Shown piece after piece: positions 1 to 64,000 of a DNA stretch of 64,000 bases (its first letter is position 1; each line of letters starts with the position of its first letter). The stretch spans positions 1,664,001 to 1,728,000 of the forward strand of contig OZ245002.1 of the NCBI GenBank assembly GCA_965223415.1, given 5' to 3'. The DNA comes from Myxococcota bacterium. GTDB taxonomy: Bacteria > Myxococcota_A > UBA9160 > UBA6930. A program made the translations under genes and the position numbers. The notes below the pieces were generated by a model. It searched no databases. It saw only the letters and a program-made list of their open reading frames with translations, and had not been told where the DNA came from.

Positions 1-1
1 G

Positions 2-406
2 GAGGACGTCGCGACCGCGTACGTCTTCATCGGCAGCGCCCATGAGTCCGAACCGGCCAGACGCTTCGATCTCGAGGACTTGGTCGATCCTGCGGTCTTC
101 GAGCGTTTCGTCGAGGTGGCCTACCGCAAGCGCATCAAGGGCGAGAAGCTCCGCTTCGACCGCTCGATCCCGAACCACGTCGACCGCTGCGAGCGGGCCC
201 TCGAGGACCTGGGCGTGAGCTTCTCTCGGGATCGCCTCGCGAAGCTGATCGTGAACGGCGGCGAGCGCCGCACCCTCCGAACCATGCTGTCGGGCGGGGC
301 CGACGACCGTTTCGAGCTGCTCTTCGAACGGATCCAACAGGCATTCGAGAGCGCGGCCGATATCCGCGTGGACGTGGAAGTCGACCAGGAGAAAGCCCTC
401 TACTGA
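2..406 (+). CDS. 3' end of a truncated gene; hypothetical protein, possibly the C-terminus of an OLD-like ATP-dependent nuclease
   Basis: Frame is open from the window edge to TGA at 406. 'DLEDLVDP..F..FV..AY' loosely resembles the segment following TOPRIM in OLD-family proteins. Confidence 0.45.
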   Translation, partial: EDVATAYVFIGSAHESEPARRFDLEDLVDPAVFERFVEVAYRKRIKGEKLRFDRSIPNHVDRCERALEDLGVSFSRDRLAKLIVNGGERRTLRTMLSGGADDRFELLFERIQQAFESAADIRVDVEVDQEKALY

Positions 407-454
407 GCCGCGGACTCGCTCGGCTCGGCGCTGCTCGTGATCGGGGAATCGACG

Positions 455-2032
455 CTAGGAATCCGCCCCCGCCCCGAGCTTCGCCTCCAAGCTCTCGACG
501 AGCCGATCCAGGGAGTGCTCCTCGTCGGCCACGCCGAACACGTAGCGATCGGGACGTACCACGGCGGCGCCGGCGGACTCGAAGAGGGCGTCGAAGCGGC
601 CGTGGCTGGGCTCGAGCTCGTCCAGAAGGATCGTGGGCGCGCCGAGCCTCGACAGGAAGGTGCGGCTCGCCTCCGATAGGACGAGCTCCGAGGCGCCCCG
701 GGCGACGACGGCGAAGCCCTGGCCGAGGAGCTCGTCGAGCATCGCCTCCCCGTCGGCGGCCCGCACCGTGGGCTGGGCGAAGAGGTGGCCGGCGGGCTTG
801 CCGTCGCCGACCTGCTCCTCGATCACGACGCCTCCGCGAAGGGGCGGAGCCGTTCGCCCCTGGCCGTAGCCGGAGCGACGCAGCTCCTCCGAGGGCGCTT
901 GGGCCTCGTCGCCGGCCTCGGCGGCGGCGAAGGCCTCCATGAGCTGGCCCACGGCCACCGCCCACTCCACTAGGTCCCGGGCGTGGCCGTCCCGCTCGGC
1001 GGCGTAGGTATCGAGGAGGCTGTCGTCGCACTTTCCGTCGAGCACGAGCTGGAGCTTCCAGCCCAGGTTGATGACGTCGCGGAAGCCGGCGTTCAGGCCC
1101 TGGCCCAGGAAGGGAGGCGTCTGGTGGGCGGCGTCGCCGGCGAGGAAGATGCGGCCCTCCCGCCAACGCTCAGCCGTGGCCGCATGGAACTGGTAGACGG
1201 CTACGCGGCGCAGTGCATAGTGCTCGGCGGGCAGCCAATCGTCGAGGAGTGCGCGCACCTGTTCGGGCTGCACCATCTCTTCCCTGGATTCGTCCGGGAG
1301 GAGCTGGAACTCCCAGCGCCGGTTCGGGTCCTTCGCACAGATGTAGGTCGTGATGCGCGCGGGGTCGCAGACCTGCATCGAGAGCAGGGGCAGCTCCGCC
1401 TCGGGCTTCGTGGTGATGTCGACGACCAGCCAGTCCTGGTCGTAGCCGAGGCTCTGCCAGCCGATGCCGAGGGAGCTGCGCACGAAGCTCGAGGCTCCGT
1501 CGCAGCCGATCAGGTAGGACGCCGAGAGCTCGGTGCTCGATCCGGCGGCGAGATCGGTCGCCGTGAGGACGACCCGATCTTCTCCCTGCTCGAGCTTCGT
1601 GACCTCGTGGCCGAGGAACACTTCGATGCGATCGCTCTCCGCGATCATCTCCCGGAGCACGCCCTCGAACTCGGGCTGATCGAAGAACGCGGCGTCCCGC
1701 CAGCCGTTGACGCACACGGCGGGCAGCTCCATGCCGAAGAGCGGCTGGCGCTTCGAGTCGGTGAAGGCGACGGCGTCCGGGTTCCGGGGAGGCTGGAGGA
1801 CGGCGTTCACGCGATCGGCGAGGCCGATCCGCTGGAATGCGCGAACCACCTCGCCGTCGAGGAGCACGGCGCGCGGGATGTCCATTGCCTCGGTGGTCTT
1901 CTCGACCACGGCCACGCGGAGCCCTTCGTGGGCCAGCAGCAGGGCGGCTCCGGCGCCGATCGGGCCGTAGCCCACGATCGCGACGTCGAAGCGGGGACCT
2001 GCGGATCGGGTGCGCACGTCGTTGGCAGCCAT
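455..2032 (-). CDS. FAD-dependent aromatic hydroxylase, MhpA/3-(3-hydroxyphenyl)propionate hydroxylase-like
   Basis: Start MAANDVR at 2032 after a GGAG RBS. Motifs VGYGPIG, IGCDGASS, FLAGDAAH..PPFLGQGLNAG and C-terminal VVRPDRYVFG. Confidence 0.9.
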   Translation of the reverse strand: MAANDVRTRSAGPRFDVAIVGYGPIGAGAALLLAHEGLRVAVVEKTTEAMDIPRAVLLDGEVVRAFQRIGLADRVNAVLQPPRNPDAVAFTDSKRQPLFGMELPAVCVNGWRDAAFFDQPEFEGVLREMIAESDRIEVFLGHEVTKLEQGEDRVVLTATDLAAGSSTELSASYLIGCDGASSFVRSSLGIGWQSLGYDQDWLVVDITTKPEAELPLLSMQVCDPARITTYICAKDPNRRWEFQLLPDESREEMVQPEQVRALLDDWLPAEHYALRRVAVYQFHAATAERWREGRIFLAGDAAHQTPPFLGQGLNAGFRDVINLGWKLQLVLDGKCDDSLLDTYAAERDGHARDLVEWAVAVGQLMEAFAAAEAGDEAQAPSEELRRSGYGQGRTAPPLRGGVVIEEQVGDGKPAGHLFAQPTVRAADGEAMLDELLGQGFAVVARGASELVLSEASRTFLSRLGAPTILLDELEPSHGRFDALFESAGAAVVRPDRYVFGVADEEHSLDRLVESLEAKLGAGADS

Positions 2033-2058
2033 GTCGGCTCTCCTTGGAATCGGGGGAA

Positions 2059-2709
2059 TCAGGACCGTTCGGTTCCGGGCGGATCCAGACGCACGAGCTC
2101 CTCGCCGACGATGGCGGACGCCTCGTCGGCGGGAACGCCGAGCTGACGCAGCGCGAGGGCAGCGAAGGACGCGTCGGCCTCCGGAGGCAGGCGGCCTTCG
2201 AGACGGCTGCGCAGCAGCGCTTCGATGCCGCCGGCGATCATCGTCATGGCGACGGCCGGGGCATCGCAATGGAAGCGACCGGACTCGATCCCCCGGCGGA
2301 CGTCGCGGCGCCCGTAGCGAGCCAGGCCGACCTCTCCGAGGGCGACCACCTCGCCGGCTCGCAAGGTGAACCAGCCGAGGATCGGATCCTCCACGCAGGT
2401 GCGGAGCGTGTGTCGCAGGCAGACGGCGAGCACCCGGGCGGGGTCGTCGCGCATCGGCTCGGTGAGCCGGTCGAGGGCCCGACCGAGATCGGCCAGCGTC
2501 TCCTGGGCGACGGCCCGGAGGATCGCGTCCTTCGACTCGAAGTGGTTGTAGAAGCTGCCCTTGGCCACGTCGGCGGCCTCGGTGATGTCCTGGATGGTGG
2601 TCGCGTCCGCACCCTGGGCGGCGAACACCTCGCGGGCCGCGACGAGCAGGGCCGCGCGGGTGCGAAGGCGCCCGCGCTGGGCACGGCTGGCGGGGCGGGC
2701 TTCCGGCAT
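2059..2709 (-). CDS. TetR/AcrR family transcriptional regulator
   Basis: HTH TTIQDITEAADVAKGSFYNHFESKD. Confidence 0.92.
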   Translation of the reverse strand: MPEARPASRAQRGRLRTRAALLVAAREVFAAQGADATTIQDITEAADVAKGSFYNHFESKDAILRAVAQETLADLGRALDRLTEPMRDDPARVLAVCLRHTLRTCVEDPILGWFTLRAGEVVALGEVGLARYGRRDVRRGIESGRFHCDAPAVAMTMIAGGIEALLRSRLEGRLPPEADASFAALALRQLGVPADEASAIVGEELVRLDPPGTERS

Positions 2710-2726
2710 GGATGGATGGATACCCC

Positions 2727-2792
2727 GAAATGACCGTATCGTCAACTATGACTATCTGGTCATTTCCCGAAATTCCTGATACGGTCTGGTCA
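2727..2792. promoter_or_regulatory. Candidate TetR operators in the divergent promoter (TGAC-N6-GTCA x2 plus one degenerate copy)
   Basis: TGACcgtatcGTCA at 2731-2744, TGACtatctgGTCA at 2749-2762, and atacggtctgGTCA at 2779-2792. The first two are enclosed by the inverted repeat GAAATGACC...GGTCATTTC. Confidence 0.65.
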
Positions 2793-2809
2793 TCACCCAA
2801 GGAGGAACC

Positions 2810-3379
2810 ATGCCCATCGGATCCCAGACCTCTCCGTCCCCCCGGCTCACCCTCGGCCACTCCACCATCGCCGCCCGCGACCTGGACGCCCAGATCGCCT
2901 TCTACCGCGACGTGCTGGGCTTCCACGTCACCAATCGCGGCCCGGCCGGACCGGGCGGCGAAGCCGAGCTGGCCTTCCTGAGCCAGGACCCTTCCGTCCA
3001 CCACCAGATCGCCATGGTGTCCGGGGTGCCGGTGCCCGATCGCTCGTTCCACATGGTCGACCACCTGGCCTTCCGGACCGGGAACCTCGACGACCTGCGT
3101 TGCCTGCGCGCGGCCCTGCTCGAGGCCGGGGTCGAGATCACGCCGATCTGCCACGGAAACGCCTGGTCGCTCTACTTCAACGACCCGGAAGGCAACGGGG
3201 TCGAGTGCTACGTCGATTCGCCGTTCCACGTGGCCCAGCCTGCCGCCAAGCCCTTCGACCTCGACCAGAGCGACGACGAGATCGAGCGGGCGACCCGCGA
3301 GCAGTTCGAGGCCGAGCCCGAGTTCCGCCCGATGGCCGAGTGGCAGGAGGAGTTCACCAAGCGCCTCGACCGGGCCTGA
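2810..3379 (+). CDS. VOC (glyoxalase/extradiol dioxygenase) family protein
   Basis: LGHSTI..FYRDVLGF, HHQIA, DHLAF, HGNAWSLYFNDPEGNGVE; AAGGAGG RBS. Confidence 0.9.
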   Translation: MPIGSQTSPSPRLTLGHSTIAARDLDAQIAFYRDVLGFHVTNRGPAGPGGEAELAFLSQDPSVHHQIAMVSGVPVPDRSFHMVDHLAFRTGNLDDLRCLRAALLEAGVEITPICHGNAWSLYFNDPEGNGVECYVDSPFHVAQPAAKPFDLDQSDDEIERATREQFEAEPEFRPMAEWQEEFTKRLDRA

Positions 3380-3727
3380 GCGCGCCAGCCCCGGGGCGAT
3401 TCGGGCTCGCGGCGGGGCGCCTTGTCGCAGCCGGCGCCGTGGAGAACAACTCGTCTCCCGACACGCGGCATGTCGCTTGCGCTCTCCGCTCTCGCGGAGG
3501 AAGCCGCCGTTCCTCGGCGCAGCCCCGACCCCCTTCGGGGGAGCCGAAGACGATCGCCTGGTGGCGGCCCACCGGCTGGGCGACGGAAGCAGACTGCGCG
3601 CTCGCCACGGCCTTCCTCGTCGCGGGCCTCGTCCTGCTCGCATCATCAAGCTCGGCCAGTGGCAGGCGGAGGCGTTCCAGGCGCAGGAGCTGCGAGATCA
3701 AGCCGCCGGAGCTCGGGGTAGGGCCTG

Positions 3728-4456
3728 TCAGTCGCCTGTGCCCTGCCAGCGCGAGACCAGCACGCCGTCCTCGATGTCGTTGTACTCGAGGTGAGCCTCG
3801 ACGTAGCGGCTCTCGAAGTCGCTCCGTCCCTGCATCCAGCCCACGTAGGGGTTCTCTCCGAAGAACGGGCCGACGTTGTCGGCCAGGATCACGGCACCCG
3901 GGCGGAGGAGCCCGCGCGCCAGCAGCTCCTCGGCGTCGCGCTGATAGAGGCCCTTCCAGTGGTCGAGGAGAACGAGGTCGAAGGGCTCCTTCAGCGTGCC
4001 GATCCTCTCCGTGGAGGGACCGGTGACGAACTCCACCCGATCCGCCAGCCCGGCCAGCTCCGCCATCTCGCGGGACACGCGGGAGGAGGTCTCGCTCACG
4101 TCGATGGAGACGAGCCGCCCGCCGGGGCCGAGGCTGCGCGCGACGAGGATCGCCGAGTAGCCCACGAAGCTCCCGAGCTCGAGCACCCGGGCGTCGGGGC
4201 CGGCGGCGCGAACCGCGTCTTCGAGCAGGGGGCCCTTCTCGTCGCCGATGTTCATCAGGAAGCGCTTCTGGGCGGCGAAATGATCGAGGGCCGCGAGCAC
4301 GGAGGCGGGGTCGGAGGGCGTGGCGTTCTGCCTCGCGTAGGCCAACGCGGCATCGTGAACGCCCGGCTCGCGGCGCAGCCAGGCCAGGGCGAACCGGCCG
4401 CCTTCCCGAAGAACCCAGGGGATCGCCCGGATGCGGGTCCGCAAGACACTCGACAC
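3728..4456 (-). CDS. Catechol O-methyltransferase-like SAM-dependent methyltransferase
   Basis: MNIGDEKG, VLELGSFVGYSA, LDHWK and LADNV match COMT motifs. Confidence 0.85.
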   Translation of the reverse strand: MSSVLRTRIRAIPWVLREGGRFALAWLRREPGVHDAALAYARQNATPSDPASVLAALDHFAAQKRFLMNIGDEKGPLLEDAVRAAGPDARVLELGSFVGYSAILVARSLGPGGRLVSIDVSETSSRVSREMAELAGLADRVEFVTGPSTERIGTLKEPFDLVLLDHWKGLYQRDAEELLARGLLRPGAVILADNVGPFFGENPYVGWMQGRSDFESRYVEAHLEYNDIEDGVLVSRWQGTGD

Positions 4457-4515
4457 GGGAGGAGACTACGCCGCCGGGGCCGGCGGCGCCCACGAGCCTG
4501 TGAGAAGATGGGGAC

Positions 4516-5358
4516 ATGCAGGACGCACGGGGTCGCAAGATCGCCTTCATCACCGGCGCCGCCAGCGGGATCGGACGGGCGACCGCGGAGCTCCTCGCCG
4601 AGAAGGGCTGGTGGGTCGGCGCTGCCGATCGCAACGCCGCCGGTCTCGACGTCCTCCGCGACAGCCTCGGTGAGGCGCAGTGCCGGCCCTTTCCCCTGGA
4701 CGTCACCGACAAGGCCGCCTACGACGCCGTGATCTCCGAGCTGGCGGGGGAAACGGAGGGGCGCCTGGACCTCCTGTTCAACAACGCGGGCATCGGCGTG
4801 GCAGGCTTCTTCGAGGAGATTCCCGTCGAGGAGAGCCTGCGGGTGATCGACGTGAACCTCGTCGGCGTAATCCACGGCATCTATGCCGCGCTTCCGCTGC
4901 TCAAGGCCACGCCGAACAGCCTGTGCTTCACCACGTCGTCCTCGGCCGCCACCTACGGCGCGCCCCACCTCGCGGTGTACACCGCCACCAAGTTCGCCGT
5001 GAAGGGGCTGACCGAGGCGTTGGCGGTGGAGCTCTCGCGCTGCGGAGTGCGGGTGGCCGACGTCCTGCCGGGCGTCATCGACACGGCGATCTTCGGCGAC
5101 TCCCCGGTCTACGTGAAGGGCGAGCGGCAGTCGGGTCTGGACCAGACCATCGCCTCCCAGGCGAGCACGAAAGGGCCGTTCCGACTGGTGCCGCCGAGCC
5201 TCGTCGCCGAGGCGGTCTGGCGCTGCTACGAGGGCGACCCGCGCATGCACTGGTACGTGCCCGAAGAGATCGAGGAGATCGACAAGGCCAAGGCGGAGGC
5301 TCCCGAGGCCTTGCGCGACGCCCGCATCGCCCAGCTGAAGGGGAGCCTGAGCGGCTGA
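4516..5358 (+). CDS. Short-chain dehydrogenase/reductase
   Basis: TGAASGIG, NNAG, catalytic YTATK. Confidence 0.92.
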   Translation: MQDARGRKIAFITGAASGIGRATAELLAEKGWWVGAADRNAAGLDVLRDSLGEAQCRPFPLDVTDKAAYDAVISELAGETEGRLDLLFNNAGIGVAGFFEEIPVEESLRVIDVNLVGVIHGIYAALPLLKATPNSLCFTTSSSAATYGAPHLAVYTATKFAVKGLTEALAVELSRCGVRVADVLPGVIDTAIFGDSPVYVKGERQSGLDQTIASQASTKGPFRLVPPSLVAEAVWRCYEGDPRMHWYVPEEIEEIDKAKAEAPEALRDARIAQLKGSLSG

Positions 5359-5386
5359 TCCCGCCGATGGCACTCGAGGAGAGATC

Positions 5387-6580
5387 ATGACCTTCCAGGT
5401 TCCCGAGCGCGTCAGGCCGATTCGCGCCGCCGTCCAGCAGTTCATCGAGGAGAAGATCTACCCGGTCGAGCACGTCCTCGAGGAGCGCGGCACGGCCGAG
5501 GGCGCGGAGGTGATGGCCGATCTCATGGGGCAGGCCAAGGCGGCGGGCCTCTGGGCGCTCGGCCACCCCAAGGATATCGGCGGCCAGGGGCTGCCCTTCC
5601 TCGACTACGTCTACGTCAACGAGGTCGTCGGCCGCTCGACCCCGGCGATGGTCGCCCTCGGCACCCACTCGCTGCAGGACTCGATCATGCTGAAGGAGTT
5701 CGCCTCGGACGAGTGGCGCGACCGCTACCTGAAGCCGTTGGTGGACGGCGAGGCCTTCCCCAGCTTCGGCATGACCGAGCCGGACGTCGGCAGCTCGGAC
5801 CCGACCCAGCTCCAGACCTCCGCCGTCCTCGAGAACGGGGAGTGGGTGATCAACGGCCGCAAGTGGTTCACCTCCGGAGCGGACGTCGCCGCCTACACCA
5901 CCGTCATGTGTCGCACCGAGCCGGACGCCCCGGACCACGACGCCTTCAGCATGATCATCGTTCCCACCGACACGCCTGGCTACGAGATCGTGCGGGAGCC
6001 CCGGGTGATGGGCCGCCACGGTGGGCACTGCGAGATCTCCCTGCGCGACGTACGCGTGCCGGAATCGAACCTGCTCGGCCCCCGCGGCGCCGGCTTCCGG
6101 ATCGCCCAGCGCCGCCTCGGCCCCGGGCGCATCTTCCACTGCATGCGCTGGCTCGGGCAGGCCCAGCGGGCCTTCGACCTGATGTGCGAGCGGGCCAACT
6201 CGCGAGTCGTGTTCGGCAAGCCCCTCGGCGGCCACCAGCAGATCCAGAAGTTCATCTTCGACAGCCTGTGCGAGATCCAGGGGAGCCGCATGCTCACCCT
6301 GGCCGCCGCCCACAAGATCGACCAGGGCGACGAGGCCCGGGTCGAGATCGGCATGATCAAGGTCGTGGGCGCGTCGATGCTCCACAACGTCATCGACCGC
6401 GCCATCCAGGTGCACGGTGCCAAGGGCGTCACCGACGACACGCCCCTCGAGCGCATGTACCGGGAGGCCCGCTTCGCGCGGATCTACGACGGGCCGGACG
6501 AAGTCCACGTGATGACCACGTCGCGGCGGGTGCTGAAGGCCTACGCGATCGGCGACGGCTGGGACTTCGGACTGCGCTGA
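5387..6580 (+). CDS. Acyl-CoA dehydrogenase
   Basis: FGMTEPDVGSSD, INGRKWFTSG, RLGPGRIFHCMR, AIQVHGAKG, RIYDGPDEVH. Confidence 0.95.
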   Translation: MTFQVPERVRPIRAAVQQFIEEKIYPVEHVLEERGTAEGAEVMADLMGQAKAAGLWALGHPKDIGGQGLPFLDYVYVNEVVGRSTPAMVALGTHSLQDSIMLKEFASDEWRDRYLKPLVDGEAFPSFGMTEPDVGSSDPTQLQTSAVLENGEWVINGRKWFTSGADVAAYTTVMCRTEPDAPDHDAFSMIIVPTDTPGYEIVREPRVMGRHGGHCEISLRDVRVPESNLLGPRGAGFRIAQRRLGPGRIFHCMRWLGQAQRAFDLMCERANSRVVFGKPLGGHQQIQKFIFDSLCEIQGSRMLTLAAAHKIDQGDEARVEIGMIKVVGASMLHNVIDRAIQVHGAKGVTDDTPLERMYREARFARIYDGPDEVHVMTTSRRVLKAYAIGDGWDFGLR

Positions 6581-6599
6581 CGCGCGCGCCCCCGGAACG

Positions 6600-8087
6600 C
6601 TATTCCGCGTAGCCCAGGCTGCGAAGCCGCTCGGCGTCGTCCTCGGAAACCGCATCTGCGCCTACGTCCGCGCGGGGCGAGTCGACGATCCATCGCTCCA
6701 GCTTCTCTACGCGCTTCGCCTCGTGCGGAGCCAGGTTGGCGAGTTCGTTCGGATCCCGATCCAGATCGTAGAGCTCCGTCGAGCCCCCGACCCAATGGTG
6801 GCCCATCCACCCGGGCTCCCGGCGGATCAGCTTGAACCGGCGGTCGGCAACGGACACCGCGGCCTGCTCGCCGGGCTCCGGGTCGAGGCGCATGATCACG
6901 GGGCCGGCGGGCTGCATCCCGTCGCCGCGGAGCGAGCCGGCCCAGCTTCGCCCGTCGAGGCCCGGCGGAGGCGCAAGACCGACCAGCTCGAGCACGGTGG
7001 GAGCGATGTCGACGAGAGCCGCGGGCGCCTCGATCGTCGAGCCCTCCGGGAGACGCACGCCGCGTCCGGCGACGACGAGCGGGACCCGTTGCGTCGCCTC
7101 GTAGAGGTCGCGCTCCCAGTAGAGGCCGTGCTCGCCCATGCTCTCGCCGTGGTCCGAGGTGACGACCGCAAGGAGACCCGCGGAACCGGCCGCATGCTCG
7201 GCGCGTTCGAGGAGCTCACCCAGCGCCCAGTCGGCGATCGCGATGTCGTCGTCGTACCACGCCCGCATCTGCTCGAGCGCTTCGGCATCGCGAACGACCT
7301 GCGCGCGTGAATCGGGCCCCATCTGATACCACTGGCTCGCTCCCGTGGGCTCGTCATAGGGAAGATGGGGGTCGAAGTAGTGGACCCACGCGAAGAAGGG
7401 CGACTCTGCCCCATCCTCGAGCCAGGCGAACGCGTCCGCGTTGACGTTCCCGGCTGGACGTGCCGGCGGGTCCGGATCGATCCCGAGCCAGGGCGCGATC
7501 CAATCCACGAGAAGGGCGAGGGGCGCCGTCACGACATGCCGTCGAAGCCAGGGCAGGGGGCCGAAGACGTCGCCGCGCACGTCGAAGCGGGAGGGAAGTC
7601 CGGATGCCCGGTCCGTCGTGGTCCACCCGCCGACGAAGGCCGCGGTCCGGTACCCGGCCGCTCGCAGGGGCTCGACGAGCGTCGGGACCGATTCGTGGAG
7701 TCGCCGTCCGTTCCGGACGACACTGTGCCGCCCGGGCAGGAGGCCCGTCATCAGGGAGATGTGGGCGGGCCCGGTGAATCGCGAGGGCGTGCGAACGGTC
7801 TCGAAGCGGACGCCGCGGGCCGCGAGCGCATCGAGGTTGTCGGTTCGCCCTCGCGGGTAGCCGTAGCTCCCGACGTGGTCTGCCCGGAGGGTGTCGATCG
7901 TGACGAGCAAGATGCTCGGTCGGGAGCCTCCCCCTCCGGGCACCGGCGCGGGCGTGGCGAGCTGTGCGTCGACGGCGGCGAACGAGGAAGCGATCAGACC
8001 GACGAGGAGGATGGCTGTGAGGAATCGAGGGGCCAAAAACAAACACCGTTCGCGCGAGAGGCTATCGCGGGCGCCCTTGGGCATCAA
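6600..8087 (-). CDS. Sulfatase-like hydrolase (alkaline phosphatase superfamily), probably exported; start uncertain
   Basis: LVTIDTLRADH, WVHYFDPH, TSDHGE, ELYDL..DPNE; N-terminal hydrophobic segment. Confidence 0.85.
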   Translation of the reverse strand: MMPKGARDSLSRERCLFLAPRFLTAILLVGLIASSFAAVDAQLATPAPVPGGGGSRPSILLVTIDTLRADHVGSYGYPRGRTDNLDALAARGVRFETVRTPSRFTGPAHISLMTGLLPGRHSVVRNGRRLHESVPTLVEPLRAAGYRTAAFVGGWTTTDRASGLPSRFDVRGDVFGPLPWLRRHVVTAPLALLVDWIAPWLGIDPDPPARPAGNVNADAFAWLEDGAESPFFAWVHYFDPHLPYDEPTGASQWYQMGPDSRAQVVRDAEALEQMRAWYDDDIAIADWALGELLERAEHAAGSAGLLAVVTSDHGESMGEHGLYWERDLYEATQRVPLVVAGRGVRLPEGSTIEAPAALVDIAPTVLELVGLAPPPGLDGRSWAGSLRGDGMQPAGPVIMRLDPEPGEQAAVSVADRRFKLIRREPGWMGHHWVGGSTELYDLDRDPNELANLAPHEAKRVEKLERWIVDSPRADVGADAVSEDDAERLRSLGYAE

Positions 8088-8160
8088 GCGAGTGGACTTC
8101 CACTCACTGCAACCAGAGAGGGAGGTGAATACAACGCGAATCGCGAACGGTGCGTGCCGT

Positions 8161-8232
8161 GCGCGTCTACCCGCGGATGCAGAAGTCCGCGACGCTGCGC
8201 GTCTACCCGCGGATGCAGAAGTCCGCGACGCT
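8161..8232. repeat. Exact 36-bp tandem duplication spanning the esterase stop codon
   Basis: GCGCGTCTACCCGCGGATGCAGAAGTCCGCGACGCT occurs at 8161-8196 and 8197-8232. Confidence 0.95.
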
Positions 8233-9237
8233 GCGCGCAGCCTCCCGCGAGATCTCGGGACACGCGATCGGGAAGATCTCGGTTCCGTGGATGGTCCCCA
8301 TGGCCTGGCGGCAGCGTGCCGGCACGCCCGCCCGCAGCAGGAGCCGGTAGAATGCGATGCCCTCGTCGCGCAACGGGTCGCACTCGTTCACGCTGATCAC
8401 GGTCGGCGGCAGGCCGCGCACGTCGTCCTCGGTCGCGAAGCCGGGCCACGCGAGGGGGTTCTTGCGTTCGAACTCCTCGATGCCGTAGGCCATCGCGCCG
8501 CGGTTGTCGTGCAGGTTCAGCAGGATGCCGTTGTTCAGGGTCGAAGAAGGGTACTCGTCCCGCGGCCAGCTCCCGGCGATGTAGGGGCAGAAGGCGTAGA
8601 GCCCCCGGATCAGGTCGAGGCGATCCTCCCGCTTGAGACGCAGGCCCGTCGCCAGGGTGAGGTTCCCGCCGCCGCTCTCGCCGGCGACGATGATGCGGCC
8701 TGCATCGATGCCGAGATCGTCCGCGTTCGCGGAGACCCACTTCAGGCCGGCGACGCAGTCGTCGAGGCCGGCGGGATAGGGCAGGACCTCGGGCGCCGAG
8801 GAAGGTGTCAGCGCGTTGCGGAAGTCGACCATCGCCACCGCCACGCCGTGGGCCGCGATGATCTTGCCCCAGGCCCGGTAGTTGCCGTCGAAGCAGGAGA
8901 GGGTCTGCATCCCGCCGCCGTGGATGTAGTACACGCACGGCAGGGACCCGGAGGTGTCGGGACGGATCAGCTGGATCTTGACCGAGTTGCCGTCAGGCTC
9001 CGACGCGAACTCCAGAGTCTTGATCGAGAGGCCGGCCGAGGGCGCGATCTCCTCGTTGTCGCACATCTCCATGAACCCGCGAAACCGCTCCGCCTGGGCC
9101 TTGGCTTCGGGGGTGTTCACGGCGGCCAGCAGCTCCTCCCGGCTGGCCACGTCGGAGGCCGGCATCTCGGGAAGGGCCGCGAACACCGCCTTCAGGCGAG
9201 AGTCGATTCTCGGGTCGTCGGCGATCTTCGAGCTCAT
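8203..9237 (-). CDS. Alpha/beta hydrolase, hormone-sensitive lipase (family IV) esterase
   Basis: HGGG, GESGG, DPLRDEG and HG motifs; start MSSKIADD after a GAGGAGG RBS. Confidence 0.92.
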   Translation of the reverse strand: MSSKIADDPRIDSRLKAVFAALPEMPASDVASREELLAAVNTPEAKAQAERFRGFMEMCDNEEIAPSAGLSIKTLEFASEPDGNSVKIQLIRPDTSGSLPCVYYIHGGGMQTLSCFDGNYRAWGKIIAAHGVAVAMVDFRNALTPSSAPEVLPYPAGLDDCVAGLKWVSANADDLGIDAGRIIVAGESGGGNLTLATGLRLKREDRLDLIRGLYAFCPYIAGSWPRDEYPSSTLNNGILLNLHDNRGAMAYGIEEFERKNPLAWPGFATEDDVRGLPPTVISVNECDPLRDEGIAFYRLLLRAGVPARCRQAMGTIHGTEIFPIACPEISREAARSVADFCIRG

Positions 9238-9253
9238 GGCTCCTCCTCGGCCG

Positions 9254-10699
9254 CTAGGCCTCGCGATACTCGTGCAGGCCCGCCTCCGTGCGGTGCCGCT
9301 TGAACGTCTTGAAGTCTCCCGGGAACAGGAAAGGGGTGTGGCCGGAAGACGTTCGGTAGTAGCTGGTGCAGTCGGGAGATCCCCAGGAGAACTTCTCGCG
9401 TTCGGAAGCGATCCAGTCGTTGTACGCCCGGTGGAGCTCCTCGCGAACCGCGATCGCCTTGAGTCCGGCGGCTTCCTTCTGGGCCAGCAGCTCCACGATC
9501 GCCGCGAGGTTGCTCTCGGCGGCGGCAAAGAAGGAGGCGGAGAGCAGCACGCCGTTGGGTCCGACCCCGAGGAAGTAGTTCGGAAAGCCCGGGACGGCGA
9601 TGCCCTTGAAGGCTTCGGGCGCCTGCTTCATCTGCTCGGCCAGGGAGCGGCCCTGCTCCCCGCGCACGTCGATGCGCTCGAAGTCCTGCACCCGATAACC
9701 GGTGCAGTAGACGATGACGTCGGCGTCGACCGTGCGGCCGTCCTCCGCCACCAGGCCCGTCTCGGTGACGGCCTTCGCCGCGCAGGGCACCAGGGTGACG
9801 TCGTCGCGCAGGAGGGCCGGGTAGAAATCGTCCGAGACGAGGGGCCGCTGGCAGCCGAAGTGCTGGGTTGGCATCAACGCCTGGCGCAGCTCCTCGTCGG
9901 GCACGGAGGCGGCCAGGTGCTTCCGTCCCATCTCCTCGACGGTGCTCATCGTCTTGTGCCCGAGCTGGGACGCGCCGTGGCTCAGGTTCAGCACCAGGTC
10001 GAGAAACGCGCGGTAACCGCGCATGGCGAGGGGAAGGTGGCGGAACAAGCTGCGGGTCAGCGGCTTGAACTTCTTGCAGCCGCGGGGAAGGATCCAGTTG
10101 GGCGAGCGCTGGAACACGTGGAGGTGGCCCGCCTGCTTCGCGATCTCCGGAACGATCTGGACGGCAGCCGCGGCCGAACCCACCACGGCGATGCGCTTGC
10201 CCTCGAGCGACACCTCGTGGTTCCAGTTCGTGCTGTGCCAGGAATCGCCGCGGAAGCGCTCGATGCCGTCGATCTCCGGCAAGATGGGCGTGTGCTGGTT
10301 CCCCATGGCGTTGATCACAAAGTCGAAGGTCGCGGTCTCGCCGCCTTCCGCCTCGAGGATCCATTCGCCGGCGCCCTGGTAGCGGGCGGCGGCGATCTTC
10401 GTGTTCAGCCGGAGATGGGGCTCGAGGCCGAACTCCCGGGCGCAGCGTTGGAGGTAGGCCTCGATCTCCGCCTGTCCGACGTAGCTGGCCGACCAGTCCG
10501 GGTTGCCCGCGCCAGTGAAGGTGTAGGCGTGCGCCTTCACGTCGCAGGCGAGGCCGGGGTAGGAGTGGATGTGCCAGGTTCCCCCGACCGCGCCTTCCTT
10601 CTCGAAGATCGTGAAGTCGCGAAAGCCCCGGCGGAGCAGCTCACGCCCGGCGATCAGGCCGACGGGTCCCGCTCCGATGACGGCGATTCGTGCACCCAT
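9254..10699 (-). CDS. Flavin-containing monooxygenase, Baeyer-Villiger type
   Basis: GAGPVG, GGTW...YPG..CD, FRGDSWHSTNW fingerprint, CTGY. Confidence 0.92.
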   Translation of the reverse strand: MGARIAVIGAGPVGLIAGRELLRRGFRDFTIFEKEGAVGGTWHIHSYPGLACDVKAHAYTFTGAGNPDWSASYVGQAEIEAYLQRCAREFGLEPHLRLNTKIAAARYQGAGEWILEAEGGETATFDFVINAMGNQHTPILPEIDGIERFRGDSWHSTNWNHEVSLEGKRIAVVGSAAAAVQIVPEIAKQAGHLHVFQRSPNWILPRGCKKFKPLTRSLFRHLPLAMRGYRAFLDLVLNLSHGASQLGHKTMSTVEEMGRKHLAASVPDEELRQALMPTQHFGCQRPLVSDDFYPALLRDDVTLVPCAAKAVTETGLVAEDGRTVDADVIVYCTGYRVQDFERIDVRGEQGRSLAEQMKQAPEAFKGIAVPGFPNYFLGVGPNGVLLSASFFAAAESNLAAIVELLAQKEAAGLKAIAVREELHRAYNDWIASEREKFSWGSPDCTSYYRTSSGHTPFLFPGDFKTFKRHRTEAGLHEYREA

Positions 10700-10726
10700 G
10701 GCCCGAGGGGGTAGCCCACCCGCGCG

Positions 10727-11074
10727 TCAGCTGCCGCGGCGGGCCTCGATCGCCGCCGCCAGCCCCTCGACCTCTTCGCGGCTGGCGCTCTCGAAGGGGA
10801 CCGACTTCCCTTCGCTGGCGGTGAGCTGGAGCTGGAAGGTCGGCTTCTTCCACGCCCACCAGCCGACCGCCGCCGCGATCGTGGCCAGGCCGGCGGGAAC
10901 GCCGATCCACCCGAGCTCGCCCATCGCAGCCGCCAGCATGACGAGCCCCGCGACGATCATCAGGATGGGGCCGTTGGCGGGGGGCGCGACCCGGACCACC
11001 TCCACCCGCTCGAGGCCCGAGATGTCGAGCTCGCGACCGAGCTTCGCTTCGAGAGGGGTCGTGCCGCTATTCAT
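10727..11074 (-). CDS. Small hypothetical membrane protein (two TM helices)
   Basis: Two hydrophobic segments; overlaps the kinase stop by 8 bp. Confidence 0.65.
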   Translation of the reverse strand: MNSGTTPLEAKLGRELDISGLERVEVVRVAPPANGPILMIVAGLVMLAAAMGELGWIGVPAGLATIAAAVGWWAWKKPTFQLQLTASEGKSVPFESASREEVEGLAAAIEARRGS

Positions 11075-13226
11075 CGCTGCCTCGAGCGGTTGGCTCCACG
11101 ATCAGGCTCTCGATTGCCGTCGTGAGCCCGATCGGTGAGAACGGTTTGGGAAGGAAATGGGTTCGGGCGAGCCCGGGCTCGCTGAGGCCGATCTCCCGGT
11201 CGCTGTAGCCGGACACGAAGAGCACGGGGAGATCGGGGCGATCGCGCCGCAGGTGGTCGGCCAGCTCGGGACCACGCATCTCGGGCATGACGACGTCGGA
11301 GACGAGCAGGTCGAGCTCCGCGGAGGCACCGTTGACCACGTCCAGGGCCGCGGGCCCATTCGCCGCCTCCAGGACGTCGAAGCCCGCGCGACGCAGCGTC
11401 TTGCACATCAGCGCCCGAACGCTCGACTCGTCCTCCACGAGCAGGACGCGGAGATCGCGCGCGACCGTCGGGCCGGCGTCCGTCCTCGGAGATGCGGCGG
11501 CGGCCGCCTCCCGGGCCTGCGCTCGCGGAAAGAAGAGCGCCACCCGGGTCCCCTGCCCCGGAGCGCTGTGCAAGCGGATGCCGCCGTGGCTCTGCTCGAC
11601 GATGCCGTAGACCGAGGCCAGCCCGAGGCCGGTGCCCTCGCCCACCTCCTTCGTGGTGAAGAAGGGCTCGAAGGCACGGTCCCGCGTCTCGGGCTCCATG
11701 CCGGCTCCGGAATCCTCCACCACGAGCTGGGCGTACTCTCCGGGGGGCACGCCGATGGCCGCCGATTCCTCCCGGCCGAGGTAGGTGCGCAGGGTCTCGA
11801 TTCGCAGCAGACCGCCCTGGGCCATGGCATCCCGGGCGTTCGTGGTGAGGTTGACGAGGACCCGCTGCATCTGGATCGGGTCGATCTCGACCTGCCAGGG
11901 CGCCGAGTCGAGGCGAAGCTCCAGCCGCACCTCTTCGCGGACCAGGCTCTGCAGCATCCCCCGAAGGTCCGTCACCAGGGTGTCGAGGGTCGTCCGGCGC
12001 GGCTGCAGGAGCTGCTTGCGACCGAAGGCCAGCAGCTGTCCCGTCAGCGCCGCGGCCCGGCGCGCGGCCCGGCGGATCTCCTCGGCGGCGCCGCTGTCCT
12101 GGAGCTCCTCGGCGTAGCCGGTGATCACGGTGAGCAGGTTGTTGAAGTCGTGAGCCACGCCCCCGGCGAGCACGCCCAGGCTCTCGAGCTTCTGGGCCTC
12201 GGCCAGGTGCTCCCGTGCCGCGCGCTCCTGCGTGATGTCGCGCCCGGCGAAGATCCAGCGCTCTTCGCCCTCGGGCGTCTGGTAGCGGCTGGCCACGACC
12301 TCCTGCCAGACGCTGTGGCCGTGGCGGTGGCGATTTTCCACCTCGACCCGCTGGCCGGGCCGGAGGCTCTCCTCCACCGGGGGGGGCCTCGTGGGCGGGT
12401 TGGCCAGGAGAAAGCTCGGCTCACGTCCGACGATCTCTTCCGGCTTGAATCCCAGCACCTCCTCGAGACGAGGATTCGCGTACAGGACCACGCCGTGCTC
12501 ATCGGTCTCCGTCAGGGTCTGGAACGATTCGTCGCTGATCGCCAGGAAACGCGCCTGCTCGCCCTCGAGGCGGCGCGCCATCTCCTCGGCGAGGTGGCGC
12601 GCCTCGTCGGCTTCGTCGAGGGCCCGGGCCCGCAGCCTCTCACCCAGGGCCATTCCGCCGAAGACGACCACGGTGAACGCCGTCGTTGCCCACGCCACCA
12701 CCATGGGCGAACGCGCCTCGTCCAGGAACCGCTCGCCCTGGAGCATGGCCAGGGACCAGGCCGACAGGACCACGACGCAGGTCCAGAGCCATCCAGCCCG
12801 GGTGCCGACCACCAGCATGGCAGCCACGGGCACCAGGAAGAGGAACGCGATCGAGAGCGTCTCGTCCCAGACGAACCCGGCATGCCCGCCCAGATCGATG
12901 AAGACCCCGAGCGGGATCCAGTGACCAGCGGCCCGAACCGAGTGGGTGAGCCACAGGGTCGGAAGGGGAAGCGCCCAGAGCACCGTGGCGATCCAAGAGA
13001 GCTTCGGGCTGAGCCCCGGCTCACCTTGCCCGGCGACCAGCGCACCGATCGACCCGGCCAGGACGCACAGCAAGGAGATCCCCATCAGGGCCCGAACCCG
13101 AGTCCGCTCCACGGGCCGGCTGGCCGCGAGCACTTCGGCGGGAACCAGGCGATCGAGCAGGTGATGGGTGAGAAAGTCCGGGCGAGGCTGCACGCTTTCC
13201 CCCGAGAGCCAGGGGCCAGGATACAT
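11067..13226 (-). CDS. Hybrid sensor histidine kinase (multi-TM, PAS, HisKA, HATPase, receiver)
   Basis: GGVAHDFNNLL, NLTTNARDAM, PFFTTKEVGEGTGLGL, LLVEDE...DVVMP. Confidence 0.95.
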   Translation of the reverse strand: MYPGPWLSGESVQPRPDFLTHHLLDRLVPAEVLAASRPVERTRVRALMGISLLCVLAGSIGALVAGQGEPGLSPKLSWIATVLWALPLPTLWLTHSVRAAGHWIPLGVFIDLGGHAGFVWDETLSIAFLFLVPVAAMLVVGTRAGWLWTCVVVLSAWSLAMLQGERFLDEARSPMVVAWATTAFTVVVFGGMALGERLRARALDEADEARHLAEEMARRLEGEQARFLAISDESFQTLTETDEHGVVLYANPRLEEVLGFKPEEIVGREPSFLLANPPTRPPPVEESLRPGQRVEVENRHRHGHSVWQEVVASRYQTPEGEERWIFAGRDITQERAAREHLAEAQKLESLGVLAGGVAHDFNNLLTVITGYAEELQDSGAAEEIRRAARRAAALTGQLLAFGRKQLLQPRRTTLDTLVTDLRGMLQSLVREEVRLELRLDSAPWQVEIDPIQMQRVLVNLTTNARDAMAQGGLLRIETLRTYLGREESAAIGVPPGEYAQLVVEDSGAGMEPETRDRAFEPFFTTKEVGEGTGLGLASVYGIVEQSHGGIRLHSAPGQGTRVALFFPRAQAREAAAAASPRTDAGPTVARDLRVLLVEDESSVRALMCKTLRRAGFDVLEAANGPAALDVVNGASAELDLLVSDVVMPEMRGPELADHLRRDRPDLPVLFVSGYSDREIGLSEPGLARTHFLPKPFSPIGLTTAIESLIVEPTARGSDE

Positions 13227-13288
13227 GCTGCGCCCAAACTCGCAGTGCCTACAATCTCGGCTCCCCCGACGGAGGCACCCGAGCCAAG

Positions 13289-14053
13289 ATGTCCGACGAG
13301 CAGACCCGGGATCCGGGTTCCCTCCCGCCCCACAAGACCCTCACCAGCTACTACGACTCGGATCCGGAGCGAAGCGCCTACGTCCACGATCTCTTCAAGC
13401 GCACCGCTCCCCACTACAACACGATCGAGCGCATCTTCGGCAACGGCGGGCTCGCCTACCGACGCTACTCGCTCCGCTTCAACGGGCTCCGGGCGGGCAT
13501 GAAGGTGCTGGACGTGGCGATCGGCACCGCCGCCGTCTCACGCGGCGCCGTGAAGGAGGTCGGTCCGACCGGCCAGGTCTTCGGCGTCGACCCCAACGAG
13601 GGCATGCTCGCCGAAGCGCGCAAGAACTTCTCGGGCCCGCTCACCCGCGGCGTCGCCCAGGCCCTGCCCTTCAAGAGCGACACCTTCGACTTCGTGACGA
13701 TGGGCATCGCTCTCCGTCACGTCTCGGACCTGAAGGCGACCTTCTCCGAGTACTACCGGGTGCTCAAGCCCGGAGGCCGCGTGTGGCTGCTCGAGGGCCA
13801 CGTCGCGAAGAGCCGGATCGGCCACGCCCTCACCCGCTTCGTCTGGAAGACGGTGGTCCCGGGCCTCACCCTGCTCTTCACCCGCGATCGCGACGCCAAG
13901 CTGCTGATGGACTACTACTGGGACACCGTCGAGCAGTGCGTCCCCGAAGAGCAGATCGTGGAGGCCATGCGGAGCGCGGGGTTCGAGCACGCCCGCGTCC
14001 GGGTGACGATGCCCGGGGCATTCTGCGAGTACAAGGGGCAGAAGCCGGAGTAG
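13289..14053 (+). CDS. Class I SAM-dependent methyltransferase (UbiE/MenG-like)
   Basis: VLDVAIGTA, GVDPNEGML, LPF..DTFD, EYYRVLKPGG. Confidence 0.85.
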   Translation: MSDEQTRDPGSLPPHKTLTSYYDSDPERSAYVHDLFKRTAPHYNTIERIFGNGGLAYRRYSLRFNGLRAGMKVLDVAIGTAAVSRGAVKEVGPTGQVFGVDPNEGMLAEARKNFSGPLTRGVAQALPFKSDTFDFVTMGIALRHVSDLKATFSEYYRVLKPGGRVWLLEGHVAKSRIGHALTRFVWKTVVPGLTLLFTRDRDAKLLMDYYWDTVEQCVPEEQIVEAMRSAGFEHARVRVTMPGAFCEYKGQKPE

Positions 14054-14086
14054 GCACGGGGCCGGTGCAGCGACGGGGAGCCTTCG

Positions 14087-14632
14087 CTAGTCCTCCGCCT
14101 CCCGCCCGCGAAACCCAAGCTCGCCGAGCTTCCGGGCGATATCCTGCCCGGCGGTTCCGACCTGCACCTCCTTGTCGATCGCGCGGATCACGCCTTCGCG
14201 ATCGATGTAGAAGGTCCAGCGGCGGGCGAAGAGGCCGCCGAAGCCGCGCACGCCGTAGGCCTTCGCCGCGTCACCGCTGGTGTCGGAGAGGAGGGTCTGG
14301 GTGGTGTCGAGGCTCTCGGCGAACTCCCGGTTCTTCTCGGGATCGTCGAGGCTCACCATGAACACGGCGGCTTCGTAGGCGGCGAGGTCGGAGGCGCTGT
14401 CCCGCAGCGCCTGGAGCTCCTGGGTTCAGCCGGGAGTGAAGGCCTTCGGGAACCAGGCGAGCACGAGCTCCCGCTGGCCCACGAAGTCCCCGAGCGCGTA
14501 GGTCTTGCCGTCCGAGCCTGCCAGGCGGAACGGCGGCGCGGGGTCGCCCGGGGAGAGATCCGCAGCGGCTGCAGCGGCGACGCCGAGAACGAGCAGGGCG
14601 ACCACGAGCAAGGGGAAGGCGAGTCGCATCAC
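14087..14632 (-). CDS. Selenocysteine-containing peroxiredoxin (BCP/PrxQ type) with N-terminal signal peptide; in-frame UGA at 14426-14428
   Basis: ORFs 14426..14632 and 14087..14365 are in the same frame. The joined protein reads FPKAFTPG-U-TQE, with UGA at the peroxidatic Cys position, then ARRWTFYID. A hairpin follows the UGA and selB is in the window. Confidence 0.9.
14392..14412 (-). promoter_or_regulatory. Bacterial SECIS-like hairpin
   Basis: AGGCGCUG-CGGGA-CAGCGCCU is a perfect 8-bp stem starting 13 nt after the UGA, with G at loop position 2. Confidence 0.8.
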
Positions 14633-14652
14633 CTACCGAGCATAGCCGGGCC

Positions 14653-15294
14653 TCAGAGGTCGACGACCATGAGCTGCACGTGATGGCGGCGGCCCTCCGG
14701 CGAGCGCAGGCCCGGCGTCGGAACCGGGGGCCCGTGGCGGCGGAAGCCGACGCGCTCGAAGAAGCCGATGGCCGGGTGGTTCTCGGCGAGCGTTCCGAGG
14801 TGGCAGCCCGGCGAGCCGCGCTCGCGAAGCCGGGCGAACCAGGCATCCGTCAGGCGACGGCCGGCGCCGCGGCCGCGCACCGGTGCGAGGAGATCGATGT
14901 GGAGATGAGAGGGCCAGCGCGGATCGTCGAGCTCGCCGTCCGGGATGCCCATGCGAAGGGCGTCCACGAAGGACCGCCACAGGAAGCCGGCGGTGCCCGG
15001 GCGAAGGAGCAGGCCGTAGCGCAGGGCGCTCTTCAGGATCGCGCGTTCGGGGCTGGGCGCACGGCGGGTGTCGACGCAGCCGATCAGGTACCCCCGCACC
15101 TCGCCTTCGTGCTCCACGACCCAGGCCGATTCCGGCTCCTCGTCGGTGTAGTAGCCGGACCAGATGTCGGAGAAGCTGTCACGGTGGCGCCAGTAGAAGC
15201 TCGGCGAGGCACCCATGTAGCCGGTCTCGTAGGTGACCCGGCGAAGGCCGGACCGATCGGCGGAGCGATAGGGTCGAACGTCCAGCTCGGTCAC
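14653..15294 (-). CDS. GNAT family N-acetyltransferase
   Basis: SHLHIDLL..VRGRGAGR, N..AIGFFERVGF. Confidence 0.88.
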   Translation of the reverse strand: MTELDVRPYRSADRSGLRRVTYETGYMGASPSFYWRHRDSFSDIWSGYYTDEEPESAWVVEHEGEVRGYLIGCVDTRRAPSPERAILKSALRYGLLLRPGTAGFLWRSFVDALRMGIPDGELDDPRWPSHLHIDLLAPVRGRGAGRRLTDAWFARLRERGSPGCHLGTLAENHPAIGFFERVGFRRHGPPVPTPGLRSPEGRRHHVQLMVVDL

Positions 15295-15299
15295 AGCGC

Positions 15300-18200
15300 T
15301 CAGCGCAGGGCGGCGAGCGGATCCTGGCGGAGTCGCTCACCCACCTGGAGGAATCGCCGTCGGAGCGGCTCCTCTTCGAACGGCTCCGCCAGGGCCGCGA
15401 GGGTCGCAGCCGCGTCCGCGTGGTGCTTCTCAGCCTCCCCGTCGTGGCCCCGGCGTCGGGCCAGCTCGCCGAGCAGCGCGAGGGCGCGCCGGCGGATCGG
15501 CGGGTAGCCGATCGCGTCCGTCGAGGCGAGGGCTTCCCGCAGGCTCTCTTCAGCAGCGCCGCGCTCGTCGAGGTGGAGCCAGGCGCGCCCGCGCAGCTCG
15601 AGGGCGCGGGCGACGAGCTTGGCCGCGTCGTTGCGGCGCGCACCAGCGAGCTCCTCGTCCAGGAGCGGAAGGGCTCGCTCGGGCTCGCCGCGGGCGATCC
15701 ACAGCCGCGCCTCCGCGTCCTGAAGATGGAGCGAGTAGCGCCAGCGCATCCACGGATCGTCGCCCCCGGCGAGGTCGGCGCGAACCGGCTCCAGCACGGC
15801 GTCGGCTCCAGCGAGATCTTCGAGCGCGATGCGGTTGCCGGCCTTGTTGATCGACGCGTTCCCGTGGATCTCGTTGACCCCCGCCACCAGCTCGAGATCG
15901 AGCAGCTCCTGCGCCGTCTCGACGGAGCGGCGATTGAAATCCTCGGCGAGCTCGTCGGCCCCGAGCTCCGCGTGGATCCAGCCCAGGGTGTTCAGCATGC
16001 GCGTGCGCTGGTGACGATCCCCGATGCGCTCGGCCAGCTCGTCCGCGTCGCGGATGAGCCGCAGCGCCTCGCCGTACTGCCCCAGACAGCAATGGGCCTT
16101 GGCCCGGGACCACTGGCCGGGGATCAGGAGCCCTGGCAGGCGGTGCTTGCGTGCGAGCTCGACGCCCTCGGCCTGCGCCGCCGCCGCCTCCCGGTAGCGC
16201 CCGCACCACTCCGCGTACTGACCCTGCAGGTAGCGCAGCACGATCACGACCTCGGGGTGGGTGGGCGCCAGCCGTTCGACCTCCTCGAGCAGCCGATCCT
16301 GCTCCGGGAACTCGGCGACGATCGCATGGCGGAACACCTCGAGGGTCTTTGCGAAGGCGAGCCCTTCGCCGAGGCCGTGCTCCCGAGAGAGCCGCGCGCA
16401 CGCCGCCACCGCCTCGTCCATCTGGGGATAGTGATGGCCCCAGGCGAAGCCGTGGGCCGCACGGCCCAGGTTCAGCACGACGTCGGTGGGATCGTCCGCC
16501 AGCTCGGCAGCGCGAAGAAAGGCGTCGCCGGAGGCCTGGAACTCGCTCATGGCACTGGTGCACATGCCCAGCAGCTCTTCCAGCTCGCGGAGGGTCGCAG
16601 CGGACACCGCCTCGCCCAGCCGTTCGGCGATGGCGAGGGCGCGCCGCGCGTACTCGCGCGCGGACTGGTTCGCAAAGGCCTCGGCGGCCCGCTCGGCCGC
16701 GCGCATGTCGTAGAAGAAGGCCTTGTCCCACTCCTCGGCGGCGGTGAAGTGGTGAGCGAGATGGTCGAAGTGCTCGGCCAGGCGATCGCGGTAGAGCTCC
16801 TCGATCGCCAGGCCGACGAGCCGGTGCAGCTCCTTGCGGCGGCTCTCGAGAACGCTGTCGTAGGCGACGTCGCGGGTGAGCGCGTGCTTGAACATGAAGG
16901 CCAGCTCGGGATGCGCGGCCGTCTCGTAGATCAGCTCCAGGGAGCGGAGCTCGTCGATCACCGGCTCGATGTCGCCGCCAACCGCCGCCGCGTGCTCGAG
17001 AAGGCGGAGCGCGAACTCCCGACCGATCACGGCGCCGAGCTGAAGGGCGCGCTTGGGCTCGTCGGCCAGACGATCGAGGCGCGCCATCAGCACGTCCTGG
17101 ATCGAGTCGGGAACCGAGCCGCCGTCGAGCTTGCGGGCCACCTCCACCCGGCCGGCAACGGGGCGCAGGGTGCCGTCCTCGACCAGGGACTGGATCACCT
17201 CCTCGACGAAGAAGGGGTTGCCCTCCGCCCGGGCGGCGATGAGATCGCGGAGCTCTCCGGGCACGCTGTGGGCGGCGAGGACCTGCTCGGCCATGCGACC
17301 CATCTCCGCCGGGCTCAGGGGCTGGAGCGAGAGGCGAAGGTAGAAGCTGCGATCGCCGAAGGGGTGGCGGTAGCCGGGCCGGTGGGTCAGCACGAGGAGG
17401 ATGCGACTCGCCGGGACGCTGTCGATCACGAAGGCGAGGAACTCCTCCGAGGCCTTGTCGATCCAGTGGATGTCCTCGATCACGAACACGAAGGGCGCAT
17501 CCCGGGCCGCGCGCTGGAGCTGGGCGCGAAGCGCATCGAAGGTGCGACTGCGCCGGGTGGCAGCGTCCATGGCGTCGACTTCCTCGTCGCCGCTCGGCAA
17601 CGAGAGCAGGGTCTTCAGGTAGGGGAGCGTCCATGCGAGCTCGCCGCCGGCCTCGCTCTCGACGCGGTCCATCCGTTCGAGGGCCACGGCGTCGTCGTCA
17701 CCGGAATCGATGCCGAACGCCTGGCGCAGAGCGTCGATGATGGGGTGGAACGGAAAGTCGCGGGCGTAGGTCATGCAGCGACCTTCCGCCCATCGATGGG
17801 GTCGCCCGGCCAGGCTCCGCTGGAACTCGTACCGCAGGCGCGATTTCCCGATGCCCGCCTCGCCGACCAGGAAGGCCACCTGGCCGACGCCGGAAGCCGC
17901 GGAATCGAAGGCCCGCTGCAGGGCCGCGAGCTCCAGCTCCCGGCCGACCAGCGGCGTCAGGCCTCGTTCGGCCTGGGCCTCGACGCGCCCGGGCACGCTT
18001 CGCTCCCGCTGGGCCACGAAGGCGCGCACCGGCTCGGCCTTTCCCTTCAGGTCGAAGCTCCCGCGATCCTCCAGGTCGAAGAAGCCCTCCACCGAGCTTC
18101 GGGTCGCCTCGGAGACCAACACGGCACCGGGCGGCGCGGCCGCCTGCAGCCTTGACGCCAGGTTGGTCGTGTCGCCGACGGCGGTGTAGTCCATGCGCAG

Positions 18201-18827
18201 GTCGTCGCCGATGCGACCGACCACCACCGGGCCGGAGTGGATGCCGACCCGCATGTGCAGGGGCGCGCCGTAGCGCCGGGCAACCTCCTCGGAGAGGGGC
18301 CCGAGGGAGCGCTGAACGGCCAGCGCGGCGGCGACGGCTCGCCGGGGTGCATCTTCCAGGGCGAGGGGCGCGCCGAACAGAGCCATTACGCCGTCGCCGA
18401 GGAACTGGTTCACCGTTCCCTCGAAGCGGTGCACCTGATCGAGGATCAACGCGAAGCAGCGATCCATGATCTCGTGCATCGCTTCGGCACCGATGCGCTC
18501 GGCGAGGGCGGTGGAATCCGCGAGGTCGCAGAAGAGGACGGTGACGTTCTTGCGCTCGCCTTCCATCGCCGCGCGGCTCTGCAGGATCCGCTCGGCGAGG
18601 TGGGCCGGTGTGTAGGCGCTGGGGGCGTCGGGCGACTGCGACGCCTCGCCGGCCGGCGCCGACGCCTCGCTGGCCGGCGTCAGCCGCTCACCACAGGCGT
18701 TGCAGAAGGAGGACGCGGGCGGGTTGCCATGGCCGCAGCTCGCGCAGGCAGCGGACAGGGGCGCACCGCACCCGTTGCAGAAACGGGCGCCGGTCGGGTT
18801 CTCCCGTTCGCAGGCCGAGCAATCCAC
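15300..18827 (-). CDS. Double zinc ribbon / class III nucleotidyl cyclase / AAA(STAND) ATPase / TPR protein
   Basis: N-terminal CxxC pairs, VLFCDL, FLGDGVMALFGAP, GDTTNLASR, Walker A GEAGIGKS, Walker B VIEDIHW, helical repeat C-terminus. Confidence 0.93.
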   Translation of the reverse strand: MDCSACERENPTGARFCNGCGAPLSAACASCGHGNPPASSFCNACGERLTPASEASAPAGEASQSPDAPSAYTPAHLAERILQSRAAMEGERKNVTVLFCDLADSTALAERIGAEAMHEIMDRCFALILDQVHRFEGTVNQFLGDGVMALFGAPLALEDAPRRAVAAALAVQRSLGPLSEEVARRYGAPLHMRVGIHSGPVVVGRIGDDLRMDYTAVGDTTNLASRLQAAAPPGAVLVSEATRSSVEGFFDLEDRGSFDLKGKAEPVRAFVAQRERSVPGRVEAQAERGLTPLVGRELELAALQRAFDSAASGVGQVAFLVGEAGIGKSRLRYEFQRSLAGRPHRWAEGRCMTYARDFPFHPIIDALRQAFGIDSGDDDAVALERMDRVESEAGGELAWTLPYLKTLLSLPSGDEEVDAMDAATRRSRTFDALRAQLQRAARDAPFVFVIEDIHWIDKASEEFLAFVIDSVPASRILLVLTHRPGYRHPFGDRSFYLRLSLQPLSPAEMGRMAEQVLAAHSVPGELRDLIAARAEGNPFFVEEVIQSLVEDGTLRPVAGRVEVARKLDGGSVPDSIQDVLMARLDRLADEPKRALQLGAVIGREFALRLLEHAAAVGGDIEPVIDELRSLELIYETAAHPELAFMFKHALTRDVAYDSVLESRRKELHRLVGLAIEELYRDRLAEHFDHLAHHFTAAEEWDKAFFYDMRAAERAAEAFANQSAREYARRALAIAERLGEAVSAATLRELEELLGMCTSAMSEFQASGDAFLRAAELADDPTDVVLNLGRAAHGFAWGHHYPQMDEAVAACARLSREHGLGEGLAFAKTLEVFRHAIVAEFPEQDRLLEEVERLAPTHPEVVIVLRYLQGQYAEWCGRYREAAAAQAEGVELARKHRLPGLLIPGQWSRAKAHCCLGQYGEALRLIRDADELAERIGDRHQRTRMLNTLGWIHAELGADELAEDFNRRSVETAQELLDLELVAGVNEIHGNASINKAGNRIALEDLAGADAVLEPVRADLAGGDDPWMRWRYSLHLQDAEARLWIARGEPERALPLLDEELAGARRNDAAKLVARALELRGRAWLHLDERGAAEESLREALASTDAIGYPPIRRRALALLGELARRRGHDGEAEKHHADAAATLAALAEPFEEEPLRRRFLQVGERLRQDPLAALR

Positions 18828-18883
18828 CGCGGGCTCCAGCGCACGAGGCGCTCCGCGATCCTAGCGCCGCGGAGTCCCGCGGC

Positions 18884-19201
18884 TCAGGAAGCGCAGGCGA
18901 CGCACACGGGCGTATGAGGGATGGCGTCGAGGCGGCGTGCGTCGATGGCTTCGCCGCAGCTCACGCAGGTGCCGAAACGGCCGTCCTCGATCCGGGCCAG
19001 GGCGGCGTCGATCGCGTCGAGCTCCTCCCGCCCGGAGGCATCCAGGCCCTCCAGCACCTCGTCGTTCTCGGCCTCCGTGGCCCGCTCTTCCGAATCCGGA
19101 TGCTGGGGGCGGCGGAGATCCGTCTCGATGCGACCGACCCGACGGGCGAGCACCCGGCGGCGCGCCTCCAGATTGTCTCGATGGGCTTCGACGGACGTCA
19201 T
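18884..19201 (-). CDS. TraR/DksA C4-type zinc finger protein
   Basis: ALARIEDGRFGTCVSCGEAI...RLDAIP...CVAC. Confidence 0.9.
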   Translation of the reverse strand: MTSVEAHRDNLEARRRVLARRVGRIETDLRRPQHPDSEERATEAENDEVLEGLDASGREELDAIDAALARIEDGRFGTCVSCGEAIDARRLDAIPHTPVCVACAS

Positions 19202-19290
19202 GGCTGCGCTCCCGGCTGCGCCTCCCCGGGGGAGGACTCTACGGAGAATACGCAACTCGGGGATCGGGCCCAGGCCGGTCGGGGCCCGCC

Positions 19291-19698
19291 TCAGGGCCGG
19301 CGGCGCCGGGCTCCCGCCTCCCGGCGGCGCTGCTCCAGGTAGGCGGCGACGGTCGCCCGCACGTCGACCTGGTCCACTTCCAGCTCGAAGACCACAGCGG
19401 ACGGCGGAAAGCCCATCCGGTATTCGGCGCCGTCGCGGGTGCGGTCGAGCAGGCCGTGGTCGACGAGCAGACGGCGCAGGGTGACGTGGTCCGTCGAGAT
19501 CGCCGGTGCCACCTCCCGGCCCCAGGCGCGCAGGAGCACACCGATCTCCCGCTCGCTGTATCTTCGGCGGCTGTCCATCAGCAACAGGATGCTCTTCATG
19601 AGGATCTGCCGGTCGCGACGCCGCCGCGGAAAGCGGCGGGGGCCTCTGTGGACGCCGAGGCGGCAGAGGCGGTCCAGGAACTCGTCGAGGCTGATCAT
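19291..19698 (-). CDS. DUF2087-like winged-helix protein
   Basis: YSEREI...DHVTLRRLLVDHGLLDRTRDG..Y. Confidence 0.8.
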   Translation of the reverse strand: MISLDEFLDRLCRLGVHRGPRRFPRRRRDRQILMKSILLLMDSRRRYSEREIGVLLRAWGREVAPAISTDHVTLRRLLVDHGLLDRTRDGAEYRMGFPPSAVVFELEVDQVDVRATVAAYLEQRRREAGARRRRP

Positions 19699-19797
19699 GC
19701 GTTCGGGGGCCCGGCTGGATAGTTGAGGGTGATTCGCCCGTAGCGCGCAGGGGGTCCGATGCGCTACCACACCCCCCGTTTGGGGGAGGTTCCTAGT

Positions 19798-19983
19798 ATG
19801 GCGGTTCGAAGAGACTGGCCGGCCATCATCAATCGCCTGAATCGCAGCAGGACGGGCGTGATGCGGATCAAGATGGGTTCCCCCGGGAGCGCCCAGGTGA
19901 CCCGCGTCCGCCTGCTGGCCGAGTGGAAGAACCTCGAGGCGACGACTGTCGGATCGGTCCTCGAGCTCCGGCTCCGCTCGTAG
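19798..19983 (+). CDS. Small hypothetical protein (61 aa)
   Basis: GGAGGT RBS before the ATG; ordinary globular composition; fills an intergenic gap. Confidence 0.6.
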   Translation: MAVRRDWPAIINRLNRSRTGVMRIKMGSPGSAQVTRVRLLAEWKNLEATTVGSVLELRLRS

Positions 19984-20034
19984 CCCTGCGACAGGGCGCT
20001 CGGATCGACGCCTCCGGCTAGGCTCCCTTTCGTG

Positions 20035-22956
20035 ATGCGCTCGGGGGGAGGCGCGAAGCCGGCGGAAGGAGTCCGGAGGCCGCTGAACGCGCGGGCGGGC
20101 TGCTGGATCCTGCTGCTCGTGTCCCTCCTCGGCGCCTGCGGCGAGCTCCAGCGACCGGTCGCTCGCACGGTCGAGCTCCGGCTGCGCGAGGTGTACGACG
20201 CCGGCGCCTGGCTGCGCCGCGTCCCGGCGCAGCTCGCCCTCTCGCTCTACGCGCGCACCAAGCTCGAGAGCTTCGTGGACGAGCTGGAGCTCCCGCCGGA
20301 GGTCCGCGCCCGGGTGCGTGCGCGGATGCGAGCCGAGGACTTCCTCGACGAGCTCGTTCCCTTCCTCCTCTTCCTGCGGGACATGTACACGCCGCCCGAG
20401 GGCGCGAGCGCGGAGACCTTCGACGACCACCTGCGCCGCGCCTTCCGCCCCGGCGACGGCGTGCCCGGCATGGAGCACTCGATGTTCCGCTGGGAAGAAG
20501 TGGAGACGGCGACGGAAGGCAGTCCGGCGCTCCCGGGCCTCGACCCGGACCTGGTGCGTCACCTCGTCACCTTCTACGACGTCCTCTACCTGAAGGCTGC
20601 CGTCGACGCGACGAACATGGGCGACCGCCTCGCTTGCGAGAGCCGCACCGCCCTCGAGGGGCTTCAGGAGGCGACGCGCGCCGCCAAGCCCGCGGTGCGT
20701 GGGCTGTTGCGTGCCCTGCGCAGTCAGCTCGCGGCCCAGGCCGACGTGGGTGCCGCCGTCGACGGCGTGCTTCGCGACGACGGGCGGCTCGAGGCCGCCA
20801 CCGCCGCGTTGATCCGTTTCGTCGACCAGACCGTATGCCGCAACTACCGCTTCTTCGCGGCCCGGGCCTTCCGGATGCAGCAGCTCGAGACGTGGATGCT
20901 AGGCGAGCTGGCCGAGCCCGACGGGGGCGAGCTGTGGGCCTTCCTCGAGCACGCCAATCGGCAGCGGCGCTACGGTGCCGTGATCGTCGTGGACGGCCTG
21001 CAGGGCGCGCTGCTCGACGCCCTGGCCCGGGGCGAGGCAGCCGCTCCCTTCCTGCGCGTCGTCGCCGCCGAGCAGGCGGCGGCCGGCGGCCCCGCGCCTT
21101 CCGCCCGGTCCCTGCGCGCCCCGGAGGCCCAGCAGACCCGCTTCGTGGAGCACATGGCCGAGCGGGGATTCCAGCACCCGGCCTACCTGCCCTTCTTCCG
21201 TCGGCTTCGCGCCATGCAGCGGAGTCTCTGGATCCCGATCGGCATCTCGACCACGCCGACGATCAGCGTGCGCAACATCCCGCTCGCCTTGGCGGGCGCG
21301 CCCGTGGCCGGCCAGGGCGCCACTGGCCTTCCGAACTTCCATTTCGTGGACCGCACCTTCACCCGCAAGGGCGAGCAGCGCGGCCGCCCCTACTACTTCT
21401 ACGGGAGCGACGCTGTGGAGCTGGTCTCCATGGCGCGAGCGTCGGGGATGCGCACCCTCTTCGAGCGCCTCCCCCAGCTCGGCGGCCTGAGCTGCACCGC
21501 CCAGTACGACGAGCACGCCCACTTCGGGATCGACGCGCTCCTCAACCTGGGTCTGGGGGAGAAGCTCCGCGACTTCGGCGACCGGATGTGCGCCGCGGAG
21601 CTCGAACGACGCGCTCGCACCGAGCGCGAGCTCCAGGCCCTCCGGAGCGAGCTGCTGGCGAAGCGCGAGCTCCTCCGAGGCGAGCGGCCCTGGTACGCCT
21701 TCTGGCAACAGCTGGGGGACGAGCAGGACCGCGCCCTCGCCCGCCGCTCGATCGCGGACGTCGCACGGCTCGAGCAGCGCACCCTGCCGGAGCTGCTCGT
21801 CTACTACAACCCCTGGCCGGATCACTTCGCCCACTTCGAGGGCCCCTTCGCCGACGAGATCCTGGCGCCCTCCGGTGAGCTGAACCGTCTCGACTACTGG
21901 CTGGGGCGCGTCCACGGCGCCTACGCGGAGGCGGGTGTGCTGCCGCGCACCCTGTTCGGCATGGCCGGCGACCACGGCCTCGCCCCCGTCTTCCACCTGC
22001 TGAACCCCGAGGTCGAGGTCTTCGACGCCCTGCGCGACGAGGGCGTCGACTTCCGCGTCCTGAAGATCTCCTCCGACGAGGGAGAGGGGCCCAAGCTCAC
22101 CAACCCGTTCGATCCGCCGTCGATGAAGGGCGTCGACCTGGTGGTCGCCTCCACCGCGGGCGGCAACTACATGCTCGACCTCTTCGCGGATCAGGCCGAC
22201 GGCTTCGCGACCCAGCCGCTGGCTTCCCAGCTACGGGTCTTGCGCCCCCTCGCTTCCCGCGACGGCCCGATGGTCGACCTGCTGGAAGAGATCACCCGCC
22301 GTCTGGCCGACTCCCTGGACTACCTGGTGGTCCGAGAGAGCCGGTGCTCACCAGCTGGCGGCAGCGTGCTCGTGCTCGCGGAACGCGACGGAGTGCAGGC
22401 CCGCGGGCGCATCGAGCGTCGCGAGCGCCGCGTCCACTACGCCTTCGCAGGCGCTGACCTCCTCGACACCGGCGTCCTGTCGCCCTACGAGGCGATCGAC
22501 GATGCCGGACGCGCCGCGCATGCGGATCTTCGCGCCCGCTGTCTCTCGGCGGCGGTGGATCGGCCGGAGACCTGGTGCGACGAGAGCGAGTGGCGCCGGC
22601 TCACGTCCTACACGCCGCGGCCGGACTCGGTCGTCCAGCTCGCCCACCTCTACGACGCGGAACGCGCCGGCACCGTGAACCTCTTTCCCCGAGCCGGCGT
22701 CGGCTACAACTCCGGCGTGCCGGGCCGGCACGCCGGCGAGTCGTTTCACGAGAAGAACGCCTTCCTGGCGGTGTGGGGCGAGCCGCTCGCCGACGCCGAT
22801 GGGAGAGGCGTGCGCAGCGTCGTCAACGGGGCGATGCCGATGGCGGTCTTCCAGCATCTCGCGGGCGAGCGGCCGGTGCGCGGGCGGGACGGCTGGGGCC
22901 ACGACCCGCTCCCGGCCGACGCCTTCCGCGCCCGGTCGGGCGACGGCGGCCCCTGA
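20035..22956 (+). CDS. Large putative lipoprotein of the alkaline phosphatase / nucleotide pyrophosphatase superfamily
   Basis: Lipobox-like LLGAC; metal-site motifs IVVDG, TPTISVRN, PDHFAH, AGDHG, GRH. Confidence 0.8.
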   Translation: MRSGGGAKPAEGVRRPLNARAGCWILLLVSLLGACGELQRPVARTVELRLREVYDAGAWLRRVPAQLALSLYARTKLESFVDELELPPEVRARVRARMRAEDFLDELVPFLLFLRDMYTPPEGASAETFDDHLRRAFRPGDGVPGMEHSMFRWEEVETATEGSPALPGLDPDLVRHLVTFYDVLYLKAAVDATNMGDRLACESRTALEGLQEATRAAKPAVRGLLRALRSQLAAQADVGAAVDGVLRDDGRLEAATAALIRFVDQTVCRNYRFFAARAFRMQQLETWMLGELAEPDGGELWAFLEHANRQRRYGAVIVVDGLQGALLDALARGEAAAPFLRVVAAEQAAAGGPAPSARSLRAPEAQQTRFVEHMAERGFQHPAYLPFFRRLRAMQRSLWIPIGISTTPTISVRNIPLALAGAPVAGQGATGLPNFHFVDRTFTRKGEQRGRPYYFYGSDAVELVSMARASGMRTLFERLPQLGGLSCTAQYDEHAHFGIDALLNLGLGEKLRDFGDRMCAAELERRARTERELQALRSELLAKRELLRGERPWYAFWQQLGDEQDRALARRSIADVARLEQRTLPELLVYYNPWPDHFAHFEGPFADEILAPSGELNRLDYWLGRVHGAYAEAGVLPRTLFGMAGDHGLAPVFHLLNPEVEVFDALRDEGVDFRVLKISSDEGEGPKLTNPFDPPSMKGVDLVVASTAGGNYMLDLFADQADGFATQPLASQLRVLRPLASRDGPMVDLLEEITRRLADSLDYLVVRESRCSPAGGSVLVLAERDGVQARGRIERRERRVHYAFAGADLLDTGVLSPYEAIDDAGRAAHADLRARCLSAAVDRPETWCDESEWRRLTSYTPRPDSVVQLAHLYDAERAGTVNLFPRAGVGYNSGVPGRHAGESFHEKNAFLAVWGEPLADADGRGVRSVVNGAMPMAVFQHLAGERPVRGRDGWGHDPLPADAFRARSGDGGP

Positions 22957-23054
22957 AAGGCCCCCGGCACGCCGTGCAGCAGCCGACGCCGGAGCCAGGC
23001 GAGCCCTTGGAATCTCGGGCACCATGGGCTTCTCCCGTCCACCCGGAGGCTCCC

Positions 23055-24659
23055 ATGCGCCATCTCGCCCCGCTCCTGATCGCCCTGCTCCTGGCCGGCC
23101 CCGCCCTGGCCGGCGGGCCGACGGCGCCGGTCGCTTCCCACCCGGCACCGGAAGGCGTCGGCGAAGCCTTCGTGCCGGGGGTGCGGCTGGTGAGCGAGCT
23201 GCCCGGAGGCTACGTGGAGGAGGAGTTCATCCTCAGTGGAGCCGCCAACAACTACACCTACGCCCAGCCGCCGGTTCGCGACGAGCTGGTGGTGCTCCAG
23301 CCCGACGTGCCGTGGACGACCCGCCTCATCGTTCGCCGCCCGCCGGACCCCAGGGCCTTCGGGGGGACGGTGGTCATCGAGTGGTGGAACTCGACGGCCC
23401 AGTTCGACACGGCGCCGGTGTGGGATCCCTCGGCCGAGTTCTTCGTCCGCGAGAACTGGATCTACGTGGGCGTCACGAACAGCCCCACCTCGATCGACCA
23501 CCTGACCGGGGGTTGCATGACCTTGGGCGTCCTCCCGCCGACCTGCGGTACGCGCTACGCAGGCCTCTCGATCCCGGAGGCGGGCGTCGCCTTCGAGATG
23601 ATGAGTCAGATCGCGAACAAGCTGAAGAGTCTCGACGCGGACCGCCCGATCCCCCTGTCCTACGACGTCGAGCGCATCTTCCACACCGGCCAGTCCCAGC
23701 AGGGTGGCTCCGTCATCACCTACGCGACCGCGTTCCACTTTCCGGCGAACGACGGCTACTTCGTCCAGGGCGCGACCGGCGCGCGGCCGATCAACTTCCA
23801 GCCCAGCTGCACGCGGGATCCCGACAGCAACCCCTCACCTCCGCCCTACCCGGCGTGCACGCCGCGACTCACGGGCCCGGACGCCCTCGTCGCGACGGAC
23901 CTTCCGGTGCCGCTCGTCCAGGCCCTGGCCGAGACCGACGTGCCGGGGAGCCTTCGCCGCGGCGGGCGCCAGGCCGATACCGAGACCTACCGGTACTACG
24001 AGATGACCGGCGTGGCCCACACGACGGTTCACGAGGACGTGGAGCTCCTGCCCCAGGGCTTCCTCGGCCTGCCCCGCCTGACCCTGGAAGACGCCTGCCT
24101 GAACCCGCTGAACACCAGCGCCGACGGGCCCGTCTTCGGCAGCTATCTGATGAACGCCATGTGGGCCAACCTGGATTCTCAGGCGCGTTTCGGCATCGAT
24201 CCGCCCTTCGGCGATCCGCTCCAGATCGACGCGGCCGGAGCCATCGCACGCGACGCGCTGGGCAACGCGCAGGGCGGCGTCCGGCTGCCGGCCATCGAGG
24301 TGCCGATCGCCGCCTATACCGGGACCAACATCATCGACCCGAACGTGTTCCCTCCTCTCCAACCCCTGCTCGGGCTGTTCTGCCGCCTCACGGGCTCGGT
24401 AGACGCCTTCGATCACGCCACCCTCGCGACCCTCTACCAGAACAACAGCGGCTACGTGCGGCGCGTGCGCGCCGCTGCGACGGCGCTGCGAGTGGAGGGC
24501 TTCCTGCTGCGGGCCGCCGTGGACCAGATCGTCGCGGATGCGGAGGCCGCGAACATCATGGGCGAGGACAGCTGCGGCCGAGGCAGCGGCGCGTCCCTGG
24601 CGATCCTCCCCCTCGCCTGGTGGCGAAGCCGGCGCGCGCTGCGGAGCCGACGCGCCTGA
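23055..24659 (+). CDS. Secreted alpha/beta-hydrolase-domain protein with a C-terminal Cys/TM/Arg-rich tail
   Basis: Signal peptide; YVEEEFILSG, GTVVIEWWN, GQSQQG nucleophile elbow, GNAQGGVRLP; tail CGRGSGASLAILPLAWWRSRR. Confidence 0.8.
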   Translation: MRHLAPLLIALLLAGPALAGGPTAPVASHPAPEGVGEAFVPGVRLVSELPGGYVEEEFILSGAANNYTYAQPPVRDELVVLQPDVPWTTRLIVRRPPDPRAFGGTVVIEWWNSTAQFDTAPVWDPSAEFFVRENWIYVGVTNSPTSIDHLTGGCMTLGVLPPTCGTRYAGLSIPEAGVAFEMMSQIANKLKSLDADRPIPLSYDVERIFHTGQSQQGGSVITYATAFHFPANDGYFVQGATGARPINFQPSCTRDPDSNPSPPPYPACTPRLTGPDALVATDLPVPLVQALAETDVPGSLRRGGRQADTETYRYYEMTGVAHTTVHEDVELLPQGFLGLPRLTLEDACLNPLNTSADGPVFGSYLMNAMWANLDSQARFGIDPPFGDPLQIDAAGAIARDALGNAQGGVRLPAIEVPIAAYTGTNIIDPNVFPPLQPLLGLFCRLTGSVDAFDHATLATLYQNNSGYVRRVRAAATALRVEGFLLRAAVDQIVADAEAANIMGEDSCGRGSGASLAILPLAWWRSRRALRSRRA

Positions 24660-25183
24660 GCAAGGCCGCCGAGGCGCTGGCGGCGCTGCGCCGGCTCCAC
24701 GACGAGGTCGACCGGCGTGTCGCGGCCCTGGGCCCGCGACACGGCAGCCGCCTCCAATGCCGGCGCGGCTGCGCGGCCTGCTGTGTCGACGACCTGACCG
24801 TCTCCCAGATCGAGGCCCAGCGCATCCGGCGGGCGCACCGGCGACTGCTGGAGGAAGGCGCTCCGCACGGGCGCGGCGCCTGCGCCTTCCTTTCGGAGGG
24901 CGGCGCATGCCGCATCTACCCGGACCGCCCCTACGTCTGCCGAACCCAGGGCCTGCCGCTGCGCTGGATGGAGGAGGATGCCTCGGGCCGCATCCGCGAG
25001 CAGCGCGACGTCTGCGAGCTGAACCTGCCCGGGCCACCGCTCGCGAGCCTGGAGGAGGAAGCCTGCTGGACCCTCGGTCCGACGGAGCTCGAGCTCGACC
25101 GCATCGAGCGCGAGTGGCGGCCGGGCCCCCAGCGGCGCATCCGCCTACGCGACCTCTTCGCGCGGCCTCAGCCCTCGACCTGA
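24656..25183 (+). CDS. YkgJ-family cysteine-cluster (Zn/Fe-chelating) protein; start uncertain
   Basis: CRRGCAACC, CAFL...GACRIYPDRPYVCR, CELN. Confidence 0.8.
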   Translation: MSKAAEALAALRRLHDEVDRRVAALGPRHGSRLQCRRGCAACCVDDLTVSQIEAQRIRRAHRRLLEEGAPHGRGACAFLSEGGACRIYPDRPYVCRTQGLPLRWMEEDASGRIREQRDVCELNLPGPPLASLEEEACWTLGPTELELDRIEREWRPGPQRRIRLRDLFARPQPST

Positions 25184-25530
25184 CCGCCCCGCGCCCGGCA
25201 CTCGTCCACGCGCATGAACGAGACCGCGCCGTTCAACCGACAGCCGACGATGTTGGTGTTCTTCGGGCCGGAGGTGATGGTCCGGGCCTCCTTCCACCAC
25301 TCGCTCACGTCGGGAACCTTCTCCTTCCAGGAGGACGACGAGTCGGGCTTCGCGGCCTCGGGCGCCGTGGCCTTCGGCGCCGCCGCCTGGGGCGACGCGG
25401 CCGGCCGACCCTCCGAGTTCCCGCCGTAGCGCTCGAGCTCCGCCTGCCCCCACTCGAGCTCGTCCAGCACGAAGCAGCCCGAGAGGCCGGTGGCCAGGAG
25501 GGCGAGGACCAGGAGACGGAAGAGAGCCAT
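25168..25530 (-). CDS. Hypothetical lipoprotein
   Basis: Lipoprotein signal MALFRLLVLALLATGLSG-C; C-terminal Cys pair. Confidence 0.7.
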   Translation of the reverse strand: MALFRLLVLALLATGLSGCFVLDELEWGQAELERYGGNSEGRPAASPQAAAPKATAPEAAKPDSSSSWKEKVPDVSEWWKEARTITSGPKNTNIVGCRLNGAVSFMRVDECRARGGQVEG

Positions 25531-25659
25531 GTCGGACTCTTCGGCCGGCCGGGGCTGGTGCCTTTGTGACGGAAGGTCCAAGGGCGGGAGAGGTGCTGCG
25601 AGGCCGGCGTATACACTGCTGGGTGGGTTCTCCGGGGGATCGTTGCCGATCGATGAACC

Positions 25660-25780
25660 CCGTTTTCCATATAAATTTCCAGTGATTATGGAGGCTTTTG
25701 CGCATCGCCATCCGAACGAGTCTTGACGCAATGTGATTTTGGATGTATTTGTTCGTATACTTTTCATTTCGTTGGAGATC
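25660..25780 (+). promoter_or_regulatory. AT-rich promoter region of the pspA/flotillin operon
   Basis: Sharp AT enrichment; TTGACG at 25723, 17-bp spacer, weak -10 TATTTG. Confidence 0.5.
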
Positions 25781-25782
25781 GA

Positions 25783-26295
25783 ATGTCGTCCAAGAGCGTC
25801 CCTCTGAGCGTCCGGATCACCCCGGACGATGCGGAGTTCCTGGCCCGGCTTCGCGTCGATCAGGCCGCCACCCCCAGCGAGAAGCTCCGGGCCCTGGTCC
25901 GTGAGGAGCGCAGGCGCCGCGAGGGCTATCGCTCCTACGGCCGCGTGCTGCGCCTCACCAGCGAGACCCTCGCGCCCACCCTCGAGCGCATCCGGACCGC
26001 CGAGAACACCCATCGCATCCACTCGGAGCTCGTGCACACCGTCGAGGAGTGGCTGCCGGACCTGATGGCCTTCGTGCTCACGTCGATGGCGGAGACGCCC
26101 GAGGGCGACGAGCGCCAAGCGCTCCTCGACATGGAAGACGCCCTCGCCGATCGGGTCTTCCGCCTCGTCGAAGCCGTGCTTCGCCTAGCCGTCACCCGAC
26201 AGGTACGCGGCTACGACCCGGACGTCGTGGCGCGACGCATCGGACCCATCCTGGAGCTGGCGGAGCTGATCCGGCGCGCCAGCGACGATTCCTGA
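25783..26295 (+). CDS. Hypothetical protein, putative ribbon-helix-helix-like regulator leading the pspA operon
   Basis: N-terminal beta-strand/helix pattern SVPLSVRITPDDAEFLARL...TPSEKLRALV; GGAG RBS. Confidence 0.6.
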   Translation: MSSKSVPLSVRITPDDAEFLARLRVDQAATPSEKLRALVREERRRREGYRSYGRVLRLTSETLAPTLERIRTAENTHRIHSELVHTVEEWLPDLMAFVLTSMAETPEGDERQALLDMEDALADRVFRLVEAVLRLAVTRQVRGYDPDVVARRIGPILELAELIRRASDDS

Positions 26296-26321
26296 AGACG
26301 AACCGCGAGAGGAGAACGAGC

Positions 26322-26987
26322 ATGGCCGAGTCGTTGGCATCACGAGTGGGACGCATCGTGAGCGGAAGTGTGCACGCCCTGGTGAAGGCAATGGAGGACG
26401 CGGCGCCGGAAGCCGTGCTCGAGCAGGCTATCCGGGAGGTGGAGGCCGCCACCGATGACGTGCGGGCCGAGCTGGGTCGTGAGCTGGCGAAGAAGCACCT
26501 GGCGAGCACGCGCCTCGCCGAAGAGAGCCGACGCCACGAGGACCTCGCCGAGAAGCTCGAGCTCGCCCTGAAGGAGGAACGGGAGGATCTCGCGGAGGCC
26601 GCCGCGGCGCGGCAGCTCGACATCGAGGCGCAGATCCCGGTCCTCGAGCGCACGCTCGCCGATTGCGGAGACCGGGAGAAGGAGCTCGAAGGTTTCGTCG
26701 CCGCCCTCCAAGCGCGGAAGCGCGACATGGCGGAAGAGCTGCGCGGCTTCATCGAAAGCCGCACGAGCGCGAGCCCCCGCGCAGACGCCGCCAGTGCGAA
26801 CCCCACCAAGCGGGTCGAGAAGGCCGCGAGCGCGTTCGAGAAGGTCCTCGAGCGAAATGCTGGCGTCGCCGGCGGCCGCGAGGGTCTGGAACATGCGACC
26901 AAGCTCCAGGAGCTGGAGGACCTCGCGCGGAAGAATCGGGTCCGGGAGCGCCTCGAGGCTGCCCGCGCCCGAATGGACCAGAGCTGA
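26322..26987 (+). CDS. PspA/IM30 family protein (bacterial ESCRT-III-like)
   Basis: N-terminal amphipathic helix, PEAVLEQAIREV, AL..EREDLA.AA, long coiled coil. Confidence 0.88.
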   Translation: MAESLASRVGRIVSGSVHALVKAMEDAAPEAVLEQAIREVEAATDDVRAELGRELAKKHLASTRLAEESRRHEDLAEKLELALKEEREDLAEAAAARQLDIEAQIPVLERTLADCGDREKELEGFVAALQARKRDMAEELRGFIESRTSASPRADAASANPTKRVEKAASAFEKVLERNAGVAGGREGLEHATKLQELEDLARKNRVRERLEAARARMDQS

Positions 26988-27009
26988 GGAAGGAAGGAGA
27001 AGCATCCGC

Positions 27010-27705
27010 ATGCTCGAGTTCCTGCTGCTGCCGCAGAACTTCCCCTTCAGCGTCGCGCTGGCGGTGATGCTGGGGATCGCGGTGATGGAGGGAGTCGGCA
27101 CGCTCTTCGGAGCGGGCCTCTCCTCGCTGCTCGACTCCTTGATCCCGGACTTCGACGTGGACGTCGACCTGGATCTCGATGCGGACGCGGACCAGGCGGG
27201 CGCCATGGGCCACGGCTTCTTCACCGGCGTGCTCGGCTGGCTGCAGGTGGGTAGGGTTCCGGTTCTCGTCCTGCTGGTGATCTTCCTGACCGGCTTCGGA
27301 CTGATCGGCCTGGCCGTGCAGGGCTTCGTCCACGGGCTCCTGGGCCTGGCGTTGCCGAGTGTCGTGGCGGCCGTCCCGGCGTTCCTGGGCGCGATGCCGG
27401 TGGTCCGCGTCGCCGGGGGGCTCGTGGCTCGGCTCGTCCCGAAGGAAGAGACGGCGGCGGTCTCGCGGGAGAGCTTCGTGGGCCGCGTCGCGACGATCGT
27501 GCTGGGAACCGCCGCCACCGGCGCGCCGGCCCAGGCCCGCCTGCGCGATACCCACGGCCGCACCCACTACGTGATGGTCGAGCCGGATATGGATGGCGAG
27601 ACCTTCTCGGCTGGCGAGTCCGTACTCCTCGTCCGCAGTGCCGGCCCGAGATTCCGCGTGATCGCACCACCTAGCGACACGCTTCTTGCGAACGAAGACG
27701 AATGA
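27010..27705 (+). CDS. YqiJ-like (DUF1449/NfeD-like) membrane protein
   Basis: NFPFSVALAVM, LGWLQVGRVP, C-terminal OB-fold AQARLRD.HG.THYVMVEP. Confidence 0.88.
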   Translation: MLEFLLLPQNFPFSVALAVMLGIAVMEGVGTLFGAGLSSLLDSLIPDFDVDVDLDLDADADQAGAMGHGFFTGVLGWLQVGRVPVLVLLVIFLTGFGLIGLAVQGFVHGLLGLALPSVVAAVPAFLGAMPVVRVAGGLVARLVPKEETAAVSRESFVGRVATIVLGTAATGAPAQARLRDTHGRTHYVMVEPDMDGETFSAGESVLLVRSAGPRFRVIAPPSDTLLANEDE

Positions 27706-27724
27706 AACGGATGGAAGGACTCAC

Positions 27725-29506
27725 ATGATCGACGGTTTCTCTGTACTTGCCTCGGCCCTCGTCGCGCTGATCGCCCTCGCGACGGTCGGCATGATCGTCG
27801 CGCGGCTCTATCGGCGCGCTTCCAAGGAGCTCGCCTACGTGCGAACCGGCTTCGGAGGGCAGCGGGTCATCATGGACGGTGGCGCGCTGGTCTTCCCCGT
27901 GTTGCACGAGGTGATCCCGGTCAACATGAACACGATCCGGCTGGAGGTGCGACGCTCCCAGGCCGGCGCACTCATTACCCACGACCGGATGCGCGTCGAC
28001 GTGGCCGCAGAGTTCTACGTGCGGGTGAAGCCCACGGAAGAGGCCATCGCCGATGCGGCCCAGACCCTGGGCCGGCGCACGCTCGACCCCGAGAACCTCA
28101 AGGAGCTGGTGGAGGGCAAGTTCGTGGACGCCCTCCGGGCCGTGGCCGCCGAGATGGCCATGGAGGAGCTCCACGAGCAGCGTGTGGACTTCGTCCAGAA
28201 GGTGCAGACCGCCGTCTCCGAGGACCTGCTGAAGAACGGCCTCGAGCTCGAAACCGTCTCCCTCACCTCGCTCGACCAGACCGATCGCGACTACTTCAAC
28301 CCCAACAACGCCTTCGACGCCCAGGGCCTCACCAAGCTCACGGAGGAGATCGAGGCTCGCCGCAAGCAGCGCAACGACATCGAGCGCGATACCGAGGTAG
28401 CGGTCCAGCAGAAGAACCTGGACACGGAGCGCGAGAGCCTGGAGATCAGGAAGCAGGAAGAGTACGCGCGACTCGCCCAGGAGCAGGCGGTCGAGGTCGA
28501 GCGGGCACGGCAGTCCGCGGACATCGCGAAGGAGCAAGCCGACCAGCAGCGTGCCGCCGACCAGGCGAAGATCAGCGCCCACCAGCAGGTGGAGCAGGCG
28601 CAGATCTCCGCCGACCGCGCGGTCGAGGAGCAGCGCATCGACAAGGAGCGCCAGATCCGAGAGGCGGACATCGAACGTCTGCGCCGGGTCGAGGTGGCGG
28701 ACGTCGAGAAGCGCAAGAGCATCGAGCTCACGGACCAGGATCGTTCGATCGCGATCGCCGAAAAGAGCCGCGAGCAGTCCGTGGCGGAGGCCGAGGCAGA
28801 CCGGGCGCGGGCCCTGTCGACGGAGGCCGAGGAGGCCGTGGTCACCGTCCGCGAGAACGCCAAGGCCGAGCGCCAGAAGCTGATCGAGCTGGTCGAGGCC
28901 AGGAAGCAGGCCGAGCGCGATGCCATCGCCGTGACCGTGGCCGCCGATGCCGAGAAGGCGGCGGCCGTCGACCAGGCGGAGGCCGTTCGAACCCTCGCCG
29001 AGGGACGGGCCAGCGAGCAGCGCATCGCGGCGGACGCCGACGCCGACGCGGAGCGCGCGCGCGCCGAGGCGGCGCGGGTCCGCTACGAGGTGGATGCCCA
29101 GGGCCAGACGAACCTGCACCAGGCCGAGAACCTGCTCTCGAGCGAGATCGTCGGAATGCGCATCAAGCTCGCGTTGATCGAGCACCTGGACAAGATCATC
29201 GCCGAGAGCGTGAAGCCGATGGAGGCCATCGAAGGCATCAAGATCATCCAGGTAGACGGCTTCGGTGCCGCAGCGGGTGTGAACGGTGGCGGTGGTGGCC
29301 TCGCGGCCCAGGCTGCGGGCGGAGGCGAAGGCAACCTCGCCGACCAGGCCGTGAGTGCCGCACTGCGCTACCGGGCGCAGGCGCCGCTGCTCGATTCGCT
29401 ACTCCAGGAGGTCGGCATCGACGGCGGCAACCTGAACGGCCTCACCGATGCCCTTCGGGAGACCCATGGCGCTGCCGGTGAGGCGGAAGACGGGACGGCG
29501 CACTGA
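27725..29506 (+). CDS. Flotillin / SPFH-domain protein (YqiK-like)
   Basis: VRTGFGG, ITHDRMRVDVAAEFYVRV, FNPNNAFDAQGL, AEA-rich coiled coil, ALRYRAQAP. Confidence 0.93.
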   Translation: MIDGFSVLASALVALIALATVGMIVARLYRRASKELAYVRTGFGGQRVIMDGGALVFPVLHEVIPVNMNTIRLEVRRSQAGALITHDRMRVDVAAEFYVRVKPTEEAIADAAQTLGRRTLDPENLKELVEGKFVDALRAVAAEMAMEELHEQRVDFVQKVQTAVSEDLLKNGLELETVSLTSLDQTDRDYFNPNNAFDAQGLTKLTEEIEARRKQRNDIERDTEVAVQQKNLDTERESLEIRKQEEYARLAQEQAVEVERARQSADIAKEQADQQRAADQAKISAHQQVEQAQISADRAVEEQRIDKERQIREADIERLRRVEVADVEKRKSIELTDQDRSIAIAEKSREQSVAEAEADRARALSTEAEEAVVTVRENAKAERQKLIELVEARKQAERDAIAVTVAADAEKAAAVDQAEAVRTLAEGRASEQRIAADADADAERARAEAARVRYEVDAQGQTNLHQAENLLSSEIVGMRIKLALIEHLDKIIAESVKPMEAIEGIKIIQVDGFGAAAGVNGGGGGLAAQAAGGGEGNLADQAVSAALRYRAQAPLLDSLLQEVGIDGGNLNGLTDALRETHGAAGEAEDGTAH

Positions 29507-29542
29507 GTCGCCGCCGAGCGCACCCTGGAGATCGCCGAAGGC

Positions 29543-30334
29543 CTAGCCCGTCGCGAACCAGATGTGCCCGGCGGTGTGCCCGCCGTCCACCATGTACTCG
29601 GCGCCGTTGCAGAAGGCGGCCTCGTCGGACGCGAGGAAGAGGATCACGTTGGCGATGTCGCGGGGCGCGGCGTGCCGGCCGCCCATGACGCCGTGGTCGA
29701 GCCCCTTCACCTCGAGCTTCTCGCCTGCGGCGACCCGCTTGCTGAGGTTCTCGGTGAAGCCCTCCGTGAGCTCCCGGTTGCCGCCGGCGGGGCACACCAG
29801 GTTCACGCGGATGCCCTTCTGGCCGAGCTCGAGGGCCGCGCACTTGGTGAAACCGCGAAGGCCGAACTTCGAGGCGCCGTAGGGCGCCACCCAGCCCATT
29901 CCCTCCATGGCGTCGATCGAGCCGAGGTTCACGATGGCCCCGGCGCCCTTCGCCTCCATGTCGGGCAGCACGGTCCGGGTTCCGATCATCGGGCCGATCA
30001 GGTTCACGTCGAGGATGTTGCGGGCGACCTCCACGTCCAGCTCGGCGATCGGCCGCACGTCGAGGACGGCGGCGTTGTTGACGAGCACGTCCACCGGGCC
30101 GAAGCGCTCGTGGACGGCCTCCAGCGCGCGGGCCCAGTCCCCCTCGCGGCGCACGTCCAGGTGCTGGAAGAAGGCCGAGGCGCCGAGCCCGCCGGCGTGG
30201 CCTTCCCCTCGCTCGTCGAGGACATCCGCCACGCAGACCTTCGCGCCGTGCTCGGCCAGGAGCCTCGCGGTCTCCGCGCCGGTGCCCCGGGCCGCCCCGG
30301 TCACGATCGCCACCTTGCCGTCCATCCGTCCCAT
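29543..30334 (-). CDS. SDR oxidoreductase (3-alpha,20-beta-hydroxysteroid dehydrogenase-like)
   Basis: TGAARGTG, NNAA, YGASK, VDGG. Confidence 0.9.
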   Translation of the reverse strand: MGRMDGKVAIVTGAARGTGAETARLLAEHGAKVCVADVLDERGEGHAGGLGASAFFQHLDVRREGDWARALEAVHERFGPVDVLVNNAAVLDVRPIAELDVEVARNILDVNLIGPMIGTRTVLPDMEAKGAGAIVNLGSIDAMEGMGWVAPYGASKFGLRGFTKCAALELGQKGIRVNLVCPAGGNRELTEGFTENLSKRVAAGEKLEVKGLDHGVMGGRHAAPRDIANVILFLASDEAAFCNGAEYMVDGGHTAGHIWFATG

Positions 30335-30390
30335 GCAGAGGTCCTCCACGCCCCGGTGTAGCCCACCCGCGGGCGCGGTACGATCCTCCC

Positions 30391-30672
30391 ATGTGCCGCA
30401 ACATCAAGACCCTCTTCAACTTCGAGCCGCCCGCCACGGACGAAGAGGTGCGCGACGCCTCCATCCAGTTCGTCCGCAAGCTCTCGGGCTTCACGAAGCC
30501 GTCGAAGGCCAACGAGGAGGCCTTCCTGCTGGCCGTGGACCGCGTCTCAGCCGCGTCCCAGAGCCTGCTCGACTCCCTCGTCACCAACGCCCCGCCGAGG
30601 GATCGCGAGATCGAAGCCGCGAAGGCCCGCGCCCGCGCGGCCAAGCGCTTCGGCACCGCCACTCCGGCCTAG
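30391..30672 (+). CDS. DUF2277 family protein
   Basis: MCRNIKTLFNFEPPAT...QFVRKLSG. Confidence 0.88.
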   Translation: MCRNIKTLFNFEPPATDEEVRDASIQFVRKLSGFTKPSKANEEAFLLAVDRVSAASQSLLDSLVTNAPPRDREIEAAKARARAAKRFGTATPA

Positions 30673-30681
30673 GAGGAGCCC

Positions 30682-31014
30682 GTGGCCCGACTCTCGACCG
30701 ACAACGGCGTCTTCACCGTGCTCGTCGAGTTCCACACCACCCCAGAGACGCAGGGCGAGGTGCTCGACACGCTGATCGCCGGCGCCGATCTCTTCCCTTC
30801 CCAGCCGGGCTTCGTCTCCCAGCACTTCCACCGCAGCCACGACGGCGCCCGGGTGCTCTGCTACGTGCAGTGGCGGTCGGAGGCGGACCACCTCGCCTGC
30901 TACCAGAGCCCCGACGTGGCCGCGCGCGGCAAGGCAGTGAACGACCTGGTCGAGTCGGGCAAAGCGACGATGGAGGTCCGGACCTACGACGTGGCCCACG
31001 GCACCGAGGCGTAG
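30682..31014 (+). CDS. Antibiotic biosynthesis monooxygenase (ABM) domain protein
   Basis: QPGFVSQHFHRSHDG..VLCYVQWRS; AGGAGG RBS. Confidence 0.82.
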   Translation: MARLSTDNGVFTVLVEFHTTPETQGEVLDTLIAGADLFPSQPGFVSQHFHRSHDGARVLCYVQWRSEADHLACYQSPDVAARGKAVNDLVESGKATMEVRTYDVAHGTEA

Positions 31015-31026
31015 GGGCCGCCGCCA

Positions 31027-31404
31027 TCAACGGGGCAGCTTGTCGACGGGAAAGGGCGGAGAGGCCATCGGGCGGGCGGCGATCGACATCAGCACGAGAC
31101 CGTTGTCGTCTCCGGCGATGCGGTTCACGCGGGTGATGTGACAGCTGCCGCAGCGATGCACCAGGCTCCACTCGCCGTCCGGGCGTACCCAGACGGCGAT
31201 CGGCTCCATGCCGCCGCCGCAGGCGGAGCGGCGGTCTCCGGGATGCTCGTCGAGGTGCGCGCTCCACAGGCACTGGGGGCAGTGGTTGCGGTGGCGCGTA
31301 CCGGGAGCGTCCAGCGGCACGTCGATGCGGCAGTGCTGGCAACGGAAGCTGTGGGCGCGGCGCTTCGGACGGCGGCCGCGGCGAGGCGAACGTCGGTCGT
31401 CCAT
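31027..31404 (-). CDS. RNHCP domain-containing protein
   Basis: CQHC...RNHCPQCLWSAHLD..PGDR...CGG.MEP...HRCGSC. Confidence 0.9.
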   Translation of the reverse strand: MDDRRSPRRGRRPKRRAHSFRCQHCRIDVPLDAPGTRHRNHCPQCLWSAHLDEHPGDRRSACGGGMEPIAVWVRPDGEWSLVHRCGSCHITRVNRIAGDDNGLVLMSIAARPMASPPFPVDKLPR

Positions 31405-31481
31405 ACGGGCAGGCGACTCCAGGCGGACGGCCCTCCCGAGAGCCTCGGGACGGGACGTGGGTCCCTGCGCCGGACGGGCGA

Positions 31482-31544
31482 CTAGCGGCGGCGCGCGGAG
31501 TGGCGAAGGGACGGGGACGGCGTCATGGCCTGGATCGCAAGCAT
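31482..31544 (-). CDS. Candidate leader peptide (MLAIQAMTPSPSLRHSARRR) upstream of the RNHCP gene
   Basis: GGAGGA Shine-Dalgarno just upstream of the ATG; 20 codons then TAG; a 7-bp hairpin at 31434-31450 lies before the RNHCP start. Confidence 0.45.
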   Translation of the reverse strand: MLAIQAMTPSPSLRHSARRR

Positions 31545-31612
31545 CGAGTCCTCCCTTCGCGGCGTTCCTGCCGGGAGCCCGAGTATGGCCAGGGGCGACC
31601 CGGCCCGCAACG

Positions 31613-32170
31613 TCAGGAGAGCGACGCTCGCAGCCTCTCGAGCACCGCCTCCTCTTCGGCCGAGACCGGATCGCGCAGCCCGAGGAGCCCGCCGGCCGCC
31701 TCGGCGACGGCCCGGGTGGCGCCAGTGAGCCGGCGCGCGAAGGCGGCGCGCTCCCCGTCGTCGAGCTGCTCGCCCAGGGCCGCGACGAAGGCGTTCCAGG
31801 CCTCGAAGAGCCCGGGCGGCGGCGGATCGTAGGTCCAGATCCGCAGCAGGCGATGGCTCCACGAGTCCTCCCGGATGCCCTTGGCTTCCGCGCCGTGCAG
31901 GATGGCGTCCCGCTCCCGGCGGTCCATGCGGCCGTCGGCCCAGGCCACCTCGACCAGGGGCACCAGGGTGAAGGCGGCGAGGGTCTCGGCCCGGATGCCC
32001 AGGCCGGTCAGGCGGGCCAGGAGGGCTTCGTCGCCGATGCCGGAGGCCTCGGCAATCTCGCGGCGCGCCCGGGCCTCGTCCCCGGTCATCGAGTCGCGGA
32101 TCGCGCCGGCCTCACCGGAATAGAAGGCGTCCTGGAGGGAAGCGCCGGTCTTCTCGAGGGAGTCGCTCAT
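31613..32170 (-). CDS. TerB-like hypothetical protein
   Basis: LVPLVEVAWADGRMD..ER..IL, VAEAAGG.LG...VSAEEEAVL. Confidence 0.7.
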   Translation of the reverse strand: MSDSLEKTGASLQDAFYSGEAGAIRDSMTGDEARARREIAEASGIGDEALLARLTGLGIRAETLAAFTLVPLVEVAWADGRMDRRERDAILHGAEAKGIREDSWSHRLLRIWTYDPPPPGLFEAWNAFVAALGEQLDDGERAAFARRLTGATRAVAEAAGGLLGLRDPVSAEEEAVLERLRASLS

Positions 32171-32260
32171 GGCGTGTGGGTACCGCAGCCGCGGGCCCCG
32201 CGCACCGCGTGGGTCAGCTATCGTCCCCGCGCTTCGAAGGCCAGAAGGAGGGAGCGCGCG

Positions 32261-32998
32261 ATGGCGGTTCGGGCCGAGCGTGTCGAGTTGACGGTGGATG
32301 GCGCCAGCATGGGCGGCTACCTGGCGCGGCCGGAAGGCGACGGCCCCTTCCCGGGTGTGATCGTCTGGATGGAGATCTTCGGCATCAACTCCCACATCCG
32401 CGACGTGACCGAGCGGGTGGCGGCCGAGGGCTACGTGGCGCTGGCGCCGGACTTCTTCCATCGCTCGCTACCGGGCATCGAGCTGGGCTACGACGACGCC
32501 GGCATGGAGCAGGGCATGGAGGGCCTGGGCGCACTCGATGCGGACGAGATGATCGCCGACGCCCGGGCGGCCCTCGCCTTCCTGCGCGACCGCTCGGACG
32601 TGACCGGGAAGATCGGCGCCATGGGCTTCTGCATCGGCGGCCACATGACCTATCTCACCGCCTGCGAGACCGACGTGGCCGCGGCGGCCTCCTTCTACGG
32701 AGGCGGCATCGCGGCGCCGGCGGGCCCCGGCGGCAAGGATTCCACCGTCTCGCGCAGCGCGAAGATCACCGGACGCATCCTGTGCCTGTTCGGAGGACAG
32801 GATGGGATGATCCCCCAGGAGCAGGTCGGCGCCGTCCGTGACGCCCTTCGGGCGGCGGGCACGCGACACGAGGTGGTCGTCTACGATCCGGCCGACCACG
32901 GCTTCTTCTGCGACCAGCGCGCGACCTATCATTCGGAATCGGCCGCCGACGCCTGGGAACGGGTCAGGGCACTGTTCGCCGCGGAGCTGGCGGGCTAA
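32261..32998 (+). CDS. Dienelactone hydrolase family protein
   Basis: EIFG, GFCIGG nucleophile, HGFFCD. Confidence 0.92.
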   Translation: MAVRAERVELTVDGASMGGYLARPEGDGPFPGVIVWMEIFGINSHIRDVTERVAAEGYVALAPDFFHRSLPGIELGYDDAGMEQGMEGLGALDADEMIADARAALAFLRDRSDVTGKIGAMGFCIGGHMTYLTACETDVAAAASFYGGGIAAPAGPGGKDSTVSRSAKITGRILCLFGGQDGMIPQEQVGAVRDALRAAGTRHEVVVYDPADHGFFCDQRATYHSESAADAWERVRALFAAELAG

Positions 32999-33030
32999 GG
33001 CCGCGCCGGCGGCCCACCGAGCCGGAAGCC

Positions 33031-33783
33031 ATGAGCATCGGCGACGAAGCGGATGTCCGGGGCCTCCAGGCGATCGGCCGGGTGGTGGCGCGCTGCGTTC
33101 GCGAGATGAGCGCGGCCCTCGAGCCGGGCATCACCACGGCGGAGCTGGACGGGATCGGCGCCGCGTTCCTCGCGCGACACGACGCGGAATCCGCGCCGCA
33201 GGTCACCTACGACTTCCCGGCCGCCACCTGCATCAGCGTCAACGAGGTCGTGGCCCACGGCATTCCGGGCGAACGGAGGGTGGAGGCCGGCGACCTGGTC
33301 CACATCGACGTGTCGGCCCGCAGCCGCGACGGCTACTTCGCGGATACCGGCGCCAGCTTCCCGGTGCCGCCGGCATCGGAGCGGGATCGGCGCCTCTGCG
33401 CCACGGCGAAGCTCGCCCTTCGGGAGGGCGTCAAGGCCGCCCGGCCGGGTCGGCGCATTGGACGTATCGGGCGGGCCTTCGAGAAGACGGCGCGGCGCGC
33501 GGGCTTCGCGACGATCCGGAACCTCTGCTCCCACGGCGTGGGGCGTGCCTTGCACGAGGAACCCACGGAGATCCTGGGCTACGACGAGCCGGCCGACGAC
33601 CGGCGCCTGACGGAGGGCCAGGTATTGGCGATCGAGCCCTTCGTCACCGACGGTGGGCCCTTCGTGACCGAGGCGGACGACGGCTGGTCCCTGCTCACGG
33701 AGCCGGACCGGCGGGCGGCCCAATTCGAACACACGGTCATCCTGACGCGAACGAAGCCGATCGTCGTGACGCTCCCCGCCTGA
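33031..33783 (+). CDS. map: Type I methionyl aminopeptidase
   Basis: CISVNEVVAHGIP, IDVS...YFADTG, HGVGRALHEEP, AIEPF, AQFEHT. Confidence 0.93.
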   Translation: MSIGDEADVRGLQAIGRVVARCVREMSAALEPGITTAELDGIGAAFLARHDAESAPQVTYDFPAATCISVNEVVAHGIPGERRVEAGDLVHIDVSARSRDGYFADTGASFPVPPASERDRRLCATAKLALREGVKAARPGRRIGRIGRAFEKTARRAGFATIRNLCSHGVGRALHEEPTEILGYDEPADDRRLTEGQVLAIEPFVTDGGPFVTEADDGWSLLTEPDRRAAQFEHTVILTRTKPIVVTLPA

Positions 33784-33878
33784 AGGGAAACGGACCCAGC
33801 CGCGGACGGCGGGGCGTGCGGGTCACGCGTCGTCTGAAGTAGGCTCGCGATGATGGGGGCGCCGAGGAGGAGGCGCCC

Positions 33879-35171
33879 GTGAGCGAAGTCGCGTGCGTGT
33901 TCGGACCGGTCCTCGAAGAGGTGCGGGCCCGCGGGGTCGCGCCGGAGACCTTCATCGAGGGAATCGGGTTCGACGCGGACCACCTCTGTGACCCGCGCCA
34001 GCGCATCCCGTGGGAGGCCTTCACGGAGCTGGCGCAGCGCGCCTCGGCCATCCTGGGCCCGGACGGACTCGCGGACGTCGCCGCCCGCTCCGCCGTGCGT
34101 TCGGTTCCGAGCCTGGTGCGACGGGTGCTGCACCACTTCGGCGACGCGCGTCCCATCTACCGCATCGGCGCCCGTTGGTGGGGGCCCCGGATCTTCCGCA
34201 CGACCCGAGCGACCTGCGAGGTGTTGGAGGACGGGCGCGTGCGCGAGGTGATCGAGATCCTCCCCGAGTACCGGGAATCGCCGGAGTTCTTCCGCGGCGT
34301 CCAGGCCCTGCTGCGGGTCATGCCGCTGCTGTTCGGCCTGCCCGAAGCGACGGTGGAGCTGCGACAGGACGGACGCCGCGGGGAGTTCCTCATCGCGCCG
34401 CCGCCCGGACGTCGTCCGGTGATCCGATCGCGCCGCAAGCGCGGCACCGCGGTGCTGGACGAGAAGCTGCGCGAGCACGCGCGCCGGAGCCGTGCCTCGG
34501 CGGCGCGACCAGCCGAGCAGCTGCGGCTGCTCGAAGACCTGGGCCTTCGCCTCGCACAGGTACACGACGTCTGCGGGCTCGTGCGGACGGTGGCGAGCCT
34601 GCTCGAGGAGCACCTGGACGTCCACGGCGTGCGGCTCTCCCGCGCGGGCGGGGGCGGCGCCGAGCACGCGACCAGCCTCCTGGCCGAGGCCGGCGACGTG
34701 GCGGGCCCGTCGACCTCCCGCCTGCCGCTTCGCACCGGGGGACGCGCCGTCGGTGAGCTGGAGCTGTGGGGCGAGCAGGGCAACGAGGAAGAACGGGTCG
34801 CGGCACTCGCGCCCTGGATCGCCCTCGCCCTCGCCAACCTCCCAGCGCCCGGGCTCTCTTCACCCGCCGACCTGGCGGCGCACCTCCACGAGCTGGGCCC
34901 GGAGGTTGCCGCACGAGTCGATTCGGAGACCCTGCTCCTCCTCGAAGACGACGAGCTCCTGCGCATGGTGGTGGGCTCGCTCTTCGAAGACGCCGGCTTC
35001 CAGGTGCTCGAGCATCGGGCCGATCCGACCGAGGTCCCTGACGACGATGCGGAGGCCGCCCTGCTGGTGGCCGATTGGAGCCGCTCCCTCGACCCGGCTT
35101 TCCTGAGCGGGATCGAGCGCCTCCGCCCCCACCTGCGCGGGATCCTCCTGCTGCCCCTGCGCGAGCTCTAG
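33879..35171 (+). CDS. Hypothetical sensor-like protein: AraC-ligand/V4R-like N-domain, GAF-like middle, degenerate receiver C-domain
   Basis: GAGGAGG RBS. N-terminal 'L.DPRQRIPWEAF', middle 'LPLRTGGRAVGELEL', C-terminal 'LLLLEDDELLRMVV..LFEDAGFQV..LLVAD'. No kinase or HTH motifs seen. Confidence 0.6.
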   Translation: MSEVACVFGPVLEEVRARGVAPETFIEGIGFDADHLCDPRQRIPWEAFTELAQRASAILGPDGLADVAARSAVRSVPSLVRRVLHHFGDARPIYRIGARWWGPRIFRTTRATCEVLEDGRVREVIEILPEYRESPEFFRGVQALLRVMPLLFGLPEATVELRQDGRRGEFLIAPPPGRRPVIRSRRKRGTAVLDEKLREHARRSRASAARPAEQLRLLEDLGLRLAQVHDVCGLVRTVASLLEEHLDVHGVRLSRAGGGGAEHATSLLAEAGDVAGPSTSRLPLRTGGRAVGELELWGEQGNEEERVAALAPWIALALANLPAPGLSSPADLAAHLHELGPEVAARVDSETLLLLEDDELLRMVVGSLFEDAGFQVLEHRADPTEVPDDDAEAALLVADWSRSLDPAFLSGIERLRPHLRGILLLPLREL

Positions 35172-35252
35172 TGTGTCGCGCGCCACAGTGCGCGCCCCCT
35201 GAGCGGCCGATGGGTGGGGCTTGCCCTCTCGACGAGGGGGCGAGCTCCCCCC

Positions 35253-37673
35253 ATGTCCGCCTTCTCCGACCTGCTCGACGCCTGCGACGCCGTGGGCGAT
35301 CTCGCGACCGAGCTCGGCGTCGGGCTGCTGCACGCCGAGGACGACGCCTTCGACGGGCGTCACGTCTCCGTGGGCGGACGGCGGCTCCTCCAGTTCGTCT
35401 CCTGCAGCACCCTCGGTCTCGAGCTCGACCCGCGGCTGATCGAGGGCGCGGTCGACGCGGTCCGGCGCTTCGGTACCCAGCTCTCGGTCTCCCGGGCGTT
35501 CCTCTCCGCTCCGCCCTACGCCGGGCTCGAGGAGCGCCTGGCCGAGATCACCGGCGGGCCTGCCATCGTCACGCCGAACACCACCCTGGCCACGGCTTCG
35601 GCGCTTCCTTCGCTGATCGGCGAGGAGGATGCGGTCCTCCTCGACCATCAAGTCCACGCGACCGTTCACCTCGCGATGCCGCTGCTTCAGCGCATGGGCA
35701 TTCCAGTGGAGCTGGTGCGCCACGGCCGCCTCGATCGCCTCGAAGAGCGGGTGCGGGCGCTCTCCGAGCGACACCGCCGTGTGTGGTTCGGGATCGACGG
35801 CGTCTACAGCATGCACGGCGACCTGGCGCCGATCGAAGCCCTCGCCTGGCTGCTTTCCCGGCATGAGTCGCTGCACCTGTTCATCGACGACGCCCACGGT
35901 ATGTCGTGGACGGGAACGAACGGGCGCGGTCACGCCCTCGAGCACCTGCCCGAACGCGAGCGCGTCGTCGTGGCGCTCTCCCTCAACAAGAGCTTCGGTG
36001 CCGGCGGCGGGGCGCTGGTGCTGCCGGACGAGGCGACCCGTCGTCGCGTTCGCCAGACGGCCGGTCCGCTGCTCTTCACGGGCCCGCTCCAGCCGCCGGT
36101 CCTGGGCGCCGCCCTCGCCTCGGCTCGCATCCACCAGTCCGCCGAGATCGCCACGCTCCAGGCCGAGCTGCGCGAGCGGATCCGGCACGCCAACCACCGC
36201 GCCCGCGAGCTCGGTCTCCCGCTGCTTCACGATCGCCAGGAGGCTCCGATCCGCTTCGTCGGCCTGGGACCGCGCCTCGCATCGACGGCGATGGCCAGCC
36301 ACCTGAAGGAGCGCGGCCTGCTCCCGAGCTGCGCACTCTTCCCGGCGGTCCCGGCCCACCAGACGGGTATCCGCTTCACCGTCACCCGCCACCACACGTT
36401 GGAGGACATCGATCGCCTGCTGGAGGAGATGGCCGCGGCCCTGCCCCGCGCCCTGGCAGCGGGAGGGGTGAGCCGAGCGGACGTGGACCGGGCCTTCCAC
36501 CTGGGGGCCGGAACGCCGCCCCCGGCGGAGACCCGGGACCTGCGCTGTGAGCACCACACGGAGATCGACGGTCTGGATACCGAGGAGTGGGACCGGCTGA
36601 TGGGCGACCGCGGCTGCTTCGACGCCGCCTCGCTGCGCTTCCTGCAGGAGACCTTCTCTTCCCACCAGAAGCCCGAGAACCGTTGGCGCTTCCACTACCT
36701 GCGGGTCGCCGACACGGCGAACCGCACACTGGCCGCGACCTTCCTCACCGAAGCGTGGATGAAGGACGACATGTTCGCGGAGCCGCGGGTCTCCCGAGGG
36801 ATCGAGCGGACGCGAGAGCACCAGCCCTTTTTTCTGACCTCCCGCGTGCTGACGATGGGCTCGCCCCTGACTGAGGGCGACGCCCTCTTTCTCGACCGCG
36901 AACGCGGCTGGCGGAGCGCCCTCGAGCTACTCCTCGCTCGGGCGTCCCAGCTGGCGGAAGCGGCCGACGTGGAGCTGGTGGCCCTCCGCGACCTCCCGGC
37001 CGACGACCCGGAGCTCGCGCGCGCGCTGCTCGAGGCGGGCTTCACAAGGCTCGCGGCCCCGGAGAGCCTGGAGGTCACACGCACGTGGAGGACCCGCGAG
37101 GCGTACCTCGCCGGCCTCAGCAAGCGCGCCCGCCGCTTCCAGCGGCGCGAGGTGGAGCCCCACGACGACGAGTTCCGGGTGGCCGTGCTGCGATCCGGAG
37201 ACGAGATCTCCTCGGAGGTGTTCTTCCCGCGCCTCTACGAGCTCTACCAGAACGTCTGGAAACGGAACCTCCAGCTCAACACCTTCGCCCTGCCGCCGGA
37301 CCTGCTCCCGCGCATGCTCGACCACCCGGGCTTCGAGCTGGTGACGCTCACCCACCGGCAGGCGGCGAACCCGGCACTGCCCGACGCCTTCTTCGCCGCG
37401 CGCATCGCCGGCGACGCCTACACCCCGCTGCTGGTGGGGCTCGACTACCGGCTCGTGCGCGAGCACGGCGCCTATCGCCAGTGCCTGGCGTGGATGCTCC
37501 GACGCGCGGAGCAGCTCGACCTCCGGCAGATCCGGCTCGGCATGGGAGCTGCGCTCGAGAAGCGCCGCTTCGGTGCGCAGCCCGTGCAGCGGAGCGTCTG
37601 GGTGCAGGCCCGGGACCACTACCACGCGGACGTCCTAGCGGTGCTCTCGGGAGACGTGCGAACGCGAAGCTGA
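35253..37673 (+). CDS. Fusion of a PLP-dependent alpha-oxoamine synthase (BioF/SPT/CqsA family) and a C-terminal GNAT/FemAB-like domain
   Basis: LDHQVHAT, DGVYSMHGD, FIDDAHG, PLP-lysine motif SLNKSFG; C-terminal YLAGLSKRAR, LVGLDY...Y, LGMGAALEKRRFGA. Confidence 0.85.
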   Translation: MSAFSDLLDACDAVGDLATELGVGLLHAEDDAFDGRHVSVGGRRLLQFVSCSTLGLELDPRLIEGAVDAVRRFGTQLSVSRAFLSAPPYAGLEERLAEITGGPAIVTPNTTLATASALPSLIGEEDAVLLDHQVHATVHLAMPLLQRMGIPVELVRHGRLDRLEERVRALSERHRRVWFGIDGVYSMHGDLAPIEALAWLLSRHESLHLFIDDAHGMSWTGTNGRGHALEHLPERERVVVALSLNKSFGAGGGALVLPDEATRRRVRQTAGPLLFTGPLQPPVLGAALASARIHQSAEIATLQAELRERIRHANHRARELGLPLLHDRQEAPIRFVGLGPRLASTAMASHLKERGLLPSCALFPAVPAHQTGIRFTVTRHHTLEDIDRLLEEMAAALPRALAAGGVSRADVDRAFHLGAGTPPPAETRDLRCEHHTEIDGLDTEEWDRLMGDRGCFDAASLRFLQETFSSHQKPENRWRFHYLRVADTANRTLAATFLTEAWMKDDMFAEPRVSRGIERTREHQPFFLTSRVLTMGSPLTEGDALFLDRERGWRSALELLLARASQLAEAADVELVALRDLPADDPELARALLEAGFTRLAAPESLEVTRTWRTREAYLAGLSKRARRFQRREVEPHDDEFRVAVLRSGDEISSEVFFPRLYELYQNVWKRNLQLNTFALPPDLLPRMLDHPGFELVTLTHRQAANPALPDAFFAARIAGDAYTPLLVGLDYRLVREHGAYRQCLAWMLRRAEQLDLRQIRLGMGAALEKRRFGAQPVQRSVWVQARDHYHADVLAVLSGDVRTRS

Positions 37674-37690
37674 GACGATCGCGCCAGTCC

Positions 37691-38458
37691 CTACAGCGGA
37701 CACCCCGCTTCGTTGAGCTCCGCGAAGGCGTCCTTCTGGGGCTCCACGTCCCCGCTGTCGTAGGCAGCCTGGAAGGCTGAGATGACGTCGCTCGTCGTGA
37801 GCGGGTAGGAAACACCCGGGTGAGAAGCGCTCAGGAGCGCCGCGACCGTGTGGCGCAACAAGGCGTCGAGGCCGCCGCCCCGAGCCCGGAGAGCCTCCCA
37901 TAGGCTCAGGCCGCCGACGTCGCGGCCGAACACCGCCGCGAAGTCGTCGCCGGGCGCGAAACCGATCCATGCACCGAAGTGGTGACGCTGCTTCCAGTAG
38001 CCGGGCGTACAGCCCTGGCCGCCGGCGGGCGGCTCTTCGACGGTGACCGTCGCGGTCGCCGTGTCCGAGCAGAGCAGCAGCCCGTTGATGGCCGAGCCGT
38101 CGGCCGTGGCGACGTTCGTGGTCGTGACGCCAATGGTCGCATTGGCCGTGAGGACCACGGACGGAGCGCCCACCGGGATGGGGCCGGTGTTGCCGATGGG
38201 TCCGAGGTGGTCGTCGCCGACGGTGACGTCATCGAGATCGAAGAACGGGTTCACGTTCGAGACGACGTACGTGTAGGTGACGTCGGTCCCGGCCGGAACG
38301 ACGCAGCTCACGGCCGCCGGAACGCCCGCCGCGGAGCAGGTCTTGCTGATCGACACCTCGCAGAAGTCCTGGGCTCCCTGGGCCCAGAGCGGTGCGGCGA
38401 GAAGAGAAGCGACGAGGGCAACAGCGATCGTGAGTGAGGTGCGGAACGGGGTACGCAT
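37691..38458 (-). CDS. Secreted hypothetical protein (Ig-like domain plus GCTPGYWK domain)
   Basis: Signal peptide; VTYTYVVSN...VTVGDD beta-rich domain; GCTPGYWK, LLRHTVAALL, NEAGCPL. Confidence 0.75.
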   Translation of the reverse strand: MRTPFRTSLTIAVALVASLLAAPLWAQGAQDFCEVSISKTCSAAGVPAAVSCVVPAGTDVTYTYVVSNVNPFFDLDDVTVGDDHLGPIGNTGPIPVGAPSVVLTANATIGVTTTNVATADGSAINGLLLCSDTATATVTVEEPPAGGQGCTPGYWKQRHHFGAWIGFAPGDDFAAVFGRDVGGLSLWEALRARGGGLDALLRHTVAALLSASHPGVSYPLTTSDVISAFQAAYDSGDVEPQKDAFAELNEAGCPL

Positions 38459-38592
38459 GGGGGCTCCTTCGGAGATCAATCGGGGTTTCGAGACGATACG
38501 GCAGCTTCGAGATCCGCTCGATTCCTCATTTGGGGGGGGCAGGGGCCGCGGCCGTTGCACATCCCCGCGGGAATTGCTTCCCTTCCCCGGCC

Positions 38593-39873
38593 ATGCTGGA
38601 CCCCCGAAGCCTCGCCGAGCGGCGCGACGAGATCGAGGAGAGCTGCCGGAAGCGCGGCGTCGCCGGAGACGTGGCGGGCGCGGCGGCCCTCTACGAGCAG
38701 GTCGCGGCGCGACAGACCGAGCTGAACGAAGCCAACCGCCGCCGAAACGAGCACCAGAAGGCCGGCAAGAAGAAGCTCGACGACGAGGCGCGCGCCGCCC
38801 ACACCGCCGAGGGCCGAGCCCTCAAGGAGGCGGTGGCCCGCATCGAGACGGAGCTGTCCTCGGGCCGCGCCCGCCTCGAGGAGCTGCTCGGCGCGCTTCC
38901 GAACTTCGTCCACCCGGACGTCCCGGAAGGCGGCGAGGAGGACTTCCGCGAGCTGCGCCGCGTGGGCGAGCCAGCCGCCTTCGACTTCGAGGCCCGCGAC
39001 CACCTGGAGATCGGCGCGCACCTCGACCTGCTCGATTTCGAGGGCGGCGCCCGGGTGGCGGGCAACAAGTTCTACTACCTGAAGAACGGCGCCGTGCTGC
39101 TCGAGCTGGCGCTGCAGCGCTACGCGCTGGACGTGCTGCTCGAGGACGGCTTCGTCCCCTACGTCACGCCGGATCTCGCGCGTCCGGAGATCGTGGCCGG
39201 CATCGGCTACAACCCGCGCGGCGAGGAGACCCAGATCTACTCCCTGGCCAACGCGGACCTGTGTCTCGTCGGGACCGCGGAGATCACACTCGGCGGTCTC
39301 TACGCCGACACCATCCTCGAGGAGGAGGAGCTGCCGCTCAAGCTCGCGGGCATCTCCCACTGTTTCCGCACCGAGGCCGGCGCCGCGGGGCGCGAGAGCA
39401 AGGGGCTCTACCGGGTGCACCAGTTCACCAAGGTCGAGATGTTCGCCATCACGCGCCCCGAGGACTCGGAGGCGATGCACGACCACCTGCTGGCCCTGGA
39501 GGAGAAGATCTTCGGTGGGCTCGAGCTGCCCTACCGGGTGATCGACATCGCATCCGGCGATCTCGGTGCCCCGGCCTATCGCAAGTTCGACATCGAGGCG
39601 TGGATGCCCGGACGGGGGGACGACGGCTCCTACGGCGAGGTATCGAGCACCTCGAACTGCACCGACTACCAGGCGCGGCGGCTCAAGACCCGCTTCCGAC
39701 GCAAGGGCACGAAGAAGAACGAGCTCGTGCACATGCTGAACGGCACCGCCGTCGCCAACTCGCGGGCGATCCTGGCGCTGCTCGAGAACCACCAGCGCGC
39801 CGACGGGACCCTCTCCGTGCCGAAGGCCCTCCAGCCCTACGTCGGCCGGGAGACGATCGGCTCCGGCGCGTGA
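38593..39873 (+). CDS. serS: Serine--tRNA ligase
   Basis: LVGTAE, FRTEAG, GLYRVHQFTKVE, YGEVSSTSNCTDYQARRL, HMLNGT. Confidence 0.96.
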   Translation: MLDPRSLAERRDEIEESCRKRGVAGDVAGAAALYEQVAARQTELNEANRRRNEHQKAGKKKLDDEARAAHTAEGRALKEAVARIETELSSGRARLEELLGALPNFVHPDVPEGGEEDFRELRRVGEPAAFDFEARDHLEIGAHLDLLDFEGGARVAGNKFYYLKNGAVLLELALQRYALDVLLEDGFVPYVTPDLARPEIVAGIGYNPRGEETQIYSLANADLCLVGTAEITLGGLYADTILEEEELPLKLAGISHCFRTEAGAAGRESKGLYRVHQFTKVEMFAITRPEDSEAMHDHLLALEEKIFGGLELPYRVIDIASGDLGAPAYRKFDIEAWMPGRGDDGSYGEVSSTSNCTDYQARRLKTRFRRKGTKKNELVHMLNGTAVANSRAILALLENHQRADGTLSVPKALQPYVGRETIGSGA

Positions 39874-41825
39874 CCCGGGAGAGCGGGAAGGAGGCGGAGC
39901 GCCCTCCGCTCATCCTCGGAACCGCCGGGCACATCGACCACGGCAAGACCTCGCTGATCCAGGCCCTGACCGGTGTCGACACCGATCGGCTGCCGGAGGA
40001 GAAGGCGCGGGGCATCACCATCGAGCTGGGCTTCGCGCCCCTCGATCTCGACGCGGGGCTGCGCCTCGGCGTGGTGGACGTCCCGGGCCACGAGGGGCTC
40101 GTGCGCACCATGGTGGCGGGCGCGGCGGGCATCGACCTGGTGCTGATGGTGGTCGCTGCCGACGAAGGCGTGATGCCCCAGACCCGCGAGCACCTGGCGA
40201 TCTGCGACCTGCTGGGGCTCCGGCTCGGGGTGGTGGCGCTCACCAAGACCGATCTCGTCGACGAGGAGACCGTGGGCCTCGCCCGGGAGGAGGTGACGGA
40301 CCTGGTGGGCGAGACCTGCCTGGCCGGCGCCTCCGTGGTGCCAGTCTCCGCGCGCTCCGGCGAGGGCGTGCCCGAGCTGCGCGACGCGCTCCGCACCGCG
40401 GCCCGCGCCGCCGTAGCCCGCACGCCCCGCACCGGCCCGCCCCGCCTGTGGGTGGACCGACGTTTCGAGATGCGCGGCTTCGGCAGCGTCGTGACCGGCA
40501 CCCTCGTCGGTGCGCCGCTGGCGGTGGGCGACCCGGTGGAGCTGCATCCGACGGGGGCCGTCGGCCGCATCCGCGGCCTCCAGAGCTTCGGCGAGAAGGC
40601 GGAGCGCGTTCGGCCCGGCGCCCGGTGCGCGGTGAACGTGCAGGCCGTCCCCCTCGCCGAGCTCTCGCGGGGGCTGCTCCTCACCCGCCCCGGCGCCCTC
40701 GCACCGACGAGCTGCTTCGACGCGGAGCTGCACTGGCTCCCGGGAGCGCCGCCGCTCGGGGGCGACCCGACCTCGGTGGAGCTGCTGAGCGGCACCGCCG
40801 AGCGCCGCGCCCGCGTCGCGCCGATCGGCGCCGCCGTGATCGAGGCGGGAACGAAGTCCTTCGTCCGGGTCCACGTGGACGGCGAGCCGCTGGCGCTCCT
40901 GCCCGGCGACCGCTTCGTGCTGCGCGGCTTCCACCGCGCCGAGCAGGCGGGCGCGACCCTCGGTGGAGGAGGCGTGCTCGACGTCGCGCCGCCCCAGCGC
41001 CGACGCAGCGATCCCGCGCTGCGGGAGGAGCTCGAGCGGTTGGCCCGGGGCGACCGCGTGACCTCCCTGCTCGCGCGGGTCGAGCGCGCCGGCTTCGCCG
41101 GCGCCGAGACCGAGCGTCTCGCCCGCGAGACCGGCCTCGGCCCGGACGAGGTGCGCGAAGCCCTCGCCGGCCACGAGGACGCCGTGCTGCCTCTGGGGCC
41201 CGAGCGATGGCTGGCCGCCGCCGCCGAGCAGGAGCTCGCCCGCCGCTTGCGCGTCGCCCTCAGCGCCTTCCACGATCGCCGGCCCCTGGAACCGGGCATG
41301 CCCCGTGCGACGCTCGGCGGCGCGCTCCCGCCGAACGTGCCCGGCGCCGCCTTCGAGCGACTCCTGGAGCGACTCGCGTCCGACGGCCGCATCGAGCTGG
41401 AGGAGAAACTCGTGCGCGCCGGCGATTTCGTGCCGCGCCTGAGCCAGCGGCAAGAGGCCCTCGCCGCCCGCCTCCGCGCCGACGCCATGATCGCAGGCCT
41501 CGAGCCGCCGACCCTGGCCGAGTGGAGCACCGAGCTCGGCGCCAGCGAGGACGAGCTGCGCCCGGTCCTCGCCCACCTGGAGCGCGACGGCTCCCTCACC
41601 CGCGCCCCCGGCGAGCTGTGGTTCGACCGGGTGGCCGTGGACGAGCTGCGCGCGCAGGTCACGGCCCATCTCGAGGCCCACGGCCAGCTTCCGACCCCGG
41701 CCTACAAAGAGATGATCGGGACCACCCGCAAGTACGCCGTCCCCCTGATGGAGCTCTTCGACGCCGAGCACCTGACAGTGCGCCGGGGGGAGGCACGGGT
41801 GCTGCGCCGGAGGCCGTCCAGCTAG
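39870..41825 (+). CDS. selB: Selenocysteine-specific translation elongation factor
   Basis: GTAGHIDHGKT, EEKARGITIELGF, DVPGHE, GVMPQTREH, C-terminal winged-helix TRKYAVPLMELFD; GTGA overlap with serS. Confidence 0.96.
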   Translation: MTRESGKEAERPPLILGTAGHIDHGKTSLIQALTGVDTDRLPEEKARGITIELGFAPLDLDAGLRLGVVDVPGHEGLVRTMVAGAAGIDLVLMVVAADEGVMPQTREHLAICDLLGLRLGVVALTKTDLVDEETVGLAREEVTDLVGETCLAGASVVPVSARSGEGVPELRDALRTAARAAVARTPRTGPPRLWVDRRFEMRGFGSVVTGTLVGAPLAVGDPVELHPTGAVGRIRGLQSFGEKAERVRPGARCAVNVQAVPLAELSRGLLLTRPGALAPTSCFDAELHWLPGAPPLGGDPTSVELLSGTAERRARVAPIGAAVIEAGTKSFVRVHVDGEPLALLPGDRFVLRGFHRAEQAGATLGGGGVLDVAPPQRRRSDPALREELERLARGDRVTSLLARVERAGFAGAETERLARETGLGPDEVREALAGHEDAVLPLGPERWLAAAAEQELARRLRVALSAFHDRRPLEPGMPRATLGGALPPNVPGAAFERLLERLASDGRIELEEKLVRAGDFVPRLSQRQEALAARLRADAMIAGLEPPTLAEWSTELGASEDELRPVLAHLERDGSLTRAPGELWFDRVAVDELRAQVTAHLEAHGQLPTPAYKEMIGTTRKYAVPLMELFDAEHLTVRRGEARVLRRRPSS

Positions 41826-41861
41826 GCCCCCGACCCCACATGATTGTGGTATTCTCACCCC

Positions 41862-42305
41862 ATGCACACGTCAGCTCTTGCCGGGAGCCTGCTGGCCATC
41901 CTCCTGGCGAGCCCGAGCACCGCCCGCGCCGAGGGCGGCGACCCGGTCCTCGTCTGCGAGAGCACCACCTGTGAGATCGTCAGCGCGGCCAGCGTCCCGA
42001 AGGGCGGCTACAGCAACACGGGAGTGCGAACCCGCGCCCCCCGCGTCGACCGCCAGGTCTACGACCCGCCCCTGGCACCCTGGGGCGACCGCTCGAGCCC
42101 GGACTGGACCGCCTACCCGAACACCGGCTACCGCCGCCACCGCCGCGGCGTCCACGTGCACGTCCACCACCACCACCACGGCTGCGGCCACAGCTACGTC
42201 CACATCCCCGCCTACCGCCACCGCCTCCACCACGGCCGAAAGCACCACCGCGGCTACGGCGGCCACTTCCGCGCCCACCGCCGCCACCACCGCGATCGGT
42301 TCTAG
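41862..42305 (+). CDS. Secreted hypothetical protein with His/Arg-rich C-terminus
   Basis: Signal peptide ending STARA; HVHVHHHHHGCGH...HHGRKHH...HRRHHR. Confidence 0.6.
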   Translation: MHTSALAGSLLAILLASPSTARAEGGDPVLVCESTTCEIVSAASVPKGGYSNTGVRTRAPRVDRQVYDPPLAPWGDRSSPDWTAYPNTGYRRHRRGVHVHVHHHHHGCGHSYVHIPAYRHRLHHGRKHHRGYGGHFRAHRRHHRDRF

Positions 42306-42378
42306 GTGAGACAAAGGGACGTTCTTTTCTGTCTCACGGCGTCGCCGTGAGACAGAAAAGAACGTCCCCTTGTCTCAC
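42306..42378. repeat. 73-bp nested palindrome (REP/REPIN-like doublet) between convergent genes
   Basis: 36-bp arms around a 1-nt centre with one mismatch; each arm carries a GTGAGACA...TGTCTCAC-bounded 32-bp unit. Confidence 0.9.
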
Positions 42379-42557
42379 GATCTCGCTTCGAGCTCCTGCC
42401 GGAGCTTGCAGTGGCGCGCCGCCAGCGGGCTGCACTGGCAGGCCTTCCCGGTGCCGCCGCAGCTCCCCTGGAGGCGCTTGCCCTGGACGAGCACACCCAG
42501 CGACATCGCGAGGATGACGATGCCGAAGACGACGAGGGTGGCGAGGAAGGTGGCCAT
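42375..42557 (-). CDS. nqrM: Na+-NQR maturation protein
   Basis: TM helix followed by LQGSCGG..CQC..C; downstream of apbE. Confidence 0.82.
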   Translation of the reverse strand: MATFLATLVVFGIVILAMSLGVLVQGKRLQGSCGGTGKACQCSPLAARHCKLRQELEARS

Positions 42558-42566
42558 GGGGGGAGT

Positions 42567-43589
42567 CTACCGGATGGACGGGAAGCCGCGGGTGGCCCGG
42601 ATCTCGTAACGCCCGTCTCTACTCCGCACGACGAAGTACGCCGCGATCCCGTTCGCCTCCGCCGCCCGCGGCCCCTCCTCCGGCCCGAGCACCAGCAGCG
42701 CCGTCGCCCACGCGTCAGCCATCGCGCAGTCCCCCGCGACGACGCTCACCGAGGCAAGGCTGTGGGCCACGGGGCGGCCGACTCGCGGGTCCACGATGTG
42801 CGTGAGCCGCTCGCCTTCCTGCTCGTAGAAGGCGCGGTAGTCGCCGGAGGTGGCCATGGCCTGGTCGCGAAGCGGCACCACCGCGTGGACGGCGCGTCCG
42901 TCGGGCTCCGGGCGCTCGATGGCGAGGCGCCAGGGGCCGCCGGCCGGGCGCTCGCCGCGGGCGCGTACCTCGCCGCCGACCTCCACCAGGTAGTGCTCGT
43001 GGCCCCGGGCTTCGAGAGCCCGCGCCGCCTGGTCCACGCCGAAGCCCTTCGCCACAGCGGAGAGGTCGACCTCGAGGCCGGGATGCTGCTTGCTCGCGGT
43101 GCCGTCCGCCGGATCCAGCGCGAGCTTCGCGAAGCCGACCCGTTCGCGAAGCGACACCAGCTCCGCGTGGTCCGGCCCGGCACCGGGAACGCGCGCGCCC
43201 GCTCCGAAGCCCCACGCACCTACGAGCGGCCGTACGGTCACGTCGAAGGCGCCGCCGGTCGCCTCGCTCACGTCGCGCGCCAGGGCCATCACACCGAGGG
43301 TCTCGGCCGAGAGAGAGAAGGGCTCGCGGCTCGCGTGACCGTTGAAGTGCGACAGCTCGGAGGCCGGATCCCAGGTGGACATGGCGCCGTCCACCGCGTC
43401 GAGGGCGGCCTGCACGTCGGCCCGGGCGCCTGGGTCGGAACGCGCGAGGGTGACGGACCAGGTCGTCCCCATCGTCTCGCCGGCGAGCAGTGTGCGCGCC
43501 GGCGCCTGACACCACAGGGTGCGCAGGGTCAGCGCCGCGAGGACGAGCAGGAAGATCGGCAGCAGGAGCCGCGCGCGCGGCGTCAGCAC
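42567..43589 (-). CDS. apbE: FAD:protein FMN transferase
   Basis: TMGT, FDVTV.PLV.AWGF, DLSAVAKG, ATSGDY, HIVDPR, ADAWAT. Confidence 0.95.
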   Translation of the reverse strand: MLTPRARLLLPIFLLVLAALTLRTLWCQAPARTLLAGETMGTTWSVTLARSDPGARADVQAALDAVDGAMSTWDPASELSHFNGHASREPFSLSAETLGVMALARDVSEATGGAFDVTVRPLVGAWGFGAGARVPGAGPDHAELVSLRERVGFAKLALDPADGTASKQHPGLEVDLSAVAKGFGVDQAARALEARGHEHYLVEVGGEVRARGERPAGGPWRLAIERPEPDGRAVHAVVPLRDQAMATSGDYRAFYEQEGERLTHIVDPRVGRPVAHSLASVSVVAGDCAMADAWATALLVLGPEEGPRAAEANGIAAYFVVRSRDGRYEIRATRGFPSIR

Positions 43590-43608
43590 CTCGGGGCGGG
43601 GCGTCTGC

Positions 43609-44835
43609 CTAGCCTCCGAAATCGTCGAACATGACGTTCTCGGGCTCCACGCCGAGATCGTCCAGCATCTTCTTGCAGGCCTCGATCATCATCGGCGGGC
43701 CGCACAGGTAGTACTCGACCTCTTCCGGCTCCGGATGGTCCTTCAGGTAGTTGTCGTAGAGCACCTGGTGGATGAAGCCCGTGAGGCCGGTCCAGTTGTC
43801 CTCGGGCTGGGGCTCGGAGAGGGCCAGATGCCATTCGAAGTTCTCGTTCTCCGAGGCGATGGCGTCGAAGTCCTCGACGTAGAAGGCCTCGCGCAGGGAG
43901 CGGGCCCCGTACCAGAAGGTGACCTTGCGCGTCGCCGACAGGCGGCGGAACTGGTCGAAGATGTGGGAGCGCATCGGCGCCATGCCGGCGCCGCCGCCGA
44001 TGAAGCACATCTCGGCGCCGGTCTCCCGGGCGAAGAACTCGCCGTAAGGGCCGGAGATCACCACCTCGTCGCCGGGCTTCAGGTTGAAGATGTAGGAGGA
44101 CATCTGGCCGGGCGGCACGTCGGGCGCGTTCGGCGGCGGCGAGGCGATGCGGACGTTCAGCATGATGATGCCCTGCTCGCCCGGGTAGTTCGCCATCGAG
44201 TAGGCGCGCGACACCTCCTCGTCCACCTTCGACTCGTAGCGCCACAGGTTGAACTTGTCCCAGTCGTCCCGGTACTCCTCTTCCACGTCGAAGTCGCCGT
44301 ACTCGGCCACGTGGGGCGGGCACTCGATCTGGATGTAGCCCCCGGCGCGGAACGGAACCTCTTCGCCCTCCGGCAGCTCGAGGATCAGCTCCTTGATGAA
44401 GGTGGCGACGTTGTGGTTCGAACGGACCTGGCAGGTCCACTTGCGAACGTCGAAGACCTCCGCGGGCAGCTCGATCTCCATGTCCTCCTTCACCTTCACC
44501 TGGCAGGCCAGGCGCTCGCCGGCGCGGGCCTCCTTGGGGGTGATGTGGGAGGTCTCGGTGGGCAGGAGCGCCCCGCCGCCGCTCTCGACGTGGCAGCGGC
44601 AGACACCGCAGGTGCCCTTCCCGCCGCAGGCCGAGGGGATGAAGATGCCGGCGCTCGCGAGGGTGGAGAGGAGCGTCCCGCCGCCGTCCACTTCGAGGCT
44701 CTTCGACTCGTCGTGGTTGATGCCGATCTTCATCTTGCCGCCCGGGGTGAGCCGGCTCTTCACGATCAGCAGCACCACGGTCAGCAGGACGATGATGATC
44801 GTGAAGCCGGCCATGCCGAAGACGACGGTGTTCAC
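43609..44835 (-). CDS. nqrF: Na+-translocating NADH:quinone oxidoreductase subunit F
   Basis: [43 protein letters not shown]. Confidence 0.97.
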
Positions 44836-45446
44836 AGCTGGATCCCCGAGAAGGACATGAAGGCGATCGCCATCAGGCCGACGGTGATGAAGGTGATGCC
44901 GAGGCCCCGCAGAGGCGCCGGGATGTCGTTGTACCGCAGCCGCTCGCGGACGGCGGCCAGGGCCACGATCGCCAGCGCCCAGCCGATGCCGGAGCCGATT
45001 CCGAACACCGTGGCTTCGCCCAGGGTGTAGTCGCGTTCGACCATGAAGAGCGCGCCGCCGAGGATCGCGCAGTTCACGGCGATGAGCGGGAGGAATACGC
45101 CGAGCGAGCCGTAGAGCGCGGGCGCGAAGCGGTCGATCACCATCTCGACGATCTGCACCGTGGCGGCGATGGTGCCGATCAGCACCAGGAAGCTCAGGAA
45201 GGAGAGGTTCACGTCCGCGCCACCGGGCAGCCAGGCCAGGGCACCCTCCTCCAGGAAACCCTTGTAGAGGACCTGGTTGAGCGGCGTCGTGAGACCGAGC
45301 ACGAAGATCACCGCGACGCCGAGGCCGATGGCGGTCTCCACCTTGCGCGAAACGGCCAGGAAGGAGCACATGCCCAGGAAGAAGGCCAGGGCCATGTTCT
45401 CGACGAAGATCGCCTTCGTCGCCAGGCTGAGGTAGTGCTCGAGCAT
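44832..45446 (-). CDS. nqrE: Na+-NQR subunit E
   Basis: [30 protein letters not shown]. Confidence 0.96.
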
Positions 45447-46111
45447 CAGCGCAGCTCCGGATCCGGCGCGCCTTCGAGGAGCCCGACGTGGAACTCCTCC
45501 TCCACCTGCTCCGGCCGGAAGGCGCGCACGGCCCAGATGAAGCAGCCGATGAGGATGAAGGCGGCGGGCGCCAGCACCATCAAGCCGTTCGGGACGTACC
45601 AGCCGCCCTCGGAGACGGTCGGCAGGATGGTGACGCCGAAGAGCTTGCCGGCCCCGAAGAGCTCGCGGAGCGCGGCCACGACGATCAGCACCAGGGCGTA
45701 GCCACCGGCGTTGCCCACCGCGTCCAGAAAAGAGGGCCAGGGCTTGTTCTGCATCGCGAAGGCCTCCGCCCGACCCATGATGATGCAGTTGGTGATGATG
45801 AGACCGACGAAGACCGAGAGCTGGAGGCTGATCTCGTAGAGAAAGGCCTTCAGGAACTGGTCCGCGATCATCACCATCGAGGCGATGATCGTGAGCTGGG
45901 TGATGATGCGAACGCTCCCGGGGATGAGCGCCCGCAGCGCGCTCACCGCCACCGACGACGCGACCAGCACGAAGAGCACGGCGAAGCTCATCACGAGCGC
46001 CGTGTCCATCTTGGTCGTGACGGCCAGCGCCGAGCAGATGCCCAGCACCTGGAGACCGATCGGATTGTTGTCGACCAACGGGTCGAGCAGGATCTCCTGG
46101 GTCTTGCTCAT
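45446..46111 (-). CDS. nqrD: Na+-NQR subunit D
   Basis: [32 protein letters not shown]. Confidence 0.96.
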
Positions 46112-46890
46112 CCCATCTCTCCTTGCTTCCGCAGCTCGGCCAGGTAGGGCCCGAAGCCCGAGCGGCCCAGCCAGAACTGCAGCATGTTCGATACGCCGTT
46201 GGACGTGAGGGTCGCGCCCGAGAGGCCGTCTACCTGGAAGGGATCGGCTTCCGGGGTGCCCGCGGCGCCCTTCTTCACCCGCAGCTGGGGTTCGCCCCTC
46301 CCGTCGAACACCTGGCGCCCGGGCCAGCGGGCCTTCCAGCTGGGGTTGTCCACCTCGCCGCCGAGACCCGGCGTCTCCTTGTGCTCGTAGAAGGTGATGC
46401 CGCGAACGGTCTGGATGTCCGAGCCGATCGCGATGTAGCCGTAGAGGGTGCCCCACAGCCCGTAGCCCTCGATCGGCAGGACGTAGCCGGCGACTCCGTC
46501 ACCATCCTTGATCCGGTAGACCACCGCATGGTTCGGCACGCGCCGCACCTTCGAGAGGTTGTCCGGCGCGGGCCGGCTGCGGGCCGGGTCCTTCGCGGCC
46601 TTGCGCTGGTCGTAGGAGAGCGGGTCGATGCCGTCGACGAGCTGACCGGTCGAGAGCTCCACCACCACGGCTTCGAGACCGCTCTCGAAACGCGCGTTCA
46701 GCTCCTCGGCCGAGAGACTCTCGTCGTCCCCGGCCAGGCCGGCCACGCCGAGCACCTTCTTGATGCGGTCGAGGCGCTGGTTCTCCACCTGCCGGTCGTG
46801 CAGGCCCACGGCCACCGCCGAGACCATCACCGAGAACACGATGCACAGCACCGTCGTGAAGATCACTGTGTGGCGCGTACTATGCTCCAC
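46108..46890 (-). CDS. nqrC: Na+-NQR subunit C
   Basis: GYGLWG, ETPGLG, FMN site [10 protein letters not shown]. Confidence 0.96.
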
Positions 46891-48097
46891 TGCGGGCCAC
46901 CCTTCGCGCGATGTTGCGCCGGATCACGAAGTGATCGATCAGCGGCGCGAACATGTTCATGAAGAGGATCGCCAGCATCATGCCCTCCGGATAGGCGGGG
47001 TTGATGCAGCGGATGATCACGCAAAGCGCGCCGATCCCGAAGCCGTAGACCAGCTTGCCGCTCTCGGTGTAGGCCGACGAGACCGGATCCGTGCACATGA
47101 ACACCGTGCCGATGGCCCAGCCGCCCAGCACCATGTGCCAGTACCACTGGACACCGAACATCGGGTTCGTTTCGGAGCCGACGAAGTTCAGGAAGACGGC
47201 CATGGCGATGGTGCCGAGGGCCGTGCCGAGCATCGTCCGCCAGGAGCCCACCCCGGTCTGGATGAGCAGGCCCGCGCCGATGAGGCACGCCAGCGCCGAG
47301 GTCTCGCCCATCGAGCCCGGGATCGTGCCGATGAAGGCCGACCACCAGCTCGCCGTGTGCAGCACGCCTTCCTGGGCGGCGGCCTGGGCCAGGAGCGTGG
47401 CACCGGTGAAGCCGTCCACGTCGAGGAAGTCCGCGGCGATCCAGGGCCTGTCGCCGGAGATGTAGGCCGGATAGGCGAAGAACAGGAACGCGCGGCACAC
47501 CAGCGCCGGATTCAGGAAGTTCATCCCGGTGCCGCCGAACACTTCCTTGCCGATGATCAGCCCGAAGGCGGTGCCCAGGGCCACCTGCCACAGGGGGATG
47601 GTCGGCGGGAGGATCAGCGGGAGGAGCGCGCCGGTGACGAGGAAGCCCTCCGTCACCTCGAGATCGCGGATCTGCGCCGTGATGATCTCGATGCCAAGGC
47701 CGACGACGTGCACGACGACGAAGATGGGGAAGAAGTAGAGGGCGCCGAAGAGCGCGCACCACAGCACGTTGCCCGAAGCGTACTGGCCGCCCAGGGCCTG
47801 GAAGAGCGCGTTCTGCCAGTCGGGAAGGGGCGTCGCACCGGCCTCGATGGCGAGGAATGCCTGGTAGCCGGTGTTGAGGACGGCCACGAGCAGGCAGGGC
47901 CCGAGCGCCATCACCACGAGGAACATCATCCGCTTGTAGTCGAGGCCGTCGCGGACGTGGGAGCCGGTGCGCGTCTGGAAGCCGGGGCTGAAGGCGAGCG
48001 TGTCGACCGCCTCGAACGCCGAACCGAGAGCCTGAAATCGCCCCCCCTTGCTGACGTGGGGCTCGATCTTGTCCAGCAGGTCCCGCAGGAACTGCAT
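46880..48097 (-). CDS. nqrB: Na+-NQR subunit B
   Basis: HVRDGLDYKRMM, KEVFGGTGMNFLNPAL, DGFTGAT, NPAYPEGMM. Confidence 0.96.
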   Translation of the reverse strand: MQFLRDLLDKIEPHVSKGGRFQALGSAFEAVDTLAFSPGFQTRTGSHVRDGLDYKRMMFLVVMALGPCLLVAVLNTGYQAFLAIEAGATPLPDWQNALFQALGGQYASGNVLWCALFGALYFFPIFVVVHVVGLGIEIITAQIRDLEVTEGFLVTGALLPLILPPTIPLWQVALGTAFGLIIGKEVFGGTGMNFLNPALVCRAFLFFAYPAYISGDRPWIAADFLDVDGFTGATLLAQAAAQEGVLHTASWWSAFIGTIPGSMGETSALACLIGAGLLIQTGVGSWRTMLGTALGTIAMAVFLNFVGSETNPMFGVQWYWHMVLGGWAIGTVFMCTDPVSSAYTESGKLVYGFGIGALCVIIRCINPAYPEGMMLAILFMNMFAPLIDHFVIRRNIARRVARSGA

Positions 48098-49479
48098 CAG
48101 CCCTCCTTCTCGATGCGCTCGAGGTTCTTGCGCAGGATGGGCCCGAACTCGGTCTTGCCCGGGCAGACGAAGGTGCAGAGCGCCAGGTCTTCCTCGTCGA
48201 GCTCGAGGGCGCCGAGTTGCTCGGCCTGCTCGATGTCGCCGACCATGAGCGAGCGCAGCAGGTAGGTGGCCAGGATGTCCATCGGCATCACCTTCTCGTA
48301 GGTGCCGAGGGGGAAGACCGGCCGGTAGCTGCCGTTCGTGTCGGTGGTCATGTCGAACTTCGTTCCCGGCAGGAGCCGAGAGAGGAAGACCGGCAGGATC
48401 GAGAACTTGCCGAAGCCCGGCTCGATCCAGCCCAGGAACTTGCGTCCGCCCTGGCGGACGGCGCTCACCTGCACGTGGTAGCGGCCCAGGTAGCCGAACT
48501 CGGGACCCATGGCCTTCTTGCCCGAGACGACCGAGCCCGAGATCACGCGAACTTCGCCCTCGCGCTCGTCGATCTCGCCATGGGTGAGCTCGTCGAGGTT
48601 GGCGCCGAGGCGCGTGCGGACGAGCCGCGGGTTCGGCACCGGTGGTCCGGCGAAAGAGACGACGCGCTCGACGGGCAGCACGCCGGTCTCCGCGAGGCGG
48701 CCGAGGGCGATCACGTCCTGGTAGCCGATGTGCCAGGACGTGCGGCTGCGGGAGACCGGTGCCAGCAGGTGCATGTGCAGACCGGGGTTGCCGGCCGGAT
48801 GCGGCCCCGCGAACACCTCCACCTGGGCGGGGGAGTCGACGCCGCCGCGCACGCTGGACTCGTCGCTGACACACAAGTAGGTCGGCCCGTCGCAGAGCTT
48901 GTCCACGAGGCGGAGCCCGAGCTGGAAGGCGGCGGTCGCCTCGTCGACGACGGTGCTGGGTGAAGGCGCCAACGGGTTCGTGTCGATCGCCGTGACGAAG
49001 AGCGCCTGGGCCTTGTCCTCGGGAAGCGGGACCTTGCTGTACGGGCGCCCGCGCACGGCCGTCCACAATCCGGACTCGACCATGAGCGCGCGCACGTCGT
49101 CGCCGCTCCAGGCGAGGGGATCGCCGCCGCGCCAGGACGCGAAGCGCTGGAGCTCCTCGTCACCGGGACGGCCGGCGCGCTCGGTGGGCGAGAGCTCGAT
49201 CACGAGGGAGCGGAGCACCCGGCGCGCGCCGCGGAAGACCGCCTGCACCCGCCCGGCACCCGGCGCCGTGTAGCGGATGCCCGGCCGCAGCCGGTCCTCG
49301 AAGAGGAGCTGGCCGCGCTGGACCGTGTCGCCCTCGGCGACGGCCAGGCGCGCCCGGACGCCCGGCGTGTCGTCGCCCATCACCGCCACCCGACCGATCT
49401 CCGGCCCGGCGTGGATCGCCTGTTCGGGGTCGCCCGCGATGGGCAGATCCAGACCCCTCCTGACCCGGTGCACCGCCAT
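48097..49479 (-). CDS. nqrA: Na+-NQR subunit A
   Basis: GLDLPIAG, DTNPLA, GPHPAG, ELDEEDLALCTFVCPGK. Confidence 0.96.
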   Translation of the reverse strand: MAVHRVRRGLDLPIAGDPEQAIHAGPEIGRVAVMGDDTPGVRARLAVAEGDTVQRGQLLFEDRLRPGIRYTAPGAGRVQAVFRGARRVLRSLVIELSPTERAGRPGDEELQRFASWRGGDPLAWSGDDVRALMVESGLWTAVRGRPYSKVPLPEDKAQALFVTAIDTNPLAPSPSTVVDEATAAFQLGLRLVDKLCDGPTYLCVSDESSVRGGVDSPAQVEVFAGPHPAGNPGLHMHLLAPVSRSRTSWHIGYQDVIALGRLAETGVLPVERVVSFAGPPVPNPRLVRTRLGANLDELTHGEIDEREGEVRVISGSVVSGKKAMGPEFGYLGRYHVQVSAVRQGGRKFLGWIEPGFGKFSILPVFLSRLLPGTKFDMTTDTNGSYRPVFPLGTYEKVMPMDILATYLLRSLMVGDIEQAEQLGALELDEEDLALCTFVCPGKTEFGPILRKNLERIEKEG

Positions 49480-49636
49480 GCGCGACGCTCCCCCTTGGCC
49501 CCGGGGGCACTGGGAGCCCCGGGCCTCGACGGGCGCGGATCCTAGCGTCCGCGATCGATTTCGCTAGCGGAAACAGCGGCTTGACCGGATCTGATATGCT
49601 GGGGACGTCGGGGGGGTGAACCGAGAGGAGGACCTC

Positions 49637-50125
49637 ATGGAGACGCCCCATGTGCCGCTGGCCCGGGAGATCATGACCCGGCGCCTGGTGACCCTGCGCC
49701 CGGAGATGCCGGCCCTCGAGGCCGCCGCCCTGCTGCTCAAGCACGGCATTTCCGGCGCCCCGGTGGTGGACGACGAGGGCCACCTCCTGGGCCTGGTGAG
49801 CGAGTACGACTGCCTGCGTGCGGTCGCCTCCGCCGACTACGAGATGGACGCCCACGACGCCATCGAGGCGGTCGAGGAGCTGATGAGCAAGGATTGCGTG
49901 ACGGTCGGCCCCGAGATGGAGCTGTTCGCCATCGCCCATGAGTTCGTGGTCCGGCGCATGCGGCGCTTCCCGGTGATCGAGAACGGCAAGCTGATCGGCC
50001 AGGTGAGCCGCCGCGACGCTCTCAAGGCCGCGGTCGCCCTGCGCAAGAAGATGGCCGGCAGCCGCCACCACTACCCCGACTACCCTCGAGGCCGAGAGCC
50101 CATCCGCAACTACCCCGGCCGCTGA
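49637..50125 (+). CDS. CBS domain pair protein
   Basis: ISGAPVVDDEG.LLGLVSEYDCL, RRFPVIENGKLIGQVSRRD; GAGGAGG RBS. Confidence 0.92.
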   Translation: METPHVPLAREIMTRRLVTLRPEMPALEAAALLLKHGISGAPVVDDEGHLLGLVSEYDCLRAVASADYEMDAHDAIEAVEELMSKDCVTVGPEMELFAIAHEFVVRRMRRFPVIENGKLIGQVSRRDALKAAVALRKKMAGSRHHYPDYPRGREPIRNYPGR

Positions 50126-50136
50126 CCCCCGGGGAC

Positions 50137-51129
50137 AAGAAACGGGGCCAGAGTTTAGAATTCAGTTGTCGGCGAGTTCGACGTCGGCGGCGAGCCGGCG
50201 CCCCCGCTCCACGGCCTGACTGATCGCCGATGGTGTGGCACCGAGGGCCGCTGCCACCAGCCGCCCGGGGATCCCGAGCTCCCGCACGGCGAGGTAGGCG
50301 GCGATCGCGCGGGCCCGCGAGGAGGCGCGGTCCCTCGCTCCGTGGGCCACCGCCTCGGGCGTGGCCCCTGCGCCGCGGCAGACCCGCCCGAGCAGCTCCT
50401 CCAGAGACGGCTCGTCCGTCAGCCGAACGACCCGGGCCCGGGGATCCGGGGTCCATCCGGCCGCCGAGGGATCCGGGGCTCGCGCGACCCGCTCGCGAAG
50501 GGCGTCGCGTGCGGCAAGCGACTCGGGGCCGGCCAGAGCCAGCGCATCCTCGATGCGCTCGAACGCCCGCGGCTCCCGCTTCCCCACCAGCGCCGAGTAG
50601 CTGCTCCACGGCCAGTCGGCGAGCTCCTCGACGGACGTGACGATGCCCGCCTCGAGCGGGTTGCGGCAGACGTAGGCGATCACCCCGAGAAGATCGGCGT
50701 CGTCCTCGATCCCGCGCGACTTGTATCGGCCCTGATTGACGTAGCCCACCCGGTCGTGCCGCCGGTTGAAGGCGCTGGCGTAGCCACCGTTCAGCCGAGC
50801 CATGAAGCGCGAGAGCGGAACCGGCCCGGTGCGCAGCACCAGATGGAAGTGGTTCGCCATCAGGACGAACGCGAAGCAGAGGAAGCCCAGCTCCTGAATC
50901 AGGCGATCGAGCCGCTCGAGGAGGTCGAGCCGGTCCACGTCCGAGTGGAAGATGGCGCGGCGCTCGAGGCCCCGGACCATCACGTGGTGAGCGGTTCCAG
51001 GAGCGTCCCAGCGAGGAGAACGTGCCATGACGTGCCTCGGGACCGGGGACCGCGAGGCTAGCGGCCCGCGAGGATGCAAGCGAGCTCCCCGCCGCCGTAA
51101 CTGAATTCTTGACTCTGGCCCCGTTTCTT
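50137..51129. mobile_element. RAYT/IS200-like element bounded by 31-bp inverted repeats
   Basis: AAGAAACGGGGCCAGAGTTTAGAATTCAGTT at 50137-50167 and AACTGAATTCTTGACTCTGGCCCCGTTTCTT at 51099-51129 match at 29/31. Confidence 0.8.
50162..51028 (-). CDS. Y1 HUH transposase (RAYT-like) with C-terminal HTH
   Basis: HHVMVRG, LMANHFHL (HUH), QGRYKS, YVCRNPLEAG, WPWSSY; C-terminal ARAIAAYLA..LG..VAAALG.TPSAIS. Confidence 0.9.
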   Translation of the reverse strand: MARSPRWDAPGTAHHVMVRGLERRAIFHSDVDRLDLLERLDRLIQELGFLCFAFVLMANHFHLVLRTGPVPLSRFMARLNGGYASAFNRRHDRVGYVNQGRYKSRGIEDDADLLGVIAYVCRNPLEAGIVTSVEELADWPWSSYSALVGKREPRAFERIEDALALAGPESLAARDALRERVARAPDPSAAGWTPDPRARVVRLTDEPSLEELLGRVCRGAGATPEAVAHGARDRASSRARAIAAYLAVRELGIPGRLVAAALGATPSAISQAVERGRRLAADVELADN

Positions 51130-52613
51130 TATCTGGCGAGGGCGGCGATGGATTGGTGGGTCCAGTCGAGGAGGGGGAGCCAGGTGAAGGTGCCGGGGGC
51201 GAGGCCCAGGAGGAGCACGCCGGCGGCGCAGCTGGTGAGCACGGCCAGCTCGAGGAAGTCGAGCTCGCGGCGGTGGGGGCGCTCGCGGCGCGGGCGCATG
51301 TACATCGCGATCGGCAGGCGCAGGTAGTAGTAGGCGGAGACGACGCTCGTCACCGCCAGCAGCAGGGCCAGGGGCAGCTGGCCCGCGCTCACGGCGGCCA
51401 GGAAGATCTGGAGCTTGCCCATGAACCCGGCGGTGCCGGGAATGCCGGCGAGGGACAGCATGAAGAGCACCATCAGCGCCGCCAGCCCGGGGCGCCGCTT
51501 CGCCAGGCCGTCGTAGTCCTCGAAGCGGTCGGCCTCCTCGCCACGATGGGTGAGCGAGATCATCACGGCGAAGGCGCCGAGGGTCCCGAACACGTAGGCG
51601 GCCAGGGTGAAGAGGAGCGCCGCGCGGCCGTCGGCGGTGCCGCCGGCCAGGGGAACGAGCAGGTAGCCCGCATGCGCCACCGCCGACCAGGCGAGCATGC
51701 GCTTCACGTTGGCCTGGATCACGGCCATCATGTTGCCGACGATCATGCTCGCCACCGCGAGGGCCGCGAGCACTGCGTCGAGATCCGCCACGCCGCCGAA
51801 CGCCTGGGCCAGCACCCGTAGCAACGCCGCGAAGGCGGCGACCTTCACGGTGACGGCCATGAACGCCGTCACCGCCGTCGGCGCGCCTTCATAGACATCC
51901 GGCGTCCACTGATGGAAGGGCACCGAGGAGGTCTTGAAGGCGAAGCCCACCAGCACGAGCGCCACACCCGCCACCCCCAGCGGATCGCCGGGGGTGAGGC
52001 GCTGCGCGAGCGCGTCGTAGTGCGTGGCACCGGTCGCGCCGTAGACCAGGGCCATCCCGTAGAGCAGGAGCGCCGTCGCGAAGGACCCGGTGACGAAGTA
52101 CTTGAGGGCGGACTCGTTGCTGCGCAGCTTGCCCCGGTCGAAGCCGGCCAGCACATAGAGGGGAATCGACGCGAGCTCGATGCCGAGAAAGACGCCCAGC
52201 AAGTCGACCGCCGAGACGAGCAGCGCCATACCCGCCGTCGAGAGGAGCAGCAGCGCGTAGAACTCGCCGTTGTGGATGCGCAGCTCCTGCAGGTAGCCAT
52301 TCGCCAGGAGACAGGCGAGCAGGGCCGCCAACGCGACCAGGGCGATAGCGAAGTTGGAGAAGCGGTCGAGCCGCAGGAGCGGGTGAGCCGGGTTGAAGGT
52401 CTGCGCCTCGCCGACGGCGAAGCCCTGGGCGGCAATCACCACCACGAGCAGCAGGGTGATGCCAGACACCCCGACCAGCACGCTCCCCGCCCCGCTCTTC
52501 CCCGTGCCTCGCGCGTTCAGGAAGAGCTCTGCGAGCAGTACCGCGAAGGCCCCGATCGCCAGGAACAGCACCGGCAGCACCGCGCCGAGGTCGAGGGACG
52601 GAGTGGGGATCAT
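51129..52613 (-). CDS. nuoN: NADH-quinone oxidoreductase subunit N
   Basis: ESALKYF, FKTSSVPFHQWTPDVYEGAP, KRMLAWS, SLAGIP. Confidence 0.95.
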   Translation of the reverse strand: MIPTPSLDLGAVLPVLFLAIGAFAVLLAELFLNARGTGKSGAGSVLVGVSGITLLLVVVIAAQGFAVGEAQTFNPAHPLLRLDRFSNFAIALVALAALLACLLANGYLQELRIHNGEFYALLLLSTAGMALLVSAVDLLGVFLGIELASIPLYVLAGFDRGKLRSNESALKYFVTGSFATALLLYGMALVYGATGATHYDALAQRLTPGDPLGVAGVALVLVGFAFKTSSVPFHQWTPDVYEGAPTAVTAFMAVTVKVAAFAALLRVLAQAFGGVADLDAVLAALAVASMIVGNMMAVIQANVKRMLAWSAVAHAGYLLVPLAGGTADGRAALLFTLAAYVFGTLGAFAVMISLTHRGEEADRFEDYDGLAKRRPGLAALMVLFMLSLAGIPGTAGFMGKLQIFLAAVSAGQLPLALLLAVTSVVSAYYYLRLPIAMYMRPRRERPHRRELDFLELAVLTSCAAGVLLLGLAPGTFTWLPLLDWTHQSIAALAR

Positions 52614-54229
52614 CGCCGCTCCAGGGCGGTCTGGATCCCGGGCGTCGCCGGGGGCTCGGCGGTGAGCGCCATCCGCACATCCATCACCCGCAGCGTCTCG
52701 CGCACCGAGGGGTGAATGCGCTTCAGGAAGGTCTCGGGATGAACGCCGATCCAGAAGATGGGGACGAGAAGCGCGACGAGCACCGCTTTCTCGCGGCCAC
52801 CGAGGTCGATCAACCCCCGATTCTCCGCCACCTCGACCGGGCCGAAGAGGACGCGCCGCATCATCCACAGCATGTAGACGGCGGCGAGCACCACTCCGGC
52901 GGTCGCCGCCGCCCCGACGGCGGCGTTCACGCGGAACGTACCCAGCAGGATCAAGAACTCGCCGACGAAGCCGTTCAGCATCGGAAGGCCGATGCTCGAG
53001 AAGACCACCACACCGAAGATCGCTGCGAAGACCGGCATCGGCTTCGCGATGCCGCCGAACTCGGCGATCTCCCGGGTGTGCCGGCGCTCGTAGAGCATGC
53101 CGACCATCAGGAAGGCGGCGCCGGTGCTGATGCCGTGGTTCACCATCTGGAGCACGCTGCCTTCGAGGCCTTCGACGTTCAGGGCGAAGATCCCAAGCAT
53201 CACGAAGCCCAGGTGCGCGACGGACGAGTAGGCCACGAGCCGCTTGACGTCGCTCTGCACCATCGCGACCAGCGCCCCGTAGAGGATGCCCGCCAGGGCG
53301 AGGCCGAAGAAGAGGGGCACGGCCTCCGTCGCCGCGACGGGGAAGAGCGGCAGCGCGAAGCGCAGGAATCCATAGCCGCCCATCTTGAGGAGCACGCCCG
53401 CCAGAAGCACCGAACCTGCGGTGGGTGCCTCGGTGTGGGCGTCGGGCAGCCAGGTGTGCAGGGGCACGAGCGGCACCTTGATCGCGAAGGCCAGGGCGAA
53501 GGCGCCGAAGAGCCAGCCCTGGGTCTGCCACCAGGGCACGCCCGCGAGAGGGACGATCGTGTCGAGCAGCGCCGGAGCCTGGCTCCCGGGCGGCGCCATC
53601 AGGTCGAAGCTCCAGGTGCCGAACTGCTGGGCGTGCATCCAGGCCAGGACGACCAGTGCCACCAGCATGAGGAGCGACCCGAGCATCGTGAACAGGAAGA
53701 ACTTCACCGCCGCGTACACGCGATGAGCACCGCCCCAGATGCCGATCAGGAAGACCATCGGCACGAGCATCAGCTCCCAGAAGACGTAGAACTGCAGCAC
53801 GTTCAGCGACGCGAAGGTGCCGAGCATGCCCGTCTCCAGGAACAGGAGGAAGAAGACGTAGCCGCGCAGCGAGCGCAGGACCTCGTTCCAGGAAGCGATC
53901 AGCACGAGGGGAACCAGGAAGGCGGTGAGCAGGACGAGCATCAGACTGATGCCGTCGAGGCCGACGTACCAGCTGATGCCCAGCGCCGGAATCCACGTCG
54001 TGTGCTCGACGAACTGCATCTCCAGGAGCGTCGGGTCGTAGCGGATCCAGAGCAGCGCTCCGAGCACCAGCGTGGCCAACGAGGCGCCGAGCCCGAGCCC
54101 CCGCCACACCTGGACCGGCACGCTTCCTCCCGCCGCGCGAGCCACGCCGTCGAGGGCGAGGAGCAGGAGGGCCGCCGCGAGCGGAAGGAAGATCACCCAG
54201 GCCAGCAGGTTGGGGAGCTCGGTCACCAC
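52610..54229 (-). CDS. nuoM: NADH-quinone oxidoreductase subunit M
   Basis: YVFWELMLVP, KVPLVPLHTWLPDAH, LLKMGGYG, GFVGEF. Confidence 0.96.
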   Translation of the reverse strand: MVTELPNLLAWVIFLPLAAALLLLALDGVARAAGGSVPVQVWRGLGLGASLATLVLGALLWIRYDPTLLEMQFVEHTTWIPALGISWYVGLDGISLMLVLLTAFLVPLVLIASWNEVLRSLRGYVFFLLFLETGMLGTFASLNVLQFYVFWELMLVPMVFLIGIWGGAHRVYAAVKFFLFTMLGSLLMLVALVVLAWMHAQQFGTWSFDLMAPPGSQAPALLDTIVPLAGVPWWQTQGWLFGAFALAFAIKVPLVPLHTWLPDAHTEAPTAGSVLLAGVLLKMGGYGFLRFALPLFPVAATEAVPLFFGLALAGILYGALVAMVQSDVKRLVAYSSVAHLGFVMLGIFALNVEGLEGSVLQMVNHGISTGAAFLMVGMLYERRHTREIAEFGGIAKPMPVFAAIFGVVVFSSIGLPMLNGFVGEFLILLGTFRVNAAVGAAATAGVVLAAVYMLWMMRRVLFGPVEVAENRGLIDLGGREKAVLVALLVPIFWIGVHPETFLKRIHPSVRETLRVMDVRMALTAEPPATPGIQTALERR

Positions 54230-54236
54230 CGCCCCC

Positions 54237-56255
54237 TCACGCCACCAGGTAGCCGACGATCGCCAGGGTTCCGGCGAGCATCACGAAGAGGTACCCCTGG
54301 GCGAGCCCGGACTGGGCGTGCCGGAGCATGTCGGTAGCCAGGGCCCGCACGCTGCGAGCGCTGCCGTCGACGAGCACGCGGTCGATCAGTCCCGCGTCGA
54401 TGGCGCGATGCAGCACGCGATCCGAGAAGACGAGGAGCGGGCGCACCAGCACGCGGTCGTAGAGCTCGTCGACCCAGAAGCGCGCCTCGACGAGCCGATG
54501 CAGAGGGGCCACGACCCGACGCGCCCTCTCGGGAACGCCGGGAGCCGTCACGTAGAGCAGGTAGGCGAGGCCTGCGCCGGCTGCCGCCACCAGCGTGGCC
54601 ATGCCCGCCAGCCGCCACTCGACGGCCCGATCTACTCCGTGGGCGACCGACGGGAGGGTGGGTGCCAGGAAGTTGGCGAAGCTGTTGGCGTCCTCGATCG
54701 GAATGAAGGCCTCGGAAGGCCCGAACACGACGCCCCCCGCGATCGCGAACAGAGAGAGCACCACCAGCGGAATGGTGACGGTGCGGGGCGATTCCTGGAT
54801 GTTCGCCTGCAGCTCGCGCGGCACCCGGCACTCGCCGAGGAAGATACGGAAGTAGAGGCGGAACACGTAGAACGCGGTCAGGCCGGACGTCGCGATGCCG
54901 ATGCCGTAGAGGGTCGCGTGCCCGGGCACGTGGTGGGCGAGGTACACCGAGAGCAGGATCTCGTCCTTGGAGAAGAAGCCGGAGAAGTAGGGCGCACCGG
55001 TGATGGCGAGGGCGCCCGCCAGGAACGCGAGGCGCGTCCACAGGAGGTAGCGGTGCAGCCCGCCCATCCTGTCCATGTCCTGCTCGTGGTGCATCGCCAG
55101 GATGACCGAGCCCGCCGCCAGGAAGAGCAGCGCCTTGAACCAGGCATGGGTCGTGAGATGCCAGATCGCGGCGGTGTAGGCGCCACAGCCCGCCGCCAGG
55201 AACATGAAGCCGAGCTGGCTCACGGTCGAGTACGCCAGCACCTTCTTGATGTCGCTCTGGGCCGTGGCGATCATGGCCGCGAAGATCGCCGTCAGCGCGC
55301 CGGTCCACGCAATCACCGCGGAGGCCCCCGGCGCCGCCGCGTAGAGGAAGTCCAGCCGGCACACGAGGTAGACCCCGGCGGTCACCATCGTGGCCGCGTG
55401 GATCAGGGCGGAGACCGGAGTGGGCCCCGCCATCGCGTCGGGCAGCCAGACGTAGAGGGGCAGCTGGGCGGACTTCCCGACCGCCCCCAGGAAGAAGCAC
55501 AGCCCGATGAGCGTGGCGAGCCTCAACTGCCCGGCCCCGAGCCAGGCCGGGAGCTGGACGGTCTGCTCGGCGATGGCGGGGAACGCCGCCTGGATGTCGG
55601 GGAAGGCGATGGCGCCGCGCCCGGCCTCGTAGAGCGCCCAAAAGAGCAGCAGCATGCCGACGAGGAAGCCGAAGTCCCCGATCCGGTTCACGACGAAGGC
55701 CTTGGTTCCGCAGTGCGCGTTCCACTCGTCGCTGTACCAGAAGCCGATCAGCAGGTAGGAGCAGAGGCCGACGCCCTCCCAGCCGAGGAAGACGAGGAGC
55801 AGGTTGTCGGCCAACACCAGCACCAGCATCGAGAAGGTGAAAAGGTTCAGGTAGGCGAAAAAGCGCTGGAAGCCCTTGTCGTCCCGGTCGTCGTCGTCCA
55901 TGTAGCCGATGGAGTAGACGTGGATGAGGAAGCCGACTCCAGTGACGATCAGGATCATCACGGCGGAGAGCGGATCGAGCAGGAGCGCGACCTCGGCGCT
56001 GAAGGGGCCGGCGCCGATCCAGGTGTAGAGGCCGTCCCGGAGCACCCGGCCTTCCGGCGGCAGACTGGTGAGCGCGAGCAGCGCGAAGAACGAGAGCACG
56101 AAAGAGAGGCCGACGGCGCCGCAGGAGAGGCCGATGGTGACGAGGCGCGAAAGGGGCTGGCGCAGCAGCCCGAGGCACACGCCGTGGATCACCGCAGCGA
56201 TCAGCGGCAGGGCCGGGATCCAGTGCAGCAGCTCGTAGTCGTCGGTGCCCGTCAT
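54237..56255 (-). CDS. nuoL: NADH-quinone oxidoreductase subunit L
   Basis: GWEGVGLCSYLLIGFW, KSAQLPLYVWLPDAMAGPTPVSALIHAATMV, GFFSKD. Confidence 0.96.
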   Translation of the reverse strand: MTGTDDYELLHWIPALPLIAAVIHGVCLGLLRQPLSRLVTIGLSCGAVGLSFVLSFFALLALTSLPPEGRVLRDGLYTWIGAGPFSAEVALLLDPLSAVMILIVTGVGFLIHVYSIGYMDDDDRDDKGFQRFFAYLNLFTFSMLVLVLADNLLLVFLGWEGVGLCSYLLIGFWYSDEWNAHCGTKAFVVNRIGDFGFLVGMLLLFWALYEAGRGAIAFPDIQAAFPAIAEQTVQLPAWLGAGQLRLATLIGLCFFLGAVGKSAQLPLYVWLPDAMAGPTPVSALIHAATMVTAGVYLVCRLDFLYAAAPGASAVIAWTGALTAIFAAMIATAQSDIKKVLAYSTVSQLGFMFLAAGCGAYTAAIWHLTTHAWFKALLFLAAGSVILAMHHEQDMDRMGGLHRYLLWTRLAFLAGALAITGAPYFSGFFSKDEILLSVYLAHHVPGHATLYGIGIATSGLTAFYVFRLYFRIFLGECRVPRELQANIQESPRTVTIPLVVLSLFAIAGGVVFGPSEAFIPIEDANSFANFLAPTLPSVAHGVDRAVEWRLAGMATLVAAAGAGLAYLLYVTAPGVPERARRVVAPLHRLVEARFWVDELYDRVLVRPLLVFSDRVLHRAIDAGLIDRVLVDGSARSVRALATDMLRHAQSGLAQGYLFVMLAGTLAIVGYLVA

Positions 56256-56258
56256 CCC

Positions 56259-56555
56259 CTACCCCTCGAGGAGGCTCGCGTCCTCGACGTTCACCGTCTC
56301 GCGGTTCCGGAAGAGGGCTATTACGATCCCGAGACCCACCGCCACCTCGGCGGCGGCGACCACGACGACCATCAGGACCAGCACCTGGCCCGTGTGGTCC
56401 GCCCATTGCCGGGAGAAGGCCACCAGCGCCAGGTTCGCGGCGTTCAGCATCAGCTCGATCGACATCAGCACCACGACGACGTTGCGCCGCACCAGCGCGC
56501 CGACCGCCCCGATGGCGAAGAGGATCGCCGAGAGGGCGACAGCTTCCGCCACCAT
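56259..56555 (-). CDS. nuoK: NADH-quinone oxidoreductase subunit K
   Basis: RRN...LMSIELMLNAANL, AAAEVAVGL. Confidence 0.95.
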   Translation of the reverse strand: MVAEAVALSAILFAIGAVGALVRRNVVVVLMSIELMLNAANLALVAFSRQWADHTGQVLVLMVVVVAAAEVAVGLGIVIALFRNRETVNVEDASLLEG

Positions 56556-57052
56556 CAGTCCGCGCTCCGGCGGGCGAGGATGACCGCGCCGACCATGGCG
56601 GCCAGGAGCAGCAGCGAGCTCGCCTCGAAGGCCAGCACGTAGTCCGTGAAGAGCAGCGCCCCGAAGGCGCGGTAGCCGCCGAAGCCCTCGGGCAGGGCGA
56701 CCGGCTCCGGGAGCCTCGCCGGGAGCAGGCCCAGGAGCGCGACGGCTCCCGCGACGCCCAGGGCGGCCGCGATCGCCTTCGTCGCCCACTGGCGCCCGGG
56801 CCGGAAGGCGTCCCGCCGCAGGTTCAGCAGCATCACGACGAACAGGAACACCACGACAATGGCGCCGGCGTAGACCAGGATCTGCAGCACGCCGATCAGG
56901 TAGGCTTCCAGCAGCACGTAGATGCCGCCGAGCGAGACCATCGTCGCCACGAGCGAGAGGGCGCCGGCCACCGTGTTGCGCACGTTCAGCACCATGCCGA
57001 GGGCGCCGGCCACCGCGATCGCGGCGAAGGCGTGGAAGATCCATTCGCTCAC
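56555..57052 (-). CDS. nuoJ: NADH-quinone oxidoreductase subunit J
   Basis: QILVYAGAIVVVFLFVVMLL, FEASSLLLLAAMVGAV. Confidence 0.95.
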   Translation of the reverse strand: MSEWIFHAFAAIAVAGALGMVLNVRNTVAGALSLVATMVSLGGIYVLLEAYLIGVLQILVYAGAIVVVFLFVVMLLNLRRDAFRPGRQWATKAIAAALGVAGAVALLGLLPARLPEPVALPEGFGGYRAFGALLFTDYVLAFEASSLLLLAAMVGAVILARRSAD

Positions 57053-58197
57053 GGGAAGAGCGCCTCGATCCACAGGATCACGGCGCCGGTCACGAACACG
57101 TTGGCGATGGAGAGGGGCAGGATGACCTTCCAGCACAGGTCCATCACCTGGTCGTAGCGGAAGCGAGGCAAGGTCCAGCGCAGGGCCATCTGCAGCCAGA
57201 TCATGAACACGACCTTAGCCAGGAAGCAGAGGACGTGGAGCACGAGGCACAGGCCGGTGGCGAAGCCCTCGCCGAAGCCGCCGGCCACGAAGGCCACCAG
57301 GGTCTCCTGGGGAAGGAAGGGAATCGACCAGCCGCCCAGGAAGAGCGTGGTGACGATGCAGCCGATCACCGGCACCTCGAGGAACTCGGCGGTGTAGAAG
57401 AGGCCGAAGCGCATCCCCGAATACTCGACGTGGTAGCCGGCGACGATCTCGCTCTCCCCCTCCGGCGCGTCGAAGGGCGGGCGCTTGTTCTCGGCCATGA
57501 TGCAGGTGAGGAAGAGCACGAAGCCCAGGGGCTGGACGAAGACGCCCCACGTCGGCACGCGAATCCAGTCGAGGAACCACGGGAGGCTCACGCCCAGGGC
57601 CTCGACGAAACCGAGCAGCCGGAAGCTGCCGTCCTGCCAGACGGCCATCTCGGGCAGGCGCAGGGTCTCGTAGACCATGAACAGGCCCACGATCGAGAGG
57701 CCCATCGTCACTTCGTAGGAGATCATCTGCGCCGCGGCGCGCATCGAGCCGAGCAGGCCCCAGTTGCTGGCGCTCGACCAACCGGCCATCACGGCGCCGT
57801 AGGTGGCGATGGACCCGGCTGCGAAGACGAAGAGGATGCCCCAATCGACGTCGGCGACGACCAGGCTCAGCGTCGTCGTGCCGAAGGTGTAGACACCGCC
57901 GAAGGGAATGACGGCGAGGGTCGCGATGGCGGGCACGATCGCGACGACGGGCGCGAGCAGGTGCAGGATGCGGTTCGCGCCAGCGGGAACCACGTCCTCT
58001 TTGGAGAAGAGCTTCAGTACGTCCGCGGCCGGGTGCAGCAGGCCCAGCGCGGTGACGCCATGGAGATCGGCACGGTTCGCGCCGATGCGATCCTGCATCA
58101 CCGCGCTCTGCTTGCGCTCCACCCAGGTGATGAGCGGCAGCATGCCCCCGACGATCACCAACACGATGAAGAGCAGCTCGAGGACGACTTCGAGCAC
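57049..58197 (-). CDS. nuoH: NADH-quinone oxidoreductase subunit H
   Basis: ERK..MQDRIG, AAQMISYE, PFDAPEGESEIVAGYHVEYSG, LPRFRYDQ. Confidence 0.96.
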   Translation of the reverse strand: MLEVVLELLFIVLVIVGGMLPLITWVERKQSAVMQDRIGANRADLHGVTALGLLHPAADVLKLFSKEDVVPAGANRILHLLAPVVAIVPAIATLAVIPFGGVYTFGTTTLSLVVADVDWGILFVFAAGSIATYGAVMAGWSSASNWGLLGSMRAAAQMISYEVTMGLSIVGLFMVYETLRLPEMAVWQDGSFRLLGFVEALGVSLPWFLDWIRVPTWGVFVQPLGFVLFLTCIMAENKRPPFDAPEGESEIVAGYHVEYSGMRFGLFYTAEFLEVPVIGCIVTTLFLGGWSIPFLPQETLVAFVAGGFGEGFATGLCLVLHVLCFLAKVVFMIWLQMALRWTLPRFRYDQVMDLCWKVILPLSIANVFVTGAVILWIEALFP

Positions 58198-58200
58198 GGC

Positions 58201-59669
<1,469 letters not shown>

Positions 59670-59670
<1 letters not shown>

Positions 59671-60968
59671 CAGAGCGCAAAGCTCTCGGGGAAGGGACAC
59701 TTCTGCGCGCGCACGTGCTCCCGGAGCTCGCCCTCGAAGTGGCGCAGCAGGCCCTGCACGGGCCAGGCAGCGGCGTCGGCGAAGGCGCAGATCGTCGCCC
59801 CCTCCATCGTTCGGGCCACGTCGCCGAGCACGCCGAGCTCCGCCTCCGTCGCCGCGCCCCGCTCGACCCGCAGCAGCAGCTTGTGCATCCAACCCGTGCC
59901 CTCGCGGCACTGGGTGCACTGGCCGCAGGATTCGTCCCGGAAGAAGCCCGAGACGACGCATCCCACCCGCACCATACAAGTGGTCTCGTCCATCACGACC
60001 ACTCCGCCGGTGCCGAGGGCGGTGCCGTGCTTGCGAAGGGACTCGTTCGCCATCGGCACGTCGAGACGGCTCGCGGGCAGCACCGGCATGGAGACGCCGC
60101 CCGGGATGACCGCCTTGAGCTTCCGGCCCCCCGGCACGCCGCCGGCGTGCTCGAACACGATCTCGTCGAGACGGGTCCCGAGGGGCAGCTCGTAGAGACC
60201 CGGTCGTTCGACGTGGCCGGAGACGCCGAAGAGGGTCGTGCCCGGGCTTCGCTCCGTGCCGATGCCACGGAACCACTCGACGCCCCGCGCGAAGATGTGG
60301 GGCACGTGGCAGAAGGTCTCGACGTTGTTCACCGTCGTCGGTCGACCGAAGGCTCCGCGCTCGGCAGGGTAGGGAGGCTTGCGCCGCGGCTGCCCCTTCT
60401 TCCCTTCCAGGGACTCGAGGAGTCCGGTCTCCTCGCCGCAGATGTAGGCGCCCGCGCCGCGCACCAGCACCACCTCGTGGGAGAACCCGCTGCCGAGCAC
60501 CCGCGGGCCGAGCACGCCGGCAGCGCGCGCCTCTTCGATGGCCCGACCGAGGATGCGCGCGGGCTTCGCGTACTCGCCGCGGACGTAGACGAAGGTGGTC
60601 TCGGCGCCGGTGGCGAAGGCGGGGATGAGGATGCCCTCGAGGAGCTGGTGGGGCCCCCGCTCGATCAGCATGCGGTCCTTGAAGGAGCCGGGCTCGCTCT
60701 CGTCCGCGTTGCACACCAGGTAGCTCGGCCCGTCCCGCTCCGTCGGCATGAACGACCACTTGGTGCCCGCGTCGAAGCCGGCGCCGCCGCGCCCCTGCAG
60801 GCCGGCGCGCTTCAGGGTATCGATCACCTCACTCGGACTACGCCCGTTGAGCACCCGGCGCGCCGTCTCGTAGCCGCCATTGGCCCGGTAGCCCGGGAGC
60901 GTCGCGAAGCCGTCATCGCCGAAGTGCTCGCTCAGGTAGCCGGTGACGTGGGGCGCGGGATGGGCCAT
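59670..60968 (-). CDS. nuoF: NADH-quinone oxidoreductase subunit F
   Basis: GRGGAGF, NADESEPG, GAGAYICGEET, ESCGQCTQCREG. Confidence 0.96.
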
Positions 60969-60976
60969 GTCGCGGG

Positions 60977-61438
60977 CTACTCCAGCCCGTCCAGGAGCTC
61001 TCGCACCCGCGCCCAGTCGAGGTCTTCGTGATAGGCCTCGTCGACCCGCAGCATCGGCGCGTAGCCGCAGGCACCGAGGCACTCCTCGTGGCCGAGGCTG
61101 ACGCGGCCATCGCCGGTGGTGGCGCCGGCCCGCACCCCCAGGTGCGCTTCGATGCTGCGCAGCAGATCCCGACCGCCGCGCAGCGAGCAGGAGAGGCTCG
61201 TACAGACGTTCACCTGGTGGCGCCCTCGGGGCCGGTCGTGGAATTCGTTGTAGAAGCTGATCACCTCCATCACCTCGGCCGGATGCAGGTCGAATAGCGC
61301 CGCCACCTCCCGCGCCGTCTCGTCCGAGAGATGGCCCAGCTCGTCCTGGACGAGCCGGAGCGCGGCCAGGAGGGCGCCACGCTTCTCCGGCATCTTCGCG
61401 ATCTCCGCGTCGATCGCGGCTCGCGTGGCTGCGCTCAC
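60977..61438 (-). CDS. nuoE: NADH-quinone oxidoreductase subunit E
   Basis: VCTSLSC...ECLGACGYAP; GTGA overlap with the nuoA stop (alternative ATG at 61441). Confidence 0.94.
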   Translation of the reverse strand: MSAATRAAIDAEIAKMPEKRGALLAALRLVQDELGHLSDETAREVAALFDLHPAEVMEVISFYNEFHDRPRGRHQVNVCTSLSCSLRGGRDLLRSIEAHLGVRAGATTGDGRVSLGHEECLGACGYAPMLRVDEAYHEDLDWARVRELLDGLE

Positions 61439-61788
61439 CATTCGAGCGCGCCCTTCTTCCACTCGTAGAGCAGACCGATCACGAGGGGCACGCTGAACAC
61501 CGCCATCACCGCGAGACCGTAGGCGCCGAGGTCGCGGAAAAGGGCGCCCCAGGGATAGAAGAACACCGCCTCCAGGTCGAAGAGCACGAATAACATCGCG
61601 ACGAGGTAGAACTTCACCGAGAAGCGCTGGTTCGGCGAGACGATCTGCGACTCGCCGCACTCGAAGGGCTCGAGCTTCTCGGCAAACTCGCGCCGCGGCG
61701 AGAGCAGCCGGTGCAGCACGAGGAAGACGGCGGCGATCAGCAGAGCCAGCGCGAGGATCAGCAGAATGCCGACGAACTCGGCGAGCAT
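61435..61788 (-). CDS. nuoA: NADH-quinone oxidoreductase subunit A
   Basis: PFECG, FSVKFYLVAMLFVLFDLE, YEWKKGALEW. Confidence 0.96.
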   Translation of the reverse strand: MLAEFVGILLILALALLIAAVFLVLHRLLSPRREFAEKLEPFECGESQIVSPNQRFSVKFYLVAMLFVLFDLEAVFFYPWGALFRDLGAYGLAVMAVFSVPLVIGLLYEWKKGALEW

Positions 61789-61854
61789 GGTGCGCGGCCC
61801 CCCCTACCGCGAAGTTCCGCTAACTACCCGTCCCAGAAGCGGAAATTCGCGCGG

Positions 61855-61883
61855 AACCTAGCCGTGTGGAGAGCGCCCGTCAA
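61855..61883 (-). promoter_or_regulatory. Sigma70-like promoter of the nuo operon
   Basis: TTGACG-N17-TAGGTT on the minus strand. Confidence 0.6.
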
Positions 61884-61899
61884 TGTACACTCGCCGGCC

Positions 61900-62904
61900 A
61901 TGCCCACCCCCCTGGCCGTGCTCGGCGCCGGAAGCTTCGGCACCTGCCTGGCCGTGCTGGCCGCGCGCGAGCACGACGTCACGATCTGGGCGCGAGACGC
62001 GGGCACCGCCGAGACCATTCAACGCGACCGCCGCAACCCGCGCTACCTGAGCCACATCGAGCTGCCCGAGAGCATCACGGCCACCGCCGATCTTGCCGAG
62101 GCGCTGACCGACCGGGAGATCGTCGTCTGCGCGGTGCCCAGCCACGGCGTGCGCGACGTGATGGGGCGCGCCGGCAAGGTGATGGACCCGGGCGCGATCC
62201 TGGTCTCGACCGTGAAGGGCATCGAAGTCGAGACCGGCATGACCATGCACAAGGTGCTGGAGGACGTCCTGCCCGAGGCCCTGCACCCGCGCATCGTCTG
62301 CCTCTCGGGGCCGTCCTTCGCGCGGGAGGTGGCCGAGCAAAAGCCCACGGCGGTCACCCTGGCGTGCCGCGAGGAGGGCTACGCGATCGCCGTGCAGACC
62401 GCCCTCTCCTGCCCCTGGTTTCGCTGCTACACCCACGACGACGTGGTGGGCGTCGAGATCGGCGGCGCGCTCAAGAACGTCGTCGCCATCGCGGTCGGCA
62501 TCTGCGACGGCCTCGAGGCCGGCCTCAACGCCCGGGCCGGTCTGATGACGCGCGGGCTGCGCGAGATCACCCGGCTGGGAGAGGCGCTCGGCGCCCATCC
62601 CCTTACCTTCCTGGGGCTCTCCGGAATGGGCGACCTGATCCTCACCTGCACCGGGGATCTCTCCCGCAACCGGACCGTCGGCATCGAGATCGGTCGCGGC
62701 CGGCGCCTCGATGAGATCGTCGCCGGGATGGACCAGGTGGCGGAGGGCGTGCGTACCACCTACGCCGTCTGCGACCTCGCGACCCGCCTGGGCGTGGAGA
62801 TGCCCATCGCCTTCGGGGTGCGGCAGATCCTGAACGGCGAGATCGAGCCGGCAGCCGGCGGGCTGGCGCTGATGACGCGACAGCTGCGGTCGGAGACCGA
62901 GTAG
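61900..62904 (+). CDS. gpsA: NAD(P)H-dependent glycerol-3-phosphate dehydrogenase
   Basis: GAGSFG, KGIE, SGPSFA, GALKNV, GDLILTC...SRN, AEG. Confidence 0.95.
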   Translation: MPTPLAVLGAGSFGTCLAVLAAREHDVTIWARDAGTAETIQRDRRNPRYLSHIELPESITATADLAEALTDREIVVCAVPSHGVRDVMGRAGKVMDPGAILVSTVKGIEVETGMTMHKVLEDVLPEALHPRIVCLSGPSFAREVAEQKPTAVTLACREEGYAIAVQTALSCPWFRCYTHDDVVGVEIGGALKNVVAIAVGICDGLEAGLNARAGLMTRGLREITRLGEALGAHPLTFLGLSGMGDLILTCTGDLSRNRTVGIEIGRGRRLDEIVAGMDQVAEGVRTTYAVCDLATRLGVEMPIAFGVRQILNGEIEPAAGGLALMTRQLRSETE

Positions 62905-62959
62905 GCCGGGGTCCGCGAACACGTTCTCGCTTCTGGGATTTCGCTGCGGGGACGGGCGG

Positions 62960-63025
62960 TTGACGCCCCGCCACGAGGCGCGTAGCCTGATCGTCCTCCA
63001 AGAAATCGAAATTCATTTTCAGTTT
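62960..63025 (+). promoter_or_regulatory. feoAB promoter with an AT-rich Fur/iron-box-like site
   Basis: TTGACG-N17-TAGCCT at 62960-62988; imperfect palindrome AAATCGAAATTCATTTTCAGTTT at 63003-63025. Confidence 0.6.
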
Positions 63026-63260
63026 GACCGACGACCTCCTCTCCCAGCTGCCCGTCGGCGCTTCCGGCACCGTGACCGGGATCGACGCGCCCGAGCCCCT
63101 CGCCACACGGCTTCGGGATCTCGGGCTGCATCCGGGCACGCGGGTCCACTGCCTGCGGCGGGCGCCCCTCGGGGACCCGCGGGTCTACGAGCTGCGCGGT
63201 GTGCAGCTGTGTCTGCGGCACAGCGAGGCGGGCCGAGTGCGGGTGAGCGCCGATGGCTGA
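63024..63260 (+). CDS. feoA: Ferrous iron transport protein A
   Basis: RLRDLGL.PGT.V...RAPLGDP...LCLR..EA; TTG start. Confidence 0.9.
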   Translation: MTDDLLSQLPVGASGTVTGIDAPEPLATRLRDLGLHPGTRVHCLRRAPLGDPRVYELRGVQLCLRHSEAGRVRVSADG

Positions 63261-64000
63261 GGCACCGGCTCCCGCCCTGCGCCCGATGCGCCTAGGGCTG
63301 GTGGGCAGCCCGAACTCGGGCAAGACGACGCTCTTCAACGCCCTGACCGGCCTGCGCGCCAAGGTCGGCAACTACCCGGGCGTCACGGTCGAGCGCCGTG
63401 AGGGCACGGTACGGATCGACGGCCGCGAGCTGCAGGTGATCGACCTGCCCGGCACCTACGGGCTCGAACCCATGAGCCCGGACGAGGCGGTGGTGAGCCG
63501 GGTCCTCGCCGGGAAGGTGGCGGAGGTCGCGCCGCCGGACGCGCTCATCGTCACGGTCGACGCCTGCGCCCTGGCGCGCTCCCTGGGCTTCGTCGCCGAG
63601 CTCGTCCGGATGGGCCTGCCCACGTGCCTGGTGCTCACCATGACCGACGAGCTCCGGGCGCGCGGCGGCGAGCTCGACCTCCCGCGCCTGCGGGACGCCC
63701 TCGGCATCCCGGTGTTGGGCGTGGTGGGCCACCGCGGCATCGGCCTGGACGCGCTCCGTCAGCTCCTGGCCGAGCCCCTGGCCTGGGACCGGCCGCCGGT
63801 TCCGCCGCCTGCCGATCCGGAGGAGCGCCACGGCTGGTGCGAATCGGTCCTGGAACGGGTGGTGCAGCGGGCGCCGGGGCGCGATCCGCGGACCGCGGGC
63901 ATCGACCGCGTCGTGCTGCACCCGGTGGCCGGCAGCCTGCTCTTCCTCGTGGTGATGGTGCTCTTCTTCCAGCTCATCTTCGCCTGGGCCTCTCCCGCCA
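63253..64000 (+). CDS. feoB: Ferrous iron transporter B (3' truncated by the window)
   Basis: GSPNSGKT, VGNYPGVTVE, DLPGTYG, IDRVVLHP. Confidence 0.95.
   Translation, partial: MAEAPAPALRPMRLGLVGSPNSGKTTLFNALTGLRAKVGNYPGVTVERREGTVRIDGRELQVIDLPGTYGLEPMSPDEAVVSRVLAGKVAEVAPPDALIVTVDACALARSLGFVAELVRMGLPTCLVLTMTDELRARGGELDLPRLRDALGIPVLGVVGHRGIGLDALRQLLAEPLAWDRPPVPPPADPEERHGWCESVLERVVQRAPGRDPRTAGIDRVVLHPVAGSLLFLVVMVLFFQLIFAWASPA

Follow-up and report, generated by a model that had tools for sequence, protein, structure and literature searches.

The minus-strand feature at 14087–14632 of the window (the whole stretch of 64,000 nucleotides of Myxococcota DNA that was analysed) is a single intact gene, predicted to encode a secreted enzyme that destroys peroxides. 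The catalytic residue is almost certainly selenocysteine (Sec), specified by a recoded TGA codon. The gene is real, and it was overlooked by gene callers. We put the probability of the whole reading, a single gene for an exported, Cys-free, BCP/AhpE-like peroxiredoxin (Prx) with Sec as the peroxidatic residue, at about 85%.

An unbroken reading frame through an in-frame UGA

Translation of the segment from 14632 to 14087 on the minus strand, with TGA read as Sec, gives 181 residues from the GTG at 14632, or 180 from the ATG at 14629, and ends at the TAG at 14089–14087. The extent of the complete gene is outlined by this translation, together with the Pfam AhpC-TSA match, the codon-position GC signature and the AF2 model. 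Two same-frame ORFs fuse via one TGA at 14428–14426, inside FPKAFTPG-U-TQE, which places Sec at the peroxidatic position of the motif P-x-x-x-T-x-x-U (U69 when counted from GTG, U68 from ATG), at a codon that is conserved in the orthologues. The precursor contains no Cys. An earlier note on this DNA had proposed the same join through the TGA into a 181-aa Prx, free of Cys and ending at TAG, and the translation agrees; all of its statements on the sequence hold, and to them we add the strand, minus, which it had left unstated.

The GC contents of the three codon positions (GC1/2/3 = 0.73/0.48/0.90) continue unbroken across the TGA, also in the 60 nt that separate the TGA from the next start codon downstream, and the same signature is found in the flanking genes. 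Elsewhere in the genome TGA is the commonest stop, ending 1,282 of 2,257 long high-GC3 frames, and a genome-wide reassignment of TGA is therefore excluded. A scan of 13950–14800 for promoter and terminator consensus sequences gave no match.

By exact look-up, the public gene calls hold two separate proteins, one of 67 aa (ATG 14629 to TGA) and one of 90 aa (ATG 14359 to TAG), so that the splitting expected of annotation pipelines in the earlier note is on record. Full-length Cys relatives carry the public names 'peroxiredoxin Q/BCP' and 'thioredoxin-dependent peroxiredoxin', and three public JGI records print W at the active-site position, which we read as TGA mistranslated by the gene caller, with no protein data behind it.

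The codon itself was compared with the sequencing runs, at the level of contigs only. One contig spans the whole stretch without differences, and may itself be the source of the assembly. The contig of a related organism, from runs of two samples of one study, covers 14345–14488 with 18 differences, none of them at 14426–14428, while run X5 is without coverage of the TGA. TGC or TGT, which the earlier note had named as an observation that would speak against Sec, appears in none of the contigs covering the TGA, the best of which may be the assembly's own source. No RNA run is among the sequencing runs listed for the stretch.

A pseudogene or a sequencing error, in which TGC or TGT was mutated or miscalled as TGA and the gene is dead, would account for the two fragments of the public gene calls, and would be at ease with a hairpin energy that is not exceptional (see below), but it is difficult to reconcile with a TGA at this same codon in 26 of 27 loci from relatives that were assembled independently, and in 34 of the 80 loci compared more widely, with the persistence of both the protein conservation and the codon-position GC signature past the TGA, or with a related contig that has diverged all around an intact TGA. 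We consider this explanation effectively refuted.

A hairpin that accompanies the UGA

The candidate SECIS element is a hairpin at 14392–14412 on the minus strand, with the 5' arm at 14412–14405, the loop CGGGA at 14404–14400 and the 3' arm at 14399–14392. Read from 14412 to 14392, its sequence, AGGCGCUG-CGGGA-CAGCGCCU, forms eight perfect pairs closed by a 5-nt loop, starts 13 nt past the UGA, and is made up of the codons for A-L-R-D-S-A of the active-site helix; the perfect 8-bp stem, the loop and the spacing are all present as first noticed. The published bSECIS model, as summarised in the legend of Fig. 2 of PMC13188914, asks for a loop of 3–9 nt, a stem of 4–16 bp, a distance of 16–37 nt from UGA to loop, a G at loop position 1–2 followed by G or U, and an MFE of at most −7.5. 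The hairpin lies within all of these constraints, with its 5-nt loop CGGGA, 8-bp stem, 21 nt from UGA to loop and, when folded alone, −13.7 kcal/mol.

This energy is left out of the evidence, because it is not significant against shuffled sequences: in this DNA of 70% GC, the 62-nt stretch has no advantage over its shuffled versions (z = 0.45; 132 of 200 shuffles at least as stable). An Rfam scan of the whole window returned no family at gathering score. The geometry of the hairpin is nevertheless rare, since a perfect stem of at least 8 bp with a 5-nt NG[GU]NN loop lies 16–37 nt downstream of only 39 of the 89,706 TGA triplets of the genome (78 when the stem is allowed to be as short as 7 bp), and here this geometry falls together with the catalytic codon of a peroxiredoxin.

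The comparative evidence, which we regard as decisive, comes from a read-through search of 61 related genomes that gave 27 orthologous loci with 45–78% identity (a second TGA-bearing copy among the matches listed for G025 was left out). The active-site codon is TGA in 26 of these loci and TGC in one (G060), and close homologues thus conserve both the UGA and the hairpin, the opposite of what had been set down as evidence against a selenoprotein; the orthologues are mutually related, and such counts overstate their independence. Across the family, the consensus stem has 7 bp and the loop reads CG[U/G]GA, with an eighth pair, A-U, in 5 of the 26 TGA orthologues. All 26 form the five inner pairs, one pair alternates between G-C and G-U wobble, and three outer pairs carry changes in both partners. 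Covariation scores 0.113, compared with 0.071 for shuffled alignments, with none of 500 shuffles reaching 0.113, and sliding the pairing partner abolishes the hairpin pairing in the TGA orthologues. The contig of the related organism has changes at 14412 and 14392 that convert the outermost A-U pair to C-G, and one at 14402 that gives the loop CGUGA.

Synonymous positions in the hairpin are also frozen. Codons were counted in 24 orthologues, leaving out the Cys locus (L025), one that contains N (L037) and one at a contig end (L039), and the hairpin residues use Ala GCG in 22/22, Leu CTG in 24/24, Asp GAC in 24/24, Ser AGY in 24/24 and Ala GCC in 22/23, while the loop Arg is CGU in 19, CGG in 5 and CGC in none of the 24. 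Other Ala and Leu columns that are equally conserved use 2–5 codons.

At least 597 relatives are found in species-representative genomes, and in the best 80 of these the active-site codon is TGA in 34 and TGC or TGT in 46, seven of the 80 being identical to loci of the first set, so that the two sets overlap. An alignment to Cys homologues, proposed in the earlier note as a check, accordingly finds Cys at the same motif position in G060 and in 46 of these 80 wider loci. The best 80 come from Myxococcota/'Deltaproteobacteria', Planctomycetota, Acidobacteriota and Verrucomicrobiota, as well as Methylomirabilota, Sumerlaeota, a gammaproteobacterium and Kuenenia. In a fixed register, at least six of the seven stem pairs are formed in 31 of the 34 TGA forms versus 5 of the 46 Cys forms, and all seven in 23 of 34 versus 0 of 46, with 18 distinct stem variants among the TGA forms. 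The loop is CGUGA or CGGGA in 31 of the 34 TGA forms, and most often CGCGA in the Cys forms. The difference between the TGA and Cys hairpins gives a Mann-Whitney p = 5e-13, which overstates independence, as the sequences are related. Judged by sequence comparison, the hairpin is the SECIS element, on three independent grounds: pairing and covariation, frozen synonymous sites and the contrast between Sec and Cys forms.

The machinery for Sec incorporation is present as well. The gene for the Sec-specific elongation factor, selB, lies within the window on the plus strand (39909–41825; NCBIfam TIGR00475, 288.3 bits versus a cut-off of 242.25), 25.5 kb from the prx gene, as against the approximately 25 kb given before. 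Genome-wide searches gave 497 bits for selA, 267 bits for selB and 253 bits for selD, all over curated cut-offs, and a tRNA-SeC with anticodon tca is found in the genome (one 5.83-Mb contig), so that selA, selD and selC, whose presence the earlier note had asked to be confirmed, are all in place, and its central proposal, a selenoprotein of the Prx kind with a peroxidatic Sec and a SECIS hairpin, is supported, with the full Sec machinery in the genome. Among the related genomes, selA is found in 54 of 61. Of the 26 that carry the TGA form, 25 have it, the exception being G011, which is 85% complete, and of the seven genomes in which selA was not matched, six also lack an orthologue of the prx family. 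Loss of the Sec trait was considered as the cause of the Cys form in G060 and rejected, as this genome has selA.

These observations bear on a further alternative, in which the UGA acts mainly as a genuine stop, or a near-cognate tRNA such as that for Trp or Cys decodes it, giving mainly a 67-aa or a non-Sec product, with a hairpin that serves mRNA stability or pausing for export. SelB-dependent decoding is inefficient, Sec insertion is deduced here rather than directly observed, and the three JGI records print W, all of which would speak for this possibility. The W records, however, are gene-caller translations, and with Trp there the enzyme would be inactive, yet purifying selection on the domain is strong. 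Further points against termination or near-cognate decoding are that the hairpin is present with TGA and decayed with Cys, that it conforms to the bSECIS model down to the G[G/U] dinucleotide of its loop, and that the TGA form of the gene co-occurs with the Sec machinery. We rate this alternative as very improbable compared with Sec insertion.

Family, fold and probable export

The protein matches the Pfam family AhpC-TSA (PF00578) over residues 28–151 (2.1e-28, 99.2 bits versus a cut-off of 26). The residues P61, T65, U68 and R137 (ATG numbering) are invariant in 25 orthologues, and R137 aligns with the Arg of Bcp1 (3drn). An AF2 model built on the orthologue alignment has a pLDDT of 91.6 and displays a Prx/thioredoxin fold, the top Foldseek matches of which are all Prx, with E-values down to 1e-16. 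The nearest PDB entries in this search are Bcp1 and Bcp4 of S. solfataricus, BcpB of M. tuberculosis and the 1-Cys AhpE, and a profile of the 25 orthologues likewise places the archaeal Bcp1/Bcp4 nearest among solved proteins, followed by the M. tuberculosis 1-Cys AhpE. None of the NCBIfam Prx equivalogs is reached (Bcp, NF006960, 77.6 versus 140 bits; PrxQ, NF053650, 60.7 versus 260 bits), nor are the selenoprotein equivalogs PrxU (NF040737, 33 versus 270 bits) and Prx-SUH (NF045827, 21.3 versus 298 bits). As modelled, the protein is nearest to BCP/AhpE by structure, and it is not an equivalog of these families.

In only part of the BCP/PrxQ subfamily, a resolving Cys is found five residues past the peroxidatic Cys. 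It is absent from the window protein, which lacks any Cys, and the sister half of the family has a Cys at +4. This division emerged from a quick maximum-likelihood tree, built on 106 loci (of which 99 are distinct, seven rows being duplicates) with the Sec column treated as a gap, in which the family falls into two halves that differ in the residue at +4, counted from the active site. One half, to which the window gene belongs, has Leu there (once Met) and comprises 46 Sec and 7 Cys forms, the latter as one nested clade, and the half with Cys at +4 (U/C-T-x-E-C) comprises 13 Sec and 40 Cys forms; at a minimum, the tree needs four Sec/Cys switches and two changes at +4. Among public full-length proteins the best 120 were taken, 118 of which fit the motif pattern, with 81 C..L forms, 29 C..C forms and three with W at the active site. 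Exactly one Cys is found in the mature part of 80 of the 81 C..L forms. From these sequences, the clade of the window gene is a true 1-Cys/1-Sec group without any resolving Cys, and the absence of a resolving Cys that the earlier note had seen in this one protein extends across its clade.

An enrichment of Sec in the half without the +4 Cys is not taken as established, nor as a population estimate, because the 80 wider loci were picked as top matches to a query rich in Sec, and because 81 of the 118 public full-length records are 1-Cys forms; with only two changes at +4 and four Sec/Cys changes needed by the tree, the comparison has no statistical power. The proportions in the two halves (46 Sec to 7 Cys without the +4 Cys, 13 to 40 with it, in 106 loci) are also cited in a '1-Sec' proposal set out in the last section.

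The first approximately 23 residues, MRLAFPLLVVALLVLGVAAAAAA (14561–14629, minus strand), lie N-terminal to the Pfam domain and resemble a signal peptide by inspection of their n-, h- and c-features, the n-region being basic, the h-region hydrophobic and the c-region rich in Ala. A signal peptidase I site is likely within or after the Ala run, before DLSPGD, judging from the residues there. An equivalent N-terminal segment is present in all 25 orthologues, the Cys form included, and pLDDT falls to 58–61 over the first 20 residues of the model. We infer from this segment that the protein is exported to a periplasmic location.

The same segment could instead be an uncleaved membrane anchor, or no export signal at all, leaving the enzyme tethered to the membrane or in the cytoplasm; its c-region is a run of six Ala that offers no unique cleavage site, and export was judged by inspection. 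Such a location appears decidedly unlikely, given that a short basic n-region, an h-region of 12–15 residues and small residues at −3/−1 are kept in 25 of 25 orthologues despite low identity in this part, that cytoplasmic BCP structures begin where the N-terminal extension ends, and that a comparable signal sequence of 20 residues is described for the exported peroxiredoxin PprX (PMC3322552, in the part of the paper available).

Relation to known peroxiredoxins and a possible mechanism

The gene belongs to a long-known selenoprotein family, as a further member of the catalogued Sec-Prx. The founding Sec-Prx is reportedly PrxU of Eubacterium acidaminophilum, said to go back to Söhling in 2001. 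In the tables of PMC9312934 and PMC13188914, Sec-Prx with the motif TxxU (COG1225/PF00578) is entered as an experimentally founded bacterial selenoprotein family; the accessible text of PMC1088965 counts 43 Sec-Prx genes in the Sargasso Sea set, which ranks second in abundance among the known families there, and Table 3 of PMC1794560 listed three Sec-Prx for a myxobacterium, Anaeromyxobacter dehalogenans, in 2006, Sec-Prx having been catalogued by Zhang & Gladyshev in 2005/2006, according to the same partial sources. The novelty that the earlier note implied was thus overstated, as these excerpts (PMC1794560, PMC1088965, PMC9312934, PMC13188914) already contain Sec-Prx with TxxU.

The window protein shares with this family the AhpC/TSA fold, the Sec of PxxxTxxU, a SECIS 3' of the UGA and widespread Cys homologues. 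It differs from PrxU, reaching 33 bits where the equivalog cut-off is 270, and from the catalogued Sec-Prx in having a signal-peptide-like N-terminus and a mature part without Cys. The available portions of the selenoproteome literature (PMC1794560, PMC1088965, PMC9312934, PMC13188914) hold no match to 'signal peptide', and those of the 2026 selenoproteome review none to 'periplasm' or 'secreted' either; within the literature searched, as far as its text was accessible, we found no mention of a Sec-Prx with a signal peptide or of a Cys-free Sec-Prx.

The closest parallel for an exported enzyme is PprX of Caulobacter crescentus, an exported BCP/PrxQ Prx that is reduced by TlpA, which is itself reduced by ScsB or DsbD, and whose homologues are reported from alpha- and betaproteobacteria and cyanobacteria (Cho et al. 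2012, PMC3322552, available in part). Like PprX, with its signal sequence of approximately 20 residues in that account, the window protein combines a BCP/PrxQ-type Prx with a signal-peptide-like N-terminus, and the two DsbD_TM/CcdA-type genes of the genome make an electron supply in the envelope plausible, as in the PprX system. Unlike PprX, which by its published description (seen in the same excerpt) has a Cys and a resolving Cys, the window protein has Sec and no Cys, and its family is spread over Myxococcota, Planctomycetota, Acidobacteriota, Verrucomicrobiota and others.

A second group of relatives is formed by M. tuberculosis AhpE and the archaeal Bcp1/Bcp4, with approximately 30% identity and TM-scores of 0.72–0.74 (normalised to model length). 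AhpE has a single catalytic Cys and requires an external thiol partner, and the window protein resembles it in having a single catalytic residue and in needing an external thiol, whereas AhpE and Bcp1/Bcp4 are cytoplasmic Cys enzymes without a signal peptide. Glutathione peroxidases (GPx) are a separate family of the thioredoxin-fold superfamily, with a different catalytic constellation, and Sec-GPx, which has no detectable sequence relationship to the window protein, is like it only as a mechanistic analogue, in that there is no resolving Cys in the enzyme. In Sec-GPx, the selenolate is oxidised to a selenenic acid that is regenerated by external thiols, and selenium resists irreversible overoxidation (PMC8533274, from the portion available).

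In the mechanism that we propose, SelB with Sec-tRNA(Sec) would bind the hairpin (stem of 7–8 bp, loop CG[G/U]GA) 21 nt past the UGA at 14428–14426, and Sec would be inserted at the UGA in place of termination. The N-terminal approximately 23 residues would then direct Sec-type export and would probably be cleaved. In the envelope, the selenolate, held in a pocket of Pro61, Thr65 and Arg137, would reduce H2O2 or organic hydroperoxides and become a selenenic acid, as is known for the family, and an external thiol would have to resolve this acid, in the manner of Sec-glutathione peroxidases and 1-Cys Prx. Regeneration would need such an external thiol because the mature protein is without Cys.

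The flanks of the prx gene in the window encode a GNAT acetyltransferase, a UbiE-type methyltransferase and an adenylate cyclase/AAA/TPR protein. No conserved redox partner is found beside the gene in the 107 loci compared, in which no neighbour recurs in more than 12, and an operon-encoded reductant was rejected on this ground. The top non-self neighbour cluster is a Zn-dependent alcohol dehydrogenase (12 of 107 loci), and the others that recur and match a Pfam family are an acyl ligase, an enoyl-CoA hydratase and an amidohydrolase. Each of the two DsbD_TM/CcdA-type genes of the genome, in turn, adjoins a thioredoxin-fold gene. By analogy with PprX-TlpA-ScsB, our preferred guess for the reductant, held tentatively and at somewhat less than even odds, is a thioredoxin-fold envelope reductase fed by one of these two CcdA/DsbD-type transporters; a small thiol would be the alternative. 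Candidate reductants encoded in the genome are a TlpA/ResA-like protein at C1:4717487 and UxxC selenoproteins at C1:1621435 and C1:4270914.

The same lack of a resolving Cys and of a conserved partner gene would also suit a Sec protein of Prx fold that is not mainly a peroxide scavenger, and acts instead as an envelope redox sensor or relay, or as a reductase of peroxynitrite or of sulfenylated proteins. Peroxidase activity is assigned from family knowledge to a protein that scores below the equivalog cut-offs, and deletion of PprX in Caulobacter gave no peroxide phenotype according to the available part of PMC3322552. The peroxidatic constellation of Pro, Thr, Sec and Arg is nonetheless invariant, and the nearest structures are all thiol peroxidases, and a function other than peroxide removal seems improbable to us.

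Returning to the peroxidase, a bolder version, which we consider rather unlikely, is that the whole clade would represent a periplasmic, GPx-like '1-Sec' Prx in which selenium takes over the protection otherwise given by the resolving Cys. Sec would guard the enzyme against irreversible overoxidation where reductant is scarce, with no repair enzyme and no intramolecular partner. The reductant could in that case be a membrane-anchored UxxC selenoprotein oxidoreductase of the genome, fed by CcdA/DsbD, which makes an all-selenium relay in the envelope possible.

The established picture of Sec-Prx proteins is unchanged by this gene. It does illustrate how a functional gene can be stored publicly as two meaningless fragments, or with Trp at its active site. 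Exported Prx are little studied, PprX being the sole characterised case in the accessible part of the literature searched, and a Cys-free Sec version raises the concrete question of which reductant would serve a selenenic acid in the envelope of a bacterium. The family also offers an unusually clean natural experiment in bacterial SECIS evolution, in which, within one set of orthologous genes, the hairpin is found with UGA and decays with Cys.

Upstream region and neighbouring genes

The region ahead of the selenocysteine peroxiredoxin gene (window 14633-14652, minus strand) contains a TAnnnT hexamer, TATGCT, and was compared with the corresponding regions of the family loci L019-L034. The hexamer begins 12-15 nt ahead of the ATG in 15 of the 25 orthologues, a distance that would suit a leaderless mRNA or one with a very short leader. 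In three relatives of the same genus it is found farther upstream (-24/-25), followed by the Shine-Dalgarno sequence AGGAGG. A consensus promoter scan of the region gave no match. Upstream on the minus strand is a large gene for a 1,175-residue multidomain protein (window 15300-18827), combining a double zinc ribbon, an adenylate/guanylate cyclase domain, an AAA_16 ATPase and TPR repeats; after it comes a GNAT acetyltransferase gene, whose stop is 20 nt from the peroxiredoxin start.

Active-site residues across the family

Three JGI-derived public protein records from close relatives (P0003, P0006 and P0009) print the active site as Trp, FTPGWTQEL, which is most likely a gene caller's translation of TGA; their mature part has no Cys. 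Alongside its orthologue, one related genome, G025, carries a putative further family member with the TGA (G025:C15:123330-123773, 53% identity).

In the family's sister half (L061-L122, loci of Planctomycetota, Acidobacteriota and others), a Cys stands four residues past the active site, in the motif U/C-T-x-E-C-K. This is one position earlier than the resolving Cys of E. coli BCP, which is at +5. Sec and the +4 Cys occur together in 13 sister-half loci, whose proteins could form a selenenylsulfide.

Selenocysteine genes and candidate envelope reductants

The window's serS (38434-39873, plus strand, 442 bits) encodes a seryl-tRNA synthetase, and selB (39909-41825) lies directly downstream on the same strand, an adjacency that pairs the tRNA-Sec charging enzyme with the tRNA-Sec delivery factor.

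At a locus about 41 kb ahead of the window start (G000:C1:1621435-1623370, minus strand), the gene for a DsbD_TM/CcdA-type membrane electron transporter has a UxxC candidate selenoprotein gene just downstream. A TlpA/ResA-like gene with WCAPC comes after the genome's second DsbD_TM gene, which lies at C1:4716639. Either locus may possibly supply reductant to the envelope.

Outside the window, the redox motif of six more AhpC/TSA-superfamily genes of the source genome, all on the minus strand, includes an in-frame TGA (G000:C1:48831-49202, 1053804-1054022, 1320654-1321052, 2980532-2980915, 4270914-4271303 and the UxxC gene at 1621435-1621833). One is the genome's second TxxU peroxiredoxin (FTPGUTIEARDF) and the other five are of the UxxC 'Prx-like thiol:disulfide oxidoreductase' type; three of these five carry membrane segments at the N-terminus. 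A hairpin follows the UGA at a short distance in all six. The genome looks rich in selenoproteins.
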